Shown here piece by piece: positions 1 through 64,000 of a DNA stretch of 64,000 bases (its first letter is position 1; each line of letters starts with the position of its first letter). The stretch covers positions 682,001 through 746,000 of the forward strand of contig JBPGPT010000002.1 of the NCBI GenBank assembly GCA_051047955.1. The letters are read 5' to 3'. Source of the DNA: Cystobasidiomycetes sp. EMM_F5 (lineage: Eukaryota). A program made the translations under genes and the position numbers. The notes below the pieces were generated by a model. The model saw nothing but the letters and a program-made list of their open reading frames with translations, searched no databases and had not been told where the DNA came from.

Positions 1-1232
1 TCCTCGTCGTCACTTTACGCGGTATCGCTACCGAAGTCTGCAAAAACACAGTCCTTGCTGGCATTGGCAAGCTGACCATACTGGACGACGCTGACGTGTG
101 CGAAGAAGATCTGGGCTGTGGCTTCTTCTTTCGCGAAGAGGATGTCGGCTCAAAAGTACGTATTTGGTCGTAAACAGCTAGCCAGGTGCCAACTCGACTT
201 GGACAAATGAGCTGACGGCGTCTTCTATGGTAGCGTGTTGTCTCTGCGCGGCCTCGAATAAACGCTCTCAACCCCAGAGTACATATAGAAAGCCAAAGCG
301 ACATGCAGCTTTTGGACAACGAAGAATCCCTAGCCCAATTCGACCTGGTTCTCCTCACCGACTCTGACCGAGACACTGTGGTATGCTCACGGTGTAGTCT
401 TTCGAGCCGGGTCTGAGCTGATCAAACGTTACAAGGTGCGCGTTAACGACTTGTGTCGGAAACGTAATGTCAAGTTTTACGCGAGTAGCAGCTACGGCTT
501 GCATGGGTACATTTTCGCCGACCTCCTTTCCCACGAATGGATCATGTGAGTCTCTGCCTCGGCCTGCGAGTAGCACGTCTGGCTGAAATAGTATTGCTGC
601 CAATCATGGCCAGTGAACAAACACAGAAAGCGCCAGATCATAGATCAGCAGAAACATCCTCTTCCGCCGAAGCCATCAAAGTCAGTATCAAGAAAAACCA
701 ATCCTACGTTCCTTTTTCTCGAGCGCTGCAACACACTTGGGCCGGTACAGGCTCTCGAAAGCTGAAGAAGCTTACGCCGGTTGTTTATGCTATATTGGGT
801 GAGTGACCGCTGTCCGATGTTTACAAATAGGGTAAAATGCTGATGGTTCTAATTAGTCGTATGGGAATATCAATCTCGCAATTCGGGAGCCCTACCAAGC
901 GAGGAGGATCGTGCCTCAATTCTGCGGTCAATAGCCAATGAAGTCTTGCCCAAGCATGGACTGGATCCGAAATTGCTACCACAAGACCTTCTGCAGTTGG
1001 TCGGTTGTTAGAGCACAACGGATGGAATAGCTGATACGGTATATCGTTCAGACAATTCGCTTTAACGGCCTCAATGGAGTTTATGCCGGTTTGCGCAATC
1101 ATTGGCGGACTACTCGGCCAAGACGCACTGAATACACTCGGCGGCCGAGAAGCTCCCATAACGAATCTCTTCACTTTTGACGGCAGTACAAGTGCAGGAG
1201 ATTTCCATCGATTGTCAATCGATGCGGAATAG
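1..1232 (+). CDS. AOS1: SUMO-activating enzyme E1 subunit (Aos1/SAE1, ThiF family), 5'-truncated, multi-exon
   Basis: Spliced translation gives LVVTLRGIATEVCKNTVLAGIGKLTILDD...LNPRV...GLHGYIFADL and C-terminal FMPVCAIIGGLLGQDALNTLGGREAPITNLFTFDG; stop TAG at 1230-1232. Confidence 0.85.
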
Positions 1233-1436
1233 TGGAGGTGGACATATAAACCAGTTCGACCGAACAAGAATACTTTGACCAGTCGAGGCAGAGAGAATAT
1301 TGCCATAACAAGCGTGTCAACAACAGGACTGCCAGACATCAAAAGCTAAAGCTAAACTGCGGGTATAGTCAATACCAGACACTACTGACGAAGACTAGCT
1401 TCGCGAGAGACCATTCTTTGGGGGGAGGAAGGCAAA

Positions 1437-4190
1437 TCACACAGCACGGGAGGCTTGGCCGAAGACATGGTCGCTTTTGCTGCCTGTGAATATTACATTA
1501 GAACTGTTGCATGTGTTGTGGTACTGCTGCCAATTGCAGAATCGTGGGCTGTTGTAATGATCAGTGCATCCCCGCAGCTCCTTCAATATGTTTCCTCCCG
1601 CTATCCTGTGCCTGTACTTGGATAACATGTCCAACAGTGTGGCACTATCGTCGCCACCTTGCGGGAAAGCCTGATAAATGCTTCGCCAGAGTTTACTGTC
1701 GCCTGTCATCCCGGCTTTCAACATCTGGTTAATCCATTTTAGCGCTAATCTCGGCGAGCCGCTCGCGATGACGGAAAGTATGATCCCGAGGTCCGCGAGG
1801 GAAGGGGTCAAGCGTTGTCGTAGAAGAAGCTCGAGGACATCTGCTGCTCCTTGTGCGTCATGGTTTACAATGCATGCGCGTAGGACGGAAGTCATCTGGC
1901 ACGGATCCAGATCCGCTCGATTAGATCTCTCAGTCAGAAAGCTGTCGATGACAGAACGACTATCTGGGTCTACCGCTTTGCTGTTGGACTTGCTTCGCAT
2001 CAGATCTGCCAGTGGTACGAGGTTACGGGTGTTCGGCGTAAAGCCCGAGTGCTTGAAGATCTGGTATATTTCCCGTAGATCAGCGAGCATATCGCCTAAA
2101 GACTGCTGTGAAATCCGCTTGCGCGTAGTGTGTAGTGCGAACAGCAGTTCCTGCAACAGATAGTTTGCAGAACCTTCGGTGCACGCGCTGAAAAGGCTTT
2201 GTTGCTGAACGGAATGTAGAGTGACTTTGATCAATACAGCTAGGTCTGCGGAAGGGGACAGCGGATCCGTCGAGTCGCTTCCGGAGCTTGAATCGACGGT
2301 ATCTCCACGCGTGGCTCTATACGGACCCACCGCAGAGCGAGCAAGATGAGCTAATTGAGATGCGCTTAGTACCCGCAGTCCAGCAACTTCGCCATGCGGC
2401 AGTGCGCAACTGAGAGCCTTCCAGACGAGTGAGGCAGAAGAAGCACGGACCCGCTTACCGAGAGCACCCTCAGGCAACGCGGTATCAAAGAAAAGTCGTA
2501 AGAGCTGGCGCCACTGCTCATCGACAGGCGGCGACGACATGGATGAACCTCCCGTCTGTAAGTGTACTTTGCCCGTCAAGGCGAGGATGAGCGAACCTGC
2601 TACTCTTCCTACCCATCGTCCATCAATGGCAGACGCATTCAATGCACTCGTGCAGACGTCGATGAATATGGCAGCATCTACGGACGCATCTGTTTGTGGA
2701 ACAGGCTCGAGCAAGCGCAAAAGCAAGGTCGCTCGCTCATGCGCACGATAGGTTTCGGAATAACAGGTGATGATGATGCGTAGAAGCGTCTGGTGGAGAA
2801 CTTGCGTGCCGGATGCCGCTGCCTCTAGGGGTGTTGCCGAAAAAGAAGACGCTACTCGACTGAAGACTGATTCCCGCTTGCTGATGAGCGCGAGAAGCTG
2901 AGACCGTTGTAGGAGGAAAGACGGTATGATGCCAGATCTTAGCACGTCGTGCAAGATAAGCGACATGTCATTTCGAAACGACTCTCCAAATTCAACCGCT
3001 CCATCAGATGCTCCACTCGGATCGGAAGTCTCGGGCGCAGTGACTGTATGAGCTGGTTTGGTTAGAAAATACGGGAAACAAACATGCGTAAAGAGATCGA
3101 GCGCTAGTACAGGGTTGTCGTTTATGCCAGCAAGGAAAAGAAGGTGACGAAGGGAACGCGTATTTGGTTTGCGAAGCTGAATTTTTGTTTGACCAGAGCT
3201 CCCGGTGAATGGCGGCTCTTCGTTGAGCAGGTATTCCAAAAGCTTTTTAGCAGGGGCTGCTTCCATCTGAACGCCTTCTCCGCCCAGGTCCCACAATCTT
3301 TGCCATGCAGTGAAGTAGATTGCATCGTTGACCAAAGGGTAGCGCTTCGCAGCGTCATACCTCACTGCACTAACACGATGTGCGTGATGTGCATGAATCG
3401 GACGGTTCACATTCCTCAGAATGAGAATAGCCTCCAACGCTGTACGTTCGAGACTCGAGTTGAACTTCTGATCATGCTCTCGAAGCGCGTCCCAGATCGC
3501 AATGTTATCAACGAAAGAAAGGCCTTGGTCGCTAGCTGCCAATGACAGCTGAGCAGCCCGTTCGTGAATCTTGGGTAAGATAGACAATGATTGCCAATTG
3601 TACAAAACATCTGCAGTCTCTTCAAGAGTGTGCAGGTGAGTGTCGGCTACTGTCGCAGCTGCTGCAGCGGATGTGCTGTCTGCCAGAATGGGCGTGGCGG
3701 ACGCATCGATGGTATGGGGTGATGCATCTGCTATATGCAACGCAGCGGCAGCCGGACCAGCAATTTTATCTTCAGACTTCAACGCTTCCTGATCTGCGAT
3801 GCGCCATTGTGCGAAAAATGCAGCAGACGATCGCAGCGGTGCTGATTTGGCCTTCTTCTTGGCGTCTGCGCCAGCGTTGAGTACATCGTTCTCTCTCAAC
3901 TTGCCAGCAGTCTCGACACTGTCGCTTCCATGACGTTCTAGCCAGTCTTTGAACAGTCCTTGCGTACTTTTCCTCCCCAACTGACTTGCTAACCCAGGTG
4001 CAAGCGCGAGTCTACCCCGGTGCAGCCAAGCGGCGGCTTTCTGACCTAATACATTCGGTGGAGCCAATTGAGCGGTTATGCCGGAGGAATGATTCGAATC
4101 GAGTATCGCAATCGTTGACACAGATTTCCATGGATGCCGCGATGAGGACCGGAAGGTCAGCCGGAAGCTGCAAGCCTGAGAAAGAGCCAA
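1437..4190 (-). CDS. Large helical-repeat (PPR-like) protein, probably mitochondrial; 3' end may be spliced
   Basis: 917-aa ORF; Arg/Ser-rich N-terminus resembling a presequence; C-terminal PPR-like units (MTSVLRACIVNHDAQGAADVLELLLRQRLTPS; ALKWINQMLKAGMTGDSKLWRSI). Confidence 0.55.
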   Translation of the reverse strand: MALSQACSFRLTFRSSSRHPWKSVSTIAILDSNHSSGITAQLAPPNVLGQKAAAWLHRGRLALAPGLASQLGRKSTQGLFKDWLERHGSDSVETAGKLRENDVLNAGADAKKKAKSAPLRSSAAFFAQWRIADQEALKSEDKIAGPAAAALHIADASPHTIDASATPILADSTSAAAAATVADTHLHTLEETADVLYNWQSLSILPKIHERAAQLSLAASDQGLSFVDNIAIWDALREHDQKFNSSLERTALEAILILRNVNRPIHAHHAHRVSAVRYDAAKRYPLVNDAIYFTAWQRLWDLGGEGVQMEAAPAKKLLEYLLNEEPPFTGSSGQTKIQLRKPNTRSLRHLLFLAGINDNPVLALDLFTHVCFPYFLTKPAHTVTAPETSDPSGASDGAVEFGESFRNDMSLILHDVLRSGIIPSFLLQRSQLLALISKRESVFSRVASSFSATPLEAAASGTQVLHQTLLRIIITCYSETYRAHERATLLLRLLEPVPQTDASVDAAIFIDVCTSALNASAIDGRWVGRVAGSLILALTGKVHLQTGGSSMSSPPVDEQWRQLLRLFFDTALPEGALGKRVRASSASLVWKALSCALPHGEVAGLRVLSASQLAHLARSAVGPYRATRGDTVDSSSGSDSTDPLSPSADLAVLIKVTLHSVQQQSLFSACTEGSANYLLQELLFALHTTRKRISQQSLGDMLADLREIYQIFKHSGFTPNTRNLVPLADLMRSKSNSKAVDPDSRSVIDSFLTERSNRADLDPCQMTSVLRACIVNHDAQGAADVLELLLRQRLTPSLADLGIILSVIASGSPRLALKWINQMLKAGMTGDSKLWRSIYQAFPQGGDDSATLLDMLSKYRHRIAGGNILKELRGCTDHYNSPRFCNWQQYHNTCNSSNVIFTGSKSDHVFGQASRAV

Positions 4191-4514
4191 TATCTTGGAT
4201 GGAGCGACTATTCGCGTGTCAGGGAATTGTAGTGTGTGTGTTTAAAGAGTTGCGATGCAGCTGCCAATTGCCACTTGAGATTCGGATCGAGCACTTTTGG
4301 TGATAGCAGAGCAGCCAGGAAAGGGCGTCGATACGTGTCAGGACGTTTCAGATTTCGGAAATGGACATCATCCAACAGTTGTCTGCAAATGAAGCGTGTT
4401 GGGTGACTTTGATTTGGGCAGCTCCTTTACGATCAGCCAAATTGTCGACCTCTTCGTAAATTGCTGAGCGTTACACAAACCGCCAATTCGACTACTAGCT
4501 ATCTGCACGCCGAC

Positions 4515-5192
4515 ATGGGCAAATCAGGTTAGAATGGCAGTGCGCGGTTGCGACAACTATTCATTGACAGAAATGCTCTTTACATTGACGCATATATAGC
4601 CAAAATTTACAAGCGTTCCAACAAGAAGGAGAAACTTGGACTATCCTCATCCTCCACTCCCTCCCGCTCATCCTCATCCGCCGCTAACAGTAAACCGCCA
4701 ATGGCTCGCCATGCGCCCATCAGTGCGACGATAGCGTCAATGGGCGGGGCAAGTACCAATAAAACTGCTGCAAGTGCGCGATTCGTGGAGGATGCTGCTG
4801 CTCGCTCCGCCGTCGAACAGCGCGCAGCCAAATTGCTGCTGGAGGCGGAGAAGCGTGATGCCATACGAAGAGGGAAAGAAGCGGTCGATTCTGCCGGCAG
4901 TGACCATGAAGATCGAGATGAGGATATGGATGAGGACACGACAACGAGCGGTATAATGCAACAACAGCCTAAAGCGAAAAAGTCTACGGGTGGAGCTGCT
5001 GGATTGAAACAGAAAATTGCAAAGCGGAGAGCTTCTGGCAAAGGCAAGGACGATCATACCACGCCAAAGCACGACTATGTCGACTTATTGTAGGTCACCC
5101 CGTCCACCCAGTGACCGAGACTACGTGTTAATTATTGGCACTGCGTCTTACTTTATTGCCAATGCAGCGAGGGCAAGAAACCGAGACGGTAG
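4515..5192 (+). CDS. Small basic/charged hypothetical protein (MGKSAKIYKR...KHDYVDLFEGKKPRR), 3 exons
   Basis: ATG 4515; introns at about 4528-4598 and 5090-5167 restore a continuous frame ending at TAG 5190-5192; Lys-rich, possibly nuclear/nucleolar. Confidence 0.65.
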
Positions 5193-5393
5193 TAAAGGTT
5201 CTTTCGGCGTGAGGGAGGGTTCTCAGTACCAAGAGGAAGTGATGTTGTTGTTTACCATGCTCGTCTGAGCATCCCATACGGATCATACTACTCTTGCTGA
5301 CCGAGTTCGAGTGGCGACTTTGCGACAAATTCACCATGATGTCGCCGTTGTGTCTCTTTGCATCAATCACTGCAGCACTGAAAGCAGTACACC

Positions 5394-5975
5394 ATGGCCA
5401 CTCCACGCATCACTCGCAGCGCACTGCGGTCACTGCACTCGTCGTACGTCCAGACGGCGCAGAGTTTCCAGTCTTACAATTTCCGCGAGTACTTTGTGCG
5501 GCTGTCGGATCGCAAGTTTGGCAAAGAACTGGAGCAATTGGGCCTTGCCAGTCAGGTCGGACAGTCTGGCAGCACCACATCATCATCATCATCATCAGCG
5601 CCGTCCTCCGCTTCCGCCTCGTCTTCAACAACCTCCCCGACATCCACATCTACATCAGAATCGGAAGACCTGCTGTCAAGTCTGAGTGCCGAACAGCAAG
5701 AGCGGATACAGTCTTGGTGGAACAGAGCAAACAGCGAACTAGCGCAACTGCAGCGAGCGAGCGTGGTCAACAATCTATTCATTGCGCCCAAGCTGGTCGT
5801 CGAAGGCCGAGGCAACGTGATGGTCTCGGGCGGTGGTGGTGCTGGAATGGAAGCTGGGTTAGTGCTTACGTCCGGTAGTATGTGCAGCAGCTGATGTGAT
5901 CACATCTCCTATAAACGCAGAGCTGGAGGCGCAGGTCAAGACATCGACCCAAAAACAGACGTCAAGAGTGCGTAA
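5394..5975 (+). CDS. ISD11: LYR-family Fe-S cluster assembly factor Isd11/LYRM4 with Ser/Thr-rich insertion
   Basis: AQSFQSYNFREYFVR and ELAQLQRASVVNNLFIAPKLVVE match Isd11 motifs; one 3' intron ending at 5920; stop 5973-5975. Confidence 0.8.
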
Positions 5976-6606
5976 AGAGGTGGGAAGCGAAGCACTTAGG
6001 ACTGTAAAGTACGCCAATGGTGAAAGAGCAGTCATGTAGCAATAGTACACCCGCATAGGCAGTTTTGTAATTGTCAGAGTCCTTTACAAGCCATCTTCAA
6101 TGCCTTCGGATTCCATTAAATCAACGCTGGAACATGAAGTGGTCAATGCAGCTATCAATCACTACAGTCATTGGCTGCCACATCATGCAGTACCCTGCAG
6201 TCCCAGCTGTCTCGCCGCTTCTTTTGATGCCTTTTTACATCCTCGCTGTCGGGTCAACGAGTCCAGAAGCTGTCGGACGGCTCTGACATCTTTTGTCTGG
6301 AAAGCCTTACAACCTACAGTCGCGATACTAATACAGCTGCTTATTGGTGACCATGTACTGACCATTCCTGTTGCTGATTCGCCTCGTTATCAGTCTGTAG
6401 CTGCCCCCAAACGCTGACTATTTCGACCCCTCTGGGTTGACGCTCGACGCTGTTATCGCTCGTTCAACAGGCTTTTCAACATCTTCTAAAAGGTCGCGCA
6501 GGTGCGGCGTGACGCCGTGTTCCGGTCTTTGTCTCTTTCCACAAAAGACACATAAGGCGGATCTCGCAGACGCCGTCAATCGTCCCGCTGTCTCCGCCAA
6601 CCTGGA

Positions 6607-9525
6607 ATGTCTCGGGACCCTACCATCTCAACGACTAATTACACTGAAAGCCCGCAGCGCCGTCGTGTGCGCGAACCGTCACCCACCGAATCTTACCTGC
6701 ACATGGTAGACTCCGCAACGACTCTCAACGCCGCTACAGACTCTACCGCGACCATAGTCCCGCATCGTCAGCACAGTCGTGTACCGACACCGGCCGTCAT
6801 GCCGATTCCTACCAACGATGTACAGACCAACGGCTGGGACGCAGCAGGACACGCTCGCGATGATTCAGGAACATACTCTACCCTAAGCTCTTCCGCCCTA
6901 GGCAGTATCGGAGTACCGCCAATGCAGACAATTGGCGTTGCGAGGGGTGCAGAGCTGGTCAGAACTAGACCGCAAATCCTCGCTCCTTCTCCCAGGCAAC
7001 ATCAACTGGATAACCTGAATCCTGTCAGAAATGCTGCAGCTAATCGCTCATTGCCAGACTTTCGATCTCTCGAGTGCGTACAATGACAAGCACCGCTTGT
7101 CAAACATTTTCTGATAACGTCGGTTCTGCTTCACCTAGGCCCGAACCCGAGATGAGCAACGAGCGACCAATTGACGCTCTCTTCTCTGGTCCTACCCCTC
7201 CCTTGCCCAGCAGTACAGATGTAGCCAATCATCATGGGCCGGTTGCCGACAGTGACAGCGAAACAGAGGAGGAGCGCATCTACATGGACAACCTCGCAAG
7301 GCGTGTCATACCGGAGCTGCTAAAATCTCGACCTGCTGATCGGCTAAACCACAGTGACAATGAACGAGCACGCGAAAGGAGTCGCTTCTATGGCCTGTCG
7401 CGGTCCAATGCGGATGGCACTACTACTACCCAGAGGCAAGGCGGCGTTCTGAGTGCAGAAGCATTGCATGGTGAGTGACAAGCACGTCACCTACGCCGTT
7501 GTAGTAGAGCTGAATTTATCAACTACATAGCACACAACGCTTTGCAAGACCAGACACGCACCGTCGCAATGCCATTCTCGCAATCGACGTATCAAGTGCC
7601 TCAGGTCGGGCAGGATCACTCTACCCAACACTTCGTCGTGCTTCCGCAACAGCCTATATATACGCCCGAGATCAACAATGAGGTTCCACGAGCAACGAAG
7701 ACATCAAAAGATACGCTCGGCTCGCCCTTCAATGCCGTTGCCGATGCTGCAGCTGCTATCGTTCGTCCTGGAAATGCTAGACATGCATCGTCTACGTCTG
7801 TGGATGTCACAAAAACCGGCGTAGGCAAACCGAGCGGGCCAGGCCAGTCTAGACGCGAGAGTGGATCAAAGGTTGGCTATTCATCAGTGGTTACTGCAGC
7901 CGCACAGCAAGCTGATCCGAATAATGGCACGTTCTGGAAAAACAAGGCGTTTCCTTCCGTTGCCGATATGGAGGCACAAGCACAAGCGATCGCAGATGCG
8001 AAAGTGGTTCATCGGGAAGCATCCTTCACTGTCAAACCCAGTTCCAGCTATATAAAGAGCAAGAACAGTCGAGACAGCACCACACTGGGACAACCTCCGC
8101 GCAAACGTGTTCCTCCTCCGATCTCAGGCTCTACCGCTAGACCTCGCAAAGTCAGCGCTGCCGGATCTGATGTTTCGGTCAAGAAGGATGATCTTCTTGA
8201 ACGATTAGCTGAAGCTCTTAGGACCGAGCGAAGGATTCGAGCTGACTTTGAAGCGGAGTTGCAAATAGCAAATGATGATCTTGACAAGGTCAGTATAGAA
8301 CGACCGGGATCACTTGTGTGTATGCTGCAACTGATTGCTACACTCTTACTAATCTAGATTCTCGAAGTCGAAAAGCTGCGCGATGAAGAGATGGATCGCC
8401 TTTCGGCTCGCCATCAACGCGACAAGATCATTATTTCGCAGCTGAAGCTGAAGATAGAGAAACAGGCTCTGGCAATCCGGACTGCGGAGGATATACCGGC
8501 ACATGAAGCAGAAGAATATCTGGATTTACTAGAATTAGGTCAAGAAACCATTCGGAGAGGCAGTGGAAATAGACATGGCGGTCGAAATGCATCTTATTGG
8601 CATAAGGATATTTTGAAGGACACTACCGCTCTTTCATCTTCGGATGAGGATCAAGGACGAGGTGACGAGTCTGTAATCGTTCACGATCATCAGAATGGTC
8701 AAGAGAAAAGCATGCAAGAGCTCATAAGAGAGCAAGATGCAGCTGGCGATGTCACAACCGCAGAGTGGACGCGCCAAGCAATTGACGATGTAAATGCTAG
8801 GCGCGCACGCTTCAAGGAGAAAATGAAGTCGCAGTGAGTCAGGAGAGCGAGTCCTTCCACTCTACATCGACTTATTACCATATGTCTAATAGGCAAGCGA
8901 CTGACCGCCAAAAACCCACGATATCAAGCGACTTGGCTAACGAATCGACCGTGCCATCGGAGAACGTCTACCCAGTCATCAGCTCCACTGTAGAAGGTCC
9001 CCCTGGCAGGGTTCGCAAGTTGTCCAGTGGCATAAAAGACACACTCATGAGAACATTCGGCCGAGGAGGAAGCGTCCACCAGCGGCTTGCACTCACCACG
9101 GAAGGCAAATACGTCGATGCTCAAGTGCCACTCAGCTCGCCCCTTACTGGCGTCGGCGCAGCGAATAGTGCTGCCTCGCTTGTCCGACCGGGCGGAGCCG
9201 TTGGGCAAAGCCTACCCGCCGTACCCGCTGATCCAGAAGCTTCCGCCAAGAAGGCTAAAGGTGGCCGTATGTCGGCCCTGATGGCTCCTCAATCGGCTGC
9301 AGGCGGTACGTGGGGACGCAGCTCGTCCATGGATGTTCCGCGCCCTCTAAAATACAGACCAATGAACCATCTGAGCGATTTTATATCCCTCTTTCGCGGC
9401 CATCATCGGCCGCATTACCTAACCTTCCTCCCAATACAAACAGAGAAACGAGGACCTGGAGCCAGCAACTGCCCAAGGAGACTATCAAGCTAGCCAACGA
9501 GGGACCTACGAGTGCTTGGAGCTAG
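6607..9525 (+). CDS. Multi-exon low-complexity/coiled-coil hypothetical protein (3' end approximate)
   Basis: Consecutive + strand ORFs (6607, 7074, 7542, 8391, 8834) separated by GT..AG introns; coiled-coil segment LLERLAEALRTERRIRADFEAELQ. Confidence 0.55.
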
Positions 9526-9745
9526 CTCATCTTGGACTGACATACACGAAGGATTGTATTGCTATTGGATTGGTATTGCGGAGCCCTGGGACGCATAATT
9601 ATGATGCTGCGAAGCTTTCGTTAGTACTGATGAGACATCAGAAGCGTTGTTAGAATGAGACTTTTTGCCTTCGTCTCTCGTCGTCTTTGCAATATCTTGC
9701 TCCACATCTACTTATTCCTGCCCACCAACCGGTCATCCACCCAGC

Positions 9746-11384
9746 ATGACGCATCTTCTGCAGCCAAACCTGCTCAAGCTGTTTGCACCGCGGCCTCCAG
9801 TGCCATACCTGGCACCGGTAGCGAGGGATCCAACGATATCGCTGGGCAAGAAACTGTCTGGCGTTGCTGCGATTCTCGAGGAGCTCCGCGAGAAGACGGC
9901 GCTGGACGATGCAGCGGACGACGAGGCCAACCAGCGACGGCCAGAGGGCACAGCGACGTCGGCGACAGCTGCCGTAAAGGCAAAGGCTGCGGCTGCAGTC
10001 AAGGCTGAGCCTGATGCGGATGGAGCCAACGGCGAAATGGCGGTAGACGGGCCAGCAGTCAAGGCTGAAGTCAAGAAGGAGGAGTCTGTCAATGGCAAGG
10101 ACGCTGAAATGGAGGAGGGCGAAGAGCCGGGCGAGGTGCCTCAAGCCGAAGCGCCGTCGACGAAAGCAGAACAAAAAACGGCCAGCAGTTCCAAAGGCCT
10201 GACTTATACGGAAGCGGAGAAGTACAGGCAACGAGTACTCGAACGCAAACGGAAGCGCGAAGAAAACTTTGCGAAAGCGCTCAGTGAATGTCGGTTGCAA
10301 TCCGTCAAGCTCGTTTGCATTTTGATAATAGCTGACAGTGCGCGCTCGCAGACAAGCCAACAGAAGACAAAGAAGCTGTGGGAGATGCATACAAGACGCT
10401 GTTCATATCACGCCTCGCTTATGAGGCAACGGAGGACGATTTGCGACGAGAATTTTCATACTATGGTCCAATCGAACGCATTCGCATCATTCGAGACTCT
10501 TCCGGCAAGAAGAAGGGTAAGAGTCGAGGTTATGCCTTTGTGCTGTACGAGAGCGAACGAGACATGAAAGGTCTGTTAAATTCACTTCATCGAGGTATCT
10601 GACATGAAACTGATTTTACTTGACACTGGTAGCCGCCTACAAGGACGCAGACGGGATCAAAATTCTCGGTCGCAAGATACTAGTCGATGTGGAGCGCGGG
10701 CGTACCGTCAAAGGCTGGAAGCCTCGTCGATTAGGAGGCGGCTTGGGTGGCCGTCCAAAACCTGTGGCGCCCGCACCTCCGTCCTTCCCTACCTTCACAG
10801 GCGGAAGCGGTGGAGGCTTCAGAGGCGGAGGCAGAGGTGGAGGTGGATTCGGAAGCCGAGGAGGTGGTAACTTTGGAGGAGGTGACCGTGGTGGTGGATC
10901 TGGACGAGGAGGCGGCTTTGGTGATCGCGGTCCGCCAAGAGGAGGAGGTGTAGGCTTCAGAGGTGGCTTTTCTGGCGGCAGCGGAGGAGGAGGAGGAGGT
11001 AACTTTGGAGATCGGAATTCTGGTCCATCAAACAGTGGTCCGCCAGGCGGCGGCTTCAATCAGCGGGCGATGATTGGCCAGCAAGGCTCCGGATGGGGTG
11101 CACGAGCAGGCGGTGGAGCATCTAACGGTATGGGATCTTCATCAGGCGGCGGCCCTCCTTCGTCTGGACATTCGGATTATCCTCCGCGGGGCGCAGCAAC
11201 TGGGTATTCTCGAGGCGGGAATGAATTTGAAGTTCCCAGACAACCGATGAGTTCAGGCGGTGGATTCAATGCTCCGCCTCAGTCTTCAACAAACAACAGC
11301 GGAGGAGGCTCATACAATGGCAGGGACAGCGGGCGAGATAGCAGGGACAGGGACGAGCGTGACTATAAGCGTCCAAGGTATTGA
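9746..11384 (+). CDS. SNP1: U1 snRNP 70 kDa protein
   Basis: [19 protein letters not shown]-terminus; [15 protein letters not shown]...KSRGYAF...[30 protein letters not shown]-rich tail; two introns. Confidence 0.95.
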
Positions 11385-11741
11385 CGGGGCTCTTCTTCGA
11401 TGGCATGCGCAGCCTCGAGTGGACCTACATCATCGACGAGTTCCACACAAACAAGCAAAGTTGATGTCGCCTTCAAATATTAGTGTTTCCTATGCTAGGA
11501 CGACGTAGGTTCCAGTTTGACTTGCTGTACTGAGCCCCATTGTAGCTTGATCAAGCAAATCTTTCTTTATGGGCAGTAGGTAAGCATTGCATGAGTAAGT
11601 GCTGCAGACTTTCCTGCAACAACACGCAATGTTCGGCAAGCTTACTACGCACGAAGATGACGACATGCATGCAGATATGGAATGGCAGGTATCCAGCGCG
11701 AATGACCGCTGTTTGCGTGGAAGCACCGTACTCTAGTCAAA

Positions 11742-13134
11742 TCACCAGCCAGATGTCCGCAGCCCGCCGCCATTCGCGCCGAAACGCATTGCGCCTCTGC
11801 CTTTGTAGATCACAGGAGCTTCATCGTCATCGTTGTTGGATGCGCCATTTTCACGCTTTCGTCGTTTCTCGTTCTCGTCCTCGCGTTGTAACCTTTCCAG
11901 ATCGCGCCGCCGACGTTCTAGTCTCTGCCTCTCCTCTTCTTCTTGCAGAGCACGTTCAGCTTCCTCTCGCTGTTTCGCCTCCCGCTCTTCAGTTGCCAGG
12001 CGTTCCTTCGTTGCGAGGGAGGGCGATCGTTCCGCTCGTCTCCTCCGCTTCTCTTCCTTACGCGCTCGCTTGGCTGCCCGCTTCTCCTCTTTGCGCGCAG
12101 CCTTGCGTTTTTTCTTTCGCCTGCGCTCTTCGTCCGTGTCGGAGGCAGACGCATCAGAAGAGCCAGATCGAGACGGACTCCGCGAACGAGATGAGGATTG
12201 AGACGGGGTCCGCGAAACTGACCTTCCACGAGGCGGCGCAGCTGCTACATCAGGCTTCTTACGCAACTCCAACTCGCCGCAGTGAATGATCTGAACCGGC
12301 GATAATGGCTTGTCTTTGCCATCCACAGAGACTTTGGCGATTGACTGGATGACTGTCAAGGACTTAGGTCCGACGATTCGTCCGAATACGACATGTTTGC
12401 CATTCAGGTGCGGACAGGCGGTCAAGGTGATGAAAAATTGGGATCTGGTGAAGTGAAGATTGTCAATGCTTTATGCTTGACAAGGACGCAACGTATTTAC
12501 CCGTTTGTGTTTGAGCCCTTGTTGGCCATGACTAATAGCCCTTCAGAGTCGACAGGTTTCGTCATGTCCTCGTCATCAAAGTTTGTACTGTCTGTTGACG
12601 AATTGTAGTATATCGATTCCCCGCCTGTTCCGTTTCGCTTTGTAAAATCGCCGCCTGAGGAGGTGTACTTTTAAGGACATGGTTGATTGCATTAGAATCT
12701 GCTTGTAGATACCTTGGACCATGAATTCGTCGATGACACGATGCAATATGCTGCCTATTTGTAGGAAGAACGTCAGCACTGTCCGAAGCTTCTATACAAA
12801 TACCAGTAATTGACCTTTGTAATGCAGCAGCTTTCCGCTCTTCTTGCTGGCACCCAACTCGCCCGTACATAACGCACGGAAACTGTTTGATGCGGTCGAA
12901 CCCTTCAGCTTCGAACAACCTGAACATCTGCCAGGAAAACCCACTTTTCAGCTGTTCGTGGGACAGCGTCTGCAAACAGCTCAAAGACGACACTGTAGTC
13001 GTTATGCGAGTGTGTCAGTAGGAATGGTCAAATTGTCGTTTTCGCTGGATCCGGCCTCAGCAGCCCTTTTCGACTGACCGTCCGAGACTCTGCTCGCCGT
13101 GCGCAAAGTCCATAAAGCATCTTGGGTTCGGCAT
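11742..13134 (-). CDS. Cyclophilin-type peptidyl-prolyl isomerase with RS/charged C-terminal tail (PPIG/SR-cyclophilin-like)
   Basis: Spliced: [58 protein letters not shown], then SRSRSPSRS and KR/E-rich tail ending YKGRGAMRF. Confidence 0.85.
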
Positions 13135-13370
13135 GCTTCAGATTCAGCATTCAGTATGGCCAGCAGCAAAGACACAGACGGGAACATGTCTAGGCTATTT
13201 CGATCGCGATATTGGCGACACAACGAAGGACAGCCTGATGTACTGTTACACGCTGAACGCACTGAATAGGCCACACACAAACATGCTGGTTTGAAGATAA
13301 CGAATGAGATACCGTAGAGAACGGATCGATGTATAGATGCTATTGAGGACCGAGTGAGTAGACTGCGATA

Positions 13371-15344
13371 TCAATGCGCACGCTCGGCACGTTCCAAGTC
13401 CCTTTCGTGCGACTTCTGCAACATTACATTGTGGTCAGTGAAGCTCGACGTAATACGTTCATGCTTACGCACCCGCTGCAAGTCGATTTCGTATTTTTGG
13501 ATGGGTTTAGCGTCTTCGTCGAAGCTCTCCACACTCGCGAAGGGTGGTGCCGTCGGCCGACCATTGTGTCGACCAGTGAAGCTCACTCGGGCTTTCTTCG
13601 GTGGTGTCGTCATGAAGGCGTTCACCTCCTTGGTCAAATCGGAATGTGCGGGCGATCCTGGCGAATAGTCCTGAGCGACCATGACGTCTGTACGAGCCAT
13701 GATGGGTGCCAAAGGACCAGCCAGTTTGAAGACACCCGGTCCCCCTTTCTTGTTACGCATGGCCGTGCCGTTCGGGTACTTGATAGTAACCTCCTGCGTT
13801 GCTTTCGTGAAGGCTTTCAATGAGAGCACAAGTCTGAACAGGGAGCTGCCACATCAGCTATCTAGAGAACATCACTTGATAAGCCTCCATCATACCTGCA
13901 GCACATCAGACTGCTCAGACCAAGCGAGGCGAAGGCGTTGATGCTTTGCATGGCTGCAATAGGTTGCAGGTAAAATGCGGCAGATAGAAGGTTGACTGAT
14001 GCCGTCACGAAGAAGTAGAGCAGACTATGGTGATACCGTTAGTCGACCTGACTCATAGATTGCGATGCCTTATCCTACCCGTCTCGGACGAAAACCCGCA
14101 AGAGTCCACTGACAGTCCCCTCCTTCGCAATGCTCACAGCCTTGTACATACTGATAGCAGTCAGGATAGTGTCTGGGACATATTCCTCAGGATCCGCATA
14201 TGGCAGTCATATGACACCATGACCCACCGACGATGAAGGGTGATAGCTGAACAGGCTAACGTCAGATTGCTCCTGCTGTCAAGTTCGACTCCACCACGCT
14301 TACGAAATATGCAAAATTGGGCCCTTTTCCGCCGGAGGTGCTGGTTGCTAGACATACAGAGCCAGGTTAGCTGCATTGAGACACCGAAATCCTGGCTTAC
14401 GAAGACATGGACCGATGACACCCTCCGGGAGTGTGGCTACAGAGGGATAAATCGTCAGTCTATCATCCCTTAGAGGCAACAACACGCCTTACGCTGCAGT
14501 ACAATAGACGCCTGAAACAAGGTACATCAGTAAACGCATGCAGCGTTGTAACAAGACGGCGACTCACCCAGATCAAGAACACCAGCTCGATGGTAAGTAG
14601 CAAGCATATGAGGCAGCCGACCTGTCGATGTAGGTCAGTCAACCATTACAATCAATTCGTAAAAGGACACTGTATCCACCCAACGCGCTCGTTCCCAGAT
14701 GGCAAAAGCTCGCATGGCAAGGATGCCTTCAGTGCTCATTGTAATGATGCCTGTTGTGTGCCGTCAGGTGATGGTCTTCGCAAAGTAAACAGTCTGTATG
14801 CTTACCGCAGAAGCTGCGTAAAGGTGTGGAAGAATGACGAGTCGCTGAGTTAGCACGATAGCGCTGAGTGTATGGGCATTTGACTGAACATACGCCGACT
14901 GCCGATGATGTAAAGTGGTAAAGTCTCAGCTTAATAAGACCGAATTGTCAAGTTTCATTTGCAACTCACGATGAGATTGACGACACGGCTGCATGAGGCA
15001 TAGGTAATGTTCATAGTGAACATTGCCAGCGAGAATCCAAGAGCCGCTATAGTCCAGTAACTGTTACGTCCTCTATCAGCGCGCCAATTTCGCCTAATTG
15101 TCTTTGACTATCGCTTACCGAGAAAGAAGATAAAGCAGCTACGAAGAACAGTGATCTCAGCTTAATGCCGTCCATGTACTTGGAGCAGGGGTAGATCTTC
15201 TACCTTTACCAAACCCCACTGTGTTTTCCAGATGACCTTCCACTCTTCGCTTAGGCACAAAAGCCAGTCCCAAAGCACTACAGCGTATATGGCCGCTGCA
15301 TATATCTGCGTAATCTTGATGAGTTCTTCTGCGGAAGCAACCAT
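13371..15344 (-). CDS. Fungal multi-TM membrane protein (DUF6533-type N-terminus), many short exons
   Basis: AIYAVVLWDWLLCLSEEWKVIWK start; later exons LLRVFVRDG, LLYFFVTASVNLLSAAF, LSSLMCCRLVLSLK join to the 13371-13829 ORF as a cytoplasmic tail. Confidence 0.75.
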
Positions 15345-16168
15345 CTTTCTGGTATGAAATGCTGTTAATCTGTGCGAAGGGAAACGTATGGAAGGATGAA
15401 GGTGGAGAGCGGAGTCAATGAATAGAGTCAGCAGATAGAGAGTCAAGAGTAGATTCTAGCGCTGTTACTCTTTATACGGAAGGCAGGAGTCTCGTCAGCG
15501 GGAAATGGCATTCATCGGGGACAGGATTGACGCCTCATCAGTGACCTTCCCGTGTCTCAACGACTGGATTTAGGTTACCGCGCGCAGAAATTTATTCACA
15601 AAAGCAGGTCAGACAACTAGACGCCTCGATTCTGGAAGTCCGGAGTCGTAAAACTCGCGTAAAGGAGGCGTTCAACACGCTGAGGCGGCTCCGGTAACCG
15701 CTTGCGGAAACCTTAATAGGAGAGAACGCGTTTGTCACTCGCATCAAGCGGTGATGGGAAGTCGTTGCGAATCGTAGATGCTGTGAGGAAACGCTTGCGT
15801 TAAGCGCTGAAAGAACGGACGGACGGAGCGCCGGACGTCCGAACTCACAACGGCTCGAAACGACAAGACTTCTCAGACGCCTCGCTTCTCGTATCAGGCC
15901 TTTTCAAGTCGCGTTTCATGCGAACGCATGAGTCAGTGAGCACACCAGCAAGAACGGGTTCTCCCTGGCGTCACAAGAGCAAGAACACTTGGGCGACTCA
16001 TAGATCGTTGTGCAGGAGGAGAAGGCAGTTCCATTTTGGTCAATCCGCAAGCATTTCATGCTAATGTTGGTGTTCATGCATAAGTGTTAAGTTCAAGATA
16101 TGAAATTCGAATAATTAGGCTGGCACACAAAAGGTTGGGACTCGGAATTGAGAACAGAATCTCGCGAT

Positions 16169-17453
16169 CTATGCTGCAGCCGGGCCCTGTCAACGGTGTC
16201 AGAATGCAATGCAAATCGAGCTGAGGTACGTATCTACCTTTTGAGACTTCTGTCCCTTGTGATTGAAACCCTGGAAGTGAGTAGCGCCGACGCTCCAGTG
16301 GCCCGACTGCAGCTGAAGCTGCTCGTATGGTACACCTCGCATGGCCCACAGGCTGTTCGCTTAGGTCAGCCGGTGTATGGGCCTGCACGAGAGTCACCTT
16401 ACTGGAATAGCAGGAAGCACGGCTTTGCGAGTAAGTCTAGGCAGCCGTAAAAGACAGCTTCGGCATTGGTGCTAATCACGTTCCCGCCTTCGCACAGTCC
16501 CCAAGCTGGAAGAAAAGATGTCTTAGTGTTAAGAACATTTCTATGACACAATGTCAGAGACTCACCGACAGGGTATAGAAGCCATAATCCTGCCAAAACG
16601 AGCATTGAGGACACGTACGCCGAGTGTGCGTGATATCCGATAAGCTTGGCAGTCGTACGGGCTGGTCCAAGCAGCACGTAGAGTACGAAGAAGAGCGCAA
16701 CGCAACTGCCTGTGAAGTATGCCCATTTGTACGAGGATGGAACTAGGGCGCCGATGAGACCTCCGACTATCATGACGAGCTGTGGACGTGTGATCGTTAG
16801 TGATCTGCGGAGACTGCCAAAGCCTGTCAGAAACCTACATCAAAGAATATGGTGATCATTATGTATGACAGAGGCAAGCCCGTTGCGAGGAGTAGTTCCA
16901 GTAACAGCAGTGGAGTGGCTGCCGAAGACAGTGTAACGTCAACAGGTCTCTCCCCTCATTGCACAATGACGTCCGACGTACTTATTGCCCAGTCAATGTA
17001 TCGCACGTACCATATCGATCGAGTGTACGGGTTGATTGCTGTATTAGTCTGTATGGAATCGTGCACTTCAGATACGTCTGCGCATCAATAAGTCGGGCAG
17101 CACTTACAAAGAGGTCGGATTTATATCTGACAAATTCGACGTAGACGGCCGTCGAGCCGAGATCTGAGGCCATTGAAAAGTAGGCGACGCTTGCTGTAAA
17201 CAGGATCGCTACGCCGATTGTATGAAAGGCGCGCTTTCCCTCTGTCGGAATACCAATGTATAAATAGACCATCAAACTTCGTTGACTGAAAGACTGGGAA
17301 GCGCTACATACCCGGTACAGTGATGAGCCAGGCCGATGTACCGAGTCCTGTCGCAAACATGACCGCAAACACGGCCCACAGGAAGTCGGAGCCTGCGTCC
17401 GTGAGGTCGGCATTGGCTGTGCGGGGATTCGCCTGGAAGACGGAGCTGGACAT
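16169..17453 (-). CDS. Fungal microbial (type 1) rhodopsin/opsin, ORP/CarO-like, with retinal-binding Lys
   Basis: Spliced helix C RYIDWAITTPLLLLEL, helix F LWLLYP, helix G FYGCLDLLAKP; N-terminal NPRTANADLTDAGSDFLWAVF. Confidence 0.92.
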
Positions 17454-17948
17454 GGTGTCAAAGATGACAGCTTTCAAGCAAAGTTGTACAAGATTAGTTG
17501 AAAGCAGCAGTCGAACCTGGCTGTCGGGAAGTTCGGAGTGTACTTTTCTCGCTCGGGCAGGCCGCTTCTGCTGGATCTATGACGTGAAGACGCCAGCGCC
17601 CTGATCGAATGCAATATAGGCAAGAGAGTACATATGGATTAAAGCGTCGTTATCGGTGAATGTATTGGCATGCAAGAGCTCCAGTTGATGGACAAAAGAT
17701 CTGGCTTCGGAGTCCAGTAGATGAATCAGGCTGTATTTCTCAATTTCAAGCTGGTTCGAGCGCAGTTTACGGACTGGGAGAGAGGTTAAATGATTAAGAA
17801 GGCTGCGGGAGGAAAGACTGAGCGTCAGAAGCTCGTCGAGCAACGCAGTGTACGAGTACAATCATCAATGTCCTAGAAATTGGACAGGCAGGACGATGTC
17901 ATTATCAGATAATCAAAAGGGTGCTACTGTTTCAGCTTTCGTGCAAAC

Positions 17949-20722
17949 ATGGTCCAGCATCGGCTCTTCCTGGATGAGCCTGACAATGAACATGCTCGAG
18001 GCGTTAGCTACGCTGACACGCAGTCAGCCGTCAGCTATCCGATAGCTTCGACATCGACGGCGATTTTGCCGAGTAATGTTACATCGGCCAATGGCTCAAC
18101 GCCAGTATTCAAGAAGCGAAAGGCCAAGAAGTCTTCCGTCGATGGCACGTCTGCAGTTGCCAACGGCGCTGGCAATGGCCGTGTTGAGCATTCCAGCAAA
18201 CGGGTTCGAACATTTTACGAAGATGCTGAACGAGACGACGAGGACGACATGCGACACGCTGGAAACAGCAAAGGCCCGTCAATACCCGCATCGAATGTGC
18301 CGGTGAATGGCGAACACAACAGCAAAGAGACCAAGCAGAAGCAACGAGCCGAAAGGAAAGCTAGAGCTGATCATCTGATGCCCGCACGGCAAAAACTGCC
18401 AGTTTGGCACGCAAAAGATAGTATACTGGAGGAGATTGAGAAGCTCGATACGGTGATAGTTTTGGGCGAGACTGGCTCGGGAAAAACCACTCGTGAGCCG
18501 CCCCTGTCCTCTTTCAGGTCTTTCAGTAATGCGACACTGACGGCAAATCATACATGCAGAAATACCCCAATTCCTCCTCAACTCTCGTATTTGCCGACCG
18601 CAACCGCGAATTGTAGTCACTCAGCCTAGAAGAGTGGCCGCAACCTCACTAGCCCGTCGTGTGGCTGAAGAATGTGGATGTGCACTGGGAAGCCTTGTTG
18701 GATACACTGTCCGTTTCGACGATTGTTCATCAGACAAGACACGTTTAAAATACGTGACAGACGGTACTCTCCTACAGGAGATTCTGTCAGACAAATTGCT
18801 CGAGGCCTATGACATTGTCATCATCGACGAAGCGCACGAGCGAACATTGCGAACAGACATGATACTTGGCTTTCTGAAGCAAATTCAGCGGCGCAGGAAA
18901 GAGATGGCAAGGACTGGCGAGAGGGCTGCCGAGTCTCAGCAACAGGTGGGACCGCTTAAGATCATCGTCATGAGCGCTACCCTGGATGCACAGCGATTCA
19001 GTCAATTTTACGACGAGTGAGTTACATTTGCTTATTGAACGAAAAGCTTGCTGACATCCGTATCTCACAGTGCGAAAGTGCTTTATGTCAAAGGACGTGA
19101 ATTCAAAGTCTCCACCCTATACCTTGATCAGCCTCCACAGGACTACATTGAAGCAGCGACCAAGACGATATTTCAGATACACTACAAAACTCGTCCGGGC
19201 GATATCCTCGTCTTCATGTCTGGTCAGGATGACATTGAAGCACTGCGTGCACAGCTGGAGAGCTACCTTCCGAGCCTCGACCCGCAAAAGCAGCGCCTAC
19301 TGATATGTCCCCTGTATGCGCGACTCACACCAGCAGAGCAGAATAAGGCATTCAATATGGCTCCGCCAAATACACGAAAGATCATCCTCGCTACGAACGT
19401 CGCTGAAACGTCCATTACGATAAGCGGGATCTCTTGCGTAATCGACTGCGGGTTTGCAAAAGAAAAGACATATCATCCAACCTCCGGCGAGTACATCAGG
19501 GTGGTTCTTTCGTTTTTCAAATCTGAATGCTACACGCGCAGGTATGGATTCGTTGCTTCTGAGTCCGATTAGCAAATCCTCGGCCACACAGAGAGCGGGA
19601 CGAGCGGGACGCGAGGTATGTGTCAATCGTACTTCACAATAAATTACCGAGGGCTTACGCATACCATGCAGCGGGATGGGCAATGCTACCGCTTATATAC
19701 GGAGATAGATTATCACAAATTGCGACCGACAGTTCCTCCAGAAATCCAACGATGTAGTTTGGCCTTCGCTCTGCTGCACTTGAAAGCAGCTGGGCAAGAC
19801 GATGTTGCAAACTTCGACTATATGGATAAGCCAGCTGACGAAGCCAGTGAGTCTTTCATCCACATTTTCTGCTCTTCTTGACATGTATACTCCTTCATAG
19901 TCATTGCCGCACTGTACGAGCTGCACCAGCTGGGCGCGCTCGATGACAACGGGCATATCAGCCCAGCAGGAATCAAGATGGCAGCTCTGCCGCTTGAGCC
20001 GCGACATTCACGCTGCTTGCTGGCGTCAGTCGAGCTAGACTGTCCGCGGGAGATGATCGATCTACTGGCACTTTTGGGTTCTGCAGAACAGCTCATCAAC
20101 GTGCCGCATATTCATCGCGAGAATGCTGCACAAGTTCGATCAAAGTTCATTCACCGGACTGGCGACCACATGATGCTACTCAACATTCTTCGTGCTTTCG
20201 AAGACGTCTGTGCCAATAATCCTAGCAGGGCAGAACAAAAGCAATGGTGCCAAGAACATTTCTTGTCGCTCAAGGTCTTGAATCAGGTTTTGGATGCTCG
20301 CAAGCAGTTGAGAGAGCGTGCTCAACGGCTTGGTATCGACTGGAAGGTCAGCGTCGGCGAGGACGACGAGCCGGTCCTTACAGCCCTGCTGCACGGGATG
20401 TCCAGCAATACAGCGATGCGCTTACCAGACAACTCATATAGGAGGACCAACGGTGCCATGGTGAGTGACAGCGCCGCCTGTATCAGCCAATTCTGACGAG
20501 GTCACCTTAGCGAGTTAAAATACACCCCAGTTCTATTCTGCAAGGAAAGCGCCCCGACGCTTTAGTCTTCAGCGAACTAGTAAGTCATCCGCCAGTTTCA
20601 GCATAAAGCCGCTAACTCTGCTGTAGATCTATACCAGCAGCATCTATGTTAGGATCGTCTCATCAATACCGCTTATTTGGTTAAGAACCAAGACAGCTAT
20701 ACCTAACGGTAACAACACTTAG
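17949..20722 (+). CDS. DHR2: DEAH-box RNA helicase (Dhr2/DHX33-like)
   Basis: GETGSGKTT, DEAH, MSAT, ATNVAETSITI, QRAGRAGR motifs plus HA2/OB regions across about 7 exons; short N-terminus without S1 domain. Confidence 0.75.
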
Positions 20723-20801
20723 GACGGCTGCTGTATCTGATACTAGGGGCTGTAACGGAGTGTAAAGCTTGTCGACTGCCTACATGCATCATTTACTGTA
20801 G

Positions 20802-22285
20802 CTATACCAGATTGGCTACGTCAATGTTGACAAAGTCCGCCACGTCCCAGCCGGCCTCTGGCGTTCTGACAACACCGGCCGTGGCCAGAATCTGCAGAGT
20901 ATCCAAAATGACCTCTTTACGAACATCTTGAATGTTTTGAGGGTAATCAACGGTCTTTAGCCCTTTGAGCGAAGGGTAGGTTAGCGGGTTGGGTGGGTGC
21001 GCCCAGGAAGACCTTTGCGTACAGTTCCGGATATCCTCTTCAGGATACTTCAATGTCTTCTGAATGTATTGGATATTTTTGCCATCCTCCCTTGATTCCT
21101 TCGAGTTGAAATCTTGCACTTCCACATCGAGCCGCTGCAGAAACCTCGTAACTGTGGCATTGGGTACATCGGACCTTGCGACTATCGCCCAGCTGGGCCA
21201 TGGCGTGAGTACATTGCCAATGAAGCGGCACTCTGTTTGACTATGTTAGTCCCGGTGATTGCGTTGACGCGCACACATGTGTAATCGCCTCACCCCCTGA
21301 ATCTATATCTGGAGCTAGGATTTAGCACAAATCCTCACTTCTCCGCTAAACTTACATGGTTTCGTAGTGAACCTTTTGGTTTTTGTAAAATCAGTATGGA
21401 AATTACTTCGAGCCGTATAGCGGAGCCTCACCATTCCCATAGGAAAGCAGCCGTGCTGCCATTGTTCACGCCGTCTCGCAAATTCTAGCTCATGGTGTCA
21501 AACCCAGCTGCACGTCAGTTCATTTCATATCACACACCTTGAACGTGTCCTGAACTGTCGATTACGAGATGAGGGTCGCGCTCCTGTGTTTCGCATGTAA
21601 CATAGCTCACCGATAAAGTTTATGGGCTCGACGGTCTCCGTCTGTTCATCGGAGAACCACTTCTCCCGCAGAGCCATATAAGACGCGAAAATCTGCGAGC
21701 CGGAGCCTGGCCGTGACACGCCGATAGGCTTCCCACGCAAATCGCTGACAGACTGATATGGCGCATTTGCGCCTGTGATTACGGCCCTGTAATGGCGAGC
21801 GGCAGTGTCAGCTTCTCGGGTATTGATGTAGACGTTGTGTGATCTTGACAATGGATATACCAATTCAGGGGTGACGAGACATATTGACCAACAATCTTGT
21901 AGTCGGCGGCTTTTCGCACGATTCCAGCGATCAGCGATTCCGTCAATGCTACGGACTGCGAAGGAACACTTCACATCAATTGTCAAATCTCGCCAGCCGT
22001 CAGCTAATACCAATTTACAATGTCAATATCGCCGTCTTTCAGCTTCTGGATCATTTGTCCCGTTCCGCCTGTGAAGTTGTGGAAAGATGAGCATCCACAG
22101 TGCTGTGTTGTATTGTGCGATGTCCTCACTGGGACAGCTGACAATTTCAAAGTCATCATGCTTCTCTCCGAGCCATAATATGGGTGTCGAGAAATGCTAG
22201 AGCACCCACTTCAGCTCGTTCCAGCGCTTGTTGCCTACAAGCGCACCTCTGGGACATAGCCTACTCGCAACTTCTGAGGTGCCAT
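20802..22285 (-). CDS. Periplasmic-binding-protein fold protein (Ca3427-like / NMT1-THI5-like)
   Basis: Spliced MAPQKLRVGYVPEHFSTP..GGTGQMIQKLKDGDIDI..LTESLIAGI..YVSSPLNW..DLRGKPIGVSRPGSGSQ..AAFLWE. Confidence 0.85.
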
Positions 22286-22387
22286 GTTTGGGGATGGCAG
22301 CAATGGTGGAAGTCGTAAACAATTGGCAACGGCAATCAACGCGCTCGCCACTGTGACCCGCGTATAGTTCTGGCTCAAATATTGTTA

Positions 22388-24223
22388 CTACCACATAAAG
22401 CGCTGCCAGCCAGCCTCTGTTGGCCATCTAAAGGGGCGGTACAAGAAGAGATACAACGTTGCGAGATTCGTTGCAACATAGAGAGCATATTCCACTGCTA
22501 TCCTCCCTCTCTGCTTCGGCACTAGATGCAGGCGAAGCAGCACATATGGCAGAATGAAGTATCTGAACTCCAGTAGAGGTGATGGGATCACCGTGACAGC
22601 CGCTACGATTACAAAGACCACCGTAGACAGATTTGACCATATTCTCGCTTGACCTATGAAGCAAACGCCGCATCAGCACAATCGTTATGTGCAACGTCAA
22701 CTCGAGCCTACGGATAGCACGGTAGAGTATGCTGTAGCACACCGTGTATGCTGGAGCCAAGAGGTATCGAGCATGCGGATGGAAATTCAGCAACCGTCGC
22801 CATACATAGAATGGATAGTGTCGGTTGTCTGCCAGAAGGAAAGGATGGACGACGCTACATATGCAAAGCTCAGCTCATCCTTCTGTTTGAAATACAGCGC
22901 TTACGTGAAGCGCTGTATGGTCCACACGATGAAAGCGGTCGCCAGACCGGATGCGAGTATGCGGCTACGATATCATCAAAATGCGATATCATGGCTGTCG
23001 CAGTATGCACATACCTGGGACTGCACAATAGCGAGGCCACGGCTTGCCGGATATTTCGTGTACCGAGAAGTAGTGGAGCGAGGAACGCCGAAGAAAAGAA
23101 TGCAAAGTAATGAAGTTGCACAGCGTGAATGACTGCGACGTGCATGGTCTTGTCGCCTGAACGAGCGAATGTTAGCACACGGGACAACATTCGGCTGCAG
23201 ATCGTCCTCGCCTAAAACAATCCCACCGTTCCACCTCAAGAATGCGCCAAAGCACACTGCTACCATGCCATATGCTGCTACTAGGGGTAGCGCGGCAGGT
23301 ACATTGGATAGGATTGATCTTACGAGCAGTAGTCCGGCTCGGAATAGGCCAGCTAAACTCGACTGGTCAGCCGAGGATCAACTTATTGCTGCAAAGGTAA
23401 CGTACTCAGGCTGTATTGAGACAGCACCTCGAGGTCTCTGACGTTCTCAATATGCGATGGCTGCAAGAGCCTTGCTTGAAGGGCAGTGAACGCAACGAAG
23501 GCGACCCAAAGAATGTTGGTCTGACGGAATAAGAGCGATACCAGGCCAATCTACGGAGAGTGTCAGAGCGCACCTCTCGACATGAACTCAAACGCATACT
23601 GCCGCAGATATCGTGTGCTTGCCGCTTAATGAGAATCGATACGACAGGAGAACCAAAGCGACGGAGGCGACGTCAGTATAATAGAGGAATGCAAAGAAGT
23701 AGAGGAGAGGAAAGGCAGAAATGACAGTGGCTTCAACGATGGGCCAGGATTGTACTGGTTGAATCGGCCGCCGTATCTTCCTGAGAATGTCGGCTAGAAG
23801 GAGTGGCAGAAACGCAACGATGATCGCATTGTTGGCTCGCAACGAAGATACCGAACACGTCGGCAGGTGCAGATACCGTCCAAATATTGCTGGCAGTATG
23901 TATCTGCACGAGGAGCAATATCAGAGTGGGGCTTCCGGACAACGCGTCGCGAGGAACAACAAACAAGCCCGGCGGTGTTGTCAGCTTTGCATCCCATACG
24001 TGCCAGCGGCCTTGACAGTAAGTTTGCGCTTGCGTTATGTGAAAGATCTCGTCCTGGGAGCGTGTTCAGTTGCGTCGGAAAGATCTGACCAGAAAGTTGT
24101 GCACACCATGTACGGTTCCGGCACAATTCGGTCAACATGGTTGTGAATCAACGCAACCACAGCAGCGTGAGCCAGCCAAACGATTGCCTGTGTCTTCCGC
24201 AAAGGAGGTCGGGCTCTCGACAT
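22388..24223 (-). CDS. ALG10: Dol-P-Glc alpha-1,2-glucosyltransferase
   Basis: [51 protein letters not shown] and terminal WQRFMW, all typical of DIE2/ALG10. Confidence 0.95.
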
Positions 24224-24399
24224 GGCAAGCGAGAAACCAAGGACTGTCAGGATATCCCATCTGCGTACTCGTACTTCGGCAAACAGCCTATGACAAGACG
24301 GCGTAATCCTCATATGATAATCTCGCTGCTAAACAACAAGCTCGTATAAGTTACGACGCTCAGGCTGTCTCGCCTTCCCTGATGTCCTATCTTGCGCGA

Positions 24400-25306
24400 C
24401 TACTCTACTCTTGCTAGATCCACTAGCCCCTTCAGAAGGCCTTTGACTTCCATGGTCCGCTGAATCGCATTATCGCGCAATACTTGCATGGGAGCAGACC
24501 CGCTGGTCGAGCCCGGTTTGTGTGATGTGGTGGAAGACACCTCAGCGAGGTAGAAGTTGTCGTCCAGCGGATCGTCTGTTGGCTGCGCGAATAGTCAGCC
24601 GTCGGGATACTTGCGTCGACAGATGTCAAACATTCTCACATGATACAGCCTATAAATCTGGACCTTAGTCAACCCGCCAGCCGAAGTGAAGAGATGACCT
24701 TTCCGCTTGAAAGTTGCACGACGACTGAGAGAGCGGACTTTAGCATACTATGGCGTGAGAGGTTCAAGTAGTAGTCTTGACCAATTGGCGACGTACTCTG
24801 AGTAGCCGAGAGCTACTGCCAAAGCGCTGGCATTGCCTTCAATGACGGGCGTTGATGCCAGTCCTCGAATGAGAACGTCTCCGTTCTCACGAACGGGTAC
24901 AGGTCGAGTCAGACTATCGAGAGACCTGAAAATGAAACATGAGCATCTTTTGTCTTCCGCTTGTAGATTCAACCTGCCCAGTCTCACCAAATCGTTTCAT
25001 CTTTGATTGTTAGATCCCGAACACGCAGAATATCATCATCGCGGACAGATTGCCCGACATCTTGATGGGCTGTAAGATGATAGAAACAGTCAGCTTGACC
25101 ATGTCGTCAGTCTAAGTCAGCACCTGGAACTAAAACAGACCTCGCGTCAGCACGTCTTCCACGAGCGTGTACTGGCATTCGTGCTGAGCGTAGGACCTCA
25201 GACGGCGGACAGTCTGCTCCAGCAGGCTCGCAGGCAGCTGGCCAACGACCGAGACCTGAAATATGCCTTGTATGGGTGAAGCGGCCGACGCGCTCTGCTG
25301 CGACAT
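24400..25306 (-). CDS. MED18: Mediator complex subunit 18 (Srb5)
   Basis: Not in the ORF track as a unit; spliced MSQQ..QVSVVGQL..ILRVRD..WSLDSLTRP..VLIR..EGNASALAVALGY..FKRKGHLF..YLAEV..EVKGLLKGLVDLARVE* resembles basidiomycete Med18. Confidence 0.7.
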
Positions 25307-25604
25307 GGCTCAGCTCCAACGCATGCGCCGTCACGAATCTGCGACGAGCTCTGGGAACATATCGGGCAGCTCCAGATGAGTGTTGCTGGCTGATTTGGAT
25401 GCTTCAGGCTGCGGTCAGAGTTGTCCGAAGAGAAAGGAGCGCCTGGTCGGTCGTCCAATTGGTACTTTTTAAGCTGAAGCAAAACATTAATCTAACTATT
25501 CCTGCGCCTAGCGTACCGCTATTTCGATATGGAACAGACCTGCAGACTCTCTGGCGGCGTCGCCTGTTTCCCGCAAGCTTTCGCCTCAAAACTGATAAAT
25601 GTAA

Positions 25605-28205
25605 ATGATCCCCAAAGCCGCTTGCCATAAGCAGGCTACGCTGACTTTCGCTGACTTTGGTCGTGATATTCCAGACTCTCAACAATCTGGTTCAAGATTC
25701 CTGCATAGTACATCGCATTTATCCAGACAGCCGGAGGCGTCAACCTCTCGTCAGGCGTCCGCGCCATCCGAACCAGCATCTCCCTCAAGGGTGCAAAGAA
25801 AGGCTATCCAAGCCCTACGTACACTCGCGCGATTGCTACAACCAGCCTCCAATTCTCATCTTTCGACCGTACAGCTCGTCGACAAGATATATCCATCATT
25901 GCTCATCCTGTCAAGCATCGCCGCAGCTGACCTTCCCGGATTTGTGCCAAGCGAATCACTCAAAGCGCCCCTTCAGCTCGTTGTCAGTGAGCTAATGCGG
26001 CTGACTTACGATCTACGGCAAGATTTTAGCGCGGACAGCGATAGAGAATGGGCCCGTGAGGGTCTAGCTTCGGTTAGCAGAAGCTTACCCGATGTAGCTC
26101 TTCAACACCTTCTGCGTCTTTGCGTCTGTCTTTCTCAGATGGTGATGTGCAGTACTGGAGCAGAAAGCCTCGAGATTACGGCTACTCATATTGCCGAGCA
26201 TCTACACTCTAGCAATGCAACAGCGCATAATACGTTGCTCTCCCAGCTTCTTCTACAAGTCATGCCTTCCGATCTTTTCGCTCGCGTCGTCGATAATCTA
26301 AGCGGCTCGTTCTGGAATGACGCTTCGCCAGATGTCTGCGTAGCCGTATGGCGATTTTGCCGCAGCAATAAAGCCCTTGCGGACCGCATCGCGCACAACC
26401 TAACGACGCAGTCTGATACCTTCAATCAAAATCCCTCTTTTCCTCGTATGAGCGATCTGCACTCATACTTATACAACAATGCCATGTCTGGCATGCCGAA
26501 TAGCGGTCATAGATTTCGAATGCTGGGTCCCGCGCCGCAGGACATGCAGGCATTCTGCGCCTACAAGTACCTCCTGTCTCGCATCGTTCTATCTGTGAAA
26601 GACGTAGCGAATGTCGACGTAAAATACGCAGAAACCGCTGCCGATATTATCACGCAGATGAAGCAGTACCGCATGCCGCCAGATCGGCAGGTCATCGCTT
26701 CTGTTCTACATATGCTACAACTGTGCAAAGAGTCACGAATACGCTGTCCACAGCTCATTCATGCACTCGGTCCATTCTGGCAGGAATGGACTCTCATCAG
26801 AGAGCACGATCCTGCTCCAGCTATGGATGACATTATACTCGTCGGCTTTCTTGCGGCCAGTGACAACGTGACTAGCCTGCCACATGGTACACAGCGAACA
26901 GAGGTACCGGCAGATACGACTCCCAGCCCTCCCGTAGACTCCGAAGCGATCACCTGGCCGCAGCAAGCACTTTCGATGGCGATATTGTGCAGCGCCATAC
27001 AGCCCAGTATCTCGCTCAGCAGGAGGGATAGGGTGTCCATCGAAGACCAACGCACTACTCTCCATCCGGAGATGCTTCAAGCCTTGGCATGTGCAGCAGT
27101 CGGCCTCGCTCGACCAGACGTCATTGCCGACTGCATGAATGACGCGCGTATCACACCGACGGCAGCACTACAAGTACTGCAGTACTTGTCCGACATGGTC
27201 ATGGAGCGGCGGTTGCGCAATATGGATATACAGAAAGCAATGATCGCCTTAAGTGCATGGTACATTCGAGAGCGGCAAGGTCGCATAGGCCGGGGCGATC
27301 AACACGCCCTTACAGCTGCGCGATCGGTAATAAAGATGCTCCTGTATCATCTCCGTACCAAAGAGGCTGCTTTGATTATACTCGCCACGCCACATGTTCA
27401 CAGTCTTGGCTTGGAGAACCTATCCTTCTACATGGACATTCTTTGCAAAGACAGACAGCCTCGCTTGGCCATGGAGATATACGATCGCATCCCGCCTGCG
27501 CATCGGCTCGAGATCCATGCGTTGCCGCTGCTCCGCTCCTTCCATGCTCAAACCTCGACGGCTATTTGGAAGCAGGCTATGCAAAGAATGTACCGTACAG
27601 TGACTTCAAGGTCTCTCAATGCTCGTATAAGACACTATATCGCTTATAGTGAAGCGCCCGTCAAATCCGCCTTGGCCGATTATCACCAAGCACAAGTTTT
27701 ACTCCAAATTGTACCCGACAACGATACCAAACTAGCGCTTGCCAAGCTGATGCTGAAACGCGGTCATCGTCGCAGCGCTGACGAGATGATTAGGAAGCTG
27801 TCTAACTCTGGCGAGATACCCCCGCACATAGTAGCAAATGCGAGGTTGACAGCATCGACAAAGCCAGCCCGGTTGCACTTCAAAAAGAGGGGAATGACAC
27901 ATATTTTGAGACGGTTCAATGCTGAGCTAGATCGCGTTGGCAACAACCCAAAAGTAACGACCGATGGTGTCACTGCCAATATACTCGTAAAGAACAGTGT
28001 TTCCTGGCAGGAAATGGACCGAGAGACGATGTGGCAAGCATTGCATGCAGGGTTGGTAGATGCACCGAATCGCAGGTGGCACCGAGAGTTACGAGTCCTC
28101 TTCAAGACAGTCTATCGAGCATTCATGGCCAAGGGTATGCAGGAGGATGGACGCAAGGTGATTAGGATGATGGCAGATATGCGGATCGAGCGACTTGGGA
28201 GGTAA
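25605..28205 (+). CDS. Intronless helical-repeat (PPR-like) protein, probably mitochondrial
   Basis: 866-aa ORF; presequence-like RFLHSTSHLSR; PPR-like segments (AADIITQMKQYRMPPDRQVIASVL; TDGVTANILVK; LFKTVYRAFMAKGMQEDGRKVIRMM). Confidence 0.55.
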   Translation: MIPKAACHKQATLTFADFGRDIPDSQQSGSRFLHSTSHLSRQPEASTSRQASAPSEPASPSRVQRKAIQALRTLARLLQPASNSHLSTVQLVDKIYPSLLILSSIAAADLPGFVPSESLKAPLQLVVSELMRLTYDLRQDFSADSDREWAREGLASVSRSLPDVALQHLLRLCVCLSQMVMCSTGAESLEITATHIAEHLHSSNATAHNTLLSQLLLQVMPSDLFARVVDNLSGSFWNDASPDVCVAVWRFCRSNKALADRIAHNLTTQSDTFNQNPSFPRMSDLHSYLYNNAMSGMPNSGHRFRMLGPAPQDMQAFCAYKYLLSRIVLSVKDVANVDVKYAETAADIITQMKQYRMPPDRQVIASVLHMLQLCKESRIRCPQLIHALGPFWQEWTLIREHDPAPAMDDIILVGFLAASDNVTSLPHGTQRTEVPADTTPSPPVDSEAITWPQQALSMAILCSAIQPSISLSRRDRVSIEDQRTTLHPEMLQALACAAVGLARPDVIADCMNDARITPTAALQVLQYLSDMVMERRLRNMDIQKAMIALSAWYIRERQGRIGRGDQHALTAARSVIKMLLYHLRTKEAALIILATPHVHSLGLENLSFYMDILCKDRQPRLAMEIYDRIPPAHRLEIHALPLLRSFHAQTSTAIWKQAMQRMYRTVTSRSLNARIRHYIAYSEAPVKSALADYHQAQVLLQIVPDNDTKLALAKLMLKRGHRRSADEMIRKLSNSGEIPPHIVANARLTASTKPARLHFKKRGMTHILRRFNAELDRVGNNPKVTTDGVTANILVKNSVSWQEMDRETMWQALHAGLVDAPNRRWHRELRVLFKTVYRAFMAKGMQEDGRKVIRMMADMRIERLGR

Positions 28206-28264
28206 AGCAGAAAGTTGCATACAACAAAGTCGCAGAGGCAGAGCAGACATCTTGGCTAAACGCG

Positions 28265-31200
28265 TTAGGACGATTTCGTGCGCTTGTAAGCGACAGAGGG
28301 AAGCTGTTGTCCCACACGTTTAGTTCCCGGTGCCCATCCAGAAACTGGCAATGGCGCCGCATAATCATTTTCTTCCTCTTTGGCTAAAGTCTTGAGGAAG
28401 GCAAAGCTTTCATCGTGCCCAGCTCCGGGCAGCGAGTATGCACGCCCATTGAGTGACGTCGGAGCTGCTGGTCGAACGAAGATTGCCTGGGGCTGCTGTG
28501 ACAAGCGCGTCTCGATGGCAGCCACACGCTTGACGGACCCGTCTGACTGTGGTGCGCGTGAAGGTGCTTTGAACGGCTTGTACAGATTATTACCCGAAGC
28601 TGAACGAGCGGCTGCATTATTGCTAGAAGTGCTGAAGGCTGATGAAACAGATTGGAATGACGCCAAGGGTCCGTGTGCAGGTTGAGGACCAGCGCGAGAT
28701 GCAGTCAAGGCAGAAGTGAAGCCAGCTGCTTGCGTTGTTGCGAAAGCGTTTGCATACTGATTCTGGCCCCGATTCGGCAGCTGAGCTGCGTAACGCTGAG
28801 CATTGTCGCCTGCGTAGGCGTTGATACGCCAAGCGGCGCCTCCGGAACCAAAGCTCGGCTTGCTGTAAGCTCCAGTCAGGTATTTCTCACGCGGAAAAGC
28901 GTTGTCAGGCTCGGAATAGACAGGCAATGGTGTAGACGAATGACTACCAATCTGGCCGTCAGCCAAAAATCCAGAGACTGGTCACATTGACTTACAAAGC
29001 GTCGACTATGGCCTGCGTATCGACGTCGCTCACGACAGACCTGCTTGTCACAATCGCAATGGATGTCCGGACAGCAGGCGTAAACGTAACGGGCTCTTTG
29101 GCGAAAGCGACGCTCTTTGATTTGACAATTGGCTGAAGAAACTCTGTAACATTCTTGTCTTCGGTTTGTCCTGGGATAGACAGGATTGTGAGCGCTGGAA
29201 CTCACGCAGACTCCCTGCACTGACCTCGCTCCATGCGACGATCAGCATGGGTAAGATGCAACAATGCCTGTGCTCGCGTCATAGCAACGTACAAAAGACG
29301 TCTAGATAAGGTTGAGCATCAGCAATGCGCCATCGAGGGCTGTCGGCTAATGATCACCTTTCTTCGTCAACCTCAACTGGGTCAGATTTTCGGAACGCAG
29401 GATATACACCAGTCTCCGCTAGCAACAAAATAGACATCAGCGCCGGCAGATCAACATCTAGGTTTTTGCAAGGTCTTACCCGCGGGCACAAACACTACAG
29501 GCCATTCCAGGCCTTTCGCAGCGTGGCATGTGGATATCGTTACCTTGTGCGTAGAGTTGTCGTCTTTGGCATCTTGGGTTTCAGCGTCAGTGGATAGCAT
29601 AGCCGTAGCCAAAAATGTCCTGAGCGGATTATCCTCGTCTTGCGGTAAGTCGGCATCAGAGTCCAACAACTCAATAATGTCATCGTCGGCTTTGATGTCG
29701 GTGAGGTTTTGCAGAGCGTCGTTACTGCTCGGCGGTTCCACCAGCTCGGACGTGTCAGCTTTGGCAACCTGGTCTGCAAACGACCTAATGCCAGTTGTGA
29801 GCTCAGAGGCTGCCTTTTGCGCAAGGAAGAAAGACAGGCTTACTTCAATTCGTTTATATTCTCCAGCCGAGTAGTGTGCTCGAGTCCGTAAACACGCTCG
29901 AGGTGACCACTGTAGTCTATGCCAGTGACAAGTTCGTCCACCAGGTGGGACACACTAGCTCCAGTAGCAGCAAGTTGTCTGATTTTCAGTATGCTGCGCC
30001 AATCTTGCCTATTAGGAAGCTGCAATCACATCACGCAAGACCGTTCACTCACATTCTGGCAAAGCTCTTCAGATTCGTCTTCTGTTGCGGCTTGATGCTA
30101 CCAATATTGGAGCCTTTGAGTGCTCGACTCACGACTTCGAAACATGAAATTTCCTTCTCTTGCGCCGCCGCGACGATGTTCTTGATAGTTGTATCGCCAA
30201 TGCCTCGCTTCGGTACATTCACGATGCGAATAAACGCAGCTTTATCACGTTATCAGTTTGGCTTCTTGGAAATTGCAGGATGTCAGAGCTTACGCGTGTA
30301 CGAAGGATTTTCGGCAAGTTGAAGATATGACAGGATGTCCTTCACTTCTGCTCGATCAAAGAATTTGTGACCACCAATCATTCGATTCGGGATGTTGGCA
30401 GTCTGCAGAGCCGCTTCGATGGCTCTACTGAGGGCATTGTACCTCAGCAAGATTGCAAAATCCTGATATGTAAGTTGATTGCCAGAGTGCGCTATGGCGC
30501 GCTTAATCTCGTAGGCAATATAAGTTGCTTCATCTTGTGCAGTGCTGAAGCACTTGAGGACGACCGGAGCTCCTGAAGGATGGCTGGTTTTGAGAGATTT
30601 CTGTATGCGGCTCGTATCCTGCTGTACGACTGCCAGCGCAGCTTGCAATATGCTCCCAGTGGAGCGATAGTTCTCCTCCAGGAAGACTTGATGTGTGTCC
30701 TTAAAGTCTGATTATGGGTGGACATGAGAAGTTTGAAGGCGCATAATCGAGCTTGGTTGTACTGACCTTGCAGCATGTGGTCCAGATTCTCGACTTCAGC
30801 ACTTCGCCAGGCGTAAATGGACTGATCTGGATCTCCCACTATGGTAAGCGAGCTTGTCGCACGAGCCATCAGCTTGACTATGTTGTACTGGATCGTGTTT
30901 GTATCTTGGAACTGTTCACAAGATCAGCATGAGGGAATACTTTGATATATTGGTAGATATCGTACCTCATCGACTAAAACATGCTGAATACTCTTGACGG
31001 CTGATGGACTTTTGAGGAGCATTTTCTCGCTAAACCATTGCTCAGCCATGCATGCCGTGTCAGAGATGTCCATCCTGCTCACCAGTATAGAAGAAGATCA
31101 TCAAAGTCGAGCGTGTTTGACGAACGTAGGGCTTCTGCGTATTCACTGTATAAGGTATATTTCATCAGCTCGCATTCGAGTGTGCTGACGACTGTACTCA

Positions 31201-32094
31201 CACATAAATGTCGCCGATGGCGAGCTTCCAGGGACTCTGATTATCCTCCTGCTCGACCTTGGCAAGGTAGGCTTCTGCCGTCATGCCTTTTGCTTTACTC
31301 TTTGATATCATCTCCTGTGCCACTTTGACTTTAATCTCTTCCTGGGAACTGCCTCCTTCTCCCTTGCCTTTCGATTTTAGACCCGCATTGTGTTTGGCAA
31401 CAATCGGTTTTAGTATAGATTGACTGTAATATTTCAGGTCAACATGCGCCTTTCGGGACACTCATCGTGATGGGTAGCTCACCAATCGCTCTGATCTGCA
31501 ATGACAAAGTTATTGGGCAGATCAATTACCCTGCCATACTTTCGGAGGTCTTGAATGTGGCAACCAAGTAAGCTGACCGACGGATGCGTTTCAGCGAGGC
31601 TCCTTACATTTGACTGCGACGGAATGGAATGTGCCCATCACTATCTTGTTAGTGACAGCTTCGCCGAGCAGGGTGTGCAGACGATGCTTCATCTCCTTGG
31701 CGGCCTGCGTACATGTGCGTCAGTACCATGACGCTCTATTAGATCTGCTTCAGTCTTGATTCATAATTCACTTTGTTGGTGAAGGTGACGACAATCAAGT
31801 CTTCTGGCTTGATATGGCAATGATTGACTAGGTGTGCCACTCGACATGTTAGCACGCGGGTTTTCCCTGAGCGGCACAACAACACAAGCCGGTCAGGTCT
31901 ATGCGGGACTGAGTTGCAATGACTTCATACGTACCGCTTCCTGGCCCAGCCAGTATCTGTAGCCCGCCTTTCGCGGACCAGGTTACCGCTTCCCTCTGGG
32001 CATCGTTCAAATTGGCCAGCCACGGTGCTGTTGCCGGACCATCGTCAGCATCCCGAGCCCGGCCTTTGCCCTTGTCGAGGTATGTGCTCGTCAT
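28265..32094 (-). CDS. SRS2: UvrD/REP-family DNA helicase (Srs2-like)
   Basis: LNDAQREAV..LAGPGSG(KT), VVTFTNK, VGDPDQSIYAWR, LEENYRSTG, KFFDRAEVKD, VTISTCHAAKGLEWPVVF, RLLYVAMTRA across more than 10 exons. Confidence 0.88.
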
Positions 32095-33138
32095 CGTGCG
32101 TGCATGTGTATCTTATGTAGCATCAGGTAGAGCAGGCCATTCATGGTCAAGCTGGCAGCAACGCCGACGCGTAAACAGCCGTGGTGGCAAAAATCGTCGC
32201 GATTTAATGTACAAGGTGGATTCTGACATGAAATGGAGCTGGCTAATACGTGTGCAGCCACATAAGACATGCGCGATAATCTCGGTATGAAACTTCCTGC
32301 GCATCGCCCAATCTTTGTGTGATTCTCGGATGGCTAATCATAACGTGTTCTCCATTGCAGCGAAGGCGGTCGAATCGCAGTTCGCGGGCATCCAATACTC
32401 CTGCTTGTGCTTGATACGCAATCTCGTGCCTCTAATGCTCCAAGATGATACGAGCTGGCTATAGTTTACCGCCTCTTTGGGTTGTTGCAGGCTGACAGAT
32501 TGACATTGTCTCGAAGACCGCAGCAATTCGATATGCAGAGAGGTGTGAATCAAGATCTTACCGCGTACTCATGTGATTATAGTTGCGCTGTTGCTGCGGT
32601 GCTGCTGCAATCGTACATATAACATCTTGCTGTCTCAGCTCGAAGGCTCGAGGTAGAAGGCTCGGCTTGTTTGCATGCGAGGATTAGCAGAAGAGGTCAT
32701 TGACAGAATGTAAGCTGGACACAACGATCGGCTTCTTGGAGAGAGTATGAATTGTCACGTATACGTTTTTGTAAGACGAGGTCAGTGGCCCGGCATTCCG
32801 TGCAATTGCGCATGCGGAATAGTCAGAAGAGTGAGGGTGAGCTATCTAATCTGATTGCCTGTATAGTCTTGCGCTCGTTTATTGAACAGGTAGTTACCAT
32901 GGTCTCTTCAGACCTCTTGCGGGGCTTTGAGAAATTTCTTCCATGATCACCTGGGAAAAGACTCGGCCGACTCTTAGCTGAGCTGAGCCTGAGCCGCAAA
33001 GCAAAGGCAGCATATCGACACCCCAACGCACCTTCCGGGACTCCTTAAATAGTTCCTTGACACGCTCACTGTGTGACAAAGTGTCTAGGCGGACCCGTTC
33101 GAATACCGTAAAATCAACACCAAAAAACATCCGTCAAA

Positions 33139-34155
33139 ATGGGAAAGACCAGAGATGACAAGAAGGCCTACATGGACAAGCTCTTGCAGCTCATGCAAGA
33201 CTACCCGTCCATCTTTGTCGTCAACGTCGACAATGTGTCGTCCAACCAGCTGCATCAGATCCGTCAGTCGCTGCGCAAGGAAGGAGAGAATGCCAGTGTC
33301 ATCCTGCTCGGAAAGAACACCATGATTCGACGTGCAATCCGTAACGCCATCGCCGACAACCCACAGTACGAGCGATTCCTGCCACACGTCAAGGGCAACG
33401 TCGGTTTCGTCTTCACCAAGGGCGACCTAAAGGCCGTTCGCGAGCTCATTCTGAACAACAAGGTCGCTGCCCCAGCCAGAGCTGGCGCCGTTGCTCCAGA
33501 TGATGTCTACATTCCAGGTGGAAACACTGGTATGGAACCAGGAAAGACCTCCTTCTTCCAGGCTCTCGGTATTCCCACAAAGATTGCCCGTGGTACAATC
33601 GAAATTGTATCGGACGTCAAGATCTTGGCTGCCGGCGCTCGTGTCGGTACTTCCGAAGCTACCCTGCTCAATATGCTCAACATCTCGCCATTGTCAGTAA
33701 TCCCTTTTCTCAATCCACTTTTGACGGTTTTGCTAATCCAACCCAAATGCTATAGCACCTATGGTATGACCGTTGTTCAAATCTACGACCAGGGCAACGT
33801 CTTCGCCCCGGATGTACTCGACATTGACGAAAAGGTACTCATTGACCGATTCATGAGCGGAATCACCACCATTGCTTCCATCTCGCTGGCCCTCAACTAC
33901 CCGACCATCGTCTCCGTCATGCACTCGCTCGTCAACTCGTACAAGAACCTGCTCGCAGTTTCTATTGCGACAGACTACACCTTCGATGCTGCCGAAAAGG
34001 TCAAGGCTTACCTCGAGAACCCAGAGGCTTTCGCTGCTGCCGCCCCGGCCGCTTCCGAAGCCGCACCAGCTGCTGAAGCCGCGCCAGCTGCAAAGGCAGT
34101 CGAAGAAGAGAAGGAGGAATCAGACGACGACATGGGCTTCGGTTTGTTCGACTAA
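33139..34155 (+). CDS. RPP0: 60S acidic ribosomal protein P0 (uL10)
   Basis: [26 protein letters not shown]-terminal [13 protein letters not shown]; in-frame intron of about 63 nt near 33693-33756. Confidence 0.98.
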
Positions 34156-34676
34156 GCATGTTTTCGTTGTTTGACGAACCGCCTGGTCAAATCTGGAAAT
34201 CCCGTTTAACCGCTTTCGACCTTGATTTATTTCTGTTTACAACACCTTTTAAGTGTATGCAGACCATTCCCGTGCCGATTCTGATGCTCGTCGTTCAGCT
34301 GAAGTTCCACCAGAAAACAAACGTCCGTCTAGAACGTTTGCCACCCTGTACACGGCAATCTTCCCCATTCGCGTACTCCGCCGTGACGTAAACGTTGCAC
34401 ACCCGCATGCGCGACTTTGATGCTGATGCGATATGGAGGACCTGAAATAGTCGCTTGCCGAACGATGCGTCGGACAGACTTTATGTCTGACAAGATTCGC
34501 ATGCCCTCGCTGACTGGCTGTCCGAGGCCGACCGGATTTACGCTGGACGCATCGGCTGATTACTGCAGTCCTCCAATGCTGAAGTTGCCTTTGCTTTGCT
34601 CTTGTTTGTCGCATCCGGTTACGCGACACCCATTTCCGCACAAGCTCCAGTCTTACAAAAGGCATCTTATCCAAAA

Positions 34677-35430
34677 ATGGTCACCTTCTACATTCGTGCT
34701 ATACTCAGCATATTCTTGTCCATGGCACTCGCCTTACTGGCTGTGCCTATCCCGCAAGCCAGTATGTCGTATCTAGCGTTGGCGAACAACCTTTGAAATG
34801 CATTTCTCCTACTGACGCACGTACATCACGCACCATCCTTAGCCATTACAGCCTACTTCGCCCCGCCCGGTCTGCCTAGCGAATCATACGCCGTAGTCAC
34901 GACTTTGCCATCAAGCGAGGTGCTCTTGTACGGTCAGCGCACTGCAGCGGGAGGATCGACCTTCTATGGTCAGTCCATCGTGCTCTTGTACACCACATAC
35001 ATCGAATGCGCTGGATAAGCTGAATATGAATCTCCTCCAGACATCGTCGATGCTAATCCTACTGAAATTGCCGTCATTGAGGTGGACGGATCGGGTAAAT
35101 TCGTGCAAGCTGTTGACTGCGTCAAGATTCGGAGCAATTCGATAGCATGTGGAGGGGTATGTAACTTTCCTGCTATAATGCCAGTAACAAAGTGCTAAGC
35201 ACAATCGCTTCCAGTTTGTCAACGACCTCTCGACCACACAGGTGTATGAACACACGGGAACATTTTTCTCTACCATCCTCACAGCCGCAGGAACCTCCGC
35301 AGTACCTACCACTCTGCCCACCTCGTTCCAGGCAGCCTTGTCTAGCGGCCTGAGTGAACTGTTGTCAATCGCGGACACCGTTACCGCTTTTGCAACTGTC
35401 ACGGCTCTGCCAGGCTGGGCATCGCGCTGA
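34677..35430 (+). CDS. Small secreted protein, unknown family, paralog 1 (4 exons)
   Basis: Signal peptide MVTFYIRAILSIFLSMALALLAVPIPQA; spliced TITAYFAPPGLP..DIVDANPTEIAVIEVDGSGKFVQAVDC..IACGG..TVTALPGWASR*. Confidence 0.8.
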
Positions 35431-35908
35431 AGCGAGAGTCGGGTAATGGTTCTGTGGGGCCTTGCTGAATGGACAAGCATAGTGGTCGAAACATTAATAA
35501 GCAGATTCGAATGTCGTATACTGCGAATGCTGCTCTTCTTGATCGGAAAGAAACGAAAGTGGGTGTAATTAGAATGATCTAGCCATTGAAAGAACAATGT
35601 TTGTGAATGGGTTGCGGCCTTTGTTTTCGCACTGATGTCGTTGTTCCGAAGATACATACTTTGCCACCCTCGGTCACGCGTAAAGCCGTATGCTATGCTC
35701 GGTCTGGAAGCAACAGCTATATTAGCCTAAGCTCGGAACACGCTGAATATGCGGGCTCACTCTTATTGCTACTTGTCACGGAACACCTGAGGCTCGCTCG
35801 TTCCTTGCCTATCCGTGTTGGCAAAGCTTCTTGCAGGCTGTGTCACGGTGCTCCTCCTCAGGCTCGCAGCTTTCTCCTATATCCTCTACCACACGGACTG
35901 ATATCAGG

Positions 35909-36638
35909 ATGCTCTGCTGGCCCGCACAAGCCGTCGTGGCTGCAGCTTTGTTGCCCTTCGCTTTCACCTCAGCTGCACCCGTAGCGCAAGCAAGTCAGTA
36001 CAGCAACCCTTACGGCACACCATGCCTGACTTTACCTCATCTACCAGCGATAACTGCTTTCGTTGCGCCGCCTGGAGTTCCACATGCGACCTATTCAGTG
36101 GTCGCCTCCCTGTCAAGCGAAGTCGTGCTATCGGGTCAACGGACGCTTTCAGGCGGGTCAACCGTTTACGGTAAGTTGCGAAGCATACGAATCCAAGCAC
36201 CGAATCACCGCACTTTTCTTATTCTGTTCTGTTAGATATCATCGAAGCCGACCCTACCGAGGTCATAGCCATCGAGTACGATGGCACTGGAAAGTTTGTT
36301 CAGGTCGTCGACTGCACGAGAGAGGGAGCCAATGAAACGATTGTCGAATGTGGTGCAGTGAGTGCTCCCCATCATGTCCGTTAAATTCCTGCCACAAGCT
36401 AATCTGGCTCTCAATTGCCCAGGTCGTAAATGGCCCGACTACAACACAACTGTACTACTTTAACGGAACAGGCTCTTCGTACAATATCACAGCAACGGCG
36501 CCTTCGTCCATCCCTACCTCGTTGCCCAGCTCGTTCGAATCCTCCATTTATAGCGGTTTAGACAATGTCGTCTCTATCGCTACGGCAGTGTCCAATTATA
36601 TCACTGTAACAGCTCTGCCTAGCTGGGCTAGTCGATGA
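35909..36638 (+). CDS. Small secreted protein, unknown family, paralog 2 (4 exons)
   Basis: Signal peptide MLCWPAQAVVAAALLPFAFTSAAPVAQA; spliced TITAFVAPPGVP..DIIEADPTEVIAIEYDGTGKFVQVVDC..VECGA..TVTALPSWASR*. Confidence 0.8.
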
Positions 36639-37213
36639 TAGACCCGAGTGGCCGGACGTCTGTAAGACGTAAATGATTCAATGCTGCGTGCCGGTTCCTT
36701 CGTCTTTACATAATGTCCATCATAGTTCAATATGCTAAGAGGACGCCTTCCACCCGGGCTTTCGATAGCCGTGTGCCGTGGCATTCTGAGAGTAAGAAAG
36801 CAGTCACGAGAACCACTCTAGCCTCACGCCGCGGTCGTGAACATCGGTAGAGACGCATACTGTAGTCGATCGGCCGTGCCTGGAGAAGCGGGGCAGTTTT
36901 AACACAATCTCAGGAGAGCACCAAGTATGCCGGACCATGGCTTGCATTCCCGCCTTTGGCACTTCAGCAGCCTCATCAACACGTCATCATACTATACTCT
37001 GCGACGAACGTATGATCAGCCTCCTTTAGGCAGGCTCGTCATTCTTCGGTCTCTGCAAATGCCGGTGCTCCACATGCGCGTAGAGGGAATTTGTCTGATA
37101 AATCTGCGGCTTTCTTCTACCCGTCCTTTGTCTTTACCCTCTTCGACTATTTTCTGCCCGACTGGTCGATTCATCTGCTCCGCATCTGATATACTACTAT
37201 ACACGGCGCTACC

Positions 37214-38026
37214 ATGATTGGAAAATTGACTGTTGTGGCACTCGCGGCATTCGCCTTACAAGCAGTAGCTTCACCTCTCCCACAAGCAAGTAAGTAGTAA
37301 AAGGCCTCAAGCGGCTCGGCTGTTCATCTCCGGCAAGCCTTGCTAGCAATAATTACTGACATGCTTCGATAACAGCTGTGACGGCCTTGATTCCGCCGCC
37401 AGGACTACCTACTGGCTCCTATGTTGCAGTAGGAACTGGTTCTGCTGGTGATGTTACCGTCATCGCACAGCGCGTCGCAACTGTCAATGGTTCGGCAACC
37501 ACTGTATACGGTCAGTCGACAGTCCGCAACTATCGGAAAATGGCCCACTGACATAGACTTGCAGACGCTGCGGATCTCGGACCTTCGCAAGTTGCCTTTG
37601 TTGAAGCTGGCGGCGACGGCAAGATTATGCAAGGAGTCGTGTGCCAGGCCTCGAGCAATGGAACTGTCAATTGTCTGGGCGTAAGTTTGCTGTCGAATCT
37701 CACTTTTGCCCTGCTGAGCATCCTGTTATGTTCAGGCCGTAAACGGACAAAATACAACATACGCTTATGTTCTTCGAGCATCTGCATCCCCGACCGTCGT
37801 AACGGCACTCGGCCTCACTGCCTTGCCTACGGCCATCATCACGGCGCTCCCTGCCTTGGCATCCGGTGCAGCAGCCTTCTCTGCAGCAGTTGCATCGGTT
37901 CCTCCAGTATCTACGGTCTCTGTCTTGCCTGGCTTTGTTGGCCAGAACGTCACTATCTCTAACAGTACAATGATGGCCAACAGCACCATATCTGCTTCCG
38001 CTTCCAGGTCGATGACATCTGCCTAA
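37214..38026 (+). CDS. Small secreted protein, unknown family, paralog 3 (4 exons, Ser/Thr tail)
   Basis: Signal peptide MIGKLTVVALAAFALQAVASPLPQA; spliced TVTALIPPPGLP..DAADLGPSQVAFVEAGGDGKIMQGVVC..VNCLG..TVSVLPGF. Confidence 0.78.
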
Positions 38027-38177
38027 TTTACGAGGCCCAGTGTGCAACGTCGATGGAGAATACTATACCATACTGTTGCATGATATACTTACACCGTTGA
38101 GAAAAAGAAGGGAGGCCTCCAAAGGATATAGTAGGAGTAGCCGTGTAGAGAAGCTACATGCGAAAACTAGCGCAATA

Positions 38178-38933
38178 TCATAATCGCTTTTCAGGCGTGA
38201 CCTTGATCATGAGCGGCCATTTCGTTGATCTTTGCACTACTTTGCCTTCCTCGTCTATATCTTCCCAATGCGGATTGAACCAATACACGTCCCTGAAGCC
38301 GTATCTCTCATATAAGCCCATGCCTTGTGGAGAACTCGTTAAAGCCATAGTGGACCCTTTGTCCGCGGAGCCGGTCGACATAGAGTCCAGGGCGTGTTGG
38401 AGAAGCTTCGCTCCAATCCCGAGGCGTTGATAGCCATTGTGAACGAACAGATGACTCAAGTACCTTGGTAGTATGGTATCAAGCTTGACCAAGCATAATT
38501 GTCAACATACTCACCAGCTGTCATCTCCATAGTACTCTACCTTGACCCGAACGCCTTCCTGGCGAATCTGCTCTGCCAGCTCGTGATTGACTTCCGGGTC
38601 TCGGTCGTCATCAGTCTGATCGTTGTTTTGAACAACTCTTTTGTGCTTGTCCGCAGGATCTTGATATATCGTATAACCAACTATCTGCTGCTGAGCGGGA
38701 GCTGTCCTAATCGTAGCGACGATGAAGGTCTTGGCCGGATCGTTGAATTCCTTGAGCAGATCTCGCTCGTTTCGTGCGAATCTTTCAGACTGAGTAACGT
38801 CGGACCGCCTCAGCCGCCAGGGATAAATGGACGTGTACGTCAGACAGCGTTCTCCCCATATTTCAGCACACGAGGGTAGATCCTGCGACTGTGCCGGTCG
38901 CAGCGAAAGTGTCGAGATATCTTTTCTGGCCAT
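38178..38933 (-). CDS. GNAT-family N-acetyltransferase (2 exons)
   Basis: YLSHLFVHNGYQRLGIGAKLL acetyl-CoA motif A; SSPQGMGLYERYGF motif B; N-terminal LRPAQSQDL. Confidence 0.9.
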
Positions 38934-39258
38934 GCCAGTGCCAGACTTGACTGCATTATCTTAATCAGCCTAGCTCACGCTTTGTTAAAATTGTACATCC
39001 CTCACACAGTGAGGGCCAAATTCAGATAGGTTACGCAAAGGATGTCAGTGGAAGCCTTCGTTGATGGATATCAGAGTATAGTGGAAGCAGGAAAGCGAGT
39101 GAGGCGTCGCTGACTGTGGGCAGAATAGTTAGGCGAATTGCAAATGGGAAACGTAGGATGGACTCTGAAGCGAGTGACAAGCCGAAATTCGTGGACGACT
39201 GCAGGACTGTCAGGTCGGTTGGCTGTTGATCAGCTCGGCAATTGCAAAAGATGCGCAA

Positions 39259-41338
39259 ATGTCGAGCAATACAGAGACTGCCCGCTCTCCTTACGCTGTC
39301 AATGTCCTCATCTATGACGGCCCCGGCGTGTCGCCTTCCTGCCTGCTTCATCTTCGAAAGACACTGACCGCGCTGCTGTCGCCTCGGTATGATATACTCA
39401 CCGTCAGCCCAAAAGCGATAATATCAGACCCATGGACGACAAACTGCGCTCTTGTCTGCTTTCCGGGTGGTCGCGATCTGGGATACCTCTCTTCGCTCGG
39501 TGAAGCAGGATGCAGCAGGATTGCCGACTGGGTCCGCCAAGGCGGTCGTTACCTTGGACTATGCGCTGGCGCTTACTTTGCATGCGGGAGGGTCGAGTTT
39601 GAACAAGGCCGTGCTGGCTACGAAGTCATCGGTGACCGCCTATTGAGGTTCTATCCTGGGACATGCAAAGGAGCAGCTTTCGATGGCTTCGTGTATGACA
39701 CAGAGGAGGGCGCACGAGACGCGTCAATAGATTTGGACTCTGATGTATGGGAGGGCGTGCATGCTAAAGTACCTCTGCCAAATACAATGCATGTCTATCA
39801 TAACGGGGGAGGCTTCTTCGAGGAGACAACCTTTGATGACATTACTATACTTGCGCGCTATACGGACCTCCCGAATCGTCCGCCGGCCGGCGTTCTGTGT
39901 CGAGTAGGATCTGCAGACGCTGGTAAAGCTGTGTTATGGGCCATTCATCCCGAACACCCGCCCGTCAATGACACACCTTCTCCGGCCAAAGGTTCGTCAT
40001 CAGAAACTCGGATACATGCAAGCATTTCTCTCATGAAAGCTACGCTACATCTGCTGGATCTCGACATACCAACAGAGAGACAAGCGCTCATTGGAACTAC
40101 ACCGCTGTTCCTGGCCGCAAGCGAACCTGAAACAGCTGCATTACTGGCAAGCGAGATTCACTCGCGCTTCCCAAACAGCATACCTCCAGAGAGATACATC
40201 GACCTACACGACACCTTCAATTTCTACGGCCAAGCGGAAATGGACTCAATATCTGGACGAGTGCGCAGGATCGAGAACAACGATCTGGATGTTATTGTTT
40301 GCGAGAAGGGAAGTCCGGAGCCTTACAGAACTCCCATATTCGACATCGCCTCCTACCTCTCTCTGCTTACAGCAGCAAGATTAAGCAAAATCTCAAGCTT
40401 CAAGCCCAGTTTTGGTTCGCCTTTATTTTATGGCGAAGTCGTTACGTCAACGCAAACGGTGCTTGAAAAGTATGTTTGTCTCGATTGTCTTATCTTGCCC
40501 TTGTTGACTAAGTCTGTCTGATACAGGAACCCCCGCCTCTTGTCAGCGTTACCATCCGGCTTTGTTTTCGTTGGTTCTCATCAGATAGCGGGTCGCGGAC
40601 GTGGTACCAATAATTGGCTGTCGCCTCCCGGATGTCTGCAGTTCTCACTAGTCCTGCGTGCACCGAAGTCACTCGGCCCAAAGCTCGTGTTCGTCCAATA
40701 CTTGTTCGGTTTGAGCGTGATCGAAGCTGTTCGAAGACTGCACGGCTACGAGAATGTCGACATGCGCTTGAAATGGCCAAATGACATATACGCTGATCTC
40801 GGCGAAGAACATGGAGGGCTGAGAAAAGTCGGAGGAATTCTCGTGAATTCGATGTTTGCTGGAGGCGATTTCACAGTCATTATAGGTCAGTTGGCAAGCC
40901 CTTCAATGCCAATCTCTCGTACTAAATTTCGATGTAGGGTGTGGAATCAATACTACAAATTCCGGACCGACAACGTCTCTGCTGGACCTCATCACCTCCC
41001 ACAATCACAGAACGGGCGCCAATCTACCAGCAATATCGCAAGAACAACTGCTCGCGAATATTTTGGCACAGTTCGAGTTGTTCTGGTCTCTCTTTGAATC
41101 GGAGGGCGACTTTGGTCCGTTTGCTCGACTCTATACGAATCGCTGGCTACACTCCGATAAGGAAGTAGTGGTACAAGAGACAGGTCAACGTGTCCGCATC
41201 ATAGGCCTCACGCCTGAGAACGGCATGCTCAGAACGCAAGTTCTAGGCTCTACCGATGCTACTCCGACTTTTGTAGACTTACAGCCTGACGGTAACTCCT
41301 TCGACATGATGCAAGGTCTCCTAAAAGCCAAGCGTTGA
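39259..41338 (+). CDS. BPL1: Biotin-protein ligase / holocarboxylase synthetase (BPL_N + catalytic domain)
   Basis: NVLIYDGPG, FPGGRD, YLGLCAGAY, VTSTQT, QIAGRGRGTNNWLSP, KWPNDIY, KVGGIL, LQPDGNSFDMM. Confidence 0.95.
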
Positions 41339-41415
41339 AAACTGCTTACATCCGCTTGTCCAAACCCGAACTTGTCGTTATCAGAGCGAGGTGTCATTCG
41401 GTGACCGTAGACAAA

Positions 41416-43354
41416 TTATGCTGAGGCATCCGAATTCTCTGTTGCCGCCCCCGCAACAGCTCTGTCTTTCTTCCTGGAAGATGCTTTGGCATTCTTCAAC
41501 TCGGCCTGCTTGCGTTTACTTCGCTTAGAGCCACTGCCGCCACCAATCGAGCCAACTGTAGCCGAAACGTCCTTTCGGTCTACTGGCTTTCTTCGCAACT
41601 GCTTCTTCTCCTTTTGCGATGGCGCAGGTAAAGCAAGCATCCACTCTGGCACTTCGCAGCCTGAATTACGCATGACATTCACGATAGACCTCAGGAAGGC
41701 CGCATCATCTCGCGTGAAGAAAGTGACAGCGCGCCCTGTGCGTCCAGCTCGTCCAGTCCTGCCTATTCGGTGGATGTAGCTCTGCACGCTTTGTGGGAAG
41801 TCGTAGCTGCATAGCCATGAATCAATTCAAGTTCGAGGGGACGGCATGACAAGAGCGAGACATACTTTATAACGAGCTCGACTCCACGGAAGTCGATACC
41901 ACGGCTCATGACGTCGGTACAGACGAGCGCCCAGATTTGACTGTCGGCGAATCGGCGGACTAGAGAGTCGCGCTCTTCCTTTGATCTTCCGGAGTGCATC
42001 ACGTCGCTCTTGACATCGTAGGCAACCAGCTCTTTGTAGAGATCTTGCGCGCGGTCAATGGATTGTACAAAGATGAGCGTTGGTGGAACCAGACCTCCAG
42101 CCTTGATCATGTTTCGAAGGGCTAAAAGCTTGCCATTCTCATTGCCTGCAAATGTCATTTCTTGCGTAATGCTTCTCGACGCGGAGTCACTGCGGTGCCT
42201 TGTCAGTATGCGGCGGATGAAGTCTCAACAACCTTTCTGACCTTCCACCGATAATGACTCGCACCATGTCGCTGCCCATCACACTCTTTGCTAATTCTTC
42301 CACGCCAGAAGGAATCGTAGCGCTGAACATAGCCTTTCGCAATTGGGCATTCTGACATGCGGCGATAATTTCGTCGGTTTGTTCCAGTAGGCCCAGCTCG
42401 AATAAGCTGTTTAGAAAACGGCATGATCATGATCAGATATCTGAACAAGCACGAGCACAAATGTCAAAAGCTTACCGATCAGCCTCGTCCAAGACCAGGT
42501 ACTGGATACGGTCAAACTTGATCTTTCCCGCTTTGATGGCGTACACCATCTTCAGGGGAGTTGTGATCAGAACATCGGCTTGATTTACTACTTCGTCATC
42601 GTCCAATGTGCTGTCTTCATCATCCTCGCCGAAGATCGCGACCTTCCATTCGTCTTCTGCGTGTAGCTTGCTGGCTTCGGTGTAGACTTGCCGCGCCAGT
42701 TCCCGAGTTGGCTCCACTACCAACGCCATCGGCCCTCTGCTGCCCTCGTTGTCTGCATCTCTCGCTAAAAGCAGCAGAGGCAGCAGAAACGCCAATGTCT
42801 TTCCAGATCCAGTTGGTGCACATGCGAGCAAGTCACGCTCGGCGTGAATGATACTTGCAGCTTGCATTTGAATCGGTGTCGGACCAACAATAGCCATAGC
42901 CGCTAGATTCGCTTGCACATCTTCGCTCATGTCTGCGAACTCTGAGAAGGTAGGCCACAATGGTGGAATATCGCTGCCTGTACATCTGATGCGATGCATT
43001 CTGCGAAGAGTTGTAGAGAAGTCGGAGGCATCTGTGACTAATTACTTAGCTTACGCATAGACAGCACGTATTGATACACTACCTTCGACCCTTTCGCTGT
43101 CTGCGTTCACATTTTTTCGTTTTCGTTTTCTAGTAATGCCCGCATTGCCAGTCGCCTCGTTATGATGCTCTTGCACCAATCTGCTTGTACTTGCTACTGG
43201 CTTGCGATTTCATTTCCGTCAATACTGTCCAAGCAATCCATAGACGCAGTGGCGGACCTACCTGGCTTTCAGCAGGCAGAGTTGGCTGGGGTGGGTTCTT
43301 TCTCTTGAAGCGCGTTCCAGCAGTGAGCATACGGAATGCGCTGGATGTGTCCAT
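41416..43354 (-). CDS. ROK1: DEAD-box RNA helicase Rok1/DDX52
   Basis: [11 protein letters not shown] start; [58 protein letters not shown]. Confidence 0.92.
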
Positions 43355-43459
43355 GTTGCGGCAGTCTCGCCCTTCAATTTCAATAACGTGTCAAGCAGAG
43401 ACAAAGCGAGTCGATACTTTGAAACGTTTGCAAGACGCCAACTGGCCGGCGCCAATACT

Positions 43460-44523
<1,064 letters not shown>

Positions 44524-44873
44524 GGCTTCGGAAGCTTCGGAAGTGCGGAGTGTTTTGTACATCTAAGGGCAGCCTTTTGGACGAAACGCTTAGTGCAAAC
44601 GGCCATGTATGGAAGTCTGATACACACAATGGGTCGATCAACTCTAGCGAATGTATGTGTATTTCTCGTAGGGATTGCGCAACTCCGCGAGCTTCTTGCC
44701 CGCTGTTGTCCCGAAGACTAGCATTTGCAACGGTTGGTTGACGGGCGCTTGTGACAGAACATATTATTAGTTAGGATGAATGGTGTGTGTAGGCTCTTCC
44801 GATGCAGCCATGCAGCCCTTGCCTTGACTGTCTTTTGCACATATACCAACACGACGGCACTTGCAATCAGCCC

Positions 44874-46862
44874 ATGTCAAAGGACAGCCATCTGCTCAGT
44901 GCAACGAGCGATGGCGAGCCATTTTCTGCTGAAGATGATGATACTGAAGGCCCGTCCAAGATAGTCCGCCAGAATGCGTTATCATCATCAAAGCGGACGA
45001 TTCGTCTGCAGCCTCTCGAGCTGGAGATGGACCCGGTAGTCGCCTGGGCGTACCGACCATCTGTACTGGTCATACTGTCCATCATAGCTGGTTCCACCGT
45101 CCTTTTCGCTTATCACACAGAGAATCTCGTCGTACCTCGAAAGGTCTGAAGCTGTCCACAATTGACAGGTTTTGTCACTGAAACGCCACCACTTCAGGTC
45201 AAGTCTCAAGCTGGCCTAATCACAGCCCTGCTAGGGTTTCTCTTAGTCTCTGTCATCAACTTCCGCGATGGTCCCTACAAGCGTCCTCACCCAGCAGTCT
45301 GGCGTTCGTTGAGTGCACACGAAGACAGACAGGGTATGCTGATATAATGGTGTTGCACAGGAGCGGTTCTCGGGAGCAACGTCCTGTACTGTATGACTCT
45401 GGCGTATCTGCTTTGGCAGGATGACGCGCACGGACGCGAATTTGTACAATATTTTGACCCGAGGCTCGACCAGCCCGCGCGCGAGCGAAGCTATGGCCAA
45501 AATTGCGACTTTACGCTTAACAATCTATACAACGGTCTGGATCTGTTTGCATTGGCGCACTTTGTCGGCTGGTTCGGCAAAGCTGTGATACTCCGAGACT
45601 TCTGGTTCTGCCTGGTTCTGTCTGTGATGTTTGAAGTATGCTTTCAGTCTGTCAATCCACGTAAGAACAGGTTTATGCTGACGTGTCTGTTACAGATTAC
45701 CGAACTCTCTTTGAGTCATCAGATTGCAAACTTTCAAGGTGAGCCCGGAGTCTGCTGACGCAAGTCTTGCTGAGGCGAATGCACACATGGCGAATATGCT
45801 GCAGAGTGTTGGTACGTCTCGCTGAACTGATCGTCTAATGTGATACAACACGCTGATGCACCTTTTCAACTTGTCAGGTGGGACCGATGGATCCTGGACG
45901 TTTGCGTATGCAACCTTGGTGGGACGATTCTCGGCTTGCTTACGTGCCATTATCTGGATGTAGTCGTGCGTCTATTGCATTTTCCGGGCAACACATGTCT
46001 TGAGACTCTTCTCCAAATCTATTTGTAGCCCTTTTCATGGCAAGGCTTCCGCAAACGACGATTTGGGCGGATGTTCGAGCCACTGACTCCCTCAGAATGG
46101 ACGCAATTCGAATGGAAGAGTACAAAGCGGTTTCGCAATTATCTGTCGATCGTCTGTCTTCTCTCCACCTTTCTCCTCAGCGAACTCAACGTCTTCTACC
46201 TGAAGTAAGGTTTTTGGCAAACAAACGGTCTCGTTTTATGAGACTGATGTTGTGTTTCAAAGACAACTTCTCTGGCTGCCTGCAGAACATCCGATCGTTA
46301 CGATCCGGCTAGCTGCCACTTTCGCGTGGGCACTCCCTGCAACGGTGAGTGCCAGCAGTGTTTCATCGCAAAATTGCTGACTGACGCTCAACATTAACAG
46401 GCGGAGTTCTATCATTATGTAAAGCAACGACAGACTCGGGAGAAAGAGGCACTAGCTGATAATATGACAGGTCACATATTCTAAGCGAGTGAAGCGCTTA
46501 GGGTCACATGCAGTCATGCTGTTCAGCACGGTTGCCCTCGAGTCACTGATAGTGCTCAAGGTTTGTCTCGTCTGCGTTGTATGCCAATCGGCATTTGCTG
46601 AGTCCATTTTCAGTGGTCCACCGGCAAATTTCCGGAACCCGCGTCGAAACGTGTCAAGGTCTTCTGGACGGTATTCATAGTTGCGTTAGTAGCGTATCCC
46701 ATCTTCAGATTTGGTCTCCGCAAACAGGTCAGTGCCGGCAAAGCATCTGGGCGGAACACACCAACAGGGCGCAGCACACCCGATGGATCCAGGACTCCAA
46801 CGAGTGCCTCATCTTTCATAACCCAGCAGAAGGCTAGGGCCAGCGATCGTAAGATACGGTAA
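44874..46862 (+). CDS. Phosphatidylserine synthase, base-exchange (PSS/PTDSS) type, about 11 exons
   Basis: Spliced [92 protein letters not shown]. Confidence 0.9.
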
Positions 46863-46980
46863 CGAATGCAGACTTGACGAGCATTCCACATTACGACCAT
46901 TATGTCGAGAGATTAATTGCATGTAAAACGCACAACTATCAACATCACTCCTTCGAGGTGACGATAGTACATACATCCAA

Positions 46981-48120
46981 TCAGGCAATGACATCAAGCC
47001 ATTTGGTTCTGCCTTTATCCCTTATGATACTGAGAATCTGCATGATCACTGAAGGTCCTAAAGCGCGCGCTTCAGGATCCATGTACGAAGCAGATGGCGA
47101 TAGTTGTTCACAGTCTGCAAGATTCAGACTTTCCAGGTCGTTCCATCGATTGCTCCAATTCAGAGACGTGATATCCTCCCAGGATAGCCACGGCGAATGC
47201 GACAAATCTAGGAAGCGTAATGACGGAAGCGATTTGCTGAGTGCCCGCAGAGGCGAGAATAGGGTGCATGTCATTCCGGATAAATCGAGGGAGGTGAGAG
47301 ACGTGGCTGCTAGCAGATTTACCAGACCGGCATTGACATCAAGCGTGCTGTGCGACAGAACAAGCGTACGCAAACGTGGCATGCGGCGCAGTGGATCTTT
47401 GCCCTTGAGCATGCGATTTACCAACAGCAATCTAGCCAGCATGTTTTGGCTGACGGTGCTGCCGTATAGATCGAGTTCCGACAGCAAACGCTCAGGAGGA
47501 AGGATTTGTGTATTGAGGGGTCCTTCGTCCCATTCAGTCTCTTCGGGTGCGCTTGCGCTACCTAACACATCGTCATCGTCATCCCGCTCGAGCAAGAGTG
47601 CCTCGACCTCGCCATCGTCTAGCGGAGATATATGCGGCGCATAATGCACAAGCGCTATGCGTAGAGAAGCGGGAAGGTACGCTACTTCGTCCAGCAATTC
47701 CGCGTCATCGTGTAGACGCTCCAGAATGCAAGCTAGACATTCTTCTCGGAGGGTAGATGGTCTGAATGCGGGAGGCTTGAGCACGGCAGAGTTAGTTGCC
47801 CGTTGTCTCGTAGCAGACCGGGCGGCTGTACGTTGTGGTTTCTTGTTGTTCTGGAGCTCTTTCCACCAGGATTGCGGCACTGGACCCGCTGTTCGCGATC
47901 TTGACGCGGCCTGCAGTTCCATGGCTTGACCTAGCTCGTACAGCATACCGGGCGTGAGGTCTGACCTGCTGAGGCTGGCTGCTGATATCTGACTGCCCCC
48001 GTCGACGGCATTGCGAACTCGAGTCCGACGATTACGTTCTTCGATGCGATAGGCTTCAAGTCGGGCTGCGACAGCATTCACCGCATCGCTGGGACTGGAT
48101 GCTGGGGCTCTCCATGGCAT
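46981..48120 (-). CDS. Leucine-rich-repeat (RNI-like) protein
   Basis: 379-aa ORF with LRRs LSELDLYGS, LRTLVLSHS, LTSLDLSGM, LRFLDLSHSP, LESLNLADC. Confidence 0.8.
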   Translation of the reverse strand: MPWRAPASSPSDAVNAVAARLEAYRIEERNRRTRVRNAVDGGSQISAASLSRSDLTPGMLYELGQAMELQAASRSRTAGPVPQSWWKELQNNKKPQRTAARSATRQRATNSAVLKPPAFRPSTLREECLACILERLHDDAELLDEVAYLPASLRIALVHYAPHISPLDDGEVEALLLERDDDDDVLGSASAPEETEWDEGPLNTQILPPERLLSELDLYGSTVSQNMLARLLLVNRMLKGKDPLRRMPRLRTLVLSHSTLDVNAGLVNLLAATSLTSLDLSGMTCTLFSPLRALSKSLPSLRFLDLSHSPWLSWEDITSLNWSNRWNDLESLNLADCEQLSPSASYMDPEARALGPSVIMQILSIIRDKGRTKWLDVIA

Positions 48121-48582
48121 GAAATGAGCGCTGGGTCACCACCAGGAGCAATCAACAAAGCCGCTTTTGATGATGTCCGTCAATTGGATTTCCGCTGCAT
48201 CGGAGTTCGGGTCAGCCCGACTTTCAACTGCAACCCAATGCCGCTTAGTAACGCATTTGCCTTCAATGGTCGCAGTGTCCCGGCTGCAGGCAAATACGCG
48301 AGACCCGGAAGGGGGAGGTACCGCCAAACACCGCCCGCGTGAAATGATGGCCGCTGAGAAAGAACTGAAGCTGTCTCTTATTTCTCGAGAGTCGCATCTT
48401 ACTTCTGCAAACACACTCTTCTCGTCTTTTCTTCTCGCTTCCCCTTCTGCTCCTCAGCCGATAGACGTAACCCCGCAAATCTCAACCCCGAGGTCGGCAT
48501 GACTCATCTCGCAAACGCAACAGAGGATAGGGTTGGCTGACTTGCCCTGCGCATCGCCTTCACGTTATGTGTACAAGCAGCC

Positions 48583-50420
48583 ATGGGATTCCAGCACTGG
48601 ATCTCCTCGGCGGCTAAAGCCGTGACAGGCTTCTTCAAGCCACCAACAGTCGACGTGCATGACAACAATCCAAGAGTCTTTCCGGGCGGCGAGACTGAAA
48701 ATGACGCTGCCCGAGCTTTCGAAGGTGCTGCACAGGCACTGAATCTTCCGCAGACTGCTGCCAACGTTGGCCAAGTAGCAATGCACGAAGCCAATCCTCC
48801 ACAAACTTCGGCCAATCTCTTACAAGGAGCAGCACACGAAGTCAATTTTCCACAAACTTCGGCCAACCTCTTACAAGGAGCAGCACACGAAGCCAATCCT
48901 CCACAAACTTCGGCCAACCTCTTACAAGCAGCAGCACACGAAGCCAATTTTCCACAGACAGCATACAACCTCATGCAAGGAGCTGCACGCGCAGCCGACC
49001 TTCCACAGACTGCCGCCAACATTGGCGAAAACGCCGTCCATGAAGCAGTGCAGAGCAAACCCGCTGACACTCTGGCAAGCGGGGCCTACCATTTTTTTAC
49101 GGGCACTGGCATAGGCAGCCTGCTCACAGGCGCCGGATCGCTGGTCCCTGGTTGGGGGAAGAAGAACGAGGCCGAGGACAGAGGGAGAGCTGCCCTACAA
49201 ACTGCAGCCGGCCAGCAACGCCAGGCTGAAGCTCATGGCAGAGCTGCAGAAACTACTGCCGTGAGTCAGAGAGCACAGGCCGAGGCTCATGCGAGAGCAG
49301 AAGAGGCTACAGCAGCGACAATCAATCAGCAGCGTGCTGTCGAAACGCAGCAGCGAGTCGAAGAACACGTCCACCGACGCAAGCTCGCTATTCCAGCGGA
49401 TCTGGAGGCAGAAGAGGCGAGAGCACTTAAAATGGCCAGGCGTGGGGCCGATGCCTTGGAACTAAAGATCGATACATTTGCTCCTTCCGTTGATAATAAT
49501 ACGACAGTAGAAATCGCAGCGATTGTCGACGGGTGAGGCTACTGCCTACATTGACGCGTGTTTGCTCGTGACAACAAAACTGAACTAGGTAGCAATAACA
49601 GAGGTATTGGAACGCCTCTCGCAAAACACATGGCGCAACAGTTGGACTTGGTGATAGCCGATGTGAGGTCAGCCCTTCTACAGCAATCACACTATGACCT
49701 GACGGTATTTGAAAGGCAACACACAAATATGGTGCTGGGCGTATTGAAAAGCTGGGCAATGTTGGTGTCTTCGAAAGCTTGGAGCGAATATGGTCTGTCA
49801 GACCACGTCTTATTGGTCAATATAATCAAACACGACTATCCATACTGAAGAAATTGGGGCTTAGCCAGACAGTTCCTGGGTTGCGCGCTTATATCCGTCA
49901 AGGTGCACGGTGGGATGCCATCTATCTGCGCATGGAGCTCGTCATACTTTACATAAGGGACCCAGCAATAAACTCGTCGAATGGTTTTAAGCGTCTCGGC
50001 GCACAGCGTGTCCGGCACGCAGTAATGTGTGGCAATGTCGTAGACCTGCGCAAGAGCATCAATGCAGTTTATTTTACCCCGCCAAGTATTCACTTCTTGG
50101 GCATTGTTACAGATGAACTTCCCCAATTCGTTATAAAGGAAATCTACACGAACAACGAAACGACCCGAGACGGTCATTTCCGCTTCGTCGCGCTCGGAGA
50201 AGGACGTCCGAAGGAAGCGACTGCCGACCAAGTAGGGGACGATGGAGTCTACTATGAAATACTCAGACAAAGCGTTCCTCACCTACGGCAAGAAGCCGGT
50301 TCCGATCGCAAAGATTTAGCCACAGCCTACTGGGACCTTAATGACTGCACTGAAGGCCTGGCCTTCGAACGAGAAGGCAGGTACTGGACACGACCGTTCG
50401 AAGGCGGTGACGAGATGTAG
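48583..50420 (+). CDS. Orphan protein with 17-aa tandem repeats, Gly-rich hydrophobic segment, coiled coil and globular C-terminal domain (3 exons)
   Basis: ORFs 48583, 49558 and 49779 are joined in frame by two GT-AG introns of about 60 nt (VDG/NNRGIG; VIAD/ATHKYG). Confidence 0.6.
48733..49038 (+). repeat. Coding minisatellite, 6 x 51 bp
   Basis: Unit cacgaagccaatcctccacaaacttcggccaa(t/c)ctcttacaaggagcagca; units start at 48733, 48784, 48835, 48886, 48937, 48988; central copies near-identical, flanking copies degenerate. Confidence 0.92.
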
Positions 50421-50766
50421 GCGAATATGGGGGCATCCCAGCATGATTGCCTAAGGCCGTACGGCTGATGCATTATCGATGAATATCCAGATTCTATCCT
50501 GAAGCGCTAGCCGTAAAGGCGAGCAGCGCAGCACCGGAGACTCCTCCCGTATACGAGAAGACATGAGTACCGACGGGTCTTCTGTCCAACCCCTCAAGCG
50601 ATCTACCCAGTTCCCTTGGGCATTTCCGATCCACGGGAATCACTCAACGTTGTATCAGTATCAAAGATTCATCAAGCGGTATGTGTTAGCAAATTGCAGT
50701 CCGGCAGCTTCTGCTATTTTTAGATGATTACGATGCTGATATTTGTATACATAATTGCCAATGGAT

Positions 50767-52118
50767 CTAACCCATTCTGAAGTACCGGTTTTATGTATCA
50801 AGAATCAGGTACCATGTGAAACACAGCAGGAGTCTTACGCACCTCTGACTAAGATCATCTGGCGGGTACTTGCTTTGAGCAAATGTCATTATACGCTTGA
50901 GGCTCTGAATATATTTCCGAGACACTTCGTCATTCAATACATGCGCGACCTGATTTGAGTGAATCTTCTCTCTTGAAGACCGTTCGTGAATACCAACCAT
51001 GGTAACACCGATCGGCCAAGGTGCATTTCCGATACTCAAACGCAGATACGAGTCGGTCGCACGTAGGTACTCGCGCCTTTGCATGAAATGGACAATTTCC
51101 GCAAGCGCTTGCAAGACATCCGGCTCGAGCTCTCGCTTCCTTAGAGACTTAAGTAGCGGTTTGATGTATTCTGCGGACTGCATCTGAGTAGCTGCTGCCA
51201 GCTTGCCGTTTGTGGATCGCTTGATGGCGTCTGTTGAGGCGACAGCCTTAGTAAGAGCATTTACCTGAGGATGGAGATCCATGACTGACCTGGCCGTTCT
51301 TGCATGGCTTGCTCCCACTCCTTCAGCATTCGCTTAATTCCATAGTATATCTGAGGATACACCTTCCGAGGATCGGTCTTTACGAGAGCCAAGTCGACCT
51401 GAGCATGCTTTTGGTCATCGTTGCCCTCGTCTTTGGCCACTTCGTCAGGTTCTGTATCGGATCCAGCACCGGCACTAGGTTCCCTCGAGTCTGTCGCTTT
51501 CAACTTTGCAATGGCCGGATTACTTGCAGTATTCGACCTCCTTTGCAATTCCTCCAGATCTAAACCCTTGTCCATCCCTTCCAGTGCTTTTCGGAAATCG
51601 TTCTGTTGACCGTCTGTACGCTCTTCGATGAGCTCGAGTGCGCGTAGGCGCAATCTTCTGTCCTTGTCGCTCTCGCCAAACAGCCTTATTGGCTGACCCT
51701 TCCCTCGTAACCGACGTATGGCTTCGGCGTTTGAAATGTTGAATGCTTCAGGTTTGCTTGACTCGAGTTTCGACGTGCTCGCTACTGGAGTATTTTCTCT
51801 GTCTAATCCCGTCGTATGTTGGAGTTCGCCTGCCTCGTTTGCCTTCTCTGCCTGCTTCTGCAAACACTCTGAATCAGCCATGTGGCTATGAATTGCAACA
51901 TCCCAACATACCTTTGCAGCGGCTTCCAATTCCTTGCGTGCTTTCCTCTGCTGCCATGTTTCCTTTGACCTCGCAGCTTCCGCCCTCTTGCGCTCCTTCT
52001 CTTCGCGCTCCTCACGTTCTATGTCTCCCTTGCGCAAGTACTTCTTGCCGTTGCTGCTGGCATAGGCGGGCTCATCGGCCTTGCGTTTTCTATCGACCTC
52101 AGCTCTGAGGATGTCCAT
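50767..52118 (-). CDS. PRP18: Pre-mRNA splicing factor Prp18
   Basis: AIRRLRGKGQPIRLFGESD (PRP4-like motif) and YLRLSIGNAPWPIGVTMVGIHERSSREKI..AHVLNDEVSRKYIQSLKR. Confidence 0.95.
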
Positions 52119-52295
52119 GTTGTGAATGCAGCGAGTCAGAGTATTTTCCCTGCCTTGCTCGATATTGGTCCAAGATCAAAGGGTCGACTCTGGATCCGAT
52201 TGCCCGGCCAGCTTTCTTGCCAGCTTGCCAGTCGGAGCTTTCTATCGCAACCAAAGCTTGATACACTGCTCAGCGTACACTCAACACTGCCAATC

Positions 52296-53121
52296 ATGTC
52301 GGGAGAAGGCCAGACTTACGTGCTCCAGACTGCCGGGTTTGGTGAGTGGCAGCGTTTTGGACGGGGGAAAGCGCTGGCAGAAGGAGCTGAATATTGTTGG
52401 AAATGGCGTTGTGACGAATAGATGCGAGGTGAGTCGGCTGCTGTGAAGCTACTAACAAGGTGTAGTGCTCATTTATAGCTATGTCCCCTCAGATTCCCGA
52501 ACACCAACGTAGGTCTATCTCGGAGTGGCTCAGATCAGATCAGGCAGCGAAAGAAGCCGTGGGAATGTGGACTGACTGATGCTCTTTATCAAATTCAGCA
52601 AACTAAGCACTGCGTATGTGGTTTCAAGCCATCTCTTCGCCTCGCCAGGTGCTAATACATTTCGTCGTTTCACGATCCGATCCCCGCTGCACAGTGGCAG
52701 AACGTAAGTCGAGAAGTCAACACTTATCGGCGTTGTAGCTGATCGCCGTATGTCGATAGTATGTAGACTACTTCCGCTGCGTCAACGCAAAGGGCGAGGA
52801 ATTCGCGCCATGCAAGCAGGTGGGTCACCGTTCCGAATATCGTATACTCATGAAGGTTTACTGAACATGTCGACTGTTCTCAACAGTTCTACCGAGCATA
52901 CCACAGCTTGTGCCCTAGTGCGTCATGCTTAATTCGTTTTATTGTGTGTGCATAGAGCGCTGACCATTTTCATGCTGTAATTTGCCTCCAGACGAATGGG
53001 TGCGTTGGACCAGCTGCAATCAATCGGAAGAAGTGTGAGCTGATGCCTTTTTCCTCTTCAGATCTCTCGATGGGACGAACAGCGAGATGCTGGCAAATTC
53101 CCTTCAGACTTGTCGCCATAG
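52296..53121 (+). CDS. COX12: Cytochrome c oxidase subunit VIb (9 exons)
   Basis: Spliced 83 aa: MSGEGQTYVLQTAGFDARFPNTNQTKHCWQNYVDYFRCVNAKGEEFAPCKQFYRAYHSLCPNEWISRWDEQRDAGKFPSDLSP; Cx9C-Cx10C. Confidence 0.95.
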
Positions 53122-53335
53122 ATAGTTATCGACAATGTGATGGCGCAGTAGCATCGAGCATGGTTGTATCTACGGGCAACGACTGTCGTCCGTGATTTGT
53201 CATTGAACCAGATCTATGCATTCTGGCCTAGTCTATCTGCATGCGGTTTTACACATTTTCGCGCTGTATATGGTCCATTTGTCTTTCGACTTTCGACGTT
53301 TTTATCATCATAATGTCGGCAGAACCATACCTGGA

Positions 53336-55842
53336 ATGTCGCGAGCCATCGATGCTGCAGCTGTGGATGAGAGACTTGCGCAGGAACTGTCTGCCGCTCG
53401 AGAAGCGTTTTCTAATTATCGCGAGAGTCTTAAAGTGACACCCCAGGATGCATGCTTTCGCCAAGATGACCGTTCTATTCGTCGAGCCCATGCAGAAGCC
53501 ATCAAACAGAATGCTCTTAGCAGGCATAGGCTCCGCAAGATTGTTATCGGGGCTGGATCAAAGCATCATTCGAACATGGACAATGATGCCTGCAAGCATG
53601 CATTGTACTCTGGAAAGAATGGCTTACGAGACATGAAGATGGAGGGTGTTAATTACGGTACGTAATAGTAGCTCGGCATGCTGGAAGTCCTGCTAATTAT
53701 TCGTACAGGCAGTGTCCTTGTTCTCCAAATTGTGGCGCAAAGCTACCGGAACGCTGCGTTGCAGCTATTGGTCTCTGACAGTGCCGGCTGGCTAGTCAGA
53801 GTTGCTCTATACCACGCTAGCGTATCTCGTGAGAAGCAACTGCTGCCCGATACCGTTTTGTGTAGGTGATCGTTTGCATACGTCTCGTACATCCTGCTGA
53901 CTCTCGTTCCGCTACCAATCCAAGACGTTAAAGAGCCATTCATATGTCGGGGCAGCGGCGATTCGTACTTCATCCGGGTCGACTCACCCAGCGACATAGT
54001 GATATGGCCTTCGATACATCAGCTACTTCGTCCGCCTACTGCATTCAAACGCATCACATCACCGGAAGAGGCCAAAGAAATCGGGTCTCGCTTTTTCGTC
54101 GAAGGACACTACCATGAATCCCTACATGCGTATCGACAGGGCTTATTCTGGTACTCCGCCTCAAATACAACCACCGCTCTTTTAGCGCTCAATTGCGCTG
54201 CTGCCTTCCTGAAGCTGGACAAGCCACACTCTGCTCTCGATGTGCTCGCGGAATATTGCTCTGACGAGCATTTAAACGAAATCCAGCAAGACAAAGTCGT
54301 CCATCGAGCGCTCTTAGCATGCAAGGCAATGCCAGACCGTCCGGTAGAAGCTGTCTTCGCCACGCTGCAACCGTCCTTTCGAGCACGACTACAGCGAGAC
54401 GAACATAAATTTTTGCGAGACCTCGTGACCAAGGGCCATAGAAGTGCCGAATTTCCGATAGCGTGGATTGATACTTTCCAGCAGGTCAAACGGGGCGAAG
54501 CTCCTCAGTTGGCCGACTTCACCCACCCAAGCTTGGTAGTGAGAGACGTCAATGGGAAAGGTCGCGGGATTTTTGCGGGTCAGAATATCGCCAAGGGGAC
54601 CCTTCTCATCGTAGCAAGACCGCTTGCGCAAACTTCCGAGACTCCGGACAATCATGCCCTCGTTTCGGGCTTGAATCTGGCCACGGACTCGCTTGATCCG
54701 CCTTCTCATACCAATCTGGTTGCTCAAGTATTTGATGCGCTAGCAGAAGACCCCTCGATCGCAGTCCAACTGGATAGCTTATATGCTGGTCCACACTTTC
54801 CCAGACCAGCGCCTGGTTCGGATCCGGTTGATGTACAGACGCGGACCAAAGTCAGCTTGGATGCCGGGCGAGCAGAAGCAATTTGTGCCTATAACTCCTT
54901 CCATCTGGGCTGCATGACGCGACCTCTTGTGGGGCCAGGTCATGCGGATGCCGACGACGACGAAGCAGAATCAGGACTAGCTCTATACGGCTTCCCATCC
55001 TTTCTTAATCACGCTTGTATCGGCAATGCGGCCTATTCTTTTCTCAAAGATCGCTTTATCCTGCGGTCCCTTGATGATATTGCAGCGGGAGATGAAATTC
55101 TAGATTCGTGAGTTGTACCAATGCCAATATTTCCAACGTATTTCGCTTATGCCGCATCTACAGATACTGCGATGGATCAGCCAATCTACTTCAGCGAAGG
55201 TCCCGCTTTGGCAGGTTTGGCTTTACGTGTACCTGCAATTTGTGCCGCTTGGATAAGCAAGATGGGATGGATAGTGTCAAGAGACGACGCGATCTCGCTC
55301 GAGAGTGGGAGAAAATGACCAGCAGATCTGGGCTCACGATTGAGGAGATTCAGTGGTTTTGCGATGAGGTTAACGCAACATACTCCAGCAAACGATCGAC
55401 TCTTAGACCGGAAATGTTCAGGATATATCGCCAGACTAGCGAATGCTACGCGAGTACACCAGACGAAGCCCAACAAGCGTTTCAGGCCGATCTGAACGCA
55501 CTGAAGAGCATTGGAGCAACCTTCGCAATCACGCTTTCCAAGCAGTCTACTACTGTAGACAGGGAAGAGAGTATCTTCACAAAGTACCCAGTTCTGAAAC
55601 AGCAAGATGCCGTTATCGCATGCATCAAGCTGGCTAATGACTGCATGAACTCAGGGAATACCGGCTTGAGCAGGTTTGTCATCATTGACGCTAAAAAGGA
55701 TTCAGGTGATACTAAGATTTTGAGCTTTTGCAGACTGTGGTTAGCGGATGCTGAACACATTCACGATCTGCTGTTCGGTGCGGGGCTATTTGAGACACGA
55801 ATGGGTCTATTTGCGAAAGAGCGCGGTTGGCGGATTCGTTGA
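53336..55842 (+). CDS. TPR + SET domain protein (SMYD-like putative lysine methyltransferase); start approximate
   Basis: TPR (AKEIGSRFF..LALNCAAAFLKL), SET (GKGRGIFA..GTLL; FPSFLNHAC..IAAGDEILDSY), post-SET FTCTCNLC. Confidence 0.82.
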
Positions 55843-56026
55843 CAGGATGCGGGAATATGTAGACAGCCCTATAGTCACGCATGGTCATGTAAGCAGTATC
55901 AGCTACACTTTGCCTGGTGCGTTTATGGAACAGCATTCGATCAGGCATCGCATTACGACCTGTTCTCACAAGCTCCGCATTCAGGCTTGACTAGTGACCA
56001 GTCTGTATTGCGCATAGCAGCACAAT

Positions 56027-57196
56027 ATGATTCTGCTCGAAGATGCCAATTCTCTGATCCAAACGCTGCTGCTGGATCGCATCGCCAAACCGGCCAACAT
56101 CGACCAGCTCTTCGTCGACTTTGACGGCGTAGCGTACCATTTATCGAGCCCGGAGAAGGGTAACCGCACTACTATTGTGCTGTCCATGTGTATGCGCCAG
56201 GCGTGCTGGCAAGAACTCGTTTCATACGGCGTGCTGGACGTGCTCCGTCGGGAGTACGGAGACTACTTGCAGACGCAGGTCGAAGGCCATACACTGCGCA
56301 GCGATGGCACACACTTCCAATGGGACGTCAGTCTCAAGTTTGATATTGGTCCAGACGGCGCAGGTGCCTTGCCCGAGGATCAGCAGAAGGAGCTTATCAG
56401 GAAGCTGGCTATGATCAAGCGGTATGTTGCCAAGGCCGACAGAATAATGATCTCGTTTGCTTAATCGTACTCCATTGTAGTAACGCAATCGCTGCTCCGT
56501 TCGAGAGAGCATTTACCCTACAAAAGCAACTGGAACAGACCGGGGCGCAAGCCAGGAATGACGACGGCAGTACAAGACCGTCGGAGCATTTGATGGCCGT
56601 GCATTACAGGTATGTAATATGCAAAGAACGGCTGAAACCAGTTTGTATTACTGACTGAATTTACGAGCAGAGAGGAAGAGGCCATCTATGTCATCCCTTC
56701 AGATGACCGTGTCACCGTCATCTTCAGCACCATCTTCCGCGAGGAGACTGATAAAGTATTCGCAAAAGTCTTCTTACAAGAATTCTACGACGCACGTCGG
56801 TTGCCGAGCATCCAATCTGCCCCTCAAGTCCTGTACTCCAATCGGGAACCGCCTACGGAAATCCGACATTTGCCAGGCCTCTCTAGCGCAGAGAACGTCG
56901 GCTATGTCACCTTTGGTAAGATATGCGGACTTGTTGCTGTACTCAGGCTAATATCATAGTTTGCAGTCTTATTCCCACGACACTTTCAGAATGCGGAAGT
57001 TCAGGCGAGAACGATCAGTCAGATCCAACTCTTCAGAGATTACCTCCATTACCACATCAAATGCTCAAAAGCGTACATGCATTCACGTATGCGTGCAAGG
57101 GTAGCCGAGTTCTTGAAGGTCCTCAATCGGGCGAAGCCAGAAGTAGCAGACAGGGAGCGGAGAACCGTCAGCGGACGAAGCTTTGTAAGATCGTAG
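56027..57196 (+). CDS. ARC35: Arp2/3 complex 34 kDa subunit (ARPC2)
   Basis: [72 protein letters not shown]. Confidence 0.96.
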
Positions 57197-57657
57197 ACTG
57201 GTGTATGTCACCGTGGGCGCAAGTCATCCATGGCAAGCTGTCGCATTTTTCCCTCGCTGGGAGGCCGTTGTGCTATATTGGCGTGCAAGGATTTGGCAAC
57301 ACTGACACGCTTCGCGTATCTTCTCTTCTAACGTTACAGGCACTGCAAATCTGGTCTCAACCCAGGCATTATGTTGAAATGCAGTCGTCCGGGTGCATGC
57401 AAGTGCTACTAATCTTTCTCTCGTTCTCTTACCGTTTACCTGCTTGATCGCTCCCCCATGCCTGTCACTGACTAACACCGCAATGACTGCTTAACGTGCA
57501 GGTTTGCTGTATTTGAAGTTTCTCTACGTCTCTGCTGTCCCGAACTTTACGCATTTTTCGTTCTGCTTCTATTCTGTATTAGATTCTTCTGAATTCCCTT
57601 CGTGTTCATGAAGATTGTGTCATTCTTTCATCTGCTGCATGGTGCAGATAACGCTGA

Positions 57658-60600
57658 TCAATCCGTGCTGTAGACTTCCATGTGAGCCAACTGTAAAAGC
57701 TTCAACGTCTTGATCGGGGTTGGTGGCTTGTTCTCGTCTGTGTCAAAGTCGCTCTCTTCGTCTGATTCGTTACCAGTGGCAGGCCGACGAGGCGGCGGAG
57801 GCGATGATGTATGAGAAGACGGTGGACTCAGTCGACGTTCGTACGGCTCATCATCCTCATCGCCCATGTAGTGATACTCCATACAATCTGGACAGTAAAC
57901 AGTCTGGCCTCTTCGTTGTGGCGGCCCTGGTGGGGCAGGATTTGGTGTAGGGACCGGAGCCTTGAAGATCTTGGGATCTGACTTGCCTTTGAGTACTCGC
58001 TTCCAGTTGACATCGTCTGGCTTGCGCGCAAGCTTTGACCAAGTCTCCAATTCCCCAGGCCAGATGCCTCGCCAAATCAACAAGATTTGACGGTTCTTGT
58101 AAGCATGGCTGCAACCGTCCACAGTGAGCCGGGAGATATCTCTGAATGCATCCTGCGGCAAGAGCTGAATCGCAATATGGGAATATCTGAGTGCAGCGGT
58201 CGTTAAGTCCTGATGGGCCCAGGGTAGAAATACAGGGTAGATCAGATGCTGTGCATCGCGTTGGAGATATTTAAGCCATACCTCAATAAACGCGATTCTC
58301 GCTTCGCGAGTCACGCCAAGACTCTCAAGCATTTCGTCAAGGACAGTCTTGATGTATGGGACCTTTGGCTCTTCTGCTTCAATGCTGATTGGCGGAGGCA
58401 CACCCTTATTGCGGAGACGAATGAGCTTCTTCCTTAGCCGTCCATTACCCTTCGTAGTGTGTGCTTCGTCTCCCGTGCTGGTCTCGCCCTCCATATCATC
58501 AGCATTCTGGCCAGTCGCGGCTGCCATTGTGGTATCCATTGCTTGATTGGTAGGGTTGGCCGCATCGACATCGATTGTGTCAGCTTCGTCACCAGCAGTC
58601 TCTACCGCCGCACTCGAGGTAGTTACTGCATCTTCATTGTTCTCTGCCGTCACGCTACCATTTCCCTCCAAGGTGGACACTGCAGACGCTGCTGCGTGGG
58701 ATCTGGCCTCTGCAGCTCGAGCAGCTGCTTCCCTTGGCGAGAGGCGGTCAGTGGCGTCTTGTCCAACATCGTCACTATCTTCTTCTGCAGCTTCTTGCGA
58801 CATCGCAGTATTCGTGTCAGCAGCAGCAGCAGGCTCAGCTGCAGCACTTGCTGCAGCGTCTGCAGATTGAGTTTCCGGATCAGCCGCGATGTGGGTAGCG
58901 CTGTCCTCAATACCAGCTTGTCCAGCTTCTACGGTCGATGTACGCTCGGTTGTTGCATCATTGGGATCGCCAGGAGCGCCAGCTGAAGGAGTCTTCTTTT
59001 TGCGCTTCGCTTCAGCATCGTAAGCGTGAAGATACTTGGTTCTAACAATGACAGATTGACGCATGACTAGCTGTTTTGTGCAAGGGTTGATCTCGAGACA
59101 ATCGTCATCCTCGTCTGATGGGCAACCCATATCGTCGTAGAGGTCATCTCTCTCGTAGTCCGAATTGAAATAGGAGGAAGCTGTGTTTACCGAATCCGCA
59201 TTTGATGCTTCAGAAGTCACGCTTGCATTGTCTTCGTCAGCCGGCACATCACGCACGACAAGCAGTGGCATTCCCGTCGCGCTGAGAAACCCACTATCAT
59301 GTTGGCCCGCTACCGAATCAGTACTCGTGTTCGCTTGTCCATCCGTAGCAGCCGCTACTGCTGAAGTAGAAGTGGAAGCAACAGGTTGTTCAGCCGTATC
59401 TCCTGCAGCAGGACCACGCCTCCTTGCCGCAGCTCGTCGTTCACGTCTTGTACGTCTCCTCAACTTCTTTTGCTCTCTCCGCTCTGCCCTCAGTTCGTGC
59501 AGCTCACGACGGACTTCGAGCTCAATATCGACGGGCGTCGGATTCTCGCAGACTTCTGCAACGAGATCGAGAACGACGCGTAGTATAGATCCTGGAGATC
59601 CTGTTTCAATTGAAGTGGCAGAGGGAACGGGAGGGGCAGGTGCCGGTACAGCTGCGGGTTGAGCTGTCACGGAGTCTGTAGTGTTTGGACTGTTTGCTGC
59701 GACATTTCCAGCTGCGGAAGAGGATGCAATGACAGTTGTTGCGGGGGCGGATGTGCCCGCGGATGTGCCCGTGATTGGTACAGGTAAGATGCCCTCGTTT
59801 GCTACTATTACGTTTGGTACTCCTTGTCCGGCGGTTCCGTCAGCACCGGTCTGTGCAGCATCAGCGTGGTCTCCTGTACCTTGAGCGGCAGCAACTGAAG
59901 TCTGGGCAGTGACGTATGGCGCTACAGCAACCTGTTCGATGACGGTCGCAGCAGCATCATCAGCGAGTACGGGCTCAGCGGAGGCTGTAACTGCCGGGGG
60001 TGCGGACACGGAGATTTCAGAAGGTGCTTTGACAGATATGTCGGACGGACGCTCCAGGCCCCACAACATTATCTGTCGTCTTGGATGATTGTTGTCTTTA
60101 TCGTAGTCATTCTGCGCAATTGCAATACTTTCAATTATTTGCCTGTTTTTTCGGCACTTTACTGAATAATACAGATACTCACCTCGGTTGGATCAATGTC
60201 CTGCTTGTATGCATGCCAAGTCCTTGCCAAGATTAGTCCAACAACGACCGACGTGATGCCTTTTGCACTAAGGAGATCCTTTACGGGGTAGACGTATACA
60301 AACGATCTTGCCGTTCTCTTCCTCGTCACTGCATACGTAAGTAGACTAGCTGGACTGATACCCGCTTGAGCGACCGTGTGATGTAACGGGAGATCGTCTA
60401 TCGTCACTTGACCGCTCGGATTCGGGTTGTACTCTCCTAGATCCACTTCATCCTGGATCGCGTGCCACACGGGATGTTTGACGTGGTAGAGTTTGATGGC
60501 ATTGAGTGGCAGTTCTTTATCGCATCCGTTGCCTGTAAGAGACGGAACGGCAGAATCGATAAAGTGACCGCATTTGCCTACTGGAATCTTGCTAGAGATG

Positions 60601-61608
60601 CGAGAGTGTAGGAGGATGAGAATGTCAGATATGAGCGTCTTGGAGTGGACGTGCAGTGTGTATTCGGATGTCAGCCATGATGGCGCATTGATGGCGCTTA
60701 CACCGAGAATGCGAATGGGGAGGCGGTCTGTGGATGAGGTAGAAGTTAACGGGGTGGAATTTAGAGGATGCGGAAGAGAGGTGTACCTGCAGTCGCCTTG
60801 AAGCTATTCCCTGTAAGCAAGATTCAAAGTCAGATGAGGGTCAACCCAGCGCGAGGCAAACGAGGTGTACCTGCAGTCGATGTCTTTGAGGCATTTTCTA
60901 CGAGTAAGAGTAGTGTCAAACGAGATATCGACCAGAAAATGAGGAAATAAGAGACATACCTTCCGTCGACGCCCTGAAGCCATCACCTACTACCCTCACT
61001 AGAGCATTCTCGTTCGAAGCGGTCTGTGCGTTTTCGAGAGCAATGGCAGGCTGACCATTTGTAATAGCCAGAGGTTCCTTCTTTGAGGAGACCTTGTTCT
61101 GTTTAGTCTTCTTGCCATGCACGTCATCAACACTCGCATGTACCTTTGACGATACCTTCTGGTCTGATTTCACTGGCGCTTTGACCCTCACCCGAAGTCG
61201 GACGTTGTCGAAAGCAGGCGTGCGTTTCAGTTTCTTGTTTGGAGTGGATGAGAGGGGTGTTTGGAGGGGTGAGACGTCAGAGATGCAAGTGGAGGTGCTG
61301 TTCTCCACCTCGTCGAGTGTCCTCTTTCGAGTGGCGGAGGATGTGGACGAGGATGCAACATTGAGATTTGGAACGACGCTACTCGTTTTTGCGCATTCAG
61401 ACTCGTCCACATGGTCCTGGACATCAACAAACAGCCGCTTGTCCGCCGAAGGGAGTGAGACGTAAATTTCCAAGTCTCTATTTACGCGCTGTATGCGTGT
61501 GGGAGGAATGCCATAGTCGTTGCTGGCCTCGTCGTGGATGGTGCAGCCTTGGAATGAGAGAGCGTCGTCTGCGTTGAGGTTGGCGTCACCACTGCCTGGC
61601 TCAGCCAT
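57658..61608 (-). CDS. Large multi-exon protein: degenerate ubiquitin-like domain + KPVIYL-type fungal domain interrupted by a long acidic disordered insertion
   Basis: ORFs 60916-61608, about 60183-60727 and 57658-60111 join in frame via GT-AG introns and two micro-exons; motifs FVYVYP..VVVGLILARTW and LDEMLESLGVTREARIAFIEVWL..HIAIQLLPQ..LLIWRGI. Confidence 0.6.
60778..60879. repeat. 18-bp direct repeat (gaggtgtacctgcagtcg) at 60778-60795 and 60862-60879, coinciding with two exon/intron junctions
   Basis: Exact match seen; on the minus strand each copy reads cgactgcag|gtacacctc. Confidence 0.85.
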
Positions 61609-62403
61609 GGTCAGAGTATCACGGTGACGAGGAAAGAACGAGTCGAGCTGTCAGAGCAATAGAGCGATATCAGATAGACTGGCCTGGCGAAGGGCATACT
61701 CAGTCTTCACCACAGTCTGGACACTGCGTCGCCGTCGCCGTCTGCTCGACCAGCTCATGCGATGGCCATGTCGGAGGTGAGAGTGCTAGTCTATACAGTA
61801 GTATTCCGTAATTTGTAATGGATGATATCTTTGCATGTCGAGTATATCCATGTCCTAATGACAGTCTACGCGACTGATATTCCAGACTAATCATTGCTAC
61901 ACACACCCTCTGTCCAAGTTGAACACTCGTCGTCACTCCGCCACCCTTGTTTGCACCCATTCCACGCGACTACTTTTGTCCGATTGCACCTCTCCCTCCG
62001 ACCGAGACAGAGTGGGCGGTTGAGAGGCAGCACAGCAATACAACACCACTCTGCACTCTGCACTCCCTCACTCACTCACTGCCTCCCCTCTCCCACTCCC
62101 CACTCTCACATTCCCCCTCCTCTCGGCTCCCTTGTTGTTTGATCGAGCATTTCCAGGTTTACAAGTCGAGTATTAACTTACTTATCGTGCAGCACTCTCA
62201 CACCGCACACTGCACAACACATATACCCCCCGTCCGCCTGTCGGTCGATAGTATACCCTCCCAGCTCGATACATGGCAGCCTCCCAAGCCGCTGCAAAGG
62301 TGGGCAAATGGAATGACAGCCAGTTTACTGTACACCCCGCTGACACACCTCTTCTTGTTCTTGTACAAAACAGCCCCGCGCACGCAGAGCCTCACGCGCA
62401 CCC

Positions 62404-64000
62404 ATGAGCAAATCACTCAGCGTAGACGAGGGCGTCTTGGCGGCAAGCAACAGCACCACCTACAACTACCCTCAGCAGGCAGCCTCGGTAGCGTCGTCGA
62501 TGGTAAACAATGCCACTTCGTTCTTTGGACGACCGAGCAGCATGATGGCAAGGACATCTTCGTCGACTGCCGCTCTGAACCCCACAAACGCAACAGCAGT
62601 AGGCCTCGCACATCGTATGAAGAGTGCTTCCATTTCGACGGGAAACAAGCTGGCAACGTCCAATGCGACCGCTCCGTACAAGGACATAGATGCAAAGCCA
62701 AGTGTCAACAACGCAGGTCCACGGAGAGTGCTGGGTGACTTGTCCAATGCAAACAAGGTGGGTCCTGAATCATCCCCACGTACTCGCCTAACGCATCCGA
62801 CAGCAAAACAATGACATACGCGGAAAGGATGGTGCCAAGGATGGGGCAGTCAAGCCAGTAGCTACGCGCGTAAGATCGACATCAAGTCTGTCTTCAAAGC
62901 CCCTCGCTCCAAAATCATCGACAGCCGTATCCTCAAACAGTCTGGCTTCTGTCAGTGCCGCTTCGACTGGCTTTGTCAGTGCCCCCACCGCGCACTCGCG
63001 TACCACTTCTGCCGCTTCCAGACACTCGCACAAGTCGTCGCAGTCTTCCATTCAAGGTGTCCCGACTGAACGTGTACGCGTAAGGACCGTGTCGTCGGAT
63101 TTACAAGCCGTCTCCAACGTTCCCGGTGCTCCTCGTATCGGATCGGGATCATGGGCCAAACCTGGTCTCCACTCTAGATCGACCTCTGCTACCTCGACCC
63201 ACCAAGTCGCACACGCAAATGCACATGTCAATGTCATTGAAGACGGTCCTGATAATCTCGAAGAAGTCCTCGATACAGTCGACGAGGGTGATTCGTACAG
63301 TGTCGACAATCAGCATGGTCTAGGCATTACGGTTGCGGGACCATCATCTGAGCAAGATCAGCTAAACCATGCTCACGATGAGGAAATGTTGGATAATTCA
63401 GACAGTTCGGGTCTAAGCGTGCGACAGGACGAACAATCCTGGACTGCCGCTTCTGCTGCCGTGTCAAAGCAGGTTACTCGCAGTGGATCGTCAAATGAGA
63501 CGTTTGAGCTCGATCTCGACGCCGCACTGGATGATGTAGCTGCATCCCAGGATATTGAACAGGGTCGTCGAGCTGGACAGGCAGAGTATGACGGAATGGA
63601 AGTGGACAATCGAACAAACAAGAAGCTCAAGCGCGATAATTCCGGATTGAATGTCGTCTCTCAGCGTCCGACGACATCCCATCGCTCATCTGCGTCCAAT
63701 GGTAGATTGGCAATCACACCAGTAGACCCGGAGAATTGGTTGGTCTTGCGTGAAGAAGTACAGCGTGCAGCAGAAGTAAAGATTGCGCAGGTTCAGAGGG
63801 ACTATAAAGAGGACCTTGATGCTTGGGATATGAGCATGGTCGCAGAGTATTCTGATGAAATTTTCGCCTACATGGAAGAGCTAGAGGTGAGACGGGCAGC
63901 CTTTGTGTGTTCTTTATTCTTGCAGAGGGCTGAGGGGTGCCTTTTTCGACAGATTGCTTCGATGCCTAATCCAGTATACATGAAGGAACAAACGGAGATC
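62404..64000 (+). CDS. B-type (G2/M) cyclin, 3'-truncated at window edge
   Basis: Destruction box RRVLGDLSN; long disordered N-terminus; start of cyclin box DAWDMSMVAEYSDEIFAYMEELE/IASMPNPVYMKEQTEI. Confidence 0.88.

Follow-up and report, generated by a model that had tools for sequence, protein, structure and literature searches.

Three genes arranged in tandem on one strand encode small proteins with likely signal peptides, and the pattern of their substitutions marks them as old duplicates held under purifying selection, with one relative in another organism and without a significant match to any characterised family in the searches described below. We tentatively regard the trio as a small family of non-enzymatic secreted proteins of the cell wall or extracellular matrix, GPI-less and held in place by their own tails, a reading that is plausible but stops short of being probable.

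The array and its setting

On splicing, the genes (g1, g2 and g3; Table 1) yield products of 180, 181 and 205 aa, which places them below the 300 aa used to define small secreted proteins. Each gene has three introns in phases 1, 1 and 0, located in the same three alignment columns in all three, as had been read from the sequence alone, and the ALP(G/S)WASR ending reported for the first two paralogs was found in g1 and g2. All nine introns (54–86 nt) are bounded by GT..AG, eight have a branch-like CTRAN word no more than 40 nt from the acceptor, and retention would lead to a stop or a frameshift in all except intron 1 of g2, which is in frame and stop-free. The spliced models are letter for letter identical to three deposited proteins of a Cystobasidiomycetes fungus, P0002, P0001 and P0003, which are gene predictions themselves and not transcripts. 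The trio are genuine genes. The contrary view, that these are chance frames or decayed copies, could point to the lack of transcript data for g1–g3, but it has to contend with common intron positions and intact frames, with third codon positions that are saturated beside conserved first and second positions, with the identical independent predictions and with the presence of a relative, P0004, in another organism, and it is hardly credible.

The two neighbours named earlier, ribosomal protein P0 and a GNAT acetyltransferase, were both borne out by Pfam matches, the latter gene being convergent with g3 and having its stop about 150 nt away. The surroundings consist of housekeeping genes with ordinary G+C and short spacers, and are not a repeat-rich compartment.

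Table 1. Features of the array and its neighbours, in positions of the window (the whole stretch of 64,000 nucleotides that was analysed)
Feature	Positions	Strand	Details
RPP0, left neighbour, outside array	33139-34155	+	PF00466, PF17777
g1 (P0002)	34677-35430	+	180 aa; exons 34677-34761, 34843-34968, 35041-35156, 35215-35430
g1 likely signal peptide, residues 1-22	34677-34742	+	hydropathy 2.3, -3/-1 rule; putative cleavage
g1 three X-Pro/X-Ala dipeptides, residues 23-28, end of exon 1	34743-34760	+	likely trimmed pro-piece
g1 Cys97-Cys107	35118-35150	+	C-x9-C, across predicted beta-hairpin; sequence and model
g1 predicted tail helix, residues 145-164	35320-35379	+	moderately amphipathic; model and moment
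g2 (P0001)	35909-36638	+	181 aa; exons 35909-35993, 36048-36170, 36236-36357, 36423-36638; 3 N-glycosylation sequons
g2 likely signal peptide, residues 1-22, followed by three dipeptides, residues 23-28	35909-35992	+	putative
g2 Cys96-Cys108	36313-36351	+	C-x11-C; sequence and model
g3 (P0003)	37214-38026	+	205 aa; exons 37214-37289, 37376-37510, 37565-37680, 37736-38026; 6 sequons
g3 likely signal peptide, residues 1-19, followed by three dipeptides, residues 20-25	37214-37288	+	putative
g3 Cys97-Cys107	37642-37674	+	C-x9-C; sequence
GNAT acetyltransferase, right neighbour, outside array	38178-38933 (start approximate)	-	PF13673, E 6e-12

Paralogy, age and relatives

The three proteins share 31–49% pairwise identity, and 46 of the 174 alignment columns without gaps are the same in all of them. 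Local alignment scores are 439, 277 and 209, whereas the highest scores among 500 shuffles per comparison that preserve composition are 77, 76 and 80. Identity between paralogs is 47–60%, 61–73% and 29–31% at the first, second and third codon position, respectively, and pS amounts to 0.69–0.80 against a pN of 0.33–0.48. Synonymous saturation combined with conserved first and second positions therefore identifies old duplicates under purifying selection, and the only likeness at the DNA level, a single 26-nt match at the coding end, argues against recent duplication or conversion. The local amplification and divergence proposed by the sequence-only reading are thus supported, with the divergence being old, and the comparison of substitution classes that it suggested revealed conservation and no sign of rapid change. 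No copies beyond the array were found in the genome with exon and whole-protein queries, these counts being lower bounds (at least three), and when the 1978 six-frame segments of the window were scanned with a profile of the trio, all 11 rows at E≤0.001 belonged to the array. Promoter words (6-, 7- and 8-mers) common to the trio did not exceed those of random triples.

The failure of the sequence-only reading to recognise a family was upheld. In Pfam, none of nine gene pieces matched at E≤1 and the whole proteins gave a sole row, AcrIIA4 (E 0.11, below its cut-off); NCBIfam gave one row (E 0.048, far below cut-off), and the best PDB sequences (E 1.2 and 5) were not significant. Word-index protein searches returned the window's own products only (1 of 192 candidates; 3 of 8000 scored), and are insensitive here because they also missed P0004. 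DNA scans of metagenome contigs confirmed none of 596 and none of 250 matches to the pattern, and those of prokaryote genomes none of 122. The search with a profile built from the trio, as had been proposed, covered 1.84 billion protein representatives with a three-sequence profile and yielded P0004 alone outside the array; at E≤0.001 no wide family was represented. P0004 is an unspliced fragment that is closest to g3, with 48% identity over 88 aa of the tail, and its tail (hydropathy 0.91) is similar to that of g3. Conservation between species suggests that the tail does not serve as a stalk of random sequence alone. No characterised family is involved, but with P0004 the family extends beyond this genome, and its supposed lineage-specific nature needs to be qualified.

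Feature neighbours in the Atlas were three unnamed all-eukaryote clusters of 236–259 aa with Basidiomycota and Ascomycota as the commonest phyla, at scores of 0.87–0.88 that lie below 0.9, with a recognition value of 2278 against a mark of 2300, and signal peptide and Ser/Thr richness alone may explain them; a second Atlas search gave nothing usable. The novelty of the domain and its lineage restriction are tentative claims because the Atlas points, if weakly, to these Basidiomycota and Ascomycota clusters. Literature on Cystobasidiomycetes secretomes is sparse, and its accessible portions contained no study of such a family; all six fold terms looked for were absent from the available text of a rust-secretome preprint (10.64898/2026.06.11.731755), and nothing fitting the trio appeared in the excerpted sections of PMC10876731. 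SsGsr1 was considered as an analogue and rejected, as its activity, according to the extract of PMC10269696, depends on glycine-rich repeats that are absent from the trio.

Predicted architecture of the mature proteins

N-terminal hydropathy of 1.9–2.3 across the trio, with -3/-1 sites at residues 22, 22 and 19 (a heuristic rule), is in agreement with the signal peptides claimed previously. The xPxxQA motif, however, then assigned to their ends, probably lies after the signal-peptidase site by this heuristic and most likely represents three X-Pro/X-Ala dipeptides, which are in register in all three proteins, a pattern spotted post hoc. Comparable dipeptide starts are common among fungal secreted proteins. 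The genome harbours a gene of DPP IV type (PF00930, E 5e-51), and X-Ala and X-Pro are cleaved by Ste13 in the Golgi according to the available part of PMC9252082. The signal peptide would be removed after residue 19–22 and a Ste13/DPP IV-type peptidase could trim the three dipeptides, so that the mature chain would begin at the start of exon 2.

Residues ~29–125 may then form an acidic up-and-down beta-meander of seven to nine strands, the likely binding head for wall glycan or another surface, with one hairpin stapled by a single disulfide. Each mature chain has two cysteines, and the two-Cys core described earlier stands as a single pair in each protein, though the spacing is 9, 11 and 9 residues rather than 8–10. 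The models support the placement of this pair on one predicted hairpin, where a disulfide could be formed. Two models were obtained, both of low confidence (mean pLDDT 37.2 for g2 and 44.9 for g1, with 54–67 in the g1 core), and both display up-and-down beta-meander strands followed by one helix, in line with the beta-rich core proposed before. For g2 the fold comparison was led by eight rows of barrels of SAHS or fatty-acid-binding type, the best of them with Z 7.1 (rmsd 3.6, 101 aligned, 6% identity). For the g1 model open membrane-barrel sheets ranked first (Z 7.5, rmsd 3.3, 87 aligned), a calycin barrel scored Z 5.9 (rmsd 3.8, 69 aligned, in this pLDDT 45 model) and the Foldseek list was avidin-rich (best E 0.09). 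No match of either model reached Z≥8, the tool stating a background of Z 7–8, and Foldseek against PDB and viral models gave none at E≤0.001. The top fold matches of the two models disagree, calycin barrels for one and open membrane-barrel sheets for the other, which counts against a wall protein.

A Ser/Thr/Pro-rich linker, probably O-mannosylated, would lead from the head to a helix of about 20 residues and a final TVxxLP(W/F) segment. Charged residues number 14, 14 and 8 in the heads of g1, g2 and g3 against 3, 3 and 0 in the tails, where Ser and Thr make up 24–38%. Hydropathy is 0.17, 0.21 and 0.34 in the heads and 0.74, 0.25 and 1.27 in the tails, that of g2 being barely more hydrophobic than its head. 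Hydropathy peaks after the signal peptide are 1.33, 1.27 and 1.81, and by this heuristic none of the proteins has a further transmembrane helix, the peak of g3, over 19 residues, being borderline. g3 has an Ala-rich tail and a 25-aa extension and is without charge from residue 124 to 199. The amphipathic tail of the sequence-only reading was retained for the predicted helices of g1 and g2, whose moments were reached by 50 and 30 of 2000 shuffles, and not for g3 (308 of 2000); for the best window in the last 75 residues, 92, 33 and 330 of 500 shuffles reached the observed moment, and none was clearly above chance. The C-termini are not GPI-like by heuristic measures, with mean hydropathies of the last 15 residues of 0.51, 0.03 and -0.16 and a terminal Arg in g1 and g2. 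The eight-cysteine pattern of hydrophobins is absent from the trio, which has no Pfam match to them either, and no repeats or Kex2 sites were found in it. A search of the genome for the hydrophobin family gave no match, but the positive control matched nowhere, so that this result carries no information. TVTA-like motifs near the N- and C-terminal ends resemble each other, to a degree that a rough estimate places within chance.

Possible roles and comparison with known systems

In the wall or matrix reading, the hydrophobic (g3) or amphipathic (g1, g2) tail would provide a non-covalent hold on the wall or on a hydrophobic surface, in substitution for a GPI anchor. Four residues of the head, R60, D70, E83 and K89 in g2 numbering, are invariant in all three proteins. 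Such an Arg, Asp, Glu and Lys could just as well line a ligand pocket or a catalytic centre, which counts against a wall protein. A soluble protein that carries or scavenges small hydrophobic molecules, built as a calycin-like barrel of fatty-acid-binding, lipocalin or avidin type with the helix packed on or capping it and with paralogs differing in ligand, would account for these buried-type residues, for the leading rows of the g2 model and for the avidin-rich list of g1. The predicted order of the trio, with a helix after the run of strands and one more short strand at the end, also resembles that of lipocalins. Yet the g2 score falls within background and comes from the pLDDT 37 model, the better model puts open sheets first, no Foldseek match reached E≤0.001, and a calycin signature in Pfam or PDB sequences was found for none of the three proteins at any listed E-value; we consider a carrier rather unlikely. 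A catalytic protein built on a beta-barrel or a meander, such as a cyclase or wall-modifying hydrolase, could employ the same four residues, of which D and E are kept in P0004, but the position of the Lys there is N or S in the compatible reading and cannot be Lys, no enzyme family matched, and the head has a mere ~95 residues; an enzyme is improbable.

A surface-active protein that self-assembles in the manner of SC15 or repellents, and whose hydrophobic tail would build films or fibrils at air-water or solid interfaces in place of hydrophobins, is suggested by the uncharged stretch and hydropathy peak of g3, by the similar tail of P0004 and by SC15 itself, which is no hydrophobin and combines a hydrophilic N-half with a hydrophobic C-half (as given in the accessible text of PMC13718623). 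The heads of the trio are, however, not markedly hydrophilic, the g2 tail is weak, and the presence of only two cysteines and the absence of repeats and Kex2 sites also count against it; this role is unlikely. Among the effectors, adhesins, lectins or surface-active proteins suggested by the sequence-only reading, no result gives effectors or lectins an advantage over the other roles. Many effectors, directed at a partner such as a host fungus, an alga, a plant or microbial competitors, are small, secreted, orphan and tandemly duplicated, and sequence-unrelated effector folds are common (PMC10462633, in the portion available), but here the mature chains have only two cysteines, the setting is a housekeeping one, the genome searches, whose count is a lower bound, turned up just three copies, and divergence is old and conservative, with saturation blocking a single-site test for positive selection; such a role carries little probability. 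Equally doubtful is the most far-reaching reading, a new secreted beta-meander domain without structural family, in which the conserved hydrophobic helix and terminal strand would constitute a GPI-independent anchor or assembly module serving as hydrophobin substitute or calycin-like lipid carrier in Cystobasidiomycetes yeasts.

Small secreted proteins make up 40–60% of fungal secretomes and are mostly orphans (PMC7105643, available part). The trio resembles such orphans in size, signal peptide and absence of a Pfam domain and, with orphan secreted families being common in fungi, may be one more among many, its function being a matter of inference. In contrast to this class label, the three old paralogs and P0004 define a testable unit, a mature stretch of ~150 residues with one Cys pair, from otherwise anonymous orphans. 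The sharp predictions that follow are that the mature chain starts where exons 1 and 2 meet, that it has a single disulfide and that it binds the wall or a surface by its tail. Calycins (fatty-acid-binding proteins, tardigrade SAHS, lipocalins, avidins) share the predicted up-and-down antiparallel strands and are the top rows for the low-confidence g2 model only, and differ in that the scores are at background, that they do not lead for the better g1 model and that sequence matches are absent. SC15 of Schizophyllum commune is likewise small, secreted and without hydrophobin cysteines, its more hydrophobic C-half having a clear counterpart in g3 and a moderate one in g1, while polarity is weak in g2 and the analogy is one of description. 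Alt a 1-like (AA1) proteins are fungal, secreted and beta-rich with a short disulfide-closed loop, and thereby resemble the trio in size and build. None of the three proteins matches that family by Pfam, whose searched copy presumably includes the AltA1 model, or by PDB sequence, and the AA1 fold is not among the fold matches listed for these low-confidence models, which does not exclude the fold.

A further likeness by description is to unnamed beta-domain glycoproteins, secreted or GPI-anchored, that are widespread in fungi and that we take to be PANTHER PTHR40640, of the Aspergillus AFUA_8G04860 type. In these a signal peptide precedes some nine strands in succession, with a short Cys-Cys hairpin late in the domain and a Ser/Thr region after it, features that the predicted build of the trio would share, whereas the trio lacks a GPI-like end and has a conserved helix and terminal motif instead. 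PTHR40640 was mentioned nowhere in the literature searched, AFUA_8G04860 is entered as 'GPI anchored glycoprotein' in the accessible portion of PMC3601126, and no sequence link was retrieved at E≤0.001 among the 1.84 billion representatives. The Atlas clusters, fitting in size and taxa, may consist of proteins of this type, and the head of the trio may accordingly be a distant offshoot of that family. If this link is true, the trio would represent a small GPI-less version and an easy model for the study of a wide, unnamed fungal family.

Gene models and age of the array

The three tandem same-strand genes g1, g2 and g3 consist of four exons each, and their spliced products are 180, 181 and 205 aa long. 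All nine introns are bounded by GT..AG and measure 54–86 nt, with a branch-like word close to the acceptor in eight. Each gene has its introns in phases 1, 1 and 0, at alignment columns common to all three genes, as the sequence-only reading had proposed. Retention would break the frame in 8/9 introns, read-through being possible only for g2 intron 1; this intron is stop-free and in frame, and if it were kept, the mature N-terminus would be longer by 18 residues, one of them a third Cys. The models do not differ from the stored proteins P0002, P0001 and P0003 (g1, g2 and g3, respectively), which are labelled hypothetical proteins of a Cystobasidiomycetes fungus and are independent gene predictions, not transcripts. 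The flanking genes were also correctly recognised, ribosomal P0 (RPP0) lying on one side and a GNAT gene, which is convergent, on the other; a biotin-protein ligase comes next after the latter. The first description of the locus is accurate. A three-gene tandem array is unremarkable in itself. RPP0 is a single 347-codon frame, yet holds an apparent short in-frame intron with array-like donor and branch words.

Pairwise protein identities are 49%, 36% and 31%, and the alignments score 439, 277 and 209, whereas 500 shuffles per pair never exceeded 76–80. Identity at codon positions 1/2/3 is 60/73/31% for g1–g2, 50/62/29% for g1–g3 and 47/61/30% for g2–g3, and among the pairs pS is 0.69–0.80 and pN 0.33–0.48. 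Silent substitutions have reached or come close to saturation, so the genes are old duplicates held by purifying selection, and a precise dN/dS, or a single-site test of positive selection, is beyond the reach of this comparison. No likeness was found among introns and spacers, the three upstream regions had short words in common no more than random triples, and an exon-by-exon search of the 18.3-Mb genome, at the sensitivity of such a search, found no further copies. Elsewhere in the window, the repeat-bearing frame of about 317 aa has a helical, Ala/Gln/Glu-rich C-terminal half; neither it (E≤0.01) nor the next frame had a Pfam match.

Coordinates of the array and of other features (window positions unless a locus is named)
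Feature	Position	Strand	Detail
Array g1–g3	34677-38026	+	
g1	34677-35430	+	
g2	35909-36638	+	
g2 intron 1	35994-36047	+	
g3	37214-38026	+	
Apparent RPP0 intron	33691-33756	+	
Fungal opsin-like gene	16399-17473	-	PF01036, E 3e-13 for one exon
Frame, ~317 aa	48583-49536	+	4.6 copies of 51-nt (17-aa) repeat at 48784-49020
Next frame	49713-50420		
SET-domain gene	53870-55842	+	PF00856, E 7e-9
Acidic low-complexity frame, 844 aa	57658-60192	-	No Pfam match at E≤0.01
DPP IV-type peptidase gene, same genome	L021:1501-2034 (G000:C101:134121-135160)		PF00930

Predicted N-terminal processing and fold

The motif xPxxQA, which closes exon 1, had been taken as the end of the signal peptide; the -3/-1 sites of the hydrophobic N-terminus instead predict cleavage before it, after residue 22 in g1 and g2 and 19 in g3. 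The next six residues are three in-register X-Pro/X-Ala dipeptides in all three proteins, closing at the exon 1 border. Ste13 takes off such dipeptides in the Golgi (according to an excerpt of PMC9252082), and the genome holds a candidate trimming enzyme of DPP IV type. A pro-piece removed by trimming is therefore a likelier reading of xPxxQA than the signal peptide's end.

Two AlphaFold2 runs, on alignments of three and four rows, gave models of low confidence (mean pLDDT 37.2 and 44.9), both with consecutive strands at about 42–125 and a single helix at about 145–164; in the second, pLDDT reached 54–67 across residues 51–110. The two cysteines lie on adjacent strands of one predicted hairpin, which would fit a disulfide staple. 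Charge is almost wholly confined to the N-terminal head, acidic in g1 and g2, and the C-terminal tail is Ser/Thr/Ala-rich and nearly uncharged. The amphipathic character first ascribed to the tail holds, moderately, for the g1 and g2 helices but not for g3, where the helix is uniformly hydrophobic.

A relative outside the array

A three-sequence profile run against 1.84 billion representatives retrieved three proteins at E≤0.001, two of them window products and the third, P0004 (E 5e-6), from a 958-base contig. P0004 has no coding copy in this genome, where its best match is g3 (44%); within exon 4 it shares 48% identity with g3 across 88 residues, and a further match covers the beginning of exon 3. 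It reads like a frame continued through unspliced DNA. In a shifted frame, the unmatched middle is compatible with Q-x-V-x-C-x8-C-x-G and then a phase-0 donor, a pattern defined post hoc and allowed by 9 of 2000 shuffles, and all seven splice signals checked were compatible. The implied gene would have introns 2 and 3 positioned as in g1–g3, plus one extra intron. The family is therefore present in at least one other organism, with both cysteines and the tail probably conserved. P0004 ends in a Met/Ser-alternating stretch, and the g3 extension likewise has several Met among Ser/Thr and sequons. Metagenome and prokaryote scans gave no confirmed match.

Proposed role and known families

We tentatively favour, at somewhat under even chances, non-enzymatic wall or matrix proteins, in which one disulfide would staple the beta head, and the tail, a helix plus a strand of hydrophobic character, would keep the protein on surfaces with no need of a GPI anchor. 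A calycin-like ligand carrier is the foremost alternative, though unlikely. The weaker model (pLDDT 37.2) is most like barrels of the fatty-acid-binding type, with a best Z of 7.1 (rmsd 3.6, 101 aligned), and the better one is most like LolA-like sheets and open membrane-barrel stretches, with a best Z of 7.5 (rmsd 3.3, 87 aligned). None of 48,161 chains reached Z 8 with either model, Foldseek gave no match at E≤0.001, and all this shows is a predicted up-and-down meander, which may or may not close into a barrel.

A self-assembling surface protein resembling SC15, the Schizophyllum commune non-hydrophobin (as excerpted in PMC13718623), would overlap in part with the wall or matrix reading and is slightly less probable than the carrier, as is an effector. 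An enzyme is improbable and an artefact highly so. It is also doubtful that the proteins represent a new domain whose tail would serve in anchoring or assembly independently of GPI. With two Cys only, they are not hydrophobins, and a hydropathy heuristic speaks against GPI proteins, having found a GPI-signal-like C-terminus in none of the three.

The family remains unnamed, as first supposed: Pfam, NCBIfam and PDB sequences gave no significant match. In the Atlas, the neighbours by protein features were three unnamed all-eukaryote clusters of 236–259 aa at 0.87–0.88, under its reliable range, and no named cluster was usable. Strand order and the late Cys hairpin resemble those of an unnamed but widespread fungal family of PTHR40640 type, whose glycoproteins are secreted or GPI-anchored and which the profile search of 1.84 billion representatives did not retrieve. 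A link to this family is a lead only, with roughly even chances. One such member is entered as 'GPI anchored glycoprotein' (in an excerpt of PMC3601126). No unusual mechanism emerged for g1–g3, which are well-defined orphan small secreted proteins, a class making up 40–60% of fungal secretomes (according to the excerpted text of PMC7105643).

Follow-up and report, generated by a model that had tools for sequence, protein, structure and literature searches.

The forward strand of the window (the whole 64,000-nucleotide stretch of DNA analyzed here) carries at positions 44874-46862 a gene of the phosphatidylserine synthase (PSS) family, which was confirmed, as a prediction from sequence, to be real and intact. 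Conserved residues, match scores and gene trees support its product being a base-exchange PSS of the PSS2-like subtype, and this enzyme probably converts PE to PS in the ER by a Ca2+-dependent exchange of head groups, as an auxiliary to Cho1. The gene is an under-studied, inherited representative of a known family, one that many basidiomycetes carry and that databases already annotate.

Gene structure

The splice model contains 11 exons and 10 introns and yields an unbroken open reading frame (ORF) of 467 residues, from the ATG at 44874 to a TAA ending at 46862. All the PSS-family signature motifs claimed in the original prediction were found in the spliced protein. The ten introns (introns 1 to 5, 45144-45197, 45304-45360, 45636-45695, 45739-45804 and 45812-45877; introns 6 to 10, 45966-46028, 46205-46262, 46345-46400, 46419-46470 and 46561-46613) are all GT-AG introns of 52-66 nt, and in eight of them a CTRAN word resembling a branch site lies 16-26 nt before the 3' end. 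As a comparator for intron style, the upstream gene DPM1 has six introns of 53-62 nt, and the style of the PSS introns is therefore native. The GC content of the PSS coding sequence is 52%, and that of the window is about 50-54%. The features of the locus, all on the + strand, are as follows.

44874-46862, +: PSS2-type base-exchange phosphatidylserine synthase gene (predicted), 11 exons, 467 aa (splice model; PF03034; 72% identity to P0358)
44874-45143, +: exon 1, residues 1-90, with an acidic tail at the N terminus and the first hydrophobic segment (splice model, P0358 alignment)
45198-45303, +: exon 2, RPH motif; R119 (45282-45284) and H121 (45288-45290), equivalent to PSS1 R95 and H97, kept (alignment; roles from PMC11882778)
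45361-45635, +: exon 3, F188, predicted catalytic H192 (45558-45560), F216 and predicted Ca2+ ligand E217 (45633-45635) (alignment to human chains)
45696-45738, +: exon 4, predicted Ca2+/serine ligand E220, H225, N229 and first base of E232 (alignment)
45805-45811, +: exon 5, a micro-exon of 7 nt that falls midway through the ECWWD motif; missing from public model P0001 (splice model, P0358 alignment)
45878-45965, +: exon 6, D236, predicted Ca2+ ligand D241, C245 and N246 (alignment)
46029-46204, +: exon 7, shortened PS-binding (PH4) segment; R277 kept, P281 (46080-46082) in place of PSS1 Q266; F311 (PSS2-type), E315 and F319 (alignment)
46263-46344, +: exon 8, completes K322 (PSS1 K308); transmembrane segment (alignment)
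46401-46418, +: exon 9 (18 nt), A350 (46401-46403) in place of PSS1 R336 (splice model, alignment)
46471-46560, +: exon 10 (splice model, P0358 alignment)
46614-46862, +: exon 11, last transmembrane segment, Ser/Thr-rich tail and stop (splice model, P0358 alignment)
43460-44523, +: DPM1 (dolichol-phosphate mannose synthase), about 239 aa, six introns and its own stop; separate upstream gene (gene model versus P0001)

All 10 exon junctions were gap-free against P0358, an independent gene model from Cystobasidium minutum that is identical to the spliced window protein at 328 of 453 aligned residues (72%). The junctions were likewise gap-free against P0003, an intron-free Logan protein to whose cluster P0358 belongs; P0003 is without its first approximately 140 residues and shows 76% identity to the window protein over 310 residues. 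Intron 9 was borne out by both relatives. Least certain in the gene model is the start codon: an alternative in-frame ATG lies at 44802, the N terminus of P0358 is 22 residues longer, and the true start could be further upstream. Unnamed read-through ORFs of relatives (P0002 and P0097-P0100) were seen to leave the PSS frame directly after the MFE motif, which suggests that several related genomes have intron 3 at this same position.

A public model from the class Cystobasidiomycetes, P0001 ("dolichol-P-mannose synthesis"), matches the window letter for letter (43460-45960) and combines PF00535 and PF03034 in a single 363-aa protein. This union of domains is what would speak for a real DPM1-PSS fusion, one part of a broader alternative, extremely improbable as a whole, in which the locus is a fusion, a pseudogene, a contaminant or a horizontal transfer from an animal or plant. 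In P0001, a 353-nt intron connects DPM1 with the first half of PSS, exon 2 and the micro-exon are omitted, and the model ends out of frame; the C. minutum orthologue (P0358, "PSS-domain-containing protein") stands alone. Because DPM1 ends at a stop of its own (44521-44523) and yields a full-length model of 239 residues, the fusion in P0001 is most likely a prediction error, and a fusion was rejected on all these grounds. As the model stands, the chimera hides the PSS gene under the DPM1 name. A pseudogene was also rejected: the frameshift that the original prediction had allowed for is absent, there is no internal stop in the ORF, and the junctions with P0358 are gap-free.

Family, catalytic residues and fold

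PF03034 was matched at this locus, in an exon-by-exon profile scan of the genome, with E values of 3e-27 and 1e-17 (98 and 67 bits; the curated cut-off is 25 bits), and at no other locus in the 18.3-Mb genome. Exons 3 and 4 alone scored 105 bits (E value, 5.7e-30) and P0003 scored 282 bits. PF03034 was the only family match at the PSS locus, where neither PF01066 nor a CAPT motif was found.

The predicted catalytic histidine, H192, corresponds to H172 of PSS1 and H200 of PSS2, and in an alignment of 170 rows the predicted Ca2+-ligand positions E217, E220, E232 and D241 correspond to PSS1 E197, E200, E212 and D221. Other residues important for activity, F188, E315 and K322 (PSS1 F168, E301 and K308), are kept. 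Altogether, 11 of 11 catalytic-core positions are conserved (PSS1 D166, F168, H172, E197, E200, N209, E212, D216, D221, N226 and E301), and K308 likewise. The roles of PSS1 H172, E197, E200, D221, F168, E301 and K308 have been described (PMC11882778), as have, in excerpts of PMC12107096, those of PSS2 H200 and E225/E228/E240/D249. Furthermore, F216, F311 and F319 match F224, F324 and F332 of PSS2, where PSS1 has W196 and W297. The same excerpts tie the narrower phenylalanine pocket of PSS2 to its use of PE only, as a structural proposal. By analogy, use of PC by the window enzyme is less likely, given the phenylalanines at the positions of PSS1 W196 and W297.

Comparison with solved structures gave the same order, with P0003 matching human PSS2 at an E value of 6.9e-59 and PSS1 at 2.5e-36. 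An AlphaFold model of P0003 (pLDDT, 84.7) returned five Foldseek matches at an E value of ≤0.001, all of them PSS1 or PSS2; the best was human PSS2 with a TM score of 0.74, the fold being that of the orthologue and not of the spliced window protein. The window protein itself has seven hydrophobic peaks above 1.6. The claim of a base-exchange-type PSS is thus upheld by PF03034, by the catalytic and Ca2+ residues and by the best solved match. Its description as "animal/plant-type" could be sharpened to PSS2-like on the animal side; on the plant side, no plant row is present in the trees, and no plant sequence occurred among 30 proteins looked up.

The window protein resembles human PSS2 (PTDSS2; PDB 9n0x) in its fold, by the orthologue model, and in its catalytic histidine, four acidic Ca2+ ligands and pocket phenylalanines (F196/F224/F324/F332), and animal PSS2 is the sister of the fungal set. 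However, identity to vertebrate PSS2 (platypus row) is about 33%, the PS-binding segment of the window protein is five residues shorter with two feedback residues replaced, and the window enzyme coexists with Cho1, whereas animals are without Cho1. Human PSS1 (PTDSS1; PDB 9b4e and 9kqf) shares all the catalytic residues and the RPH motif but gave the lower score and differs at the W196 and W297 positions.

The PS-feedback site

Inhibition of PSS1 by PS is removed by an alanine change at any one of R95, H97, R262, Q266 and R336 (PMC11882778). Three of these five residues (the R95, H97 and R262 equivalents) are kept in the window protein, while Q266 is replaced by Pro281 and R336 by Ala350, and both replacements are common to the window protein, P0003 and P0358. 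Among named Agaricomycetes, the Q266 equivalent was conserved in 96 of 96 and the R336 equivalent in 95 of 96; the corresponding counts were 31 and 30 of 32 in early-diverging fungi, and 7 and 8 of 8 in other Pucciniomycotina. The PS-binding segment measures 12 residues, versus 17 in 82 of 94 parsed Agaricomycetes and in 6 of 6 parsed animals. No helix was predicted in this segment of P0003, and one was predicted in the control P0014.

It is possible, though we consider it unlikely, that the enzyme is otherwise the same but that the Cystobasidiomycetes clade has lost much of its PS feedback, the cytosolic PS-binding site having eroded so as to leave little product inhibition, as in human gain-of-function mutants. 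Replacement of two inhibition residues that are near-universal in the other fungi compared would fit such a loss, as would the short segment and the missing helix. The helix difference is weak, however, since both models have low confidence there (pLDDT of 45-58 and 35-62), and at least two changes among five sites would be expected about one time in four at the general rate of the clade (23/116; hand arithmetic). The three retained residues also argue against erosion, and the segment, being rich in Arg, may bind PS in a different manner. If the site were truly lost, the enzyme would offer a naturally occurring means of studying how PSS is regulated, with a bearing on the Lenz-Majewski gain-of-function mutants, and possibly an unregulated PS-producing tool.

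Variation in this segment was also observed in other Pucciniomycotina. In Mixia (P0007), it is shortened to 14 residues and is without the Q266 equivalent. The rust proteins (among P0004-P0012) have insertions in the segment and no Arg at the R262 position, and counts for R262 hinge on gap placement.

Distribution and origin

A search with P0003 returned 95 proteins, 57 of them with an organism name (hand count). The named fungal matches comprised 24 Mucoromycota in the wide sense (Mortierellaceae, Glomeromycota and Endogonales), 9 Pucciniomycotina, 7 Agaricomycetes, 6 chytrids, 2 Blastocladiomycota, 1 member of the Zoopagomycota and 1 microsporidian; outside the fungi, 3 animals and 4 oomycetes were matched. 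A profile of 23 fungal rows found 295 proteins, and the 120 listed included 94 named Agaricomycetes from all main orders, 3 other fungi and 23 proteins without an organism. Exons 3 and 4 gave 482 matches (150 listed, without names) in a representative library, a number that shows breadth only. Many of the fungal orthologues carry the database name "phosphatidylserine synthase 2." The supposition that this gene is peculiar to its lineage was therefore not borne out: orthologues occur across Agaricomycetes (94 of the 120 listed), rusts, Mixia and most early-diverging phyla, which lowers the novelty of the find. Possession of a base-exchange PSS is not special to this genome and is a fact already present in database annotations.

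No ascomycete, tremellomycete (Cryptococcus), Candida, smut, Microbotryomycete or Mucorales species was among the named matches listed, a hint that base-exchange PSS may have been lost in those groups. The link drawn in the original prediction to Cho1 as an antifungal target proved weak in this light; with no Ascomycota, Cryptococcus or Candida among the named matches listed, the drug rationale for those yeasts is untouched. The Cho1-only picture holds for model yeasts, and the sequence record adds to it a second enzyme, of the animal type, in mushrooms, rusts and early fungi alike.

Reviews of antifungal targets assign PS synthesis to Cho1 in fungi and to base exchange in mammals (PMC10970773, PMC5872331 and PMC11993586). 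An Agaricus bisporus protein, AGABI2DRAFT_224623 (P0320), is named "base-exchange-type phosphatidylserine synthase" in an excerpt of a 2024 study, where its transcript rises in storage (PMC11355595). "PTDSS, EC 2.7.8.8" is given for Mortierella in PMC3234268, a label that is ambiguous between the two PS enzymes, and six supplementary files of PMC5922974 on Rhodosporidium contained no match for the searched terms. A search of the open-licence literature found no work on the biochemistry, genetics or phylogeny of any base-exchange PSS from a fungus.

The window protein is 72% identical to its C. minutum orthologue, 47-57% to those of other Pucciniomycotina and approximately 42% to those of Agaricomycetes and Mucoromycota. 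A careful tree of 31 rows (LG+G4) was built without unnamed rows, the microsporidian, Branchiostoma, Besnoitia and redundant taxa; its single PSS1 row sits on a long branch. Supports were 100/100 for the grouping with C. minutum, 100/100 for Pucciniomycotina, 100/99 for Basidiomycota, 88/92 for fungi and 95/93 for fungi plus animal PSS2, and a quick tree of 57 rows agreed. Since the gene tree follows the species tree, vertical inheritance within Pucciniomycotina, next to Cystobasidium, is supported. The same placement agrees with the dikaryan host that had been proposed, and the species-congruent tree is better evidence than the introns for ancient retention, which the original prediction had favored over transfer or contamination. 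Transfer and contamination were rejected on the tree, the native introns and GC content, and the fungal neighbors on a contig of more than 746 kb.

The enzyme is a direct orthologue of the proteins of C. minutum (P0358), Mixia, rusts, Agaricomycetes (such as A. bisporus AGABI2DRAFT_224623), Mortierellaceae, Glomeromycota, chytrids and Blastocladiomycota. Within this set, the window protein and Cystobasidium combine a long stem with the Q266-to-Pro and R336-to-Ala changes and the shortened segment, features found in part in Mixia. The stem of the Cystobasidiomycetes clade measures 0.62-0.95 changes per column, and 23 of 116 pan-fungal conserved columns are changed in this clade versus 10-14 in rusts and Atractiella. 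Changes near the catalytic motif comprise L221, R237, L247 and L255, including a His-to-Arg change directly after ECWWD. Given the long stem and the number of changed columns, the specificity of the clade's enzyme may have shifted.

An alternative would be a repurposed head-group specificity, as in the Toxoplasma phosphatidylthreonine synthase (TgPTS), which derived from a PSS and provides a precedent in excerpts of PMC4643901. TgPTS belongs to the same family and has the ECWWD motif, and the stem and the four changes beside the catalytic motif are compatible with an analogous history. We nevertheless judge this very improbable. TgPTS is an alveolate/oomycete paralogue beside a retained PSS, whereas the window gene is a single copy nested among ordinary fungal PSS genes. 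According to the same excerpts, phosphatidylthreonine synthase replaces conserved residues (Asn to Glu, His to Trp and Cys to Ser); H225, N229 and C245, which may be the positions concerned, are kept in the window protein.

CHO1 and other phospholipid genes of the genome

The original prediction had proposed a second PS pathway, and a search of the genome for CHO1 agreed with it. Four CDP-alcohol phosphotransferase loci were found. The best TIGR00473 match (below cut-off, exon by exon) lies at G000:C232:343401-344480 and splices to an ORF of 266-269 residues with the complete CAPT motif (DxxDGxxAR...GxxxDxxxD), as defined in an excerpt of PMC8727905. Its only matches among solved structures are CDP-DAG:serine phosphatidyltransferases. 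Judged by these sequence features, this locus is an intact CHO1, and with it in the same genome both PS routes coexist in this yeast-like basidiomycete. Cho1 (PF01066) makes the same product, PS, but belongs to an unrelated family and uses CDP-DAG as substrate. The remaining CDP-alcohol phosphotransferase loci we take, from their motifs, to be PIS1, CRD1 and a CPT/EPT type (L010).

Four loci of the PS-decarboxylase family were also found (G000:C112:398434-398970, C179:125854-126980, C232:163823-164212 and C90:246069-246769), as compared with two in budding yeast. The genome has one choline/ethanolamine kinase locus. Among the cytidylyltransferase-type loci (L012-L018), one is presumably PCT1-like (L013), two NMNAT-like and one PPAT-like, by their motifs. 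Exon-by-exon profile searches of the 253-contig draft, in which a miss is quite possible, detected no ethanolamine-phosphate cytidylyltransferase of the ECT1 type; either such a miss or a genuine gap in the ethanolamine branch of the Kennedy pathway could account for this result. If ECT1 were truly absent, PE would come mainly from the PS decarboxylases and the PSS enzyme would give no net PS.

Base exchange is reversible, and the main cellular reaction might accordingly be another exchange, of ethanolamine (or choline) into PS/PE as salvage or remodelling to PE, or a PSS/PSD cycle that frees ethanolamine, with no net PS synthesis. PS is already supplied by CHO1, the PS-decarboxylase loci number four, and ECT1 escaped detection while the kinase, the PCT1-like and the CPT/EPT-type genes did not, all of which would suit this scheme. 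We still find it improbable: the search was a loose first look in which ECT1 is easily missed, and the serine-binding residues E220, E315 and K322 are kept.

Proposed reaction

We favor PE-to-PS exchange, in which this single-copy, PSS2-type ER-membrane enzyme would replace the head group of a phospholipid already present with L-serine, the most likely substrate being PE. Ca2+ bound by E217, E220, E232 and D241 would order the acidic pocket, and H192 would activate the serine hydroxyl, which would attack the lipid phosphodiester and release ethanolamine. The ER location, dimeric state, Ca2+ dependence, chemistry and PE preference are carried over by analogy from the human enzymes. That its role is auxiliary is an inference: Cho1 (CDP-DAG plus serine) would make PS de novo, and the base-exchange PSS would offer a CTP-independent route that re-balances PE and PS.

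CHO1 is reported as lost in Blastocladiomycota in an excerpt of PMC10629195, and two Blastocladiomycota (P0036 and P0050) have a base-exchange PSS, a possible case of complementary loss. At the phylum level, this pattern hints that a fungal PSS could be the sole source of PS. A wider scenario, which we regard as doubtful, would join these observations: most basidiomycetes and early-diverging fungi would have PS synthases of two unrelated kinds. The base-exchange enzyme would go back to the opisthokont ancestor and have disappeared from ascomycetes and some yeasts, while Blastocladiomycota would have lost CHO1 instead. The Cystobasidiomycetes copy would have shed its PS-sensing site and become feedback-insensitive, and it might carry most of the ethanolamine exchange in a genome that has no ECT1.

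Neighboring genes

Upstream of DPM1 lie what we take, from their motifs, to be a biotin-protein-ligase-like gene (39178-41338, + strand) and a DEAD-box helicase gene (41411-43041, - strand). Downstream, a convergent gene with leucine-rich repeats (46981-48135, - strand; weak LRR_4 match, below cut-off) has its stop approximately 120 nt from that of PSS. It is followed by an ORF of approximately 330 residues (48541-49536, + strand) with about five tandem 17-residue Ala/Gln/Asn-rich repeats and then an Ala/Gln/Glu-rich helical stretch.
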